This document shows positions 1 through 36,284 of a DNA stretch of 36,284 nucleotides, in pieces. The position numbers were made by a program, and so were the translations under genes. Position 1 is the stretch's first letter. The number at the start of each line of letters is the position of its first letter. This stretch comes from Patescibacteria group bacterium UBA6102 (GTDB taxonomy: Bacteria; Patescibacteriota; Minisyncoccia; Minisyncoccales; UBA5738). The notes beneath the pieces are model-generated. The model worked only from the letters and a program-made list of their open reading frames with translations, had not been told where the DNA came from and ran no database searches. The stretch covers positions 3,212 to 39,495 of the forward strand of contig DIWQ01000001.1 of assembly GCA_002423555.1 (NCBI GenBank), read 5' to 3'.

Positions 1-36
1 TTTAATCAAACCGGTTTTTAAAATTTTTAGTTTGCG

Positions 37-75
37 TAAAAAAAAATGTGAAACTCAACTATAATATTGTTTCAC
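37..75 (-). terminator. Rho-independent terminator closing a short (~190 nt) minus-strand transcript
   Basis: The minus strand reads GTGAAAC, a 14-nt loop, then GTTTCAC followed by a T9 run (plus-strand A-run 38-46). Confidence 0.5.
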
Positions 76-192
76 CTCGTGCGGGGTTTGGTCCCCGCCA
101 CCTTCTTCGCGTTCGCGAGGGGGTTTTTTCTTATCTGCCTCATTGGCTTTAGCGGGCAAAAGTATGCCCGCAATTTCTTCGGCTTTGTTCAT
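55..192 (-). CDS. Possible 45-aa small ORF (below the ORF-track cutoff); may instead be a structured sRNA
   Basis: The ATG at 190-192 (minus strand) has GGTGG 7 nt upstream. It translates to MNKAEEIAGILLPAKANEADKKKPPREREEGGGDQTPHEVKQYYS*. The region also holds strong hairpins (GCGGGCA/TGCCCGC, GCGGGG/CCCCGC), so coding status is uncertain. Confidence 0.25.
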   Translation of the reverse strand: MNKAEEIAGILLPAKANEADKKKPPREREEGGGDQTPHEVKQYYS

Positions 193-250
193 TTTTAAAC
201 CACCAATTGGAAAATAACAAATAATTTTTATAAATGCAAATCATCCGAAA

Positions 251-295
251 ATGTTATGTTTAAATATAGCATAAGTATAACATAAATATAACATT
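251..295. repeat. Copy 1 of a 34-nt AT-rich near-palindromic intergenic motif (variant with an internal 11-12 nt duplication)
   Basis: The sequence is atgttatgtttaaatatagcataagtataacat plus aaatataacatt. It has 2 substitutions relative to the identical copies at 4055-4088 and 27391-27424. Confidence 0.85.
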
Positions 296-322
296 GTCGG
301 GTTGGGCGCGTGGTTGCAAAAA

Positions 323-1726
323 TCAGAGTTCAAAACTTTGGGAAAATTCGGGAATGTTGACGGTAATATTGGGAAGGGATTGTCGGGCGATTTGCGCAAA
401 GGCTTCGGCTTGCGGCGCTTCGGTGTGCACCAAAAACAAGTTTTTCAATCCCTTAATGCCGGCGGCGTAATTTAACAGATCTTCCCGGTCGGCGTGGGCG
501 CTCAACTCGTTTAACACCATTATTTTGGCGCGCACATCATATTCGCGATCAAATATTTTCACCGGATTTTGGCCTTCCAAAATTTTTCTTCCCAGCGTGT
601 TTTCGGCCTGAAAACCGGTGATCAAAACGATATTATCGGCGTTGCCGATGCCGTTTTTCAAGTGATGCAAAATCCGCCCGCCCTCGCACATTCCCGATCC
701 GGCGACAACGACAAACGGTCCGGATTTGCCGTTGAGCGATTTTGATTCCGCGGCGGATTGGACATATTTCAAATTATTGAAATTGAAAGCGGCGTTTCCG
801 TCATCGCCGAATTCTCTTTTAAAATCATCATCAAAAAGATGGGTGCGGCGGGGAAAAATTTTGGTGATTTTATCTCCCAAAGGAGTGTCAATGTATATCG
901 GCAGTTTGGGAATGGCTTTTTGTTTGATGAGCAAATGCAGAATATAAATCAGTTCCTGGGTTCTTCCCAGGGAAAACGCGGGAACGATGATTTTGCTTTT
1001 CTTGCGCGCCGCGGTTTTGACAATGTCTTTCACTTTTCCAAATATTTGCGGCATCGGTTGATGCGTGCGGTTGCCGTAGGTGCATTCCATTATCAAGGTT
1101 TGCGCCGCTTCTTGAATGTTTTCCGGAGCGCGCAATATCGGCAGTTCATCGCGCCCCAAATCGCCGGAAAACGCCAGATTTTTAACGCCGTTATTTTCGC
1201 CGATTTCCAGCGACACCGCCGCCGATCCCAAAATATGGCCGGCATCGTAGAATTTGAAACGGATATTTTTGTTTATTTTTGTCCACCCGCCGTCCGAGGA
1301 AGAATAATCCACGGTTTTGAAACATTCAATCACCCGCCGCACATCTTCTTGGGCGTAAATGGGAGCGATCGGCTCTTTGCCGGCAAGATGGGAATTGTAA
1401 TATTCGCAATCGTGTTTTTGAATGTTGGCCGAGTCCAGCAGGATCAGTTCGGCGATTTCGGCGGTGGCCGGCGTGCAATAAATTTTTCCGGTAAAACCGT
1501 TTTTCACCAATGTCGGCAGTGATCCGCAATGATCCAAATGCGCGTGCGACAAAATCACGGCATTGATGTTTTTTGCCTCAAACGGCAGATTGCGGTTTTG
1601 TTGGTTGGCATCCGTTCTTTTGCCTTGATAAAAACCGCAGTCAAGCAAAAGACCGAATCCTTGGGTTTCTATCAAATGCTTTGATCCGGTAACGTTTTTT
1701 GTCGCGCCCCAAAAAGTGATTTTCAT
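323..1726 (-). CDS. Metallo-beta-lactamase-fold beta-CASP family RNA-metabolising hydrolase (RNase J/CPSF-like)
   Basis: This is a 467-aa ORF with the HxHxDH motif (SHAHLDHCG) near the N-terminus. Its length and layout fit MBL plus beta-CASP proteins. Its start overlaps the stop of the upstream gene by 4 nt. Confidence 0.85.
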   Translation of the reverse strand: MKITFWGATKNVTGSKHLIETQGFGLLLDCGFYQGKRTDANQQNRNLPFEAKNINAVILSHAHLDHCGSLPTLVKNGFTGKIYCTPATAEIAELILLDSANIQKHDCEYYNSHLAGKEPIAPIYAQEDVRRVIECFKTVDYSSSDGGWTKINKNIRFKFYDAGHILGSAAVSLEIGENNGVKNLAFSGDLGRDELPILRAPENIQEAAQTLIMECTYGNRTHQPMPQIFGKVKDIVKTAARKKSKIIVPAFSLGRTQELIYILHLLIKQKAIPKLPIYIDTPLGDKITKIFPRRTHLFDDDFKREFGDDGNAAFNFNNLKYVQSAAESKSLNGKSGPFVVVAGSGMCEGGRILHHLKNGIGNADNIVLITGFQAENTLGRKILEGQNPVKIFDREYDVRAKIMVLNELSAHADREDLLNYAAGIKGLKNLFLVHTEAPQAEAFAQIARQSLPNITVNIPEFSQSFEL

Positions 1727-2631
1727 TTAAAATATTGGAATAAAGCGTTGATGCCGGCCAGATTTTTTTGCCATTCAATGTTTTGGTGCGCGGCCAGTTC
1801 CACGGTGATGGCGGAAATGCCGACCGACGCCAGCCAGTCGGTGGCATCTCCCGAAACTTGATATTGGTCAAAAGTGTCTTTGGCCGGATATCCGGACGCC
1901 TTGGCGTAGGCGTTGAGGATGGCGCGGGTTTCATCAGACATATCCGCGTTGCACATTGAGCCGTAGACCGCGTTGGATTGGCTGTGCCAAAAAACGACCG
2001 CCGCGGGTTTGTTTTTCAAAACATAATCGCGCAACGCCGCGCTTTCCGGTTCCGAAAATGCCGCACTGCCGGCGCTCACCTCTTTTTGCCGCCAAATGCC
2101 CCGGGGTTGCCAATTGCAATCAAAGTTGCGGTTCAGGTCCACATTGTTGGCGTTGAAGCGTCCCGTCTCGTTGGTGCCGGCGGGAATGTCGGCGGCGGCA
2201 AACCGCCCCTCTTTGCCGGTGATTTTGGCCAAGCCGTCGGGGTTGAGGGCGGGAATCACCGCCACCGACAAATTTTTTGGAACAATTTCGGGATTTGTTT
2301 CCAGATAGTCAATAAATTCCCAGGCCAAAAGCGCGGTGTTCCATTCATAGCCGCCATGAATGGCGCCGACAAAGACCAATAATGTTTTACCATCGCCAAA
2401 AGTGTAGGAATCGATCGGGCGTTTTTGTGCCGAATAACCGATGATTTCATGAATTGGCCCGACCACGGCAATGGTCGTACTTGCCATTTCCATGACCGGC
2501 GAAACGATTTCTTGCGGTTTTGGCGCCAACGGCTTGGGCCGGTTGAAAATTGAGAGCGTCAAAAGCCCCGCGCCAACCAGCACGAGGCCCGCAACAACAA
2601 GCGATATCAATTTTCGTCCTAAAATTTTCAT
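1723..2631 (-). CDS. M14-family zinc carboxypeptidase-like protein with an N-terminal membrane anchor or signal
   Basis: The ORF carries IHGGYEWNT (Zn ligands), NPDG, NANNVDLNRNFDCNW (the NRNF substrate-binding block) and FWHSQSN. The N-terminus is hydrophobic (LISLVVAGLVLVGAGLL). Confidence 0.75.
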   Translation of the reverse strand: MKILGRKLISLVVAGLVLVGAGLLTLSIFNRPKPLAPKPQEIVSPVMEMASTTIAVVGPIHEIIGYSAQKRPIDSYTFGDGKTLLVFVGAIHGGYEWNTALLAWEFIDYLETNPEIVPKNLSVAVIPALNPDGLAKITGKEGRFAAADIPAGTNETGRFNANNVDLNRNFDCNWQPRGIWRQKEVSAGSAAFSEPESAALRDYVLKNKPAAVVFWHSQSNAVYGSMCNADMSDETRAILNAYAKASGYPAKDTFDQYQVSGDATDWLASVGISAITVELAAHQNIEWQKNLAGINALFQYFK

Positions 2632-3611
2632 TGAGCAAAATGCTTGATTATCTCTTTACTTCCCGCCCAATTTTTGTCCCATTCGGTATCGTTGGCGGCC
2701 GTCAACAACACGCCGATGGCGGGCACATTATTTTTGGAGAACCAATCCGTCATATCGCCGGAAATTGCGTAGGCGCTAAAATCCTGATTTGGCGCATAAC
2801 CGGACAATCGCGAATAAAGATTCATGATGATCTCGCTTTCGGGTAGCATTTTACTATCACAGCTTGAAACATAAACTCCGCCGCCAAATCCATACCACGC
2901 CACCACGCCTGCAATAGAATGGCTTTGCGCGTAATCGCGAATCGCCGTGCTTTCCGGTTCGGAGAACGCCGCACTGCCGGCGCTCACGGTTTTGTTTTGC
3001 CAAACCGCCTTGGCCTGCCATTCACAATCAAAGTTGCGGTTCAGATCCACATTGTTGGCGTTGAATCTTGCCGCGGCGGTATCCGCGGAAGTTGAAACAT
3101 CGGCGGCATTAAACATTCCCGTTTTATCAACCACTTTGGCCAGACCATCGGGATTTAATACCGGAATAATGGTAATTTTGGCGTTTGCGGGAATTTCCTC
3201 GGGGTGGGCCGTTAAATAGTCAATCAATTGGTAAGCCAGGCGCGCGGTGTTCCAGGCGTAGCCGCCGTGAATACCGCCGACAAACAAAATTTCTTCCGAC
3301 CCGCCGCCAAAATGATAAGCGGTAATATCGCGGCTCTGCACCGATTTGCCGATGACGCTCTTTCCCGTGCTTTGCGGCTCTTCCGCCGGCGCTTCGGTTG
3401 ATAATTCTCCCTGGATTTCGCTTTCTTGAATAACATTTTCCTCGGCCGGCAAGTTGCTTTCCGCCTCTGGCGGCGTTTGGGTTTGCGATTCTTCGGCCGG
3501 CATCGGATTTTGAGTTTCTTCGGGCGTTGATGCGAAACGATAGGCCAAGAAAACGAGTGCGGCGACACAAACAACGGCGACAACGGCATAAACGATCTTT
3601 TTCATATTCAT
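2628..3611 (-). CDS. M14-family carboxypeptidase-like paralogue with a membrane anchor and an acidic Pro/Glu-rich linker
   Basis: It has the same motif set as the neighbouring gene (IHGGYAWNT, NPDG, NANNVDLNRNFDCEW). I place the start at MNMKKIVYAVVAVV (3611, or 3605) rather than the ORF-track start at 3755, because that is where the TM anchor begins. Confidence 0.7.
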   Translation of the reverse strand: MNMKKIVYAVVAVVCVAALVFLAYRFASTPEETQNPMPAEESQTQTPPEAESNLPAEENVIQESEIQGELSTEAPAEEPQSTGKSVIGKSVQSRDITAYHFGGGSEEILFVGGIHGGYAWNTARLAYQLIDYLTAHPEEIPANAKITIIPVLNPDGLAKVVDKTGMFNAADVSTSADTAAARFNANNVDLNRNFDCEWQAKAVWQNKTVSAGSAAFSEPESTAIRDYAQSHSIAGVVAWYGFGGGVYVSSCDSKMLPESEIIMNLYSRLSGYAPNQDFSAYAISGDMTDWFSKNNVPAIGVLLTAANDTEWDKNWAGSKEIIKHFAQ

Positions 3612-3777
3612 ATTTTTTGATTTGATTATTCTTTTATCGCCCATTATATCACAAAATCCAAAAAAGCGGATTTTTGCCGCGGCGTTGGCCAAAACCGCCG
3701 AAAGATTATGTGATCGCGGATCAAAATGTGATAAAATGGCATAAAGCGAAATCAAAATCTATTAACGTATCAAAATT

Positions 3778-4014
3778 ATGGACAATCTGGCGCTTTTCTT
3801 TCTTTTTGTTTTGATCGCGATAATCATCACCTATTTTTTTCCCGCCATTGTGGCCGTCGCCCGCAGAAAAAGAAATTGGGGCGCGATTTTGGCTCTGAAT
3901 TTGCTGGCGGGATGGACGTTTGTCGGCTGGGTCGCGGCGCTGGTTTGGGCGTTGATGCACGATTGCGGGGAAAACGGCAAAAAACCCGCGCCGCCGGCCG
4001 CCATTGACGGCTGA
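3778..4014 (+). CDS. Small two-TM membrane protein of the superinfection-immunity (Imm-like) family
   Basis: The 78-aa product contains YFFPAIVAVARRKRNWGAILALNLLAGWTFVGWVAALVWAL. This matches the characteristic basic loop plus the N-L-L-x-GWT-x-x-GW-x-x-AL-x-WA signature. Confidence 0.6.
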   Translation: MDNLALFFLFVLIAIIITYFFPAIVAVARRKRNWGAILALNLLAGWTFVGWVAALVWALMHDCGENGKKPAPPAAIDG

Positions 4015-4054
4015 AAGCGGGCAGGGGTTGACGCTTATTTCTTCCCTCCCGCAA

Positions 4055-4088
4055 ATGCTATGTTTAAATATAGCATAAATATAACATT
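4055..4088. repeat. Copy 2 of the 34-nt AT-rich near-palindromic motif
   Basis: The sequence atgctatgtttaaatatagcataaatataacatt is identical to 27391-27424. Confidence 0.9.
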
Positions 4089-4142
4089 TAAATTTATCAT
4101 TTGAATAAGTTCATTGTGTGCCATTGTCGCCAAACATCAAAC

Positions 4143-4177
4143 AAAAAACGCCCCGAAGACTTTCGGGACGTTTTTTT
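4143..4177. terminator. Bidirectional intrinsic terminator
   Basis: An A6 run is followed by the CCCGAA/TTCGGG stem with a 4-nt loop and then a T7 run. It sits between the Imm-like gene (+) and the csp remnant (-). Confidence 0.6.
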
Positions 4178-4181
4178 CGGA

Positions 4182-4344
4182 CTAGGCGCGCCCCACATTG
4201 ACCGCCGACGGCCCTTTTTTCACCGTCAACAACTTCAAATGTCACCGCATCGCCGATTTTGAGATCGGCATACTCAACGCCTTGCAATTCTTTGGAGTGG
4301 AAAAACGCTCAAGACCTTTTCCATTGCCCTTGCCGCGCCAGCAT
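4182..4344 (-). pseudogene. Cold-shock protein (CspA family) remnant lacking most of the N-terminal RNP1 region, with an in-frame stop
   Basis: The minus-strand translation (A)FFHSKELQGVEYADLKIGDAVTFEVVDGEKGPSAVNVGRA* matches the C-terminal two-thirds of Csp proteins. Upstream, an ATG (4344) gives MLARQGQWKRS* in the same frame. The locus is about 163 nt in total, too short for the usual ~66 codons. Confidence 0.55.
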
Positions 4345-4348
4345 CGGA

Positions 4349-5509
4349 TTAATTACTAACGCCGTTTAATATGTTGATAAATTTATCCGTTGTTGCTTCA
4401 GAAGTAAATTTTCGGGCAGACGATATTGCCGCTAGAGACATTCCCTTTCGGGCGCCTTTATTTAAAGCTAGCCAATTTATTTTTTCTTTCATTTCCTTGA
4501 CTGATTCCACGATAAATCCGTTGTTACCGTTCTCAATTACTTCCTCTGCAATCCCAATATTAAAACTCACGGGTATCAATCCCTGGGACATACCTTCGAT
4601 CAGTGTTAGGCTAAAACCTTCATAGCGAGACGGCATTATCAAGGCGTCCTCTCGCAATTTTGAAATATTATCTTTAATTTCTTCTTTTGTTAAGTTTTTC
4701 AGTAGGCAATGGTTTTTAAATTCGGTTTCCATCCACCGGCACACCTTTTCATCCCTCGCCAAAACAATACTTACCTTTCTAATGTTGCCGAATTCTTTAT
4801 AAATTTCCGCCAGCCGATCAATTCCTTTAATTTTCATATCTCGTGCTCCATTACCAATACGCCCCAGATAACAAATACCGAAATCGCCGGCTTTTTCAGC
4901 GGGTTGAAGGTTGGCCTCAAACCAGAAATCTTCAATAGCGTTATGGATCAATCCGATTTTTTCAGCGGCTACTCCCTGGTCAATGAGTTCGTTCCTGACT
5001 TTTGACGATACTGCGATCACTATCGCGGCTTTTTGCGCGACATATTTTTCGATATCAACAAGATCATTCAAAAAACGATTATTTACCGCGTCAAAGTTAA
5101 TATCGTTGGAGATTTCTTTGGCTGCTATTTTATCCCAAAACCAGCCGAAATCACCGCTATCGTCATTTGTCAGGGCGTTCCTGATGCCTGCCATAGTAGA
5201 TCCGAAATGACTTATGATTTTTTTTGAATAGCCAAGATATGCGATCGCCGAATATGTCGTTCCGTACACAAAATCGCAATCCATCACCTTATCTTTATCG
5301 CGGCAAGCGCTAAAAAAAACCATCAACTCCAAGGCGCTGCGCATACTGGCCGGAAAATCATGAAAAAAAAGATCCGGATCGGGATAAACCGCGACCGTAT
5401 CAATTCCTCTCTCGTTTAATTTTTTTTCTATCAGCTTGTTGATGAAATTTGTACCTGATGCGTATCTTGGATCATTGTGCACAAAAGCTATTTTCATAAA
5501 TTTTTTCAC
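4349..5509 (-). CDS. Glycosyltransferase, GT-B fold (GT4-like)
   Basis: This is a 386-aa ORF with a C-terminal E-x7-E region (PSRYEGFSLTLIEGMSQGLIPV). Confidence 0.8.
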   Translation of the reverse strand: MKKFMKIAFVHNDPRYASGTNFINKLIEKKLNERGIDTVAVYPDPDLFFHDFPASMRSALELMVFFSACRDKDKVMDCDFVYGTTYSAIAYLGYSKKIISHFGSTMAGIRNALTNDDSGDFGWFWDKIAAKEISNDINFDAVNNRFLNDLVDIEKYVAQKAAIVIAVSSKVRNELIDQGVAAEKIGLIHNAIEDFWFEANLQPAEKAGDFGICYLGRIGNGARDMKIKGIDRLAEIYKEFGNIRKVSIVLARDEKVCRWMETEFKNHCLLKNLTKEEIKDNISKLREDALIMPSRYEGFSLTLIEGMSQGLIPVSFNIGIAEEVIENGNNGFIVESVKEMKEKINWLALNKGARKGMSLAAISSARKFTSEATTDKFINILNGVSN

Positions 5510-5521
5510 GCAAAATTTAAA

Positions 5522-6688
5522 TTAAAGCCGTGGCAACAGGATATCTTTCAAAAAGCGGCCATAAACGACATCTATGTTCAACCTTTTTCTTAGCTCTTCC
5601 CTTATTGAAGGGCTAACCGTCTCAAAAGAAGCTTCTTCAATCTTTCCCGCGGTCGTTTTGAAATCATCAAAATCGAGTACCCAGTCACCAATGCCAATTT
5701 CGCGATACAAATCGGCAATTCCCATATTTAGGCTCACTAACGCGGGAGTGCCGGAAGCAAGCGCTTCCTGCGCCACATTGCCGTATGTTTCAAAATGCGA
5801 CGGACAAACGACCGCATCCATCTCTGAATAAAATAATGGAAGATTGCTATTACTCAAGGGGTCAATGAAATTAACGGATTTTTTCATTTTGCGGTACAGA
5901 ATATCATCATTGTGCAATGGCTTGCTTACAACGCTCACTTTGTACCGTTTTTTATTTTCAACTCCGTAACGCGCGAATTCATTCAAAAATTTCGGATTTT
6001 TAATGTCGCACCACCTTATAACGGCGCCGATATTCTTGCCCGCACCTGCTTCTTTTTGGCGTGTTTTAAAAAAGTAATCCGGTATTGGATTCGGCACAAT
6101 CGTCCAATTCTTTAATTCTCTGCCAACAACCTCCTTCTCCAGCGTTTTTTTGGCAAATATTGACGGCAAGACTATCAAATCATTCCCAATGTGGAAACTT
6201 TTTTCCATTTGTAGCAATATATCTTTCGTTTTTGGCTCATAATCTTCGGCTTCCTTTTTTAAAATACCGTGATAATAAACAATCACTTTGCCGACACTTT
6301 CTTTCTTTGCGGCAACATACAAGCACCATGGAAGATAATATGTGCAATTAACAAGAACAATGTCGGGTTTTTCTTGTTTTATCGCCGCGCGAAATTTTTC
6401 AATCACAGGACTTAGGGTCGTTTCAAAATCATTTAAATTTCGCGAATTCAAAAAAACATTCCTTAAATTATCGTAAATCGCGCCATATTTAACAAGCTTG
6501 AGATTTTTTCTATCCAACAATATATTTTTCTTGCAGGCTTGCTCGGGATTGTCGGTTTTGAAAACATCAACAGCAACCAACTGTATTTCCGGCTCTCTTT
6601 TTTGAAAGAATTCTGTGAGGGAAATAACAAATGTGTGCCTCATAAGTTCTTCCAAGCTGGCACACTGGACGTTTGTCATCACTTTCAT
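5522..6688 (-). CDS. Glycosyltransferase-like protein (GT-B fold), tandem paralogue A
   Basis: The 388-aa product contains VVCPSHFETYGNVAQEALASGTPALVS (an E-x7-E-like block). It aligns along its full length with the 385-aa neighbour. Confidence 0.7.
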   Translation of the reverse strand: MKVMTNVQCASLEELMRHTFVISLTEFFQKREPEIQLVAVDVFKTDNPEQACKKNILLDRKNLKLVKYGAIYDNLRNVFLNSRNLNDFETTLSPVIEKFRAAIKQEKPDIVLVNCTYYLPWCLYVAAKKESVGKVIVYYHGILKKEAEDYEPKTKDILLQMEKSFHIGNDLIVLPSIFAKKTLEKEVVGRELKNWTIVPNPIPDYFFKTRQKEAGAGKNIGAVIRWCDIKNPKFLNEFARYGVENKKRYKVSVVSKPLHNDDILYRKMKKSVNFIDPLSNSNLPLFYSEMDAVVCPSHFETYGNVAQEALASGTPALVSLNMGIADLYREIGIGDWVLDFDDFKTTAGKIEEASFETVSPSIREELRKRLNIDVVYGRFLKDILLPRL

Positions 6689-6794
6689 TCCAATATATTT
6701 AGACTGTTGAATGAATAATTGCGCAATTAAGATTAACCGATAAATTTGACAAGCTTAAATTTGTTCCAAAAATCAATTATTCAACAGTTTCATA

Positions 6795-7952
6795 TTATTT
6801 ATAATCAATATAATTCAAAAGCAATTTGTGAATACGGGCGGGATTAAGCTCATTTTTTAATTCCAGTCGAAGTTTTTGATCAACCGTTTCTTCCATTATC
6901 CGGTCGATTTTTTTAAATACTTTCGCCGGCACATCAAACGGCAAAATCCATTTATCCAGTCCGAACCGCCTGAATTGCTCTGCAACGCCCATATTGGGGC
7001 TGATAAGCGCGGGAGTTCCGGAAGCCACCGCTTCCTGTGCCACATTGCCGTATGTTTCAAAATGCGACGGACAAACAACGACATCCATTTTTGAGTAAAA
7101 CCGCGCCATCTTGGCATTTTCCATCGGCCGGACCATCTTAATCGAATCACGGATATTTTTTGGAATATCCGCAGCTGCCCTGACATCGCTTAACAAATTG
7201 AAAATTCCGCTTTTTATTGACTTTGAACTATGAGACGCGTATTTCAAGATGAAAGACTTATTCTTTATGTGGCGCCACCGCGCGACCGTTCCGATATTTT
7301 TCTTGGCCGCGCTTTTCCTATTTATCTTTATCGCCTTAAAGAAATGCAAAGGGATCGGGTTGGGCAAAATGCAAAAATGTTTCGGCTCCCTTCCGAAAAC
7401 ATCCTTAGCCACGGCATCTTTAGCGAACAAAGAAGGGAAAATATATCTTATATTGTCGGAATCAAAAGTTTTTTCTATGGCTTGGAAAACCCGGCGCATC
7501 GGCTCGGGGTAATGCTCGGTTTCTTTGGTCAGACTGCCGTGATAATGCAAGACAATATTTTTCACCGTGTCCCGCGCCGCCAACAGTAAACACCAGGGAA
7601 GATAATAAGTTCCGTTGAGCAATATTGCGTCCGGTTTTTCCCGCCGGATAATTTCTTTGTACCGGTTGATTATCGGTTTTAGATCATTTCTAACCTTGCC
7701 GATGTCATCCGCATTTTTAACCAGTTCTTTGATGTCGGGATGCGGCATTGAGGTCGTGATTACCCGGAAATTATTTTCGCTCCTTTCATCAATTTTTATT
7801 GGAGCATGGTTATCGGTTTTTACCATTTCCACTCCAACCAGTTCCAATTTTTTGGAATTTTCCCGCTTCTTCACATATGAAGACAGCGACGATAAGGCTT
7901 GGGCGATTCCGGCGAGCTTATAGAAGCGGATATTGGTTAGGATCTTCATCAT
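6795..7952 (-). CDS. Glycosyltransferase-like protein (GT-B fold), tandem paralogue B
   Basis: The 385-aa product contains VVCPSHFETYGNVAQEAVASGTPALIS and NGTYYLPWCLLLAAR. The paralogue has the matching block NCTYYLPWCLYVAAK. Confidence 0.7.
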   Translation of the reverse strand: MMKILTNIRFYKLAGIAQALSSLSSYVKKRENSKKLELVGVEMVKTDNHAPIKIDERSENNFRVITTSMPHPDIKELVKNADDIGKVRNDLKPIINRYKEIIRREKPDAILLNGTYYLPWCLLLAARDTVKNIVLHYHGSLTKETEHYPEPMRRVFQAIEKTFDSDNIRYIFPSLFAKDAVAKDVFGREPKHFCILPNPIPLHFFKAIKINRKSAAKKNIGTVARWRHIKNKSFILKYASHSSKSIKSGIFNLLSDVRAAADIPKNIRDSIKMVRPMENAKMARFYSKMDVVVCPSHFETYGNVAQEAVASGTPALISPNMGVAEQFRRFGLDKWILPFDVPAKVFKKIDRIMEETVDQKLRLELKNELNPARIHKLLLNYIDYK

Positions 7953-7988
7953 GCTATGATGTCATAATTTTGCTATTTTGTCAATGAT

Positions 7989-8050
7989 TTTTGGCGATAA
8001 TTTGTGCATTTTTTGCCAAAATCATTAAAGAACCGTCCCTTTTTTACTTC
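7989..8050. repeat. Copy A of a 62-nt direct repeat (about 90% identical to 14182-14243)
   Basis: The sequence ttttggcgataatttgtgcattttttgccaaaatcattaaagaaccgtcccttttttacttc has 6 mismatches against copy B. It includes a TTTTGGC...GCCAAAA inverted repeat. Confidence 0.85.
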
Positions 8051-8166
8051 ACATTTTCTATCGCTTCACTTTACTTCGCTTCACTTCACTTAATATTAAC
8101 CATTTTATTCATCCGCCGGAACACCCTCTGTTTGCATCGGCGATGTTTGGCGGGGAAATGTTTAGA

Positions 8167-8874
8167 TTAAAATCCAGTCAAAAAACGCAAATAATATGCA
8201 CCGATAAGCAGAAAAATTATGGCTACGGCATAGCGCAAAATTTTTTCAATTTTTTGTATCGCTTGAAAAGCCCGGCCAAGCTTTTGCGTGCTGTAAGCAA
8301 TCACGAAAGAAAAAATTATCACCGGCAATCCGGTTCCCAAGGCGAACAAAGGCGGCAAAAGCAGTCCGCCCGAAGTTTTGAGCGCCAATGGAATAAGCGC
8401 GCCGAAAAACAGTACGGCGCTATACGGGCAAAAAGCCAGTGCGAACAACGACCCCAGCAAAAACGCTCCCAAGCCGCCCTTGCTCGCCAGCCAGAGCTTG
8501 ATCTTTTCCGATCTTTCTCCGCCGGAAGGCAATTTAATCTTAACAACATTAAGCATTGCCAGACCCATAAATATCAGCAATGGACCAAGCAGTTTCTCGC
8601 CCCAGCCTTGAACGGATTTGGAGATTTGAAAAGATGAAAGGCCGTAATATATCAAAATCGCCAGCAAAGTGTAGCTGGCCGCGCGGCCCAAAGCGTAATA
8701 TGCGCCATTGGCCAAAGTATTTTTTACGTTTTTTAAACTTTGGGAAAGATAAGCGACCGCCGCAATGTTGGTTGCCAGCGGGCAGGGGCTGATTGAAGTT
8801 AAAACGCCCAACAGAAAGGCGGTAAATGCGGGAATGGTGTTGCTGTCTATCAAAGCGTTTAAAATATCCATCAT
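8167..8874 (-). CDS. DsbD/CcdA-family thiol-disulfide electron-transfer membrane protein
   Basis: This is a 235-aa polytopic membrane protein. It has the paired Cys-Pro motifs typical of the family (ISPCPLATNIAAV and FCPYSAVLF). Confidence 0.7.
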   Translation of the reverse strand: MMDILNALIDSNTIPAFTAFLLGVLTSISPCPLATNIAAVAYLSQSLKNVKNTLANGAYYALGRAASYTLLAILIYYGLSSFQISKSVQGWGEKLLGPLLIFMGLAMLNVVKIKLPSGGERSEKIKLWLASKGGLGAFLLGSLFALAFCPYSAVLFFGALIPLALKTSGGLLLPPLFALGTGLPVIIFSFVIAYSTQKLGRAFQAIQKIEKILRYAVAIIFLLIGAYYLRFLTGF

Positions 8875-9227
8875 TGTTTGCCCAGCAAGCCGTTAATTTT
8901 TCCCGCCAGATAATTTTTAAAAGCCTGCGGATCATTGGTCAAGCGCCATACTTCCGCATCTTCTTGGATGTTGTCGCTTCCCTCTCTGACGGCGTTAATA
9001 AACAAAGACGACCCGCCGGCTTGGAATTTTTCGGCCAAAGCTTTGTTTTGCGGTTGGTCAATATTCACTTCCCGGAACACCACTTTGCCGGCCAAAACCT
9101 CCGGCCCGAACCTTTCCTCAACCGTCTGGCCGCTCAATTTGCCGATGGCGATGCAAGTGGTGCATCTTTGCGTGCGGTGGAACAAAAAGACTTCCACCTT
9201 TTGCGCGGGTTCCGCCGCGATGGACAT
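8871..9227 (-). CDS. Thioredoxin-fold CxxC protein (no signal peptide visible; possibly N-terminally truncated)
   Basis: The 118-aa product has a CTTC motif in VEVFLFHRTQRCTTCIAIG. It overlaps the DsbD-like gene by 4 nt. An in-frame stop lies just upstream of the ATG. Confidence 0.5.
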   Translation of the reverse strand: MSIAAEPAQKVEVFLFHRTQRCTTCIAIGKLSGQTVEERFGPEVLAGKVVFREVNIDQPQNKALAEKFQAGGSSLFINAVREGSDNIQEDAEVWRLTNDPQAFKNYLAGKINGLLGKQ

Positions 9228-9281
9228 ATTGCCAGTGTCTTTTTGCCGGCTGGCCGCATTGTTTAAGTTGGCCTCTTATCC

Positions 9282-10052
9282 GTGACCCATGCCGCTTTTT
9301 ACGGCATTGGCGCGTATACTACCGCGATATTGCTGACAAAGAGCGGCGTCGGGTTCTTCGGTGCTTTGGTCCTGGGAATCGCAATCGCGACCGCGGTAAG
9401 TTTGCTTATCGGCGTAGTTTTATCAAGGTTTAAGGGAGATTATTACGCACTCGGCACATTGGGCTTCAATACGATCGTATTCGGCGCTTTTCTCAACTGG
9501 AAAAATTTGACGCAGGGTTCCCTGGGTATCCCCGGAATTTCCCGCCCGGAATTGTTTGGCATAAACTTCACCAATAATTTCAATTTCCTGATCCTTGCAT
9601 TGATATTTTTGATTCTGGCATACTCGGTTGCCCGTTTTGTCGCCAACTCCCCTTTTGGCCGTGTATTGAAAGCGATCCGCGAAGACGAAACCGTCATTTC
9701 CGTCTTCGGTTACGACACTTTGCATTATAAACTTGTGGTTTTTGTTATTTCCGCCGCGATGGCGGCGGTTGCCGGATCTTTATTCGCCTCATATATCACC
9801 TTCATCGATCCTTCCGGTTTTCGGGTGGCCGAGTCGATGTTCATTCTCGCGATCATTATTTTGGGCGGGCTGGCCAACCTGCGCGGTTCGCTTTTGGGCG
9901 CTTTTTTCTTGATACTGCTTCCCGAAGTTATGCGTTTTGTTGGATTCCCGTCCGATATCGAGGCTCAAATGCGGCAAGTGGTGTATGGCGTAATTCTAAT
10001 TTTGCTAATGCTTTACCGGCCACAAGGGTTGATCGGCGAATACAAGTTATGA
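9282..10052 (+). CDS. livM: Branched-chain amino acid ABC transporter permease (LivM family), 5'-truncated
   Basis: The ORF opens (GTG) inside the conserved G-H-A-A-F-x-G-I-G-A-Y block (MTHAAFYGIGAYT). An in-frame stop lies at 9264-9266. The N-terminal TM helices normally found before this motif are absent. Confidence 0.7.
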   Translation: MTHAAFYGIGAYTTAILLTKSGVGFFGALVLGIAIATAVSLLIGVVLSRFKGDYYALGTLGFNTIVFGAFLNWKNLTQGSLGIPGISRPELFGINFTNNFNFLILALIFLILAYSVARFVANSPFGRVLKAIREDETVISVFGYDTLHYKLVVFVISAAMAAVAGSLFASYITFIDPSGFRVAESMFILAIIILGGLANLRGSLLGAFFLILLPEVMRFVGFPSDIEAQMRQVVYGVILILLMLYRPQGLIGEYKL

Positions 10053-10783
10053 AGATTATCGAAACGAATAATTTAATAAAGCGCTTTGACGGCGTTCATG
10101 CCGTTGATCGGCTTTCGATCGGGATTGAAAAAGGGCAAATCACCGGCATTGTCGGGCCGAACGGGTCCGGTAAAACCACACTTATCGATCTTTTGAGCGG
10201 AGTTCTGGAAATTGATGGCGGTGAAATTATTATCGATGGGACGAAGAAAATTTCCAGGCTATTGCCGCATCAAGTTTCTCTTTACGGCATTACCCGCACG
10301 TTCCAGAATGTCCGCCTGTTTGAACAAATGACGGTGTTGGACAATATTTTGGTCGCCGAGACCGAAAGAAATGTTTTTGGATCGTTTTTCGAAGGGCATG
10401 CCCAATGCCATTATAAGACCGCCGAAGAAGTTTTGCGAAAAGTTGGGCTTTTGGAAAACAAAAATCGGTTAGCGGTCAGTCTTTCCTATGGCCAGCGGAA
10501 GCTCTTGGAAATTGCCCGGGTACTTGCGATGAAATCCCGGATTTATCTTTTTGACGAACCGTTCGCGGGCTTGTTCCCGGAAATGAGAAAAATAATTTCC
10601 AGTATTATCCAAGAACTAAAGCGGGAAAACAAAACCGTTATCCTGGTCGAGCATGATATGGGTCTGATCCGAGAGCTTTGCGAACATATTTTGGTAATGG
10701 ATGAGGGTAAATTATTAGCCCAGGGGGATCCCGGATCCGTTTTGGGGAAAAGGGAGGTTATCGAGGCGTATCTGGGCAGATAA
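10049..10783 (+). CDS. livG: Branched-chain amino acid ABC transporter ATP-binding protein (LivG-like)
   Basis: The ORF has Walker A GPNGSGKTT, signature LSYGQRKLLEIARVLA and Walker B IYLFDEPFAGL. It overlaps livM by 4 nt. Confidence 0.85.
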   Translation: MKIIETNNLIKRFDGVHAVDRLSIGIEKGQITGIVGPNGSGKTTLIDLLSGVLEIDGGEIIIDGTKKISRLLPHQVSLYGITRTFQNVRLFEQMTVLDNILVAETERNVFGSFFEGHAQCHYKTAEEVLRKVGLLENKNRLAVSLSYGQRKLLEIARVLAMKSRIYLFDEPFAGLFPEMRKIISSIIQELKRENKTVILVEHDMGLIRELCEHILVMDEGKLLAQGDPGSVLGKREVIEAYLGR

Positions 10784-10791
10784 CAACAAAT

Positions 10792-11508
10792 ATGGAAAAA
10801 GAAATCTTGCTGCAGCTCCATGATGTCTCGGTTCGCTTTGGCGGAGTAAGGGCGCTTGACGGCATCGACATTTCGCTTGATCAAGGAGAAATTGTAGCTT
10901 TGATGGGACCTAACGGCGCGGGCAAATCAACAATAATCAAAGCGATTTTCGGTTTGGTGCCGATCCGTTCCGGCGAAGTGCTATGGCACGGAAAAAAGAT
11001 ACTGCCGGTTCCGCACGAAGTCGTACAAAGGGGTATTTCTTTTGTTCCGCAAGGGCGCCGGGTATTCAGCTGCCTGACGATCGAAGAAAATTTGGAAATC
11101 GGCGGCTTTATTGTTGGCGATAAAAAGGAACTTAACCGGCGGATCGCCCAGGTCATGGAGACTTTTCCGGTATTGAAACAAAGGCGCGCGTCCAAGGCCG
11201 GAATGCTTTCGGGCGGGCAACAACAAATGCTCGCTTTGGCGCGAGGGTTGATGACCGAACCTAAAGTTTTGTTGCTTGACGAGCCATCCCTCGGCCTCGC
11301 CCCTAAAATTGTTAAAGAGGTGTTCGCAAAGATCAAAGAGATCAACGATAAACATAAAACCGCGATTTTGGTGGTCGAGCACAATATAAAATCATTGCTC
11401 GATATCGCCGATCGCGGCTATGTTTTGGATAACGGAAGGGTTGCTACCGGCGACGCTTCACAAAGAATACTTGAAAGCGGTATTTTGGAAAAAATATTCC
11501 TGGGTTGA
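10792..11508 (+). CDS. livF: Branched-chain amino acid ABC transporter ATP-binding protein (LivF-like)
   Basis: The ORF has Walker A GPNGAGKST, signature LSGGQQQMLALARGL and Walker B LLLDEPSLGLAP. Confidence 0.85.
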   Translation: MEKEILLQLHDVSVRFGGVRALDGIDISLDQGEIVALMGPNGAGKSTIIKAIFGLVPIRSGEVLWHGKKILPVPHEVVQRGISFVPQGRRVFSCLTIEENLEIGGFIVGDKKELNRRIAQVMETFPVLKQRRASKAGMLSGGQQQMLALARGLMTEPKVLLLDEPSLGLAPKIVKEVFAKIKEINDKHKTAILVVEHNIKSLLDIADRGYVLDNGRVATGDASQRILESGILEKIFLG

Positions 11509-11539
11509 CCGGTCTGATCCCGGTTCAACCGCTTCGGGC

Positions 11540-13027
11540 CTAATAGGCTTTTGCGAATATAACCCGGTTGTTTGATTTTTTCCCGCAAAAAACGCATTTA
11601 CCGGCTTCTGCTTCCACATCGAACGGAATGCATCGGATTGTCGCCATTGTTTCTTCCTTGATCTTGGCTTCGCATTCCGCCCCGCCGCACCAGTGCGCTT
11701 TGATGAATCCGGGCTTTGCGTCGATAGTTTGCTTGAAATCACCCCAGCTATCTACCGGCCGCAGGTTGTCCTTCCTGAATTTTGCCGCCTTTTCGAACAA
11801 GCTTGTTTGAATATCGGCAAGCAATTCCTTAAGTTTGATCGCGGCATCCGCTTCGGCAACAAAGCTTTTTTGACCGTTGTCGCGCCTAACATAAACTACC
11901 GATTTCTTTGCCAGATCGCGCGGACCGATTTCGATTCGGACCGGCACACCCCTTTTTTCCCAATAAAAATATTTTTCCCCGGAGCGCAACTCGCGATCGT
12001 CGAATTTGACGGCTAACCCGGTTTCGCTTTCCAATCTTTGCGCAAACTCCTTGGCGTATTTCAAAACGTTGTCGTATTCGGCCGTCCCTTGGCCGACCGG
12101 AACCACTACCGCGGAAATTGAGGCCATCTTCGGCGGCAAAACCAATCCCTTGTCGTCGCTGTGCGCCATGATCAAGGCCCCGATCAGGCGCGTGCTGACT
12201 CCCCAACTTGTCTGCCAGGCGAAATTAGGTTTCCCCTTCTCGTCCGTAAAAGAAACATTGAAAGCCTTGGCAAAATTCTGGCCCAGCATATGTGAAGTTC
12301 CCGCCTGCAGCGCCTTCCCGTCCTGCATCATCGCCTCAATGCACAAAGTCTGGTCAGCCCCAGCAAACCGTTCGCTCTCGCTCTTGTAACCGGCGATCAC
12401 CGGCAATGCCATATCCTGCTCGACAAAATCTTTGTATTCATTAATGATTTTCGATGCGAATTCGGCCGCTTCCTGGCTCGTTCGGTGAGCCGTATGGCCT
12501 TCCTGCCATAGAAATTCGGTTGTCCGCAAAAAAGGCCGGGTCCTCATTTCCCACCGTAGCACGTTGGCCCATTGATTAATCAATAAAGGCAAATCCCGAT
12601 AGGAACAGATCCAGCGCGAAAATGCATCATAGATAATGGTTTCCGATGTTGGACGGATAATCAAAGGATCGCTCAACTCGCCCGCCGGTTTCAATCCGCC
12701 CTTACCGTCGCTTTCGAGCCGATGATGCGTAACGACGGCCACTTCTTTTGCGAATCCCTCGACATGTTTCGCTTCTTTGGCAAGAAAGCTTTGGGGTATA
12801 AGCAAAGGAAAATAGGCGTTGCTTACCCCGAGTTTTTTAAATTTTTCGTCAAAGATCGTGTGGATCTTTTCCCAGAGGGCATAGCCATAAGGCTTTATGA
12901 TCATGCACCCCCTTACCGCGCTGTTGTCGGCAATGTCCGCCGCATCGATAACATCGGAATACCACTTGGAATAGTCCTCTGCTCGGGGAGTGATCTTCTT
13001 CTGTATATTTTTACTGTCGTCATCCAT
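11540..13027 (-). CDS. proS: Prolyl-tRNA synthetase, archaeal/eukaryotic-like type (no INS editing domain)
   Basis: The product starts at MDDDSKNIQKKITPRAEDYSKWYSDVIDAADIADNSAVRGCMIIKPYGYALWE and ends in CVFCGKKSNNRVIFAKAY with a terminal Tyr. I place the start at 13027 rather than the ORF-track start at 13138, which would overlap the upstream gene. Confidence 0.9.
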   Translation of the reverse strand: MDDDSKNIQKKITPRAEDYSKWYSDVIDAADIADNSAVRGCMIIKPYGYALWEKIHTIFDEKFKKLGVSNAYFPLLIPQSFLAKEAKHVEGFAKEVAVVTHHRLESDGKGGLKPAGELSDPLIIRPTSETIIYDAFSRWICSYRDLPLLINQWANVLRWEMRTRPFLRTTEFLWQEGHTAHRTSQEAAEFASKIINEYKDFVEQDMALPVIAGYKSESERFAGADQTLCIEAMMQDGKALQAGTSHMLGQNFAKAFNVSFTDEKGKPNFAWQTSWGVSTRLIGALIMAHSDDKGLVLPPKMASISAVVVPVGQGTAEYDNVLKYAKEFAQRLESETGLAVKFDDRELRSGEKYFYWEKRGVPVRIEIGPRDLAKKSVVYVRRDNGQKSFVAEADAAIKLKELLADIQTSLFEKAAKFRKDNLRPVDSWGDFKQTIDAKPGFIKAHWCGGAECEAKIKEETMATIRCIPFDVEAEAGKCVFCGKKSNNRVIFAKAY

Positions 13028-13088
13028 AATGGATTCTATTAATAAATTTCCGCGCTTGGCGCGGAATGAAGAGAAAAAAGAAAAGAGT

Positions 13089-13490
13089 TCAGGTTTGTGA
13101 CTCAACCTTCGCCCCATAACTGCATCTACAAAGGCCACAGATACCGCTACAAACCCTCCCTAGGGCATGGAGCTGGCTGGTAATCGGCTCATTACTTGGC
13201 CATGTTCCGCGGATCACTTCCTTCACGATATCCCGTACCACCCCCGGTGACTGATTCATCGGCCGCACGCAAAATCCTTCATCACAGATGCCGATTTGCG
13301 ATCCAGCATCGATTCGTTGCGCCAGCATTTCAATGATTTGCCTGGATTTGGCGTCCGGAAATTTCTCGCCATCTAACTTCACCCCGGCGACGATGGTCAC
13401 ATATCCGATCCCGCGGTCCAACATCCTGAAAGGATGTACGCAACAATGAACCATCCCGCACCTGCAAGTTGTTATTCGTACGTCATTCAT
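13089..13490 (-). CDS. Cysteine-rich hypothetical protein (133 aa; possible metal-binding)
   Basis: The start at MNDVRITTCRCGMVHCC has a perfect SD (GGAGGA, 7 nt upstream). A TTGACA-17-TAAAAT promoter lies inside the longer ORF-track version. I did not recognise a family. Confidence 0.5.
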   Translation of the reverse strand: MNDVRITTCRCGMVHCCVHPFRMLDRGIGYVTIVAGVKLDGEKFPDAKSRQIIEMLAQRIDAGSQIGICDEGFCVRPMNQSPGVVRDIVKEVIRGTWPSNEPITSQLHALGRVCSGICGLCRCSYGAKVESQT

Positions 13491-13524
13491 CAAAAATTCC
13501 TCCGGAACAATCGGTTTCGGTAAT

Positions 13525-13553
13525 ATTTTAATGTTTTTCCCTCCAATTGTCAA
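13525..13553 (-). promoter_or_regulatory. Sigma70-like promoter for the Cys-rich ORF and proS unit
   Basis: The minus strand reads TTGACA (13548-13553), a 17-nt spacer, then TAAAAT (13525-13530). This lies about 35 nt upstream of the SD and ATG at 13490. Confidence 0.5.
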
Positions 13554-13750
13554 AATTACCCGGGCGCTCGGCAAGATAATTAAAACGCTACCATTACCGC
13601 ATGCTGTCACATCAATGAATTCCCGAACTCACGCACCCGGTTTTTTTTAAACCCCATTTCGTTGCGTTTTGGGCAAATTAATAAAAAGGCGCCGTGAATA
13701 AAAAATATGTATTCCGGCAGAAAACGCTTCTTGTCTTCTGTCGGGTATAT

Positions 13751-14092
13751 TTACACGGCACCGTGTCCGCCCCCGTTTTGTTCATAAAGAACTTCCCATT
13801 CCATTGGCTCGATTATGACCGCCGTTTCCAGATCGCAGGCAACCCCTACGAATCTGTCCGGAATAACACCTAATCCGGTTCCCGATTCCGGCAACGACAT
13901 TTGACATATGCCTCGCCGGTCAACTTTTGTTATGCGCAGGCCGCGCCCTTCGGACTCGATTTTGTATGCCGCCTGGCTAATTCCGGCCAAGTACAATATC
14001 CTTCTATTCTTTGATCTGGCTTTATCGAAAAGCCCGAACGCTAATCTCTCTAAAACCTTTATCTCCGGGTTACCTAGGTTGCTGACCTCCAT
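13751..14092 (-). CDS. Hypothetical protein (113 aa)
   Basis: The ORF has a good SD (AAAGGTGA, 7 nt before the ATG) and an upstream TTGACA box. I recognised no motif. Confidence 0.45.
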   Translation of the reverse strand: MEVSNLGNPEIKVLERLAFGLFDKARSKNRRILYLAGISQAAYKIESEGRGLRITKVDRRGICQMSLPESGTGLGVIPDRFVGVACDLETAVIIEPMEWEVLYEQNGGGHGAV

Positions 14093-14181
14093 GGTATTTC
14101 ACCTTTAAGTTAAAATAGCATTCCGAACATAAAAGTGTCAATCCGCCCCCAACCCCTGGCTTTGGCGGTAAATGACATGGC

Positions 14182-14243
14182 TTTTGGCGGCAATTTGTGT
14201 ATTTTTTGCCAAAATCATTAAAGAACCGCTCCTTTTTTACTCC
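14182..14243. repeat. Copy B of the 62-nt direct repeat
   Basis: The sequence is ttttggcggcaatttgtgtattttttgccaaaatcattaaagaaccgctccttttttactcc. It is preceded by a partial tandem duplication (ggctttggcggtaaat / ggcttttggcggcaattt). Confidence 0.85.
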
Positions 14244-14268
14244 CCGTTTCCCGCCGTTTCATCTGATG

Positions 14269-15249
14269 TTAGATTTTAACCAGATTGAAGAAATAACCCA
14301 TTATTATGATGCCAACACCGGTCGCCGCGACAAATGCCGAAAGCAATTTCCAGTCCATCGCTTTCTTCAATATCAGCAATCCGGGAATTGACAAGGTAAC
14401 CGTGGCGGTCATAAACGCCAATGCCGTGCCCAGCGGCACGCCTTTGCCGGTGAGCGCTTCCACGATCGGGAGCACGCTCACCGAATTGGCGTAAAGCGGC
14501 AATCCCAAAATCGTTGCCAAGGGCACGCCCCACCAATCGGCCGCCGATAAATTATTTTCCACAAATTCTTTGGGCACAAATCCATGGATTAACGCGCCGA
14601 TGCCCACCCCGAAAACCACATACGGAAAAATCTCTTTGGTGATATACCATGCATCTTGCCGCCAAACGGCGATTTTTTTGGCCAACGGCACTTTGTTGCC
14701 GCCATTTTCTTCAATCGCATCCTGCCGGGTTTTGTATTGCAAAAAAGCCGGATTGACACTCTTTTCCAGTTTTAATTTTTGAATTGCCATCCCCGCCAAA
14801 ACGCTGACCAAAATTCCCAAACCGTTATATAAAAATGTCATTTTTAACCCGAAGATTGAAGGAAAAATGAACAGCGAGGCTTCGTTTACCAAGGGCGAGG
14901 CGATAAGGAAAGCAAAAGTCACGCCAAGAGGAATACCCGCCCCCACGAACCCGACGAACAGCGGAATCGACGAACAGGAACAAAACGGAGTTATCGTTCC
15001 CAGCATTGCCGCCAAAAGATAGTCGGCGCCGTACCATTTGCGGCCAGCCAAAATGTCGCGCACCTTTTCCACCGGCAGATAATAGCGAACCATTGCCATC
15101 AAATAGTTGATCACGACCAAAAGCAGGCCGATCTTGATGGTGTCGTAAATAAAGAAATTTATCGCATTGGCCCAATACTTGTTGGTGATGCCAAGCCAGT
15201 TATTGACAATCACATCGGCAAGCGATTGAACGGGTGAAAAAATATCCAT
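14269..15249 (-). CDS. Permease of the UPF0718/ArsP-like family (COG0701-type)
   Basis: This is a 326-aa polytopic membrane protein with the characteristic TPFCSCSSIPLF motif. It sits in the typical context with ArsR and a small thioredoxin-like protein. Confidence 0.75.
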   Translation of the reverse strand: MDIFSPVQSLADVIVNNWLGITNKYWANAINFFIYDTIKIGLLLVVINYLMAMVRYYLPVEKVRDILAGRKWYGADYLLAAMLGTITPFCSCSSIPLFVGFVGAGIPLGVTFAFLIASPLVNEASLFIFPSIFGLKMTFLYNGLGILVSVLAGMAIQKLKLEKSVNPAFLQYKTRQDAIEENGGNKVPLAKKIAVWRQDAWYITKEIFPYVVFGVGIGALIHGFVPKEFVENNLSAADWWGVPLATILGLPLYANSVSVLPIVEALTGKGVPLGTALAFMTATVTLSIPGLLILKKAMDWKLLSAFVAATGVGIIIMGYFFNLVKI

Positions 15250-15272
15250 AGTGAGTGTGATGCGAATAAGGT

Positions 15273-15524
15273 TTAATGATTGCCGGCAATAGCCTTTTTA
15301 ATTTTTTCCGCATCCGCCAAACCGGTCAAAACGGCCCTGCCGTTGACTGCCAGCACCGGAAATTGCAGAACGCCCATTGCCAACGCCTTTTGGATGTCGT
15401 CGGAATAAGCGACCTCAATGCCAAGATTTAATTCTTTGGCCGCCAAAACCGCCAATTCGTGCAGTTTCTTGCAATTGGCGCATCCCGATCCGATAACCTC
15501 AACTGATGTAATCTTGTCATCCAT
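15273..15524 (-). CDS. Small thioredoxin-family redox-active disulfide protein
   Basis: MDDKITSVEVIGSGCANCKKLHELAV... carries a CxxC and has the ~80-aa size typical of this family. I place the start at 15524, because the ORF-track start at 15560 lies inside a repeat hairpin. Confidence 0.7.
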   Translation of the reverse strand: MDDKITSVEVIGSGCANCKKLHELAVLAAKELNLGIEVAYSDDIQKALAMGVLQFPVLAVNGRAVLTGLADAEKIKKAIAGNH

Positions 15525-15556
15525 ATTTTTTGTTTGTTGGCAATTAACAATTAACA

Positions 15557-15588
15557 ACATTCCAACATTCTTGAGAATGTTGGAATGT
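15557..15588. repeat. Copy 1 of a perfect 14-bp-stem hairpin repeat (ACATTCCAACATTC-TTGA-GAATGTTGGAATGT)
   Basis: A 37-nt stretch, including the trailing TTATT, is identical to 27904-27940. It sits directly after the arsR stop codon and before the thioredoxin-like gene. Confidence 0.85.
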
Positions 15589-15891
15589 TTATTTGATTAT
15601 TTTAAAAATATTTTCCGCTATTCTTTCCCCTTTTTTGGTCAGCGAATAATGAATCCAAACCCCGTCCTTGCGGCCCTCGATTAAACCCGCTTTTTTTAAT
15701 TTATTCAAGTGGTGTGACACCAGATTTTGCGGCAAGCCAAGATGCTTGATGATCCGGCAGGCGCAATGTTCGCCGCCTCGCAAAATGCAAAGTATTTTAA
15801 GCCGGTTTTCTTGGGCCAATAACTTCAAAATCGCCGCGGCCGGCGCGAATTCTTCCTTGCGGCGGTTATTTCTGCAACATTCCGGTTTCAT
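15589..15891 (-). CDS. ArsR/SmtB-family metalloregulatory transcription factor
   Basis: The 100-aa product has a winged-HTH signature (LAQENRLKILCILRGGEHCACRIIKHLGLPQNLVSHHLNKLKKAGLI). Confidence 0.85.
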   Translation of the reverse strand: MKPECCRNNRRKEEFAPAAAILKLLAQENRLKILCILRGGEHCACRIIKHLGLPQNLVSHHLNKLKKAGLIEGRKDGVWIHYSLTKKGERIAENIFKIIK

Positions 15892-15938
15892 ATATCAATC
15901 TACATTGATATTCTATACCAACCCCAAACGCTTGTCAA
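15892..15938 (-). promoter_or_regulatory. Promoter plus palindromic operator of the arsR operon
   Basis: The minus strand reads TTGACA (15933-15938), a 17-nt spacer, then TAGAAT (15910-15915). The perfect inverted repeat ATATCAAT-n4-ATTGATAT (15892-15911) overlaps the -10 end and abuts the ATG, which implies a very short leader. Confidence 0.55.
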
Positions 15939-16074
15939 ACAAAAAAACCGCCCGCCAGACAGCCTTTTGCAATCCCCCTCCAATACCCTCCTAACAAACC
16001 TGCCAAATTGCCCTTGGCTTCAAACAGATTTGTCTTTATTTTTCTCTGTTTCTAAAATTTTTTTTACTTCGCGA

Positions 16075-16320
16075 TCAAAATTCGTATTTTTTGCCGTCGG
16101 CGGCAGTTATCCGGAAATTCCGGATAACTGAATTTTCATCCAATTCTTGCTCCAAAAATATATTTTTCAAATGTTCGTTGACTGTGCGCACATCAACATC
16201 AAAAAGCTCGGCAATCAATTTTTGCGAAAGCCAAACATTTTCATCCTCAATCCTGACATGGATTCTATTCCCGCCACCCAAAGATTGATATATGACAATT
16301 TGCGATTTTTGATTTTCCAT
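16075..16320 (-). pseudogene. N-terminal fragment of a RhuM-family (virulence/defence-island associated) protein
   Basis: The 81-aa ORF reads IVIYQSLGGGNRIHVRIEDENVWLSQKLIAELFDVDVRTVNEHLKNIFLEQELDENSVIRNFRITAADGKKY. This resembles the first ~80 residues of ~330-aa RhuM proteins and then stops. Confidence 0.6.
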
Positions 16321-16359
16321 AATCTCATTTTACCACAAAACCCATAATCCCATCCGACA

Positions 16360-16395
16360 ATTTAAATCCATATTTAAATCCGTATTTAAATCAGT
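16360..16395. repeat. Three tandem 12-nt units (ATTTAAATCCAT / ATTTAAATCCGT / ATTTAAATCAGT)
   Basis: This was read directly from the sequence. It lies 40-75 nt upstream (minus-strand sense) of the RhuM fragment start. Confidence 0.7.
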
Positions 16396-16635
16396 ACCGA
16401 ATCCATCATCAAATTTTCCCCAAATCTTAAGGGCTCTTCCACAAATAATATCCGCATCTTGCTTGCATCTTTACCCCATATTTCATTTTTCCTTGGTCGC
16501 AATATTTTCGTTGTAGCGAATGCTACACCTCAAATATTGTTCGGTCGGAAAAACGAAATCTGAGACAAATCTGACAACCAATCTGAGGACATTCTTTGTG
16601 GAAGAGCCCCAAGCGGTAACCATCCCCAAAATCCC

Positions 16636-16812
16636 TTACCCGCCTTTCCCGTTTTGCGTAACAAACAGAACACCCAACCGCTTCCCGTCTTTGATGAAAT
16701 CAGTAAATCTTTCCTTGACCTCAAACACATCCATATCCCGCGGGTTTTGAAAACCATAGTTAGCGGTAATTTTATCTCCAATTCTTATGGCTGTGGGTTG
16801 AAATACTCCCAT
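16636..16812 (-). CDS. Possible 58-aa ORF (below the track cutoff) overlapping the end of the 93-aa ORF
   Basis: It translates to MGVFQPTAIRIGDKITANYGFQNPRDMDVFEVKERFTDFIKDGKRLGVLFVTQNGKGG*. This looks more protein-like than the W/C-rich 83-aa track ORF at 16530-16781. The ending is faintly Phd/YefM-like. Confidence 0.25.
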   Translation of the reverse strand: MGVFQPTAIRIGDKITANYGFQNPRDMDVFEVKERFTDFIKDGKRLGVLFVTQNGKGG

Positions 16813-17066
16813 ATTGTTTCAATAATCATGCGGGCGGCTTCTTCGGCGGTGGTGTTTTCGGAACCGCAGGCAGTTCGCAATTTTTTGTTTTCGCGCAAAT
16901 CGCATAAATTGATAATCTCTCGCTTTAAATTTGCGTAAAGCCAATCCATCTTGTTTTTGGGCAATCCATGGATTAAATCAAATTCAAAATCCCCGGCCAA
17001 ATACAACTCCAGCGCCCCCTTGATTGTTGTCGGAAAAAGCTCTTCCTCCGCGTCTTTGTTGACCAT
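16785..17066 (-). CDS. Hypothetical protein (93 aa)
   Basis: The composition is clean and protein-like (MVNKDAEEELFPTTIKGALELYLAGDFEFDLIHGLPK...AEEAARMIIETIWEYF). I could not assign a family with confidence. Confidence 0.45.
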   Translation of the reverse strand: MVNKDAEEELFPTTIKGALELYLAGDFEFDLIHGLPKNKMDWLYANLKREIINLCDLRENKKLRTACGSENTTAEEAARMIIETIWEYFNPQP

Positions 17067-17237
17067 ATAGTTTTGCTATTTTGCAGAATTTAATTTTACT
17101 CTTCATTAATATTTTTAAACGACATAGTTTTTGGCTATCTGGGGTAATATTTTTTCCAGTCATCTTTTAAGATGTCCCGAAGCCTTTCCTCCACTATTTT
17201 TGTTGTTTCAATTTTTAATAACGTAATTTAAAAATTC

Positions 17238-18773
17238 TTAATTTTCACCCGAAATTGCTGGATGTATCTCTCTATAATCATCTGGAAAAAGTTCTTTTGC
17301 ATTATTATATTCCTCTCTAAAGTAGTTAAACATAAATGGTTGGAATGCCCACATCCTTTTTTCATCATTTGTTTTATTAGTCATAAATTTTTTTATTCCA
17401 ACCTTGTTTATGACTTGCATTGTTTTCTCAAAGTCATCGGTAGAACAAACGGAATACGGCATTGTTTTTAATAAATCTTTTTTGATGCCTATTTCGTCAA
17501 ACTTCGCGGCCACCATAGTATCTAATTCCTGGACAATAATTTTATCTCCGTAAAGATACCAATCCTCTAATGTAACTACTAATGGGAAATTTAGTTTTTT
17601 ATTGTTGGGAAAATTTAAATAGAAATTATTTAAATAATCTAATATTGATTTGTAAATTTGCACTATAAAATCAGCCATCAAATTTAAATCCTCGTTTAAA
17701 ATTTTGTTATCCTCTAATAAAATTTTAGCTTCGGCGCGAAGTTTTTTAGTTTTACACTCAATAAATAGATTGCAATCGCTATCCGTTAGTATCCAGTCGA
17801 CTGTTTGCTTCTTATTTTTACCTACAAAGTATTCGGTTTCGCATAAAATTTGATATCTGCTATCGGTAATTGATTTTACTAAAGCTTCACCTATATAATT
17901 TTGGTAGGATTTTCCAAATGGATTAGAAAATGCCGGCTCATTGCATATCTCATAGTAAATTCCATCAGTAAACCGCCTAAATAGAAAAGTTGGGATGGGG
18001 CAAACCAAGCTATCCTTTTTATTGTAATCAGTTCTGATTAGAGGGGTTGCTCTTAATTGATTAAAGGAGTAAGAAAAATCTTGATTATATAGCTGCGTTT
18101 CTTTAATTTTTTCTCTCACGGAGACCATATCAATACAAAAATGATCCAAGAATCTGTCAAATTTTAATTTATCAATTCCACCAATAAACAAGGTGGGGGG
18201 ATAATGTAAGACGAAATTATTTAAATATATACCAATAATCGCGAGCCCAAGTGTATAAAGTTCCTTTGTCGTTAGTCCGATATTTTTTTGAATAATCAGA
18301 TTTAACTCTGAATTACTAAATATTTTATAATACCGTGTGATCCAAATAAGATTCGGATTTGATTGCCACGGGAATTGCCTATGTGAAATTCGATACAATT
18401 CAAGTAAAATATTTTCCTTGAATAGATTGGCATATTTGATAGAAATAATATTTTCCAAGTCTTTAATCTCATTTACTGCCTTGGAAAAATAATGCCATTG
18501 CTTAATTGTTTTTCCCGATGACGAATTATTATAATCTGCATTTAATATTATTTCTTTAACTAAAATCTCAAGTTCCCATTCGTAAACTTTTTTATCGTAT
18601 CTAGAAACCGCCCTTAAAAAAGCTGGATCAACTTGAATGTCGTTTGGCAGTGCTTGGCCAAATTGAAGATATTGAAAATATGCGCGAGTTACAGCAAGCG
18701 AATCCATTAAAGGAAATTGTCTTAGATAATTCCTTAATGGCTTGTATGATTCATAAATAAGCGATTCCCTCAT
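17238..18773 (-). CDS. Orphan 511-aa protein with a PD-(D/E)xK nuclease-like motif; candidate stand-alone defence effector
   Basis: This is a long uninterrupted ORF in the most AT-rich stretch of the window. The motif block is GKSYQNYIGEALVKS...ETEYFVG...TVDWILTDSDCNLFIECKTKKL (E...D...E-x-K spacing). I recognised no other family signature. Confidence 0.7.
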   Translation of the reverse strand: MRESLIYESYKPLRNYLRQFPLMDSLAVTRAYFQYLQFGQALPNDIQVDPAFLRAVSRYDKKVYEWELEILVKEIILNADYNNSSSGKTIKQWHYFSKAVNEIKDLENIISIKYANLFKENILLELYRISHRQFPWQSNPNLIWITRYYKIFSNSELNLIIQKNIGLTTKELYTLGLAIIGIYLNNFVLHYPPTLFIGGIDKLKFDRFLDHFCIDMVSVREKIKETQLYNQDFSYSFNQLRATPLIRTDYNKKDSLVCPIPTFLFRRFTDGIYYEICNEPAFSNPFGKSYQNYIGEALVKSITDSRYQILCETEYFVGKNKKQTVDWILTDSDCNLFIECKTKKLRAEAKILLEDNKILNEDLNLMADFIVQIYKSILDYLNNFYLNFPNNKKLNFPLVVTLEDWYLYGDKIIVQELDTMVAAKFDEIGIKKDLLKTMPYSVCSTDDFEKTMQVINKVGIKKFMTNKTNDEKRMWAFQPFMFNYFREEYNNAKELFPDDYREIHPAISGEN

Positions 18774-18808
18774 AAATTTGTTATCGCATTTGATTTACCT
18801 GTTATCAT
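18770..18808 (-). CDS. 12-codon upstream micro-ORF translationally coupled to the 511-aa gene
   Basis: AGGAGA (18817-18822) is followed by 8 nt, then ATG ATA ACA GGT AAA TCA AAT GCG ATA ACA AAT TTA TGA. Its TGA overlaps the ATG of the 511-aa ORF (ATGA), and that ORF has no SD of its own. Confidence 0.3.
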   Translation of the reverse strand: MITGKSNAITNL

Positions 18809-18937
18809 AAAATTATTCTCCTAAAACTTCGCTTATACTAGTTGCGACTTTGAAATTTACTCCCAAGGACTTGAAATGGACATTGCCACAATCAATTTAT
18901 GGTTTTCGGTTTTGCGGCTTCCGCTGTGGTTGACGGT

Positions 18938-21772
18938 TTATGCGATGCTTAATAAGCTCGATATTGTGGAGTGGACGGTGATTTTTTCTGTGGGGATGAT
19001 TGCGTAGCGCCAGGGTTTTGTGATGCCGTATTTGCCGATGTTTTTGTTCACCGTTTCGCAGTATTTATCGGCGGTTTGTTTTTTTGCTTGCACCGATAGA
19101 TCATTAATTTCGCTCTCAGGTTTGACTTCGATCATTACGATTTCGTTTTTCAATTCGGCGACAAAATCCGGTTCATAGCGGTGGATGGAATCGCCCTGCT
19201 CGTCGCGCCAATACAAGCCGTCAAATTGGTTGGGCGCGGGCCGAAGCCAATCTTCAACCGCTTCGTCGCGATCCAGAAGATATGCCAACCTTGCTTCATC
19301 GGAAGAATCAAAACGATATTTGGAATGGCAGGCCTTGTTAAAATATCCGTAGAGCATTTTTGCCGAAAATGTATCCGCTTGCGAGTCAAGAGCAACTATT
19401 TTTTCTCCAAGTAATTCCGAAATGCCATAATCCTCCGAATATGGCTTCGATTCCCGCAGGTCCGATTCCAGATAACCTTCCGATTTCAATTCCTTATGAT
19501 CTAAAATTTGCTTGTATATGTCATCGGCGATACTTGCCGCATTGCTTTCAATAATCAAGGCCAGATTGTCTTCGTCAATTGCTTTTTTGCGGTAATGCGC
19601 CACGGTTTGTTCGGCCAATTTCAAAAGCAAAGGTTTCTGCGCCGAGTCTTCGTAATTTATGAGCGGCTCGCTCAAAAGAGCCGCAATGATGGTATTCCGC
19701 GGCGGTTGCCTGGCATAAGAGCCAAAACTGCTGATCCGCGTTATTTCGGGAATTCGCCGCCCCGGAACATCTTCGTTGAATAAGTTTTTTTCGCGGTTTG
19801 ATTGCAGCTGTTCTTCAAGAATCGCTCTTTCGTTGGTGTAGCCGCGCAAAACGCTTGTGTTCAAATCAAAATCAGCAATATGGATTTCGCCAAAATGCGG
19901 CGTCAATATCAAACGAGGAATGGGAATGTTTCTTTCTTCCAAAATTTTCGCGGATTGTTGCGAAATTTTGACAAGCTCCCCTCTCGTCGCGGCGCCAAAC
20001 AAGCCGAACAAAGTATCCGGCCCAAAACCGGTCTCAACCGGCGCGCCGCCGGTTTGCTGTTTGTGATAGCCGGAAAATGTAAGGTTTTTAATAGTTTCTT
20101 TTGCCAGATTACCAACCAGTTCCTCTTTCTTGGTTTCAACAAATTTAGCCCTTACAATTTCATCTATATTCATCATTTGCGGCGAATTGGAAACAAATTC
20201 TTCGGCTTTTTCAACGACCTCTTTCATCACAACTTCATTTTGCGTAATTTCGTTTTTTACATTATCAAGAATAACCGGCGAAACTTGCGTCAAAATTTTA
20301 ATTTCTTTGGTTTCTTTTTCGGAAATCTGTTCCACTTGGCCTTGGATAAGCGGCGAATCTTTGGCAAGCGCCACGACTTTGGCAAACTGTTCGTGAGCCA
20401 CGAGCACCAGCCGATCCACCAACGGCACCCCCGTGCGTTCCCCGTAGGGCAGGCGCAGTCCGCGGCCGATTGTCTGCTCGGTTAATATCGCGGCGGCGGC
20501 TTCGCGCAAAGGCGCGATTGTGTACACATTAGTAACATCCCACCCTTCCTTGAGCATATTCACGTGAATGACGATTTCCACCGGATTATCGGCGCGTTCA
20601 AGCGAAAGCAAAAGCTCAATGTTGTCGTCGGCCTCTTTTCCGCGCAGTTTTGTGTGTATTTCAATCACTTTGCCTTTAAATTCTCCACCACGAAAATCAT
20701 CGCTGTCAATCAATTTTCTAAGTGCTTCGGCGTGCTTTGTGTCTTTGGCCACCACAAGCAAAACCGGCTTTACGAGCGGTTTATTGTTTTCCGCGGCGTA
20801 TTCCTTCAAAGCGTTTTTTGCCCGTTCGTGAAAAAACGCCGCCAGCTGCAATTTTCGCGCATCAGTTTCGATTGAATCAGTGTCAAATTGGCCAAAATCA
20901 ACATCCGCCTCCGTTCCCACCCACGGATCTTTAACAAGCTTTCCTCGGATCGCGTCGCCAAGATTGTATGAATACAAAACATTCCGCATTTTGATCTGCC
21001 GCGCCTTTTTGCCCGTTCCCCGTGTACCAAGATATGGCGTGGCAGTCATTTCCAGACCGAACAACGGATCAAGAATATCCAACGCGCCAAGCGCCGCGTC
21101 GGCGTGGTAATGATGCGCTTCGTCAAGCATTACCACCAGATCGTCGTGCTCTTTAAGATAATCAAAATATGACTCCCCGGCGGTTTCCCACGCTTTGGTG
21201 ATACCGCGCTCGTTGTCCATATCTTTCTGGGCAAATTGCTGGATATTGAAAATGTTTATTTCAATTTGATTGCCGAACAAAGTATGACTGCGTTGATTGG
21301 CATAATTTTCAGTGGTGATAACTTTGGCAGTATTGATGCTTATCTCCTGAATGCCGCGAAAAACATATTTTGGATTACTGGCCTTGCTGAAATCGTCGTA
21401 AAGTTTGCGATAGATGGTTAAATTCGGCGCGACGATCAAAAAATGCTGGATATTGTAAACCAGATACATATAAGCGACAAAAGCGCCCATCAGCCTCGTT
21501 TTGCCCACGCCAGTCGCCAAAGCAAAGGTAAAGGCGGGAAACGCTCTTTCAAATTCTTCAAACTCGCGGGCTTCGGGCACGTCGGCAAAGTATGCCTTGC
21601 TGGTTGCCAAAATATCCGCAATATCGGCGCCAGTTTTCTTTTTCAAGCGCGTTAATAATTTTTGTCCGGCGGGCGCCTGCAAATAATCGGCAAAAAGCTG
21701 TAAACTTTTTACCTGCGGCACCCGCAAGCTCATCGCGCCGTTTATGTATTTGATCGCTTCTTCTGGTTTCAT
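18938..21772 (-). CDS. res: Type III restriction enzyme Res-like subunit (SF2 helicase plus C-terminal PD-(D/E)xK nuclease)
   Basis: The ORF has Walker A ALATGVGKTRLMG, DEAH box VVMLDEAHHY, motif III LEMTATP and motif VI EQTIGRGLRLP. The C-terminal block is YEPDFVAEL...IVMIEVKP. It lies 5 nt downstream of mod. Confidence 0.85.
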   Translation of the reverse strand: MKPEEAIKYINGAMSLRVPQVKSLQLFADYLQAPAGQKLLTRLKKKTGADIADILATSKAYFADVPEAREFEEFERAFPAFTFALATGVGKTRLMGAFVAYMYLVYNIQHFLIVAPNLTIYRKLYDDFSKASNPKYVFRGIQEISINTAKVITTENYANQRSHTLFGNQIEINIFNIQQFAQKDMDNERGITKAWETAGESYFDYLKEHDDLVVMLDEAHHYHADAALGALDILDPLFGLEMTATPYLGTRGTGKKARQIKMRNVLYSYNLGDAIRGKLVKDPWVGTEADVDFGQFDTDSIETDARKLQLAAFFHERAKNALKEYAAENNKPLVKPVLLVVAKDTKHAEALRKLIDSDDFRGGEFKGKVIEIHTKLRGKEADDNIELLLSLERADNPVEIVIHVNMLKEGWDVTNVYTIAPLREAAAAILTEQTIGRGLRLPYGERTGVPLVDRLVLVAHEQFAKVVALAKDSPLIQGQVEQISEKETKEIKILTQVSPVILDNVKNEITQNEVVMKEVVEKAEEFVSNSPQMMNIDEIVRAKFVETKKEELVGNLAKETIKNLTFSGYHKQQTGGAPVETGFGPDTLFGLFGAATRGELVKISQQSAKILEERNIPIPRLILTPHFGEIHIADFDLNTSVLRGYTNERAILEEQLQSNREKNLFNEDVPGRRIPEITRISSFGSYARQPPRNTIIAALLSEPLINYEDSAQKPLLLKLAEQTVAHYRKKAIDEDNLALIIESNAASIADDIYKQILDHKELKSEGYLESDLRESKPYSEDYGISELLGEKIVALDSQADTFSAKMLYGYFNKACHSKYRFDSSDEARLAYLLDRDEAVEDWLRPAPNQFDGLYWRDEQGDSIHRYEPDFVAELKNEIVMIEVKPESEINDLSVQAKKQTADKYCETVNKNIGKYGITKPWRYAIIPTEKITVHSTISSLLSIA

Positions 21773-21777
21773 AGTGT

Positions 21778-23397
21778 TTAGTCGTTATTCTCTTCCGCCG
21801 CTTCAATGTCAACTTCCTCCAAGGCGGTTTCTTTGATCGGTAGCAGATATTCTTTTTTGCCGAAATGACACGCCTTCAAAACCGATTGCGGGATTTTCTT
21901 GATCGTGATACGACTATCAATTTTGTCGGCTCCGGGTTCAAAATTTTTGGGACAAACGATCAGCGATTCGCCATCCAAAAGATGCGCCGCAATTTGCCGA
22001 ACCATTCCGCAAGTCAGAAGCTGGGTGGTAATGTAAAGATAATTTTTCCCCTGTCCCGCGCCGTGTTTCCAGTATTCGGTTTGGCTCGGCTGATATGTAA
22101 AATTCATAAGCTTGCACATCGCCTTTATAAGCTTGGTTTCATTATAAAAACTGTCAATCACCGGATTGCCAAACTCATCCTTTACAATAAAACTTGGTGC
22201 CAGCTCATAAAACTTATATGCCCCGCTGCCTTGCCAATTCACCGCCTTACTAATGCCTCCCTGATCGCTCCCATCAATCACCTTATCCAGCCGCACCTTG
22301 CAATGCGTATAAGCATGTTCCCCCATCTCAATCCCGATATACCTCCTCCCCATCTTATGCGCCACCGCCGCGGTAGTGCCAGAGCCAAGGAAAGAATCAA
22401 GAACAAAATCAGATTTATCTGATCCAAGTTGAATGATTCTTTGCATTAATTTTTCTGGTTTCGGAGTTCCAAAAATATCTTCTCCAAACAATACTTTAAT
22501 TTCTCTTTTCGCATCTTGATTATGCCCCACCTCTTGGTATGTCCATAGAGTCATAGCAACAATCCCATCTCTGACTTCCGATAAAAATCTTTTGATACGA
22601 GGAACTCCATCTCCATTTTGTCCAAAATAAATTCGATTATCTTTTTTGAATTCTTCAAATCTTTCCCTAGATAATCTCCACGAATAACCCGTTGGAGGAA
22701 AAACTTTTCGACCATTCGGCCCCGTTATTTCGTAAACATTTGACTCTACCGCGGGGCCTACAGAAAAATTATCTGATTGCCACAAACCACGCGGGTCATT
22801 ATCAAAATTTTGATATCTATCATTGGCTGCCTCGCTTCTTACCAATTTATTTAATGTAAAATTTAAGGTTTTGTTTTTTGCATAAACAAGGATTGCATCA
22901 TGCGACCTCGAAAGTGTTTTTTTGAGGTTTATTGGGGCATAGGATCGTTGCCAAATTACTTCATCAACAAAATTTCTTCTATCAAAAACTTCATCACATA
23001 ATACCTTTAAATAATGGCTTTCCTCCGCGTCAATTGAAATCCAAATACTGCCATTGTTTGGATCAAGAAGCATCCTTAACAATTCTAATCTTGGTTTCAT
23101 TAGTGAAAGCCAAGTGCTATGTTCCACACAATCGTCGTAATGATCAAAAGCACCACCTGTATTATAAGGAGGGTCAATGTAAATGCATTTTATCCTGCCT
23201 TCGTATTCGGGCAAAAGCGCTTTGAGTGCCAAAAGATTGTCGCCGTGGATGATCATATTTTCGGTGTTCGGATCGTTGGCGCAATTTGAAAGCTCCGGGT
23301 TTTCTTCCAAAATCCGCGGCTCAATATTGGCAATATCATATTCGGGATTATTCTTCCCGATCCAAGTAAGTTCTAATTTTTGTTTGTTATTATTCAT
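21778..23397 (-). CDS. mod: Beta-class N6-adenine/N4-cytosine DNA methyltransferase (Type III Mod-like)
   Basis: Motif IV (IYIDPPYNTG) precedes motif I (DSFLGSGTTAAVAHKMGRRYIGIE), which is the beta-class order. I place the start at the ATG at 23397 (MNNNKQKLELTWIGK), because the track start at 23412 is a TTG. Confidence 0.85.
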   Translation of the reverse strand: MNNNKQKLELTWIGKNNPEYDIANIEPRILEENPELSNCANDPNTENMIIHGDNLLALKALLPEYEGRIKCIYIDPPYNTGGAFDHYDDCVEHSTWLSLMKPRLELLRMLLDPNNGSIWISIDAEESHYLKVLCDEVFDRRNFVDEVIWQRSYAPINLKKTLSRSHDAILVYAKNKTLNFTLNKLVRSEAANDRYQNFDNDPRGLWQSDNFSVGPAVESNVYEITGPNGRKVFPPTGYSWRLSRERFEEFKKDNRIYFGQNGDGVPRIKRFLSEVRDGIVAMTLWTYQEVGHNQDAKREIKVLFGEDIFGTPKPEKLMQRIIQLGSDKSDFVLDSFLGSGTTAAVAHKMGRRYIGIEMGEHAYTHCKVRLDKVIDGSDQGGISKAVNWQGSGAYKFYELAPSFIVKDEFGNPVIDSFYNETKLIKAMCKLMNFTYQPSQTEYWKHGAGQGKNYLYITTQLLTCGMVRQIAAHLLDGESLIVCPKNFEPGADKIDSRITIKKIPQSVLKACHFGKKEYLLPIKETALEEVDIEAAEENND

Positions 23398-23402
23398 AAT
23401 AA

Positions 23403-23897
23403 TTAAGACCAATTGAAAGTTTTTAGCCTATTCCTTGGTATCGTTCTGGATAATTCTGATCCTCTACACTTAATGTGCAAGCTGGTACTTGGCTCCCAAG
23501 ACACGGAAATATTCGCAGGTGTTCTTTCTAGGGTTAGCCTCAAATCATCTATATCTTCCCATTCTAAAGTGCAAATCTCTTTATCGGAACATACGAGGCA
23601 AATTAATAAATTCCGGCTAATATCTATAGATCTTAGTTTATCAATGTCCATTTCGTTAAAAGTAAAATTGCACACACTTTCCCCTTTCCTACGATTTGTT
23701 ATTTGCGAAGTCCATTTTATATAAATCCTATGTGTTGTAGCATTGTCCGTTACCTCATAAGCACCCCAACCATAAGAATCGTTTCTTTCTATTAGTTTCA
23801 AATTTATCAAGGGATTTCTAATAATTTGAGAAAGTACGGCCCCATGATAAAGCTCAAATTGTGCTGTAGTTGGCATATATTCTATATTACTTTCCAC
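23403..23897 (-). CDS. Orphan protein (157-164 aa) wedged between the SNF2 helicase and the methyltransferase
   Basis: The ORF fills the whole gap between the two genes. Its start is either the GTG at 23897, which overlaps SNF2 by 16 nt, or the ATG at 23876, which lies 5 nt after the SNF2 stop. I recognised no motif. It is AT-rich. Confidence 0.6.
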   Translation of the reverse strand: MESNIEYMPTTAQFELYHGAVLSQIIRNPLINLKLIERNDSYGWGAYEVTDNATTHRIYIKWTSQITNRRKGESVCNFTFNEMDIDKLRSIDISRNLLICLVCSDKEICTLEWEDIDDLRLTLERTPANISVSWEPSTSLHIKCRGSELSRTIPRNRLKTFNWS

Positions 23898-26842
23898 CGC
23901 ACGGTGAACAATGGTGTGAGAGTGGTTTTTTGGTTTAATTGGGTTTCAACTTTTTCCAATAAATTTTCTTTTTTGACGTCAACATCATCCTGCGACCGAT
24001 AAAGTTTTTGGCGCATTTCGTTCCGCTTTTTTTCTAAATCCTTGATCTCGCGCTGAAGCTTAACTTTTTCTCCCAAGTTAAGCACCTTCTTCGCGTTCGT
24101 TTTCATCGCTTTTATATCAATATCCATTTGTCTTAGCTCAATTTCCAAACTTTTTTTCACATCTTCGGCCCATTTATCAAGCTTATCCACTTCATTGTCA
24201 AAAAATTCGCCGTTACGACCGGCAACACTCGCCACGATGATTGTGGCTTTTTCTTGTTCCCTTTGCCACAATATCTCGTTTTTTATTTCGGATATATTTT
24301 TATTTATTTTGGCATTGAGCGTGAACAGTTTTTCGGCGATATCTTCATCAATCGCCTCGCCGCTGTCTTTGATTGCGGTTATTAAAATATTGTCCTCGGT
24401 TTCAAACGAATCAATCGTAAATTCTGATACTTGCAGAATGCCGGACGCGCCCACCAATTCTTTTATTGATGAAATAATTTGTCCGTGATTGGAATAATCA
24501 AAAATTAGTTCCGCGCCGGGCAATTTCAATGCTTTGATTTCTTGCAAAATCAGCACCGCCAACGGATGGCCTGGGCGGTAAATGTGAGCGTCGTCAATAT
24601 TCTTACCGATTTTATATGGCCCTTCCTCAACTTTTTCTTCCGGAAAAGGATTTTGTTTGAGAGTGAAGGAATATTCATCATCGGCATAAACCGCTTTATC
24701 GCCCAAAAAATGCCGCGAAATGTCCCAGAGCCATTTTTCGTATGTTTCCAAATATGATTTGCTTTCCCGCAAATTCACTTTTAGTTTTTCGCAGACATCG
24801 GTGTCAAAGTTCTCCAAAAGTTTTTCTTTGGCTCCCTGCATTCCTTCTTCAATTGATCCGCCCATTTCCACTTGCAAGGCGTCAAAGGCGCGGTCAATTT
24901 CTTCATCGGTGCGGCAAGTTTGATAAATTGCGGCAATTCTTTTTTCAAAATCAACTCCGGAGGCAATGTTTCCCAGCACTTCATCGCTTGCCCCAAACAC
25001 CCCTTTAAAAAGCTGGAATTTTTGATCAAGCAAGTCATATACACGCTTATCGGCGGCGTTTTTGCGGTTCACAAAATTTACCACAACCACATCGTGTTTT
25101 TGACCGTAGCGATGGCAGCGGCCGATTCGCTGCTCAATTCTTTGCGGATTCCACGGTAGATCGTAATTGATGACCAGCGAACAGAATTGCAAATTGATGC
25201 CCTCGGCGGCCGCTTCGGTGGCAATCATAATTTCCGCGTCAGTTTTAAAATAATCCACCAGCGCGGCACGAAGATCCGCGGTTTTTGAACCGGTTATTTT
25301 GTCGCTATTTTTGTTTTTTTGCAACCAGTCGGCATAAATTTCTTTTGATTTCTGATCGTTGTTGGAGCCATTGAATAATACTATTTTATCTTTATAACCG
25401 CTTTCCGTGAGCAATTTCCAAAGGTAATCTTGGGTAATTCTTGATTCCGTAAAAATAATCGCCTTTCTGGGTATATCCTGATCGCCTCGTTCCTTTACCA
25501 ATTCTTCCTGCTTGCTAAACCCTTTTTCCAAAGCGGTGAGCAACGATTCTCCTTTTGAATTTTTAAAAATCGACTTGGCAAGTTCTCGGAATTTCTCCAA
25601 GTAATTTTTTTCGGCTTGGATAAAAGGCAGATCATCAATCGTGTATTTTTTCTTTTCCTTTGATTTTTCCTCGTCGTCTTCCTCCTCATTATCAATCCAT
25701 TCATCCGCCGTATCCGCGAACGCCTCGTAATTTTCTTCAAGCCCGGGCGGAAGTTCGCCGTTTTCGGCAATAGATTCATTGGCTATTTCCGTTTCCAATT
25801 TCTCAATCTTGTAAACAAGGCCGTTTAGCGTGCTGGCAATGGCAAACGAAGACGATGCAAGAAGTTTGCGCAATATCAGCGTCATAAGCTGGCGCTGGCT
25901 GGAAGGCAAGGCGTATAATTTAGGGCGTTGCAAATACTCCGACATTCCATTGTAAAGCTCAATTTCTTGATCGGTGGGAGTATAATCCTGCGTTAACGGA
26001 ATTCTTCTGGTATATTTGATATATTCCAAAACCTGGCGCCGCAAAGTCCGGATACAGATCGGCTTTAATCGGTTCCTCAAATCTTCAAACATTTCCCGTT
26101 TCGGCTCAATCGCGCCATCTTCACGGTCGCAAATATCCTGCTCTCGGGAAACCCGCGCGTAGTTTGCCTTAAAACTCTTTAAATCGCCAAAAACATGGTC
26201 ATCAACAATACTGACTAATCCAAAAAGCTCCAATAGCGAATTTTGCAATGGTGTTGCGGTCAAAAGAATTTTGGGAATGCCGTCCAGTGATTCCTTGATT
26301 TGTTTGGCGATTTTGTTGCTTGATTTATAAACATTGCGCAGCCGGTGGGCTTCATCAATAACCGCTAAATCCCATTTTGTTTGTTTTATATACGGAGATT
26401 TTGCCCTCGCGAAATGATATGAACAAATAATAATGGAGTCTTCTTGATTGAAAGGATTAAGATTTCCCTCTTTGACAAATTGATTGAATGATTTTGCTTC
26501 GATAATAGTTGAGGGGAGAAAAAATTTTTCTTGAAGTTCAGAATTCCATTGCTTCCTTAAGCTGGATGGCACAATGAGCAATATTTTTCTTTTTCTTTCT
26601 GCCCACTTTTGCGACAAGACAAGGCCTGCCTCAATCGTTTTTCCCAGACCGACTTCATCCGCCAGAATCGCGCCCCTGGAAAGCGGCGAACGAAAAGCAA
26701 AAAGCGCCGCTTCGATTTGATGTGGATTTAGATCAACCTGCGCATTTGACAATGTTGATGATAGTTTTTCTAAGCTATCCGACGAACATCGCTTCGCAAG
26801 CTGATACGCAAAATATTTAGCGTGATAATCGGTAATGCTCAT
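23882..26842 (-). CDS. SNF2-family (SF2) helicase/translocase with a ~330-aa C-terminal extension ending in a coiled-coil-like region
   Basis: Motif I is ILADEVGLGKTIEAG, motif II is AVIDEAHRLRN, motif III is LLTATPLQNSLLELF and motif VI is QRIGRCHRYGQKHDVVVVNF. The C-terminus is Lys/Glu-rich and heptad-like (LEIELRQMDIDIKAMKTNAKKVLNLGEKVKLQREIKDLEKKRNEMRQKL). Confidence 0.9.
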   Translation of the reverse strand: MSITDYHAKYFAYQLAKRCSSDSLEKLSSTLSNAQVDLNPHQIEAALFAFRSPLSRGAILADEVGLGKTIEAGLVLSQKWAERKRKILLIVPSSLRKQWNSELQEKFFLPSTIIEAKSFNQFVKEGNLNPFNQEDSIIICSYHFARAKSPYIKQTKWDLAVIDEAHRLRNVYKSSNKIAKQIKESLDGIPKILLTATPLQNSLLELFGLVSIVDDHVFGDLKSFKANYARVSREQDICDREDGAIEPKREMFEDLRNRLKPICIRTLRRQVLEYIKYTRRIPLTQDYTPTDQEIELYNGMSEYLQRPKLYALPSSQRQLMTLILRKLLASSSFAIASTLNGLVYKIEKLETEIANESIAENGELPPGLEENYEAFADTADEWIDNEEEDDEEKSKEKKKYTIDDLPFIQAEKNYLEKFRELAKSIFKNSKGESLLTALEKGFSKQEELVKERGDQDIPRKAIIFTESRITQDYLWKLLTESGYKDKIVLFNGSNNDQKSKEIYADWLQKNKNSDKITGSKTADLRAALVDYFKTDAEIMIATEAAAEGINLQFCSLVINYDLPWNPQRIEQRIGRCHRYGQKHDVVVVNFVNRKNAADKRVYDLLDQKFQLFKGVFGASDEVLGNIASGVDFEKRIAAIYQTCRTDEEIDRAFDALQVEMGGSIEEGMQGAKEKLLENFDTDVCEKLKVNLRESKSYLETYEKWLWDISRHFLGDKAVYADDEYSFTLKQNPFPEEKVEEGPYKIGKNIDDAHIYRPGHPLAVLILQEIKALKLPGAELIFDYSNHGQIISSIKELVGASGILQVSEFTIDSFETEDNILITAIKDSGEAIDEDIAEKLFTLNAKINKNISEIKNEILWQREQEKATIIVASVAGRNGEFFDNEVDKLDKWAEDVKKSLEIELRQMDIDIKAMKTNAKKVLNLGEKVKLQREIKDLEKKRNEMRQKLYRSQDDVDVKKENLLEKVETQLNQKTTLTPLFTVRWKVI

Positions 26843-27097
26843 TTTGTTGATTATTCAAGCACTATCCCATTCAATTTAACTCTGTTGACAAAATAATGCG
26901 TGCTGATACGATTTAATTGGAATCGCTTTCAGACCGAATTGTGGCGTTTATCGCCGCGTTCCCGCAAGGGATAGGTTTGGAAGTTTTTTGTTATTGGGAT
27001 ACAGGCAGACAAAAATAAAAATATGAGCATATCCGCGCTCCAAGCTCCGTCCACTATAAACTATCACAATTTGGACCAAAAATCCATTTGAAAACAC

Positions 27098-27385
27098 AAA
27101 AAAGCGGGGGGTGAACCCCGCGGATGTTTTTGGCCTCAATTTTTCGGTTTACATACTCGGCCTTGCGGCCGCCGACTATGAGAAGCGGAGGCAAAAAGAG
27201 CCGACACTCTTGGATAGGGTTAGAACTTATTACAAGGAAAATACCTTAGATTGACCCCCGATTGAGCTCGCTTTGCCCTTCCAAACAGTAATTTGGCCGG
27301 GCTTCGCTCGCAAAGGGGCAACCGAGCTCGGCTCCATCTTTTCGGCTAAAATGCGGTATATGTGGCGGGCGGATTTTTTGGTGCG
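27098..27385 (-). ncRNA. Candidate ~290-nt structured RNA (unclassified) with its own promoter-like motif and an intrinsic terminator
   Basis: On the minus strand it starts just after motif copy 3. It contains nested helices (GAGCTCG/CGAGCTC plus TGCCC/GGGCA, CCAAA/TTTGG, and CGGCC-GCAA-GGCCG with a GNRA loop). It ends in GCGGGG-n6-CCCCGC followed by T6 (27098-27121). There is no convincing ORF. Confidence 0.4.
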
Positions 27386-27390
27386 CGAAG

Positions 27391-27424
27391 ATGCTATGTT
27401 TAAATATAGCATAAATATAACATT
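27391..27424. repeat. Copy 3 of the 34-nt AT-rich near-palindromic motif
   Basis: The sequence atgctatgtttaaatatagcataaatataacatt is identical to 4055-4088. Confidence 0.9.
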
Positions 27425-27716
27425 AAAAATGATTTCGGTTTTGCCGGCGCATCAAATTTTGGATTATTTCAGTAAAATTTATTGCGCGATTATTTCAAAA
27501 TAGAAATGTAGAAATAGCGTCAACTCTGGTTTTTGATTAACGATAGTTTTTTGCGTGCTTCCAACTTTTGATTTCGACTTTTGGAGAAGGCAGGCAAAAT
27601 ACATAAATGGAATAGTGGTACGTCGTCTTGCCATCCGGCAAGCCTCCTCACCACCAGCCGCAAGTACATCGAAAAGCTCGCCCTAAATGGACGAGCTTAA
27701 TCATTTTTACTGCGGC

Positions 27717-27790
27717 TGGCTGCCGGACCTGGATTCGAACCAAGATAGACGCCTTCAAAGGGCGTTGTCCTACCATTAGACGATCCGGCA
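27717..27790 (-). tRNA. tRNA-Gln (UUG), CCA encoded
   Basis: A manual cloverleaf gives acceptor UGCCGGA/UCCGGCA (U1:A72) and D stem GUCU/GGAC. The anticodon stem is ACGCC/GGCGU with loop CUUUGAA. The T arm is CUUGG-UUCGAAU-CCAGG, followed by G73 and CCA. The total is 74 nt. Confidence 0.9.
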
Positions 27791-27903
27791 ATTTTACAAA
27801 ACGGGTTTATTATAGCGCAAAAACAATAAAAATCAATAAAACCAACAAAAAAAATCAGGAGTTTAGCTTCCGAACTTTAACAATCAATCTCATTGGCGTT
27901 TTT

Positions 27904-27935
27904 CCGGATATGGACATTCCAACATTCTTGAGAAT
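27904..27935. repeat. Copy 2 of the 14-bp-stem hairpin repeat
   Basis: The sequence is identical to 15557-15588, and the identity extends through the trailing TTATT. It lies between the dnaX terminator and tRNA-Gln. Confidence 0.85.
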
Positions 27936-28012
27936 GTTGGAATGTTTATTAACGACAGATAGTTTATTTTAATGTTCCGCAGAATATCAAAATGCTTTTT
28001 GGGGTGCAAACC

Positions 28013-28044
28013 AAAAATCAGGGGTTCAACCCCTGATTTTTTTT
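28013..28044. terminator. Bidirectional intrinsic terminator downstream of dnaX
   Basis: An A5 run is followed by the ATCAGGGG/CCCCTGAT stem (8 bp, 5-nt loop) and then a T8 run. Confidence 0.6.
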
Positions 28045-28073
28045 AAACAGTATTTTTTCGGTGTATTGCAAGA

Positions 28074-29192
28074 TTATCGGGAGCAGGATTCAACGAGGGC
28101 GATTTCCAGGGGCAGTTGCGGGATGGGAGAATATTTGATCTTGCCTTGCGCTTCCAAAAAAATATCAATGATGTTTTTGATTTTTTCTTCGCCCATCGCT
28201 AGGGTTTGCGTCCGCAGAATTTCAAATTCTTCGTCGGTCAGGCCGGCAATCATTATGTTGTCGTTTTTCGCGTCTTTGGGGCCGACGATTGCCAGAACGA
28301 GCGCGTGGCGCAGATAATTCAGCAAGCTTTTGCCGTATTCGGCGACATCATAGCCTTTTTCAATAATTTCGTTTAGATGGCTTATCGCGGCGGCGGCGTT
28401 TTTTTCGGCGATAAACCGCGTGAGCTCCGCGGCAGATTTGGTTTCGGTCATTCCCAAAAATTCGCGGATGTCGCCCGCGGCGATGGCGGATTTTTTTTGC
28501 GCCGCCAGCGTCAAAATCTGTCCCAACAGGCTTTCGGCGTCGCGCACCGAGCCGCCGGCGGAAAGCGCGATCAATTCCAGCGCGGCTTTCTCAACCTTGA
28601 TTTTTTCGTTGTCGGCCAGTTTTTGCAGGCGCCCGACCAGTTCGGGCAGGGATAATTTGCGAAAATCAAACCGCTGGCAACGCGACATAATCGTGGGCAG
28701 AATTTTGTGCAATTCGGTGGTGGCCAAAACGAAAATCGCGTGTGCCGGCGGTTCTTCCAAGGTTTTGAGCAGGGCGTTGGCCGCATCTTTGGAAAGCTGG
28801 TGGCATTCATCAATAATAAACACTTTATATTTGAGTTTTGCCGGCGCGAATTTGATGCCCTCGCGCAGTTCGCGGATATCGTCAACGCCGCGGTGCGACG
28901 CCGCGTCAATTTCAATCAAGTCTATTGCCCGCCCGCTTTGGATTTCCACGCAATTGGCACACCGGTTGCAAGGCTCGCCGCTGTTTGCCGCGCGATTCAG
29001 GCAATTGACCGCTTTGGCAATTACGCGCGCGGTGGTGGTTTTGCCGCAACCGCGCGGACCGGAAAACAAATAGGCGTGCGCGGCATGCCCGCTTTTAATC
29101 TCGTTTTGAATGGTTTTGGTGACGTGCTCCTGGCCGATGATGTCGGCAAACGTCTGCGGCCGGTATTTGCGATATAAAACTAAATTTTCCAT
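28074..29192 (-). CDS. dnaX: DNA polymerase III subunit gamma/tau, short form (372 aa)
   Basis: The product has YRKYRPQTFADIIGQEHV, Walker A GPRGCGKTT, a Zn module CLNRAANSGEPCNRCANC and FIIDECHQL. I place the start at MENLVLYRKYRP (29192), which removes the overlap with the upstream gene. Confidence 0.9.
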   Translation of the reverse strand: MENLVLYRKYRPQTFADIIGQEHVTKTIQNEIKSGHAAHAYLFSGPRGCGKTTTARVIAKAVNCLNRAANSGEPCNRCANCVEIQSGRAIDLIEIDAASHRGVDDIRELREGIKFAPAKLKYKVFIIDECHQLSKDAANALLKTLEEPPAHAIFVLATTELHKILPTIMSRCQRFDFRKLSLPELVGRLQKLADNEKIKVEKAALELIALSAGGSVRDAESLLGQILTLAAQKKSAIAAGDIREFLGMTETKSAAELTRFIAEKNAAAAISHLNEIIEKGYDVAEYGKSLLNYLRHALVLAIVGPKDAKNDNIMIAGLTDEEFEILRTQTLAMGEEKIKNIIDIFLEAQGKIKYSPIPQLPLEIALVESCSR

Positions 29193-29214
29193 AAAATATG
29201 TTAAAGCTATATTA

Positions 29215-29871
29215 TTATTTTTCAAACACCAAAATTTTGTAGCCAAAAAAGTTGAAGATGAAAACCGCCATTATTGCGCCGATGCCGCCCAAATTCGCCC
29301 AAAGTTCGGCGGGAATTCCCCATTGCGGCCCGATTTGATTGACGATGATGTCGGCGATAAAAATATTGAGCGCCAATCCGGCCAGGGTAATGGCAAAAAA
29401 TTTGCCGAATTCGCGTTTTAGATTTTGCCGGTTTTTGTTTTTGAACGCCCACAGTTTGTCGGGAAAATATTTCAGCGATGTGGCGGCGGCAAAAGATATT
29501 CCCTTGGCCACATTGAAGCCGGCGCCGGATGTCGCTCCGCTCAAAACCATAAAGAGGTTAAGCAGGGTCAGATCAAGTATCGCGGCCATCGCTCCCACCA
29601 GCAAAAATTTGGCCAACTGGTAAATTGCCAGAAACTTTTTGCCGATCAGAAACGCAATTTGCAGGCCGAGGGCCGCAAGCAAAGGAAAAACGATCAGCAA
29701 AAGCCATCGCCATCGGACGAAACTTTCTGCTATCAAGCCGCCCGAAGATTGTCCCAAAATATAATAAAAATAAACCGCCACTCCGCCGCCGATGCCCGCG
29801 GCAATGATTGCGTCATTTGCCTCCATTTTTGAATATTTTTCGTTTTTGGATGCCATTGCCGATTTTACCAC
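29215..29871 (-). CDS. GtrA-like membrane protein with an N-terminal two-TM extension
   Basis: The C-terminal ~130 aa match the GtrA pattern (KFLLVGAMAAILDLTLLNLF...NVAKGISFAAATSLKYFPDKLWAFKNK). The exact start is uncertain. Confidence 0.55.
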   Translation of the reverse strand: MVKSAMASKNEKYSKMEANDAIIAAGIGGGVAVYFYYILGQSSGGLIAESFVRWRWLLLIVFPLLAALGLQIAFLIGKKFLAIYQLAKFLLVGAMAAILDLTLLNLFMVLSGATSGAGFNVAKGISFAAATSLKYFPDKLWAFKNKNRQNLKREFGKFFAITLAGLALNIFIADIIVNQIGPQWGIPAELWANLGGIGAIMAVFIFNFFGYKILVFEK

Positions 29872-30038
29872 AGATTGGCTTTTGCGGACATATTGACAAG
29901 GATGGGTTGGTCTTGTTATGCTGGAAGAGCAAGATTATGAACAAGAAACTTCGTTCAAAGAAATCGGTCCGCTTGTGTATGATCCTCTCGTAAAGAGCGG
30001 CCGGTTTTGGTGAATTTGTTTGCGACAATGTATGCTAC

Positions 30039-30072
30039 CGCGCCTCTCTTTACGGGAGGCGCGTTTCAATTT
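30039..30072 (+). terminator. Terminator-like hairpin inside the leader of the tandem cysteine-synthase-family genes (possible attenuator)
   Basis: The CGCGCCTC(T)/GGAGGCGCG stem (8-9 bp) is followed by TTTCAATTT. It lies about 85 nt upstream of the ATG at 30151 and about 140 nt downstream of a TTGACA box (29893-29898). Confidence 0.4.
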
Positions 30073-30150
30073 GAAAATTAAAAAAGATACGGGAAGTGCT
30101 ACGGGCAATCATAAAGGTTGCCCCTACAAAAAAAATACAAAATTAAAATT

Positions 30151-31083
30151 ATGAAAATATTGGAAACAATCGGCAATACTCCGTTGGTGGAAATTGAAAA
30201 ACTCAATCCCAATCCGAAAGTGAAAATCTATGCCAAATTGGAAGGCGCCAATCCCACCGGGTCAATCAAAGACCGCATCGCCTTGGCGATGATTGAACAT
30301 GCCGAAAAGACCGGCGCACTAAAAAAGGGAAAAACAATCATTGAGGCGACCAGCGGCAACACCGGCATCGGGATTGCCATGGTGGCGGCAATCAAGGGAT
30401 ACAAGACGATGATTGTTCTACCCGAATCAATGAGCGTGGAGCGGCAAAAAATGATATTGGCTTTCGGCGCCGAACTGATATTGGTCAAGCCGGAAATGTG
30501 GCGCGACGGCGCGGTGGCGATGATCAAAGAAATGGCCGCCAAAGACAAAAAACTGGTTCTGCTCAACCAGTTTGACAACGAGCAGAACTGTTTGGCGCAT
30601 TATTACACCACCGGCAAGGAAATTGCCAGGCAAGTTCCGGAAAAAATTGATTATTTGATCGCCGGACTGGGCACCGGCGGCACGATCACCGGCATCGCGC
30701 GCCGGCTGAGGGAAAAACATCCCGCAATGCGCGTCATCGGCATCCAGCCCTATCTGGGCGAAAAAATAGAAGGATTGCGTTCGGTGAAATCCGGCGTGAT
30801 TCCCAAAATTCTGGAGCCTTGCCTGCCCTGCGGCGACCATCGCAAAAGCCTGATTGATATCGTGATTGAAGTTCATGAAAAGGACGCCGTTAACACCGTC
30901 CGCGGTCTGGCGGCAAAAGAAGGAATTTTTGTCGGGCAAAGCTCCGGCGCGGCGATGTTTGCGGCCGCCAAGTATGCTAAAAAAGCGGGAAAGGGAACAA
31001 TCGTCACCGTCTTCCCCGACCGCGGCGAAAAATATTTGAGCACCGGAGTTTTTTCTTCATCAAAAAACAATAATAAGCCTTAA
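30151..31083 (+). CDS. PLP-dependent cysteine synthase family protein (CysK/CysM/CBS-like), paralogue 1
   Basis: The product has MKILETIGNTPLVEI, a PLP-lysine block NPTGSIKDR, TSGNTGIG, GTGGTITG and a SSGAA motif. I use the ATG at 30151 rather than the TTG at 30118. Confidence 0.85.
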   Translation: MKILETIGNTPLVEIEKLNPNPKVKIYAKLEGANPTGSIKDRIALAMIEHAEKTGALKKGKTIIEATSGNTGIGIAMVAAIKGYKTMIVLPESMSVERQKMILAFGAELILVKPEMWRDGAVAMIKEMAAKDKKLVLLNQFDNEQNCLAHYYTTGKEIARQVPEKIDYLIAGLGTGGTITGIARRLREKHPAMRVIGIQPYLGEKIEGLRSVKSGVIPKILEPCLPCGDHRKSLIDIVIEVHEKDAVNTVRGLAAKEGIFVGQSSGAAMFAAAKYAKKAGKGTIVTVFPDRGEKYLSTGVFSSSKNNNKP

Positions 31084-31091
31084 CAAATTCT

Positions 31092-31997
31092 ATGGACAAC
31101 ATTCTTGACACCATCGGCAGAACGCCGCTGGTGGAAATCAAAAAATTAAATCCCAATCCCGCCGTTAAAATCTTTGCCAAGCTGGAAGGTTTTAACCCGG
31201 GCGGATCAATGAAAGATCGCGTGGCGCGGGCGTTGATTGAGGATGCCGAAAGATCCGGCGCGCTGAAAAAGGGAAAAACGATCATTGAGGCGACCAATGG
31301 TAACACCGGCATCGGCATTGCCATGGTAGCGGCCATCAAAGGCTATAAAACCATCATCGTGTCGCCGGAAAACGCCAACCAAGAAAGAAAAAGAATCATT
31401 GAGAGCTTCGGCGCGCAAGTGATTGAAGTGAAGCCCGAACTCTGGCGGCAAGGCGCGCTGGATCTGGTGGAGGAAATGGCGGCCAAGGACTCTTCATTGG
31501 TGGTTTTGGATAAATTTTCTGCCAAACAAAATTGCGCGGTGCATTTCAACACCACTGGCAAGGAAATCGTCAAGCAAATCAGCGGGCAAATTGATTACTT
31601 CATTTCCTGCATCGGCACCGGCGGCGCGATTTCGGGCATTGCCCGCCAATTGCGGCAAAATTGGCCGCAAGTGAGGGTGATCGGCATCCAGCCCAAGATT
31701 TGGGGCGCGGATTCTTCTATTGAGACCGGCATATTTCCGCCCATTCTGAATTCAAATCTGCCCTGCGGCGACCATGACAAAGTGATGGTGGACATTATCG
31801 TGGAAATCGGGCAAGCCGATGCCTTTCAAATGGCCGAAAGAATCATCCGAGAGGAAGGGATTTTTGCCGGCGCCAGCTCCGGCGCGGCAATGTTTACTGC
31901 CGCCGAATATGCCAAAAAAATGGAAAAAGGAACGATTGTCACCGTCTTCCCCGACCGCGGCGAACACTACTTGTCCACGGAAATGTTTCGAAATTAA
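31092..31997 (+). CDS. PLP-dependent cysteine synthase family protein, paralogue 2
   Basis: It has the same motif set (NPGGSMKDR, TNGNTGIG, GTGGAISG, SSGAA). It lies 8 nt after paralogue 1, and the two align along their whole length. Confidence 0.85.
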   Translation: MDNILDTIGRTPLVEIKKLNPNPAVKIFAKLEGFNPGGSMKDRVARALIEDAERSGALKKGKTIIEATNGNTGIGIAMVAAIKGYKTIIVSPENANQERKRIIESFGAQVIEVKPELWRQGALDLVEEMAAKDSSLVVLDKFSAKQNCAVHFNTTGKEIVKQISGQIDYFISCIGTGGAISGIARQLRQNWPQVRVIGIQPKIWGADSSIETGIFPPILNSNLPCGDHDKVMVDIIVEIGQADAFQMAERIIREEGIFAGASSGAAMFTAAEYAKKMEKGTIVTVFPDRGEHYLSTEMFRN

Positions 31998-32000
31998 AAA

Positions 32001-32040
32001 AGTTGCATAGGTGACACCTATGCAACTTTTCTTGTTTTTG
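32001..32040 (+). terminator. Intrinsic terminator after the cysteine-synthase pair
   Basis: An 11-bp stem AGTTGCATAGG/CCTATGCAACT with a 5-nt loop is followed by TTTTCTTGTTTTT. Confidence 0.7.
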
Positions 32041-32046
32041 CAAGCC

Positions 32047-32071
32047 AAAACCCCCGCGGTGCGGGGGTTTT
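32047..32071. terminator. Bidirectional terminator (serves the minus-strand gene at 32088-32774)
   Basis: AAAA is followed by the CCCCCGC/GCGGGGG stem and then TTTT. Confidence 0.55.
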
Positions 32072-32087
32072 GGGAATAATTTTTAAA

Positions 32088-32774
32088 TTATTTTTCGGAG
32101 AGTTTGTCGCGCAATCCGCGAATGGCTTCCGCGGCGGCATCTTTGCCGCCCAAGCCGAATGCCAAACCGAATGCCAGCGCAAACATTCCCACAAATCCGG
32201 TGATCACGGTGCTGATAATGGTTTCTGCCACGCCCAATTGGAGCAGGATTGCCATCACCGCGAAAGTGTAGATCGCCGTGCGAACAATCGCTCCCAAAAG
32301 GTTGCTGTATTTGATCTCCAATCTTTTCACCGATGCTCTGATGACCTTCTCCAGAATGTCGGCCACGATGATTGATACCACGAAAATTGCCGCGGCCACA
32401 ATCACATTGGGCAACCACTCAAGCACGCGGGTCAAGAACACCGCAAATGCGCTCAATCCCAAAATTTCCACGAAGATCTGCAAGAACACGATCACCAAAA
32501 TCCATTTTAAAATCGCACCCAAAAATTCGGAAGGATGCACTCTGATTTCGGCGTTTTCCAGAGCGGCCTTCCAACCGCTTTTTGAAAACAGCGAATCAAA
32601 ATTGATCTTCTTGAGAATGTTGGCGGTGATCTTGCCCATTCCGGAAGCGATAATCCAGCCGATGCCGAAAACGATCAAACCGATTGCCAATTTGGGCAAA
32701 AACAACAGCGCGCCTTCCCAGACATTTTGCAGGGCCTGCAGAGTGATTGCCGACCACTCATTGGTGATTGTCAT
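32088..32774 (-). CDS. Membrane protein with repeated conserved TM-helix units (CmpX/mechanosensitive-channel N-terminal-like)
   Basis: The 228-aa product has four or five TM segments. Its LPKLAIGLIVFGIGWIIASGMGKI-type helices are followed by amphipathic linkers. The family assignment is tentative. Confidence 0.45.
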   Translation of the reverse strand: MTITNEWSAITLQALQNVWEGALLFLPKLAIGLIVFGIGWIIASGMGKITANILKKINFDSLFSKSGWKAALENAEIRVHPSEFLGAILKWILVIVFLQIFVEILGLSAFAVFLTRVLEWLPNVIVAAAIFVVSIIVADILEKVIRASVKRLEIKYSNLLGAIVRTAIYTFAVMAILLQLGVAETIISTVITGFVGMFALAFGLAFGLGGKDAAAEAIRGLRDKLSEK

Positions 32775-32912
32775 ATTTTTTTGTTTTAAACTTATTTTTT
32801 AACATTATACCTCGCGCCCGACTGCGACGCAACGCCGGACCCGGAAAAGGCCCGGTTTTATGCCTATATTATAATATAGATATTTATTGTTTGTCAAGGC
32901 TGACGGAAATTT

Positions 32913-33389
32913 TTACCATGATTTGCCGCCGATAAAATAGACGCAAATATCATCGCTGATGGGAGAACGATTATGGGACGATATTGATCCGTTGGGGCCT
33001 CCGGAACATACCGAGGTGTTCCATATTCCCGCTTCACAAGACGTCGCACAGCTTGAACAAGGTTCGGGACAACCGTCGTAATAATAAGCATGTCCCCAAG
33101 GATCATCCCCGATTCCGGGAAGATAATCGGCCAGATAAGTTCTAAAATTCGCCGCGGTATTTATGTTTGACGGAACGGGATATTTTCCGGTTCTCGCCTC
33201 CATCATCATAATTGCCCGATATATCGTGCTGACTTCGGAACGGGCTTTGGCAATCCTTGCGCTTTCCCTCATACCTTGCGTGGCCACCAAAACCATTCCT
33301 GACAGCGTGCCGATAATCGCGACCACTACCAACAATTCAATTAATGTAAATCCCCCGCAATCACTTTTGTTTTTTTTGATGATTGTCAT
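32913..33389 (-). CDS. Type IV pilin / type II secretion pseudopilin (GspG-like) with a Cys-rich C-terminus
   Basis: A class III signal is present (KSDCGG|FTLIELLVVVAIIG, a prepilin cleavage/methylation motif). A DPWGHAYYYDG block resembles GspG-like pseudopilins. Confidence 0.8.
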   Translation of the reverse strand: MTIIKKNKSDCGGFTLIELLVVVAIIGTLSGMVLVATQGMRESARIAKARSEVSTIYRAIMMMEARTGKYPVPSNINTAANFRTYLADYLPGIGDDPWGHAYYYDGCPEPCSSCATSCEAGIWNTSVCSGGPNGSISSHNRSPISDDICVYFIGGKSW

Positions 33390-33503
33390 TATTCCCCAAA
33401 ACTAAGACTCCAAAAGACGGTAAAGTAACCTTTCCGATAATCGGCAAGTATTTTATTCAACTGTCAAATGGATTACCCCCTGTCTCTCGTCTGATGATTT
33501 CAG

Positions 33504-33576
33504 TGGACCTTGGCGGATTCGAACCGCCGACCTCCTCATTGCAAATGAGGCGCTCTGCCGGCTGAGCTAAAGGCCC
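33504..33576 (-). tRNA. tRNA-Ala (UGC), no encoded CCA
   Basis: The cloverleaf gives acceptor GGGCCUU/AAGGUCC with G3:U70. The anticodon stem is CCUCA/UGAGG with loop UUUGCAA. The T arm is GGCGG-UUCGAAU-CCGCC. The total is 73 nt. Confidence 0.9.
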
Positions 33577-33683
33577 GAAAATAGCGATGAAACGAGCGAT
33601 GAATCAATAGAAACGCAAACACAACTATACAATAACAAAAAGGCATTAATTTACAAGAAAACCGCTCTTTGGCGGTTTCCTTT

Positions 33684-33850
33684 TGGTGGACGCGGAAAGA
33701 ACTCTCCTGCGACACTATGTTTCGGAGGGCGCGGTCGGACCTTCGGCTTGCCCGCCGTAGCCTTCTATCTCTCCATAGCTTAGCGAAGGAGGGAGTAAAG
33801 GCAGGTCTCTGTCTTTCGCTTTGCGGAAATAATTTTACAACACGATAGAA
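33684..33850 (-). other. Degenerate tRNA-Ile-related element ending in ...UUUCCGCGUCCACCA followed by a terminator
   Basis: It shares the blocks AAGACAGAG, GCCGAAGGUCCGA and CCGCG(U/C)CCACCA with the tRNA-Ile gene upstream on the same (minus) strand (33860-33934). It lacks a 5' acceptor strand, D arm, anticodon arm and a proper T arm. It is followed by the hairpin AAACCGC-n6-GCGGTTT. Confidence 0.4.
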
Positions 33851-33859
33851 TCATTTTTT

Positions 33860-33934
33860 TGGTGGGCGCGGAAGGAATCGGACCTTCGGCCTCTGTCTTA
33901 TCAGGACAGCGTTATACCACTTAACTACGCGCCC
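33860..33934 (-). tRNA. tRNA-Ile (GAU), CCA encoded, non-canonical T-loop
   Basis: The acceptor is GGGCGCG/CGCGCCC and the D stem is GUUA/UAAC with a GG loop. The anticodon stem is CUGUC/GACAG with loop CUGAUAA. The T arm is GAAGG-UCCGAUU-CCUUC, which has C instead of U at position 55. The total is 75 nt. Confidence 0.75.
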
Positions 33935-33954
33935 ACAAACATATTGTTTATACC

Positions 33955-34548
33955 CTATTTCCTCTTCTTTTTCAAGGCGGGCTTATTGGCGCTCTTGGGT
34001 TTTATCGCTTTCGCTTTCGGTTTGGGTCGTAGCGCGGAGAAGTTGCCGATGGCCATTTGGGGATTTAGTTTTTTGAAGGCGGCGGGCGTGATAATTATTG
34101 ATGCTTCATAGCTTCCCGCCGAGATAATGATTTTTGGCGATTCCAGCAGTTTTTTATCGCAAAAAACTTTCATTTTCCACAGATTCTCAAAGGGTGAAAT
34201 CGCGCCCGGATCAATACCTTTAAAATTTTCGGCAATTGTCTTTTCTTTGGCAAAGGCGATTTTCTCGTTTTTTGCGAGTTTTTGCAGTTTTTTAATATCC
34301 AGATTCTTGTCGCCGCCAATTACCGCTAACGCCAATTCTTTGCCGATTTTAAGCGTTAAAACTTTTACCACTGCGCCAAGCTTTACTCTTAAAGTCGCCG
34401 CCTTGTCAAAGGCGGTGTAGACCGTGCGATGCCCGATCGGTTCGTATTTTGCGCCAACCTTCGCCAAAACCCCCGCCACCTTTTTCGGAATTTTTATTTC
34501 TTTTCCTGTTCCTGTTTTTGCATTGGCTTTTGATTTTATCTTTGTCAT
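33955..34548 (-). CDS. YbaK/ProX-like aminoacyl-tRNA trans-editing domain protein with Lys-rich N- and C-terminal tails
   Basis: The core VKVLTLKIGKELALAVIGGDKNLDIKKL...GIDPGAISPF...IIISAGSYEASIIITP resembles YbaK-family deacylases (conserved Lys, G-x-(I/V)-S-P loop). The tails are MTKIKSKANAKTGTGKEIKIPKK and RPKPKAKAIKPKSANKPALKKKRK. Confidence 0.65.
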   Translation of the reverse strand: MTKIKSKANAKTGTGKEIKIPKKVAGVLAKVGAKYEPIGHRTVYTAFDKAATLRVKLGAVVKVLTLKIGKELALAVIGGDKNLDIKKLQKLAKNEKIAFAKEKTIAENFKGIDPGAISPFENLWKMKVFCDKKLLESPKIIISAGSYEASIIITPAAFKKLNPQMAIGNFSALRPKPKAKAIKPKSANKPALKKKRK

Positions 34549-34551
34549 TTT

Positions 34552-34770
34552 TTAAGAATTGCGAAATTTACTTTCAGACAATTGTGACTGGCGCATTATT
34601 GAACGAAAAGTTCCGTAAAGAATTTCCTTGCCGTGAATCGGCACGATTGCCGTTAAATTCGGCGCACCGCTTTTGCGATATTTGGCGTGACTGCCGTTTT
34701 GAGAAGCAAAAACGAAACCATTTTTCTCCAAAGTTTTGATAACCAATTTTGTTTGTATCGGATTAGGCAT
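34552..34770 (-). CDS. hicA: HicA-family toxin (mRNA interferase)
   Basis: The 72-aa product reads KLVIKTLEKNGFVFASQNGSHAKYRK...IVPIHGKEILYGTFRSIMRQSQL, which fits the HicA pattern (G-S-H ... H-x-x-K-x-I-x-x-G-T). Confidence 0.8.
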   Translation of the reverse strand: MPNPIQTKLVIKTLEKNGFVFASQNGSHAKYRKSGAPNLTAIVPIHGKEILYGTFRSIMRQSQLSESKFRNS

Positions 34771-34981
34771 TGGTCAAAGTAAGCGAGAAAACATCCGGCC
34801 GTTCCACTTTATTGATTTGGGAAATATCTTGATCTTCAAAATACAATTCCAGCGCTTCCTTCAAATTTTCCATCGCCTTCTTTTTGGTGGCGCCGAAACT
34901 GGCCACGTCAACATTGAGGCATTGCGAAACATATTGTTTGCCTTCTTTCCAAACCGCGGCCTTTAAATTGACCCTTTTCAT
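34763..34981 (-). CDS. hicB: HicB-like antitoxin (UPF0150-type, no obvious DNA-binding domain)
   Basis: MKRVNLKAAVWKEGKQYVSQCLNVDVASFGATKKKAMENLKEALELYFED is typical of the HicB N-terminal fold. It overlaps hicA by 8 nt. I use the ATG at 34981, because the track start at 35008 is a TTG inside a palindrome. Confidence 0.65.
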   Translation of the reverse strand: MKRVNLKAAVWKEGKQYVSQCLNVDVASFGATKKKAMENLKEALELYFEDQDISQINKVERPDVFSLTLTNA

Positions 34982-34993
34982 TGTTTTAATTTT

Positions 34994-35027
34994 AGCCCTA
35001 CCGCGCAAATATTTGCGCGGTAGGGCT
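34994..35027. repeat. Perfect 34-nt palindrome (AGCCCTACCGCGCAAAT/ATTTGCGCGGTAGGGCT)
   Basis: This was read directly from the sequence. It is followed by TTTT on the plus strand and lies 13 nt upstream of the hicB ATG on the minus strand. Confidence 0.8.
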
Positions 35028-35166
35028 TTTATAATTGAATTTTAACCTATGGCTCCATCCTACCAAAATTCTCCTTCCCGTCAATTGTTGCCATTGTTTG
35101 CTTCTATTATTGCCGGCGCGGCTATCCTTGCGCCAAGCGTGATTATTTGCTAGATATTAACTATTC

Positions 35167-35238
35167 GGGGGTGTGGTGAAATTGGCATCACAAAGGTCTC
35201 CAAAACCTTCGTTTCAGGTTCAAGTCCTGGCACCCCCG
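35167..35238 (+). tRNA. tRNA-Trp (CCA anticodon), no encoded CCA end
   Basis: The acceptor is GGGGGUG/CACCCCC. The anticodon stem is AAGGU/ACCUU with loop CUCCAAA. The T arm is UCAGG-UUCAAGU-CCUGG, followed by G73. The total is 72 nt. Confidence 0.9.
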
Positions 35239-35340
35239 CTTTCGGTACGGCGTAGCAAGCCCGCCGTTAGTATGTTAAATCTTGGGATTTTTGTCTTCTG
35301 AATCTTGCGTATGCAAAAATTAGAAGACAAATTAAAATCC

Positions 35341-35365
35341 AAAAAATCCGCGAATGCGGATTTTT
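35341..35365. terminator. Bidirectional intrinsic terminator downstream of rpmG
   Basis: An A6 run is followed by the ATCCGC-GAAT-GCGGAT hairpin and a T5 run. Confidence 0.6.
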
Positions 35366-35388
35366 GATTAAATCTTCGTTGTTTTGAT

Positions 35389-35550
35389 TCACTTCTTAGC
35401 TTCCTTGTGCTTGGTGTGCTTTCTGCAAGTGTTACAAAACTTTGACAATTCCAGCTTGCCTTCCATCGTTTTGGATTTGTGGCTGCGGTAATTGATCTCT
35501 TTGCAAACCGGGCATGTCATTTTTACGAAAGGTTTCTTTTTTGTGGCCAT
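35389..35550 (-). CDS. rpmG: 50S ribosomal protein L33 (53 aa; below the ORF-track cutoff)
   Basis: A manual translation gives MATKKKPFVKMTCPVCKEINYRSHKSKTMEGKLELSKFCNTCRKHTKHKEAKK*. It has the two CxxC pairs and the K-H-T-x-H-K-E ending typical of L33. Confidence 0.9.
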   Translation of the reverse strand: MATKKKPFVKMTCPVCKEINYRSHKSKTMEGKLELSKFCNTCRKHTKHKEAKK

Positions 35551-35685
35551 GTTTCAAATTAAAAATGTAAATATCAAAAATCAAAACGACAATGTAAAAT
35601 TTAAAATGGAACAATTTTAAAATTTGTTAGTTTTTAATTTTAAATGTCATTTTCAATTTTGATTTTTCAATTTTAAATTTTTATG

Positions 35686-35757
35686 AGCCCGAGAGAGGAG
35701 TTGAACCTCCGACCTACTCCTTACCATGGAGTTGCTCTGCCTCTGAGCTACCCGGGC
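35686..35757 (-). tRNA. tRNA-Thr (GGU)
   Basis: The acceptor is GCCCGGG/CUCGGGC with one G:U pair. The anticodon stem is ACUCC/GGAGU with loop AUGGUAA. The T arm is GGAGG-UUCAACU-CCUCU. The total is 72 nt. Confidence 0.9.
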
Positions 35758-35889
35758 GATAAATTTTCACAAAGCGAAAATTTAGTAAATAGTTAATAGC
35801 TGATAGCAAATCAAAATTCAAATTTAGCATTCACTATAAACTATTAACGATAAACGATAAACTATTTTTTTGCGTAAACGCAAAAAATG

Positions 35890-35971
35890 TGGGCTGGGAG
35901 GGATTTGCACCCCCGAAGGCAGAGCCACCGCGTTTACAGCGCGGCCCCTTTGGCTACTTGGGTACCAACCC
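35890..35971 (-). tRNA. tRNA-Tyr (GUA), class II (long variable arm), non-canonical T-loop
   Basis: The acceptor is GGGUUGG/CCAGCCC. The anticodon stem is CCGCG/CGCGG with loop CUGUAAA, and the variable arm is 13 nt. The T arm is GGGGG-UGCAAAU-CCCUC, which has G instead of U at position 55. The total is 82 nt. Confidence 0.8.
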
Positions 35972-36284
35972 ATTAAAATGTCAAAAATCAAATTCAAATA
36001 TCAAAATCCAAATACTGCGGCGCGCAAACAAAGCCATTATACTTGTTTTTGGCAAAAAAACAAGCCATCGCCTAAAATTTCCTGACAAAATTTGCGACCG
36101 CAAAAAATGTAAGGAAATTTTCTTGATGCGCTTCTATAAAAAAATAAATTTTGTCAAATTTAAAACACCCTTGCGGGTGCTTTGATTTCCACTTTGAGCC
36201 AAACAATTTCTTGAAGTCGCCTTGGACTTTCGAAAACCGGTTTATTAAAGACGAACCGATAAGCGTCTTGAAGTTAAGAGAAGA

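Follow-up and report, generated by a model that had tools for sequence, protein, structure and literature searches.

The stretch of DNA analysed here (the window: 36,284 nucleotides of Patescibacteria group bacterium UBA6102, contig DIWQ01000001.1) contains a 511-aa open reading frame downstream of a Type III restriction gene (res), and the question raised by this locus is whether the ORF encodes an orphan defence nuclease whose translation is gated by a small upstream ORF, as the initial annotation had proposed, or a member of a defence family that is already known. The gene and the spacer that separates it from res are located as follows.

17238..18773, minus strand: GapS1-like gene, 511 aa plus stop (ORF list and translation, NF047931 match, hhalign)
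18774..18937, minus strand: spacer of 164 nt between the stop of the Type III res gene (18938) and the start of the GapS1-like gene

The ORF is real and, as had been remarked from the sequence, the most AT-rich long ORF of the window. Specifically, its GC content of 0.31 (GC3 0.285) is the lowest among the 24 long ORFs, against 0.443 for the window, and the gene together with its flanks makes up an AT-rich patch (approximately 16950 to 18900) in which GC ranges from 0.27 to 0.35. The peptide motifs quoted in the initial annotation are present in the translation, and the 164-nt spacer is there as described. Scanning this spacer for sigma-70 promoters and terminators revealed no minus-strand site, and the overall result did not rise above that of shuffled sequences, bearing in mind that CPR promoters may differ. 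A search for repeats around the AT-rich cassette, as scars of an insertion, yielded nothing convincing. Because the YKPLRN motif (residues 10–15) is nearly invariant in 45 homologues, the alignment places the true start of the gene at the ATG at 18773; the JGI gene call starts at M23 (489 aa) and thereby removes this motif.

The domains and motifs of the protein, as derived from an AF2 model and the alignment of 45 homologues, map to the following positions.

17934..18773, minus strand: N-terminal all-alpha domain, residues 1–280, presumed sensor or regulatory module (AF2 model)
18729..18746, minus strand: YKPLRN motif, residues 10–15, nearly invariant and clade-specific (45-homologue alignment)
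18363..18392, minus strand: R128-x2-H131-R-Q-F134-P-W136-Q137 motif of the N-domain (invariant columns; hhalign)
17394..17933, minus strand: predicted PD-(D/E)xK (restriction-endonuclease-fold) nuclease domain, residues 281–460 (AF2 and Foldseek against the PDB)
17838..17840, minus strand: E312, putative acidic catalytic-site residue, invariant, aligned with invariant E300 of GapS1
17796..17798, minus strand: D326, catalytic Asp by alignment, invariant, equivalent of GAPS1 D313
17751..17759, minus strand: E339-C340-K341, the (D/E)xK motif, with E339 and K341 invariant and K341 the equivalent of GAPS1 K328
17241..17393, minus strand: C-terminal helical tail, residues 461–511, including invariant W475 and F496 (AF2; alignment)

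The full-length protein was modelled with high confidence (pLDDT 89.8, pTM 0.88), as were residues 1–244 on their own (pLDDT 89.6). The predicted architecture shown here joins an all-alpha N-domain of approximately 280 aa to a PD-(D/E)xK nuclease domain at the C-terminus. In the model, the latter runs through a helix (283–301), four strands (308–341), a helix (357–381), a strand (394–401), a further helix (410–428) and a strand (441–444), and it contains the alpha-beta-beta-beta-alpha-beta core of restriction endonucleases with the E/D/(D/E)xK residues on the expected elements, D326 lying just ahead of strand 327–330 and E339 and K341 on strand 334–341. The E...D...ExK core that had been read from the sequence thus sits in a confidently modelled restriction-endonuclease fold, and the putative metal-binding/catalytic set E312, D326 and E339-x-K341 is shown here to be intact, with all four residues unchanged across the 45 aligned family members. 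The tail of approximately 150 aa that had been set apart as a separate region turned out to be mostly the second half of this nuclease fold (beta4 394–401, beta5 441–444).

Comparison of the full model with the PDB by Foldseek, one of the checks originally proposed, confirmed the nuclease fold, with matches that are all PD-(D/E)xK nucleases (Upx, VC1899, Can2, FokI, N.BspD6I and the R2 endonuclease). The N-domain alone showed no nuclease-fold match and no significant match of any kind in the PDB (best E 0.26; the highest TMq, 0.40, was with Upx). Foldseek against the BFVD viral models returned nothing below 1e-3, and the family profile matched none of the PDB sequences at E≤1.

Searches of Pfam, PHROGs and PADLOC-DB 2.0.0 with the window protein, the last of which the initial annotation had suggested, returned no match. 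Searching NCBIfam, however, revealed a match to the antiphage_GapS1 model NF047931 (E 6.2e-22, 78.1 bits; residues 86–460 against positions 54–429 of the 455-position profile). This model matches 45 of the 45 aligned family members (best E 4.1e-32) with scores of 63–78 bits across the clade, below the 320 bits set as the curated cut-off, which bona fide GapS1 proteins exceed with 327–427 bits. Alignment by hhalign of the family profile with 24 sequences named 'GapS1 family protein' gave a probability of 96.4% (E 1.3e-9) over 341 columns, pairing residues 131–488 with 118–485, and the homology is thereby significant beyond the nuclease core, from residue ~131 to ~488. The column pairs are E312 with E300 and, in E. 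coli GapS1 numbering, D326 with D315, E339 with D328 and K341 with K330; the invariant QQxxYQ motif of bona fide GapS1 is paired with the region of R128, H131, W136 and Q137. No similarity to GapS1 was detectable over the first ~130 residues, the hhalign alignment beginning at residue 131. Moreover, BLASTP against WP_032260687.1 (E. coli gapS1) aligned VDWILTDSDCNLFIECK with VDFLLPHDEANIFIDAK (E 6e-4). The gene of WP_032260687.1 matches the tested EJP5250929.1 construct at 100% over its first 380 nt, to which that comparison was limited; among complete E. coli genomes, the EJP5250929.1 fragment found a match and the DNA fragment of WP_152927281.1 from the paper's supplement found none. When named GapS1 proteins were sought on plasmids by tblastn, with the window protein or a Nostoc intermediate as query, only 'hypothetical' or 'nuclease-related domain' proteins were found, and a tblastn search of phages produced a single match, which was weak and unannotated.

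Judged by these alignments, the 511-aa protein is a distant homologue of the GapS1/GAPS1 anti-phage family and belongs to a divergent clade. The alignment also supplies equivalents of D313 and K328, whose mutation (D313A or K328A) abolishes defence by GAPS1 (bioRxiv 10.1101/2023.03.28.534373), and the 15-residue spacing between D326 and K341 is the same as that between D313 and K328 in the register that we rebuilt from the mutagenesis primers of that paper. The protein is therefore no orphan, with 374 homologues at E≤1e-3 besides its relationship to GapS1; and because the initial annotation had itself tied its claim of novelty to the lack of a match with a catalogued system, that claim falls with the homology to the catalogued GapS1 family.

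The family is large. Its profile retrieved 3060, 1827 and 713 out of 1.84 billion cluster representatives at E≤1e-3, 1e-10 and 1e-30, respectively, and the clade of ~700 representatives referred to here is defined by E≤1e-30 among clusters at 50% identity. It occurs chiefly in Patescibacteria, Alpha- and Betaproteobacteria and Nitrospirota, and also in Bacteroidota and one DPANN archaeon, in a distribution that is patchy across phyla. Homologues in Cupriavidus, in Caulobacter and on a Pseudomonas plasmid belong to hosts that can be cultured. The genes surrounding it were surveyed with Pfam for two neighbours on each side of 37 loci (148 near neighbours). The commonest families among these were serine recombinase/resolvase, the D12, N6_N4 and C5 DNA methylases, Eco57I, integrase, transposase, ResIII and AbiJ, whereas among distal ORFs (at a median of 6.7 kb) Phage_integrase led, followed by housekeeping families. 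These near and distal Pfam lists were used since the per-family PADLOC listing gave no clean enrichment statistic, the aggregated PADLOC scan counting per family and not per protein, and the enrichment is accordingly semi-quantitative. The survey nonetheless places methylases, recombinases, transposases and Abi genes close to homologues, in keeping with what had been anticipated; one of nine sampled metagenomic contexts (L016) had no defence or mobile-element gene nearby.

No Pfam family was present in more than 4 of the 37 loci, as would be expected of a single gene without a conserved partner, and the nine annotated or sampled contexts all differed from one another, including AbiJ/HipA, a methyltransferase with an unknown gene, Mrr, an ICE with CBASS, and an IS with a reverse transcriptase. 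This shows the GapS1-like gene to move as a single-gene cassette, which in the window is an AT-rich insertion adjoining a DrmD-like SNF2/Type III R-M cluster. The core of the initial annotation holds: this is a PD-(D/E)xK effector that was acquired horizontally and is encoded by one gene, standing alone within a defence neighbourhood.

Two other functions have to be weighed against that of a stand-alone defence protein. Several observations would suit a Type II/IV-like restriction or accessory nuclease that forms a single system with the Type III mod/res and SNF2 genes next to it. The gene and res share a strand, res ending 164 nt upstream of the gene without an intervening terminator-like site; DNA methylases are more frequent near homologues than any other functional class; and in one locus (L011) a methylase gene and an unknown gene of 463 aa precede the homologue at a distance of 13 nt. 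However, the GC content of 0.31, against 0.46 for res, indicates that the two were acquired separately, most homologues have no adjoining methylase (each methylase family accounts for at most 3–5 of the 148 near neighbours), and the absence of a recurrent partner together with homology to a stand-alone family that defends as a single gene makes such a joint system very unlikely. Neither a steady linkage to a cognate methylase nor a modified-DNA reader domain, as a Type II or Type IV enzyme would have, was found; the PADLOC REase/mREase models gave no match, and neither Pfam nor Foldseek detected a reader domain.

The second alternative is a nuclease of mobile elements that serves mainly for something other than phage defence, such as competition between elements, addiction or the processing of DNA for the island that carries it. 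Homologues often adjoin serine recombinases, integrases or transposases, one lies within an ICE, and E. coli gapS1 itself directly follows the integrase of a P2-like prophage. Defence genes ride such elements too, however, integrase-proximal sites of P2 being known defence hotspots, and no type of recombinase is consistently linked to the family. Since the tested GapS1 homologues protect against phage (Vibrio GAPS1 and four homologues from E. coli are the only ones for which protection has been demonstrated), and deleting the native E. coli gapS1 makes its host phage-sensitive, we regard this role as improbable, although somewhat less so than a joint restriction system.

A further part of the initial annotation concerned the leader of the gene, which contains the following elements.

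18770..18808, minus strand: 12-codon micro-ORF MITGKSNAITNL*, whose TGA overlaps the main ATG as ATGA; present, most likely fortuitous
18817..18822, minus strand: AGGAGA, an SD-like hexamer that precedes the micro-ORF ATG by 8 nt; chance-level

It had been proposed that translation of the nuclease is gated through this micro-ORF and its AGGAGA Shine-Dalgarno sequence. Each element of the proposal (micro-ORF, 8-nt SD spacing and ATGA overlap) is truly present, and the same leader sequence recurs in four metagenome contigs, although the nuclease gene on these contigs is 100% identical to that of the window. The gating itself found no support. None of 19 gene calls of the host genome has an SD core at –20 to –4, and the statement that the nuclease gene has no SD of its own is, while true, thereby uninformative. 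The AGGAG-N5-10-ATG pattern occurs 5 times in the window, compared with 6.8 ± 2.6 in shuffled sequences, and never before a real gene. Among the closest relatives with upstream sequence, L008 and L017 (58% identity), L018 and L020 lack such a micro-ORF, and only L019 (about 51% identity) has, as judged from the ORF itself, an 11-codon ORF that opens with ATG and closes in ATGA. ATGA starts occur in 15 of 43 non-redundant homologous loci, and in 11 of these an upstream ORF ends there, with unrelated lengths and start codons and in no case with an SD-like core at –25 to –4 of the main start. Across the 43 loci, the length, start codon and sequence of the micro-ORF are unconserved, and a conserved leader-peptide cassette with an own ribosome-binding site above chance level was not found. 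Coupling through the leader is therefore the most improbable of the alternatives considered, and the upstream micro-ORF most likely is a chance occurrence that is not part of the mechanism. The micro-ORF was also considered as the mis-framed true N-terminus of the protein and rejected as such, because homologues begin 4–12 residues ahead of YKPLRN, just as the window ORF does.

Taken together, the window protein likely works on its own as both sensor and effector of defence, within a divergent clade of the GapS1 (GAPS1) superfamily. By analogy with GAPS1 and Upx, the N-domain would hold the nuclease inactive until a phage protein made during infection binds or remodels it, after which the activated nuclease would cut nucleic acid and cause growth arrest or aborted infection; trigger, substrate and outcome (dormancy or death) are here extrapolated from one studied Vibrio protein. 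The trigger of that Vibrio GAPS1 is the major capsid protein, as shown with T7 Gp10 (Mahata et al.; bioRxiv 10.1101/2023.03.28.534373). As the N-terminal ~130 aa differ from those of GAPS1, the trigger of the clade may differ as well, and by the same analogy these clade-specific residues probably set trigger specificity. A more far-reaching reading, which we consider speculative and rather doubtful, is that the clade forms a separate lineage of GapS1-like sensor-nucleases with a private N-terminal module (YKPLRN...E74, ~130 aa) whose trigger is not the major capsid protein, and provides ultra-small episymbionts (Patescibacteria and at least one DPANN archaeon) with a principal abortive or dormancy defence encoded by a single gene. 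In a bolder variant, the invariant polar cluster R128/H131/Q133/W136/Q137 of the N-domain might, as in the dual-nuclease Upx, form a second site for ligand binding or catalysis.

The GapS1-like gene reveals no new mechanism; it is a new, divergent member of a defence family that is already known. Its clade does extend the GapS1 family well beyond Enterobacterales and Vibrio, with ~700 representatives reaching from Patescibacteria to one DPANN archaeon, and is missed by the annotation models tested, falling below the NCBIfam cut-off and matching nothing in PADLOC 2.0.0, Pfam or PHROGs. To our knowledge, almost no defence system of ultra-small episymbionts has been tested, and the known immune repertoire of CPR bacteria, which is small, here gains a candidate defence gene. 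With an N-terminal stretch of 130 residues that diverges and a middle region and nuclease that are conserved, the clade also provides a comparison set for mapping the trigger-reading part of GapS1.

Among known systems, Can2/Card1, VC1899, the FokI cleavage domain, N.BspD6I, Shedu and LmuA share the catalytic fold and E-D-ExK chemistry of the window protein, but such generic PD-(D/E)xK nucleases carry other sensor or DNA-recognition domains (CARF, TALE-like and others) and match it with an E of only 2e-3 to 0.5, their homology being confined to the nuclease core. Upx, the best PDB match (Foldseek E 1.9e-4, probability 1.0, 554 aligned columns), is likewise a single-protein defence nuclease, reportedly activated by, or sensing, phage proteins, and its C-terminal domain (715–1272) has a similar layout in which a long, mostly non-catalytic region precedes the PD-(D/E)xK core D1161/E1176/K1178 (PMC13099982). 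The resemblance is at fold level only, with a global TM-score of 0.29, 11% sequence identity and no sequence-level match, and whereas Upx has 1272 aa in three domains, including a second, atypical N-terminal nuclease (PMC13099982), the window protein has 511 aa and one nuclease domain and is thus not of the Upx type (three domains, ~1270 aa, two nuclease domains). GapS1 differs from the clade in its DxK instead of ExK motif, in an identity of only about 15–24%, in a first ~130 residues to which YKPLRN and the rest of that region of the clade cannot be aligned, and in its taxa, which are mainly Enterobacterales and Vibrio, as opposed to Patescibacteria, Alphaproteobacteria, Nitrospirota and DPANN. 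Nevertheless, GAPS1/GapS1 (V. parahaemolyticus WP_005477165.1; E. coli WP_032260687.1; NF047931) is likewise a single protein of ~500 aa with a non-catalytic region at the N-terminus and a PD-(D/E)xK domain at the C-terminus, and it shares with the clade the E / D / (D/E)xK residues in register (D and K being essential in GAPS1), the QQxx[YW]Q...[ST]R motif of the N-domain, and a location on mobile or defence islands without a partner gene.

The GapS1-like gene is a minus-strand ORF (17238-18773) encoding 511 aa, and the peptide and DNA features that the initial annotation had read at this position (the ORF, its AT-richness, the 164-nt spacer, and a micro-ORF with AGGAGA and a TGA overlap) are all present in the sequence. 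With a GC of 0.31 and a GC3 of 0.285, the gene is the lowest of the 24 long ORFs (window mean 0.443), and a finer GC profile revealed an AT-rich patch (GC 0.27-0.35) at ~16950-18900 comprising the gene and its immediate flanks. The adjoining res gene has a GC of 0.46, and its stop codon (18938) is separated from the start of the GapS1-like gene by 164 nt. The 45 homologues share an almost invariant YKPLRN motif (residues 10-15 of the window protein) and all start 4-12 residues ahead of it, so that 18773 is the correct start. In the public JGI annotation, the model of this protein (P0001, 489 aa) begins at M23 (18707 vs 18773) and omits 22 residues, including YKPLRN.

Although first taken for an orphan, the protein has 374 homologues at E<=1e-3 in a word-indexed search, most of them 500-515 aa long and 40-62% identical over their full length, and all labelled 'hypothetical'. 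An exhaustive profile search over 1.84 billion cluster representatives matched 3060 at E<=1e-3, 1827 at E<=1e-10 and 713 at E<=1e-30. Relatives are encoded at 109 loci in GTDB (one genome per species), the best 80 of which belong to Alphaproteobacteria (25), Patescibacteria (20), Beta-/Gamma-proteobacteria (19), Nitrospirota/Nitrospinota (6), Bacteroidota (5) and others (5: Akkermansia, Methylomirabilota, Anaerolineaceae, an unclassified bacterium and a Woesearchaeota archaeon). Moreover, 24 plasmids carry family members, including those of Pseudomonas, Cupriavidus and Sphingobium. Horizontally moving genes typically show such a patchy cross-phylum distribution. The window is a JGI metagenome contig (3300001567, Draft_10001328), and contigs of three other metagenomes carry an identical copy of the gene. 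For the prolyl-tRNA synthetase encoded in the window, the best named relatives (60-64% identity) come from Buchananbacteria, Moranbacteria and CPR2, all Patescibacteria, and the host is therefore a CPR bacterium. Plasmid matches from Streptomyces/Kitasatospora (H30, H33, H37, H38, H49) are very distant relatives, reached via a Nostoc plasmid intermediate and annotated as 'nuclease-related domain-containing protein'; this annotation suggests that in Actinomycetota the superfamily grades into NERD-like nucleases.

An AlphaFold2 model of the window protein with the family alignment as input (pLDDT 89.8, pTM 0.88) is nearly all helical from residue 1 to ~280, and continues from residue 283 with a helix, four strands (308-341), a long helix (357-381), a strand (394-401), a helix and a further strand (441-444). 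This predicted order is that of the PD-(D/E)xK topology, with D326 located just ahead of strand 327-330 and E339/K341 within strand 334-341. In a Foldseek search of the PDB, the top match was Upx (9wuf; E 1.9e-4, probability 1.0, 554 columns, TMq 0.29), followed by VC1899, Can2, FokI, N.BspD6I, R2 endonuclease, Cdn1, LmuA and Shedu. With this modelled topology and only PD-(D/E)xK proteins as top PDB matches, the initial nuclease-fold intuition was borne out, whereas the proposed '150-aa tail' proved to consist mostly of the latter half of the nuclease fold, after which only a short helical stretch remains. In Upx, a single-protein anti-phage nuclease of 1272 aa, the catalytic core of the C-terminal domain (715-1272) is confined to the last ~150 residues (D1161/E1176/K1178; PMC13099982); Upx reportedly responds to phage proteins. 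When modelled alone (pLDDT 89.6), residues 1-244 had no significant Foldseek match in the PDB (best E 0.26), leaving this sensor-side domain structurally unclassified; its highest TM-score (0.40) was to Upx, but at E 7.7. The family profile matched no PDB sequence, and Foldseek against BFVD revealed nothing below 1e-3.

The surroundings of the gene in the window comprise the following features:

15557-15593 and 27914-27950: perfect 37-nt direct repeat, itself a palindrome with 14-bp arms (ACATTCCAACATTC-TTGA-GAATGTTGGAATGT-TTATT)
16075-17066, minus strand: three small ORFs (93, 75 and 81 aa), between the GapS1-like gene and the ArsR cluster
Minus strand, upstream of the GapS1-like gene: Type III res, 944 aa
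Minus strand, upstream of the GapS1-like gene: Type III mod
Minus strand, upstream of the GapS1-like gene: 164-aa gene, function unknown (phrog_28860, E 3e-7)
Start at 26842, minus strand: DrmD-like SNF2 helicase, 986 aa (PADLOC DrmD E 1e-208; DISARM_DrmD_b 700 bits, under the 950-bit cut-off)
26925-26988, plus strand: Rfam RF02968 'DUF3800-IX RNA' (54 bits, gathering score 36.8)

The helicase, the 164-aa gene, Mod and Res form a four-gene cluster (18938-26842, minus strand) that is AT-shifted (GC 0.36-0.46 vs 0.47-0.53 for core genes) and looks like a Type III R-M system plus a DISARM-like helicase; no DrmA, DrmB or DrmC accompanies it, and the C-terminus of Res holds a BPTD_3080/TnsA-like nuclease region. 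The DUF3800-IX RNA is divergent from the helicase gene and lies just upstream of its start. The three small ORFs have no Pfam or PHROG match and were not seen beside homologues elsewhere; beyond them, downstream, lies an ArsR/thioredoxin-like/ArsP permease cluster. By chance alone, one would expect no perfect 37-nt repeat. One copy separates the stop of the ArsR-family gene from the thioredoxin-like gene and the other separates dnaX from tRNA-Gln; the pair flanks a 12.36-kb segment with the ArsR gene, the small ORFs, the GapS1-like gene, the four-gene cluster, the RNA and tRNA-Gln. The two copies might mark the boundaries of an island, serve as an ArsR operator or act as a terminator/REP-like element; the segment between them contains no integrase, and among 97 loci fetched the repeat was found only in contigs of the same genome.

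The nine annotated contexts of homologues were each different: Type III R-M (the window); a serine recombinase with a block of small ORFs without Pfam matches; AbiJ/Abi_C, HipA and RadC; a 628-aa DNA methylase and a 463-aa gene of unknown function immediately ahead of the homologue, in the vicinity of an integrase and a Cas4-like gene; an Mrr nuclease at 0.7 kb; an integrase; an integrative conjugative element and, 8 kb off, CBASS; an IS transposase on one side and a reverse transcriptase on the other; and one locus with nothing telling. Among near neighbours (two ORFs on each side at 37 non-redundant loci, 148 proteins), the most frequent Pfam families were Recombinase (4), D12 MTase (3), N6_N4 MTase (3) and Resolvase (3), followed by C5 MTase, Eco57I, Peptidase_S24/LexA, DUF772 transposase, Phage_integrase and ResIII (2 each) and AbiJ (1). 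Among 126 proteins encoded further out at these loci (median distance 6.7 kb), Phage_integrase (5) came first, then sigma-54 activators, PAS/response-regulator proteins, hydrolases and the like; as counts per family, this comparison is semi-quantitative. The near-neighbour counts and the differing contexts indicate that there is no obligate partner gene, and the scans place the homologues in small mobile islands that are rich in R-M genes, an integrase often lying a few kb off. The gene is thus mobile on its own, within defence and mobile-element neighbourhoods. That the window protein would be an accessory or Type II/IV-like nuclease of the R-M system adjacent to it here is distinctly improbable, given that homologues have no consistent partner gene. 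A non-defence role as a mobile-element nuclease, with which the nearby recombinases and integrases might agree, is unlikely as well. Homology to a validated defence family spans ~70% of the protein's length.

Translation gated through the leader micro-ORF had also been proposed, on the argument that the gene lacks an SD sequence of its own and borrows that of the coupled leader. The minus strand at 18822-18770 indeed reads AGGAGA-ataatttt-ATG ATA ACA GGT AAA TCA AAT GCG ATA ACA AAT TTA TGA, with the TGA overlapping the main ATG. However, none of 19 gene calls of the host genome has a GGAG/GAGG/AGGA core at -20..-4, implying that SD absence is the rule in this host. AGGAG-N5-10-ATG occurs five times in the window (both strands) vs 6.8 +/- 2.6 in shuffles, each time preceding a short non-genic ORF. 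Among 43 non-redundant upstream regions of homologues, those of the closest relatives (L008/L017 at 58% identity, L018 and L020) hold no comparable micro-ORF; homologue locus L019 (~51%) has an ATG-started candidate (11 codons, ATGA end). ATGA starts occur at 15/43 loci, roughly as the purine-rich +4 position gives; in 11 of these an upstream ORF ends at the ATGA, with 2-45 codons and unrelated start codons and sequences, and all lack an SD-like core in the -25..-4 interval of the main start. These data argue against leader-coupled translation, and we regard a functional micro-ORF as very improbable. Proteobacteria normally use SD sequences. Among the homologues (L004-L096), 8/43 have an SD-like 4-mer within 25 nt upstream, at a plausible distance in 5, and this scarcity extends to Proteobacteria; weak initiation of translation may characterise the family, its nuclease being potentially toxic.

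Searches of Pfam, PADLOC-DB 2.0.0 (2023) and PHROGs with the window protein yielded no match. NCBIfam NF047931 'antiphage_GapS1' matched it at E 6.2e-22 (78 bits, residues 86-460 vs profile 54-429 of 455), and matched 45/45 aligned family members (best E 4.1e-32). GapS1 corresponds to GAPS1, which a Vibrio parahaemolyticus GMT island encodes and which, as a single protein, reportedly protects E. coli from many coliphages; its C-terminal PD-(D/E)xK domain loses defence in D313A or K328A, its trigger is the T7 capsid protein Gp10, its outcome is dormancy rather than death, and E. coli homologues likewise defend, one of them assayed in its native strain (Mahata et al., bioRxiv 10.1101/2023.03.28.534373). 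In the window protein, the N-domain would keep the nuclease autoinhibited until a phage-made protein (the capsid protein in Vibrio GAPS1) lifts the inhibition, upon which the nuclease would act on a nucleic-acid substrate and arrest the cell or the infection. In E. coli Ecol_AZ147 (NZ_CP018995.1; L097:4973-7527), a bona fide gapS1, matching phrog_14259 (function unknown), lies 8 nt downstream of a P2-like prophage integrase and near the genes for CI, CII, Fil and replication endonuclease, in other words at a cargo site next to the integrase of a prophage.

The GAPS1 peptide rebuilt from mutagenesis primers in the supplement of that study reads ...GKVV-D313-FLHQRNGTSIFIDA-K328-GVEP..., and shares with TV-D326-WILTDSDCNLFIEC-K341 of the window protein the D-to-K spacing (15 residues) and the hydrophobic pattern. 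The E. coli chromosome just described was reached through a 380-nt fragment of EJP5250929.1, one of the tested homologues; its gene is annotated gapS1 and encodes WP_032260687.1, and homologues of this protein in E. coli, Klebsiella and Salmonella bear the name 'GapS1 family protein'. BLASTP aligned residues 281-358 of the window protein with 273-347 of WP_032260687.1 (E 6e-4), VDWILTDSDCNLFIECK facing VDFLLPHDEANIFIDAK. Profile-profile comparison of the 45-sequence alignment with 24 GapS1 family proteins (96.4% probability, E 1.3e-9, 341 columns, 131-488 vs 118-485) paired E312/E300, D326/D315, E339/D328 and K341/K330, the catalytic residues of the window protein being invariant in its family, and paired the N-domain motif HRQFPWQ...TR with YQQGIYQ...SR, invariant on both sides. 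The first ~130 residues have no detectable GapS1 counterpart, and since they differ, the trigger may differ from the capsid protein. On NF047931 (cut-off 320 bits), true GapS1 proteins score 327-427 bits vs 63-78 bits for the clade, a clear gap that sets it outside the NCBI-curated family; the window protein is thus a GapS1 homologue in a distinct, divergent clade. This extends the GapS1 superfamily into CPR bacteria and a wide range of environmental lineages, flags a gap in current annotation models, and provides a divergent N-terminal module for trigger-specificity studies. The window protein is probably a new, divergent addition to the known GapS1-type single-protein PD-(D/E)xK defence nucleases.

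Follow-up and report, generated by a model that had tools for sequence, protein, structure and literature searches.

The window analyzed here is a stretch of 36,284 nucleotides from Patescibacteria group bacterium UBA6102 (GenBank GCA_002423555.1, contig DIWQ01000001.1), and it contains on its minus strand an operon of four co-oriented genes. In the direction of transcription these encode an SNF2-family ATPase (26842..23882, 986 aa), a small protein here termed the orphan (23876..23403, 157 aa from its ATG), a Type III Mod, which is a beta-class amino-methyltransferase (23397..21778, 539 aa from its ATG), and a Type III Res (21772..18938, 944 aa). The junctions from SNF2 to Res read TAG-aatat-ATG, TAA-ttatt-ATG and TAA-acact-ATG, such that each spacer is 5 nt, and gene order, strand and spacing are all as claimed in a first-pass annotation of the sequence. 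The ATG start of the orphan (23876), which that annotation had assumed, is borne out by homologues that begin M-x-T-T-A-Q-F-E-L-Y-H-G. Tight spacing is by itself ordinary for operons, and conservation is the stronger evidence. The likely promoter region is a leader (26843..27121, minus strand) whose upstream limit is a hairpin resembling a terminator (27121-27104, GCGGGG-loop-CCCCGC and a T-run); the hairpin is a suggestive call, since the promoter and terminator scans gave counts that did not exceed those of shuffled sequences, i.e., were not above chance. No HTH gene lies upstream of the operon in the window, where the small upstream ORFs have no Pfam match, while HTH genes are found upstream in the related loci L009-11, L024, L025 and L186 and in about 17 of the surveyed loci. 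A DUF3800-IX RNA is also located upstream of the window operon; that it might be a conserved part of the operon was not supported, as it is missing in seven related loci.

The last two genes had been read as a Type III pair, and their motifs and their Pfam and PADLOC matches agree with this. In Mod, DPPY (residues 75-78, 23175-23164) lies ahead of FLGSGTT (residues 336-342, 22392-22372) with the target-recognition region between them, and the protein matches Pfam N6_N4_Mtase (PF01555, 158 bits) and PADLOC MTase_III (552 bits), the best solved relatives being 6K0W, deposited as an adenine-specific DNA methyltransferase (Mod), and EcoP15I Mod. Relative to the closest related locus (L012) the central segment of Mod has been replaced: blastn gives 86-91% nucleotide identity for its flanks, the match by tblastn is limited to residues 1-178 and 310-539, and from the two comparisons the variable target-recognition segment was placed at 23076..22461 (minus strand). 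Such comparisons strongly support the assignment of Mod as a methyltransferase of the beta class whose recognition region can be exchanged. Res follows mod directly after its 5-nt spacer, an arrangement that, together with the motif order and variable domain of Mod, is that of Type III systems. It contains GVGKT (residues 88-92), DEAH (217-220), QTIGRGLR (motif VI, 433-440) and a C-terminal PD-x13-EVK (residues 868-884, 19171-19121), and it matches Pfam ResIII (72 bits), PADLOC REase_III (403 bits) and, weakly, the Pfam TnsA-like N family (residues 856-907), with EcoP15I Res as its sole PDB sequence match (E 1e-6 over ~85 residues). There is thus strong support at the sequence level for Res being a helicase-like SF2 ATPase with a C-terminal PD-ExK nuclease, and every motif that the first-pass annotation had named was found. 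As in EcoP15I and EcoP1I, mod is followed by res, DPPY precedes FxGxG with a variable recognition region in between, and Res has Walker A, DEAH, motif VI and the C-terminal PD-ExK; unlike in those systems, mod is preceded in the same transcript by genes for an SNF2 ATPase and a small protein, and the window Res is only distantly related to that of EcoP15I.

The first protein of the operon matches Pfam SNF2-rel_dom and Helicase_C and contains GLGKT (residues 65-69), DEAH (163-166) and QRIGRCHRYGQ (571-581). Its helicase core (~30-630) is followed by a long helix, an alpha/beta domain (~717-850), a helical hairpin (~856-969) and a terminal strand, and Pfam detected no nuclease domain in it. In an AlphaFold model of residues 620-986 (pLDDT 79) the long helix and the C-terminal helical hairpin, of about 115 residues, support the coiled-coil-like C-terminus proposed earlier; a fold search with this model gave no significant PDB match. 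RapA is the closest solved relative. The best profiles are those of DrmD (PADLOC PDLC02619, 693 bits; NCBIfam DISARM_DrmD_b NF038318, 700 bits), and other PADLOC matches are to ZorD, HmaA and PLD-helicase. The motor is the nearest relative of the DrmD of DISARM. Nevertheless, the NCBIfam scores lie under the cut-offs for a DrmD equivalog (700 against 950 for NF038318, 261 against 610 for NF038317), and the match covers only positions 21-697 of the 868 of the DrmD profile, leaving the C-terminal ~230-280 residues unmatched. More than 8000 protein clusters match the window protein at E<1e-30. Versions of the extra ATPase occur on plasmids and chromosomes of Klebsiella, Salmonella and E. coli and in many uncultured phyla, with the nearest relatives of the window in genome bins of Moranbacteria, Roizmanbacteria and Peribacterales. 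A literature search by accession for the plasmid-borne proteins found nothing.

The composition of the operon had at first seemed impossible to assign to a named system. This view does not hold, since the SNF2-Mod-Res trio matches a described Type III subgroup, exemplified by Eco86II of E. coli NCTC86 and BspHIV of Acinetobacter sp. H, in which an extra conserved gene for a helicase-like ATPase lies 5′ of mod in more than 500 genomes and for which no function of the ATPase was assigned (Murray et al., 2021; PMC8259958). The window SNF2 (residues 1-986) aligns end to end with the ATPase of the Eco86II locus (residues 2-963 of WP_000580534.1) at 44% identity, and its gene, encoding a nuclease-less SF2 ATPase homologous to that of Eco86II, lies 5′ of mod and is co-localized with both Mod and Res. 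The explanation that best accounts for the whole, and one that we regard as probable, is that the operon is a Type III restriction-modification system of the Eco86II/BspHIV subgroup in which the SNF2 protein is auxiliary and the orphan is a passenger gene. Shared with Eco86II are the ATPase-Mod-Res order, the ATPase family including its C-terminal hairpin and ...RWKVI end, a beta-class Mod, and a Res that combines an SF2 ATPase with a PD-ExK nuclease. The Mod and Res of the window (539 and 944 aa), in contrast, belong to a different and shorter lineage than those of Eco86II (1040 and 1126 aa), the methylase core being 26% identical and Res showing next to no identity; Eco86II makes m4C, whereas the window enzyme may make m6A or m4C; and the window has the additional 157-aa gene between ATPase and mod and no upstream HTH gene. 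The operon is real and adds a further, divergent example to a known and widespread extra-ATPase subgroup, with its extra motor and a small inserted passenger gene; it reveals no new kind of system. While the subgroup is described in the literature, its three proteins still receive separate scores in PADLOC 2.0 and NCBIfam; the SNF2-Mod-Res trio could be reported as one unit by defence-finding tools.

Related loci show that the SNF2 gene is co-conserved with mod-res. In a survey made up of the best 80 matches of each scan, whose percentages are for this reason not unbiased frequencies, Mod or Mod and Res lie downstream in 78 of the 112 SNF2-family loci (Mod and Res on the same strand in 65, Mod before a contig end in 13). 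Most of the surveyed loci without a downstream Mod are interrupted by contig ends, and only six have at least 6 kb of downstream sequence without Mod, those examined carrying bulky cargo instead. The distance between SNF2 and Mod is 120 nt or less in 36 of the 79 related loci with Mod downstream (again from the best 80 matches per scan); the SNF2 gene is always the first of the operon and often overlaps mod or lies no more than 40 nt from it. Across the surveyed loci, median similarity to the window falls from SNF2 (0.89 bits per residue) to Mod (0.57) and Res (0.39), and Res covaries with Mod (rho 0.82) more strongly than SNF2 does with Res (rho 0.45). Similar SNF2 proteins are found with Mod/Res pairs of three size classes; of the Res relatives in the class of the window, 19 have SNF2 upstream and 16 belong to plain Mod-Res pairs; and in E. 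coli F9792 a frameshifted SNF2 gene adjoins an intact Mod/Res. These comparisons strongly support an SNF2 gene that is co-inherited with Mod-Res across phyla, yet is a separable module. Of all genes in the operon the motor is conserved best, and it recombines with various Mod/Res cassettes; the leads from the survey would help to design a genetic test of its role.

The orphan, which sits in the SNF2|Mod junction, had been called unrecognizable, and it has no match in Pfam, PADLOC or NCBIfam. That the gene is real is shown by a dN/dS of 0.06 relative to its closest relative and by an AlphaFold model of pLDDT 87, and its profile matches 359 clusters (50% identity clustering). Foldseek gave weak matches of the model to chains of the SPARDA complex and to the Hjc resolvase (E ~1e-3, TM 0.4-0.5), these being its best structural matches, and although the scores are marginal, the order of secondary structure elements fits an alpha-beta-beta-beta-alpha-beta core. 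The orphan is a constrained small protein with a predicted PD-(D/E)xK (restriction-endonuclease-like) fold. Among 20 sequences, K54 is invariant and E8, E30 and E41 nearly so, yet the canonical catalytic D...(D/E)xK is absent: the residue two before K54, an acid in PD-(D/E)xK proteins, is hydrophobic in all 20. The orphan also differs from these proteins in an additional C-terminal beta region with an invariant PRNRLKxFxW motif. Fusion proteins of the wider family (435-591 aa) contain no Pfam domain that hints at a function. A link to DUF3800, proposed because of the DUF3800-IX RNA upstream and of DUF3800 cargo in relatives, was not supported; the neighbor of the orphan in one locus (L017) has no DUF3800 match, and hhalign found no relationship between the orphan and the small protein that accompanies the DUF3800 cargo (probability 0.1%).

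The earlier proposal that the orphan is an adaptor for the operon was not sustained, as the gene was found in none of the 159 loci fetched with the SNF2 query (best 80 matches per scan), is missing in the nearest relatives and occurs alone. Orphan-less loci are 77-81% identical to the window in SNF2 and Res (78-81% in SNF2 for the nearest relatives), compared with 63-69% (SNF2) and 35-37% (Res) for other orphan-bearing loci. Solo copies of the orphan are located close to the toxin-antitoxin genes HicAB or HigBA, flanked by two copies of an IS element, or inside another methylase/helicase operon. Elsewhere in the family the SNF2|Mod and Mod|Res junctions carry unrelated defence genes, namely GajA of Gabija (887 bits), PtuA/PtuB of Septu, HerA, AbiU-like/Abi/AIPR, RhuM-like PDC-S05, Fic/Doc and DUF3800 genes. 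The orphan is hence a mobile passenger, lodged at a junction that accommodates defence-gene cargo, and it probably works on its own or loosely with the operon. Embedded defence-gene cargo is known for Type I hsd loci. The junctions of the window family resemble these in carrying defence genes, with the orphan in the first junction, and differ in that the surrounding operon encodes a Type III system together with an SNF2 protein and that the orphan belongs to no catalogued defence family; the operon junctions are thus insertion slots for other defence genes. On the contrary side, the orphan recurs exactly at the SNF2|Mod junction, with 5-nt spacers, in two Res lineages, which might mean that it is functionally linked to SNF2 and was not simply exchanged by way of conserved flanks.

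For Eco86II it has been shown that an asymmetric site is hemimethylated and that cleavage is ATP-dependent and occurs at two inversely oriented unmethylated sites, that Mod alone methylates, and that the partially purified fraction that cuts DNA contains Mod and Res and no peptides of the extra ATPase (PMC8259958). Taken together with general Type III enzymology, this suggests that in the window system a Mod2Res1 complex would recognize an asymmetric site and methylate one host strand, that, once ATP has triggered its sliding between sites in inverse orientation, it would cleave unmethylated DNA, and that both activities would proceed without the SNF2 protein. The latter may tentatively be viewed, at slightly less than an even chance, as an auxiliary, non-stoichiometric translocase on double-strand DNA that acts in vivo on DNA-bound obstacles or stalled complexes. 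Its targets could be protective phage proteins, nucleoid proteins or parked Mod2Res, their clearance would widen or speed restriction, and the C-terminal alpha/beta domain and hairpin would provide a docking or dimerization element. The missing ATPase peptides in the Eco86II fraction are compatible with a transient or weak association.

Instead of boosting defence, the SNF2 protein might limit self-damage as a safety or control device, one that either modulates expression or strips or resets Mod2Res on unmethylated host sites, thereby alleviating restriction upon establishment and following replication or repair. Type III sites are inherently hemimethylated, RapA dislodges stalled RNA polymerase, and the SNF2 gene opens the operon and in many cases follows an HTH regulator gene; the study of class 1 DISARM, a system that includes DrmD, moreover reports no autoimmunity without methylases. 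Such a role nevertheless appears unlikely, as the natural loss of SNF2 in F9792 and the many plain Mod-Res relatives show that a Mod/Res pair is tolerated without it.

Gene order and co-inheritance also fit the SNF2 protein as a true third subunit or a regulator. As a stoichiometric subunit it would form a two-motor Mod2-Res-SNF2 enzyme, SNF2 giving directional translocation and Res acting as the nuclease, and the position of its gene (first in the operon and directly beside mod in 36 of 79 loci), its co-inheritance across phyla and a conserved alpha/beta domain and hairpin that suit protein contacts would all be in keeping with this. A two-motor enzyme is, however, not supported, given that the published Eco86II preparation cut DNA without peptides of the extra ATPase and that Mod alone methylates (PMC8259958). 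It is rendered quite improbable by the pairing of similar SNF2s with three unrelated Mod/Res classes, by the weak covariation, by the absence of SNF2 from about half of the close Res relatives, and by the frameshifted gene beside an intact Mod/Res in F9792.

The strong conservation of SNF2 could also mean that it has an independent function. In its fullest form this would make SNF2, alone or with the orphan, a second defence layer merely sharing the operon, in which a motor and a small PD-(D/E)xK nuclease act in trans, as in a split form of a helicase-nuclease fusion like HmaA or ZorD. Many defence SNF2 proteins are indeed fused to nucleases (PADLOC ZorD, HmaA and PLD-helicase; an HmaA-like protein in locus L027 and a PLD-SNF2 in L017), the orphan has a nuclease-like predicted fold and begins 5 nt after SNF2, its solo copy in L017 adjoins the PLD-SNF2 helicase, and the operon is a preferred site for further defence genes. 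We give this little credence, as SNF2 is almost never found without Mod-Res in the survey, the orphan lacks a canonical (D/E)xK, and SNF2 cannot depend on a gene that is missing in nearly all loci of its family. A similarly small chance attaches to a broader proposal, in which the DrmD-like SNF2 is a portable booster motor repeatedly attached to unrelated methylation-based cassettes, with the orphan as its trans-acting partner of nuclease fold. The cassettes would be at least three Type III Mod/Res lineages and the DrmMI-DrmABC of class 1 DISARM, and the window would then encode Res-based and SNF2-plus-orphan-based cleavage sharing one methylation mark.

It is highly improbable that the operon represents a DISARM system in reduced or variant form or some other named system linked to methylation (MADS, BREX type 3, Hma). 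The resemblance to class 1 DISARM noted at first pass stands in that the top-scoring profiles of the window SNF2 are those of class 1 DrmD and that its gene adjoins a methyltransferase gene, and it fails in that the DrmD_b score is under the NCBI cut-off and the SNF2 C-terminus is unmatched. The DISARM core was correctly stated to be absent: DrmA, the DUF1998 protein DrmB and the PLD protein DrmC were not found among the scanned ORFs of the window, nor downstream of SNF2 in the surveyed loci examined. In addition, the DrmMI methylase of the class 1 DISARM study belongs to PF13659, whereas the window methylase belongs to PF01555, and a DISARM variant was rejected on these combined grounds. BREX type 3 is opposed by the lack of PglZ, BrxC and DUF499, the last of which is also central to the BREX-related 'BR' systems (PMC12839542), rejected for its absence, and ARMADA/YprA systems (PMC12458937) are not relevant, their helicase being of a different family. 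MADS, in which MAD6, MAD7 and MAD8 are mandatory (10.1101/2023.03.30.534895), was rejected, as the operon proteins have no PADLOC mad matches and MAD6-8 are absent; it was considered because of the label 'mads1' in the E. coli relatives. This name (MAD1) belongs there to the upstream HTH gene only, a generic regulator that the window operon does without.

The four genes of the operon lie on the minus strand as SNF2 (26842..23882, 986 aa), the orphan ORF (ATG 23876 to 23403, 157 aa), Mod (ATG 23397 to 21778, 539 aa), and Res (21772..18938, 944 aa), and their positions and the 5-nt spacers between them (TAG-aatat-ATG, TAA-ttatt-ATG, and TAA-acact-ATG) are exactly those placed by the first-pass annotation. 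The mechanical ORF list also gives alternative upstream starts, GTG for the orphan and TTG for Mod, but the 5-nt spacing is the better reading because homologues of the orphan begin at its ATG (MPTTAQFELYHG vs MATTAQFELYHG). The motifs named at first pass are all present: DPPY (75-78) is N-terminal to FLGSGTT (336-342) in Mod, Res contains GVGKT, DEAH, QTIGRGLR, and PD-x13-EVK (868-884), and SNF2 contains GLGKT, DEAH, and QRIGRCHRYGQ. Mod belongs to PF01555 and matches the PADLOC model MTase_III (552 bits), its best solved relatives being 6K0W, a chain deposited as adenine-specific DNA methyltransferase (Mod), and the Mod of EcoP15I. Res matches ResIII and PADLOC REase_III (403 bits), shows a weak C-terminal TnsA-like match, and has the Res of EcoP15I as its sole sequence match in the PDB. 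By analogy with Type III enzymology and the systems of Murray et al. (PMC8259958), Mod2Res1 would methylate an asymmetric site on one strand and, following ATP-triggered sliding between inverted sites, would cleave DNA that lacks the modification.

A gene for an additional motor upstream of such a pair has a precedent among the six m4C Type III systems characterised by Murray et al. 2021 (PLoS One, PMC8259958). In two of the six, Eco86II and BspHIV, and in "hundreds" of putative systems (>500 genomes), a third gene 5′ of mod encodes a conserved helicase-like ATPase, which has no nuclease motif and is not a Res homologue (PMC8259958). Mod by itself was sufficient for methylation, and in a partially purified Eco86II fraction with cleavage activity ~25 bp from GAGCC there were peptides of Mod and Res and none of the extra ATPase, the role of which was left open (PMC8259958). 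We found the Eco86II locus in E. coli NCTC86 (NZ_CP019778.1), where the gene for the SNF2-related WP_000580534.1 (963 aa) precedes those for a methyltransferase (1040 aa) and a DEAD/DEAH helicase (1126 aa), in that order. Residues 1-986 of the window SNF2 align to WP_000580534.1 at 44% identity, as far as a common C-terminal ...RWKVI, whereas identity is no more than 26% over the catalytic core of Mod, and Res can scarcely be aligned. Because SNF2 aligns end to end while Mod and Res do not follow it, the window operon is, judged by sequence, a member of the Eco86II/BspHIV-type subgroup with a different Mod/Res lineage. Hence the composition that the first-pass annotation could not assign to a named system is a known Type III subgroup (PMC8259958) with a passenger gene; its observation is confirmed, and its interpretation is supported in part. 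What remains of interest is the role of the SNF2 motor and an orphan family that has no characterised member.

At E<1e-30 the SNF2 family comprises >8000 clusters, of which the 120 best listed show 69-92% identity and are for the most part from Patescibacteria. The nearest relatives of the window's SNF2 (78-81% identity) are in HTH-SNF2-Mod-Res or SNF2-Mod-Res operons that lack the orphan, and full-length relatives of 44-51% identity on plasmids of Klebsiella, Salmonella, E. coli, and Cupriavidus are in the same trio, mostly with a small HTH gene in front. In IncF Klebsiella plasmids (K. pneumoniae plasmid L010, NZ_CP023488.1, 862-18521) HTH-SNF2-Mod-Res lies a few kb downstream of ssb, parB, psiB, and psiA, with small ORFs and two IS elements in between. 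We take this neighbourhood to be the plasmid leading region, which would mean that the operon may be switched on early when the plasmid enters a new host.

A further 159 loci from metagenome and IMG/VR contigs were surveyed with profiles built for this analysis; as the best 65-80 matches per scan they are not an unbiased sample. A full-family SNF2 was present in 112, with Mod and Res downstream on the same strand in 65, Mod and then the contig end in 13 more, and no Mod despite at least 6 kb of downstream sequence in 6, so that the co-conservation of SNF2 with mod-res on which the first-pass reading depended is borne out. The apparent exceptions that were examined have bulky cargo after SNF2 instead (including Fic, a Schlafen-like protein, an HmaA-like helicase, AAA ATPases, an ISL3 transposase, Cas3/Cse1, and GmrSD). 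Among 71 non-redundant trios, median similarity to the window was 0.89 bits per residue for SNF2, 0.57 for Mod, and 0.39 for Res, and the similarities of Res and Mod were more tightly correlated (Spearman rho 0.82) than those of SNF2 and Res (0.45). SNF2s of like identity go with three Mod/Res size classes (~540/900, ~650/990, and ~1040/1120 aa). Reciprocally, among Res relatives of the window's class with at least 8.9 kb of upstream sequence, 19 have SNF2 upstream and 16 are plain Mod-Res. In E. coli F9792 (L189, NZ_CP024273.1, 8984-11874), the host of EcoF9792I (Murray et al. Table 4, PMC8259958), SNF2 is annotated as frameshifted and the adjoining methyltransferase and helicase-nuclease genes are intact, a case in which the extra motor has been lost naturally. 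From the covariation, the three size classes, the plain Mod-Res relatives, F9792, and the published biochemistry, it follows that Mod-Res is an autonomous Type III enzyme and SNF2 a separable, optional, strongly conserved add-on.

The closest solved relative of SNF2 is RapA. In the AlphaFold model of residues 620-986 (pLDDT 79), a long helix is followed by an alpha/beta domain, an antiparallel helical hairpin of ~115 residues, and a terminal strand, so the coiled-coil-like extension proposed at first pass is real; a fold search of the PDB with this C-terminal region gave no significant match. Our best guess, held with somewhat less than even confidence, is that SNF2 is an auxiliary dsDNA translocase that would act in vivo on obstacles or stalled complexes, clearing them and thereby broadening restriction. 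That SNF2 is a safety or restriction-alleviation device is unlikely. A true third subunit is, beside the separability of SNF2 from Mod-Res, distinctly improbable, and we give similarly little credence to an independent second layer, possibly acting together with the orphan.

Least probable by far is a DISARM or MADS variant. The DISARM likeness proposed at first pass stands in that the best profile matches of SNF2 are DrmD models (PADLOC PDLC02619, 693 bits; NCBIfam DISARM_DrmD_b, 700 bits), but the latter score is below the curated NCBIfam cut-off of 950 and the C-terminal 230-280 residues are outside the matches. The DISARM core is absent, as had been stated, there being no match to DUF1998, PLD domains, or DrmA among the window ORFs scanned, and no DISARM genes were found in the examined loci without Mod after SNF2. 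In E. coli relatives the HTH upstream of the trio is annotated MAD1, and MADS identity was rejected since MADS requires MAD6-8 and its authors treat MAD1 as a widespread regulator (10.1101/2023.03.30.534895).

The junctions of the operon are cargo slots, the first of which (SNF2-Mod) contains the orphan in the window. Among 79 loci with Mod downstream, the SNF2-to-Mod gap is 120 nt or less in 36, 433-832 nt in 11, and >1 kb in 32, and in 15 loci more than 300 nt separate Mod from Res. Among the insertions, which are highly diverse, are genes for recognised defence proteins: GajA (887 bits), PtuA, PtuB, HerA, an AbiU-like protein, RhuM-like PDC-S05, DUF3800/PDC-M04A, and LmuB-like and Ppl-like ATPases. 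One E. coli chromosome has Abi and AIPR genes in such a slot. When the window is compared with L012, its closest relative, the Mod recognition segment 22461-23076 has been replaced outright between flanks of 86-91% nucleotide identity, and synonymous divergence varies threefold along the operon (Res 0.26, orphan 0.49, SNF2 C-terminus 0.85), a pattern indicative of recent recombination and altered specificity; the operon is a recombination mosaic.

Homologues of the orphan were first sought by a word-indexed search, which gave 30, all metagenomic; an exhaustive profile search gave 359 clusters, of which 91 reach E<=1e-10, and almost all members are stand-alone proteins of 145-170 aa, with no Pfam domains in those sampled. 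Orphans that share at least 50% identity with the window copy are in SNF2-orphan-Mod-Res operons (L001/L015, L004/L014, L006, L007, L012, and L016). In L013 (JAUYKW010000023.1, 7047-12108), SNF2, orphan, and Mod are intact and Res is absent downstream, which looks like a methylase-only remnant with the motor retained. Copies below 50% identity are solo, beside HicAB or HigBA, between two identical IS copies, or within an Eco57I-like methylase/AIPR/SNase/PLD-SNF2 operon. Co-conservation of the orphan with the other genes failed, as it is in none of the 159 loci fetched from SNF2 and is missing from the nearest relatives. Since SNF2 and Res of the window are 77-81% identical to those of orphan-less loci, compared with 63-69% (SNF2) and 35-37% (Res) for other orphan-bearing loci, the orphan has moved into distinct operon lineages or been swapped between them. 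It has no match in Pfam, PADLOC, or NCBIfam, and is under purifying selection (dN/dS 0.06). Its confident model (pLDDT 87) has the helix-strand order of a PD-(D/E)xK fold, the best structural matches, which are marginal, being chains of SPARDA complexes and Hjc resolvase. K54 is invariant and E8, E30, and E41 nearly so, a hydrophobic residue replaces the acid of the (D/E)xK motif, and a C-terminal PRNRLKxFxW motif is invariant.

Upstream of SNF2, the Rfam model of the DUF3800-IX small RNA matches 26925-26988 (+) with 54 bits (gathering score 36.8; E 4e-9 over the whole window). The putative RNA, predicted to be transcribed divergently from the SNF2 start, has a promoter-like TTGACA-16-TACGAT (26885-26912, +) before it and a U-run at its end. 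No DUF3800 gene is present in the window, and 7 related loci lack the motif; DUF3800 proteins are Mod-Res cargo in two others (L034 and L045). A tRNA-Gln (27717-27790, −) lies ~875 nt upstream of the SNF2 start, and in L001 a tRNA (6784-6857) lies ~190 nt upstream of the homologous gene; a repeat of the tRNA 3′ end marking an integration site was looked for and not found. A perfect 37-nt direct repeat, itself palindromic (ACATTCCAACATTCTTGAGAATGTTGGAATGTTTATT; 15557-15593 and 27914-27950), flanks 12.3 kb containing arsR, a RhuM fragment, a GapS1-like gene, the R-M operon, the small RNA, and tRNA-Gln. Chance would predict no such repeat, and the 193 fetched loci all lack it; it could represent island borders or a duplicated operator. 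The GapS1-like gene, a 511-aa ORF (17238-18773, −) just downstream of Res in a low-GC patch (0.31-0.33), matches the NCBIfam GapS1 anti-phage family weakly (78 bits vs cut-off 320) and nothing in Pfam or PADLOC, and the segment 17081-18813 is a separate insertion, as L012 has no counterpart. The RhuM fragment (16075-16320, −; 81 aa) is the N-terminal part of a RhuM-like protein (PADLOC PDC-S05 type), 35% identical (E 3e-17) to Mod-Res cargo of another locus (L111), and was probably left over from what the island formerly contained. Farther away, 4349-7952 (−) contains a tandem array of three paralogous genes for family-4 glycosyltransferases of 385-388 aa; each has a further Pfam match, "GT4-conflict", barely above the cut-off.
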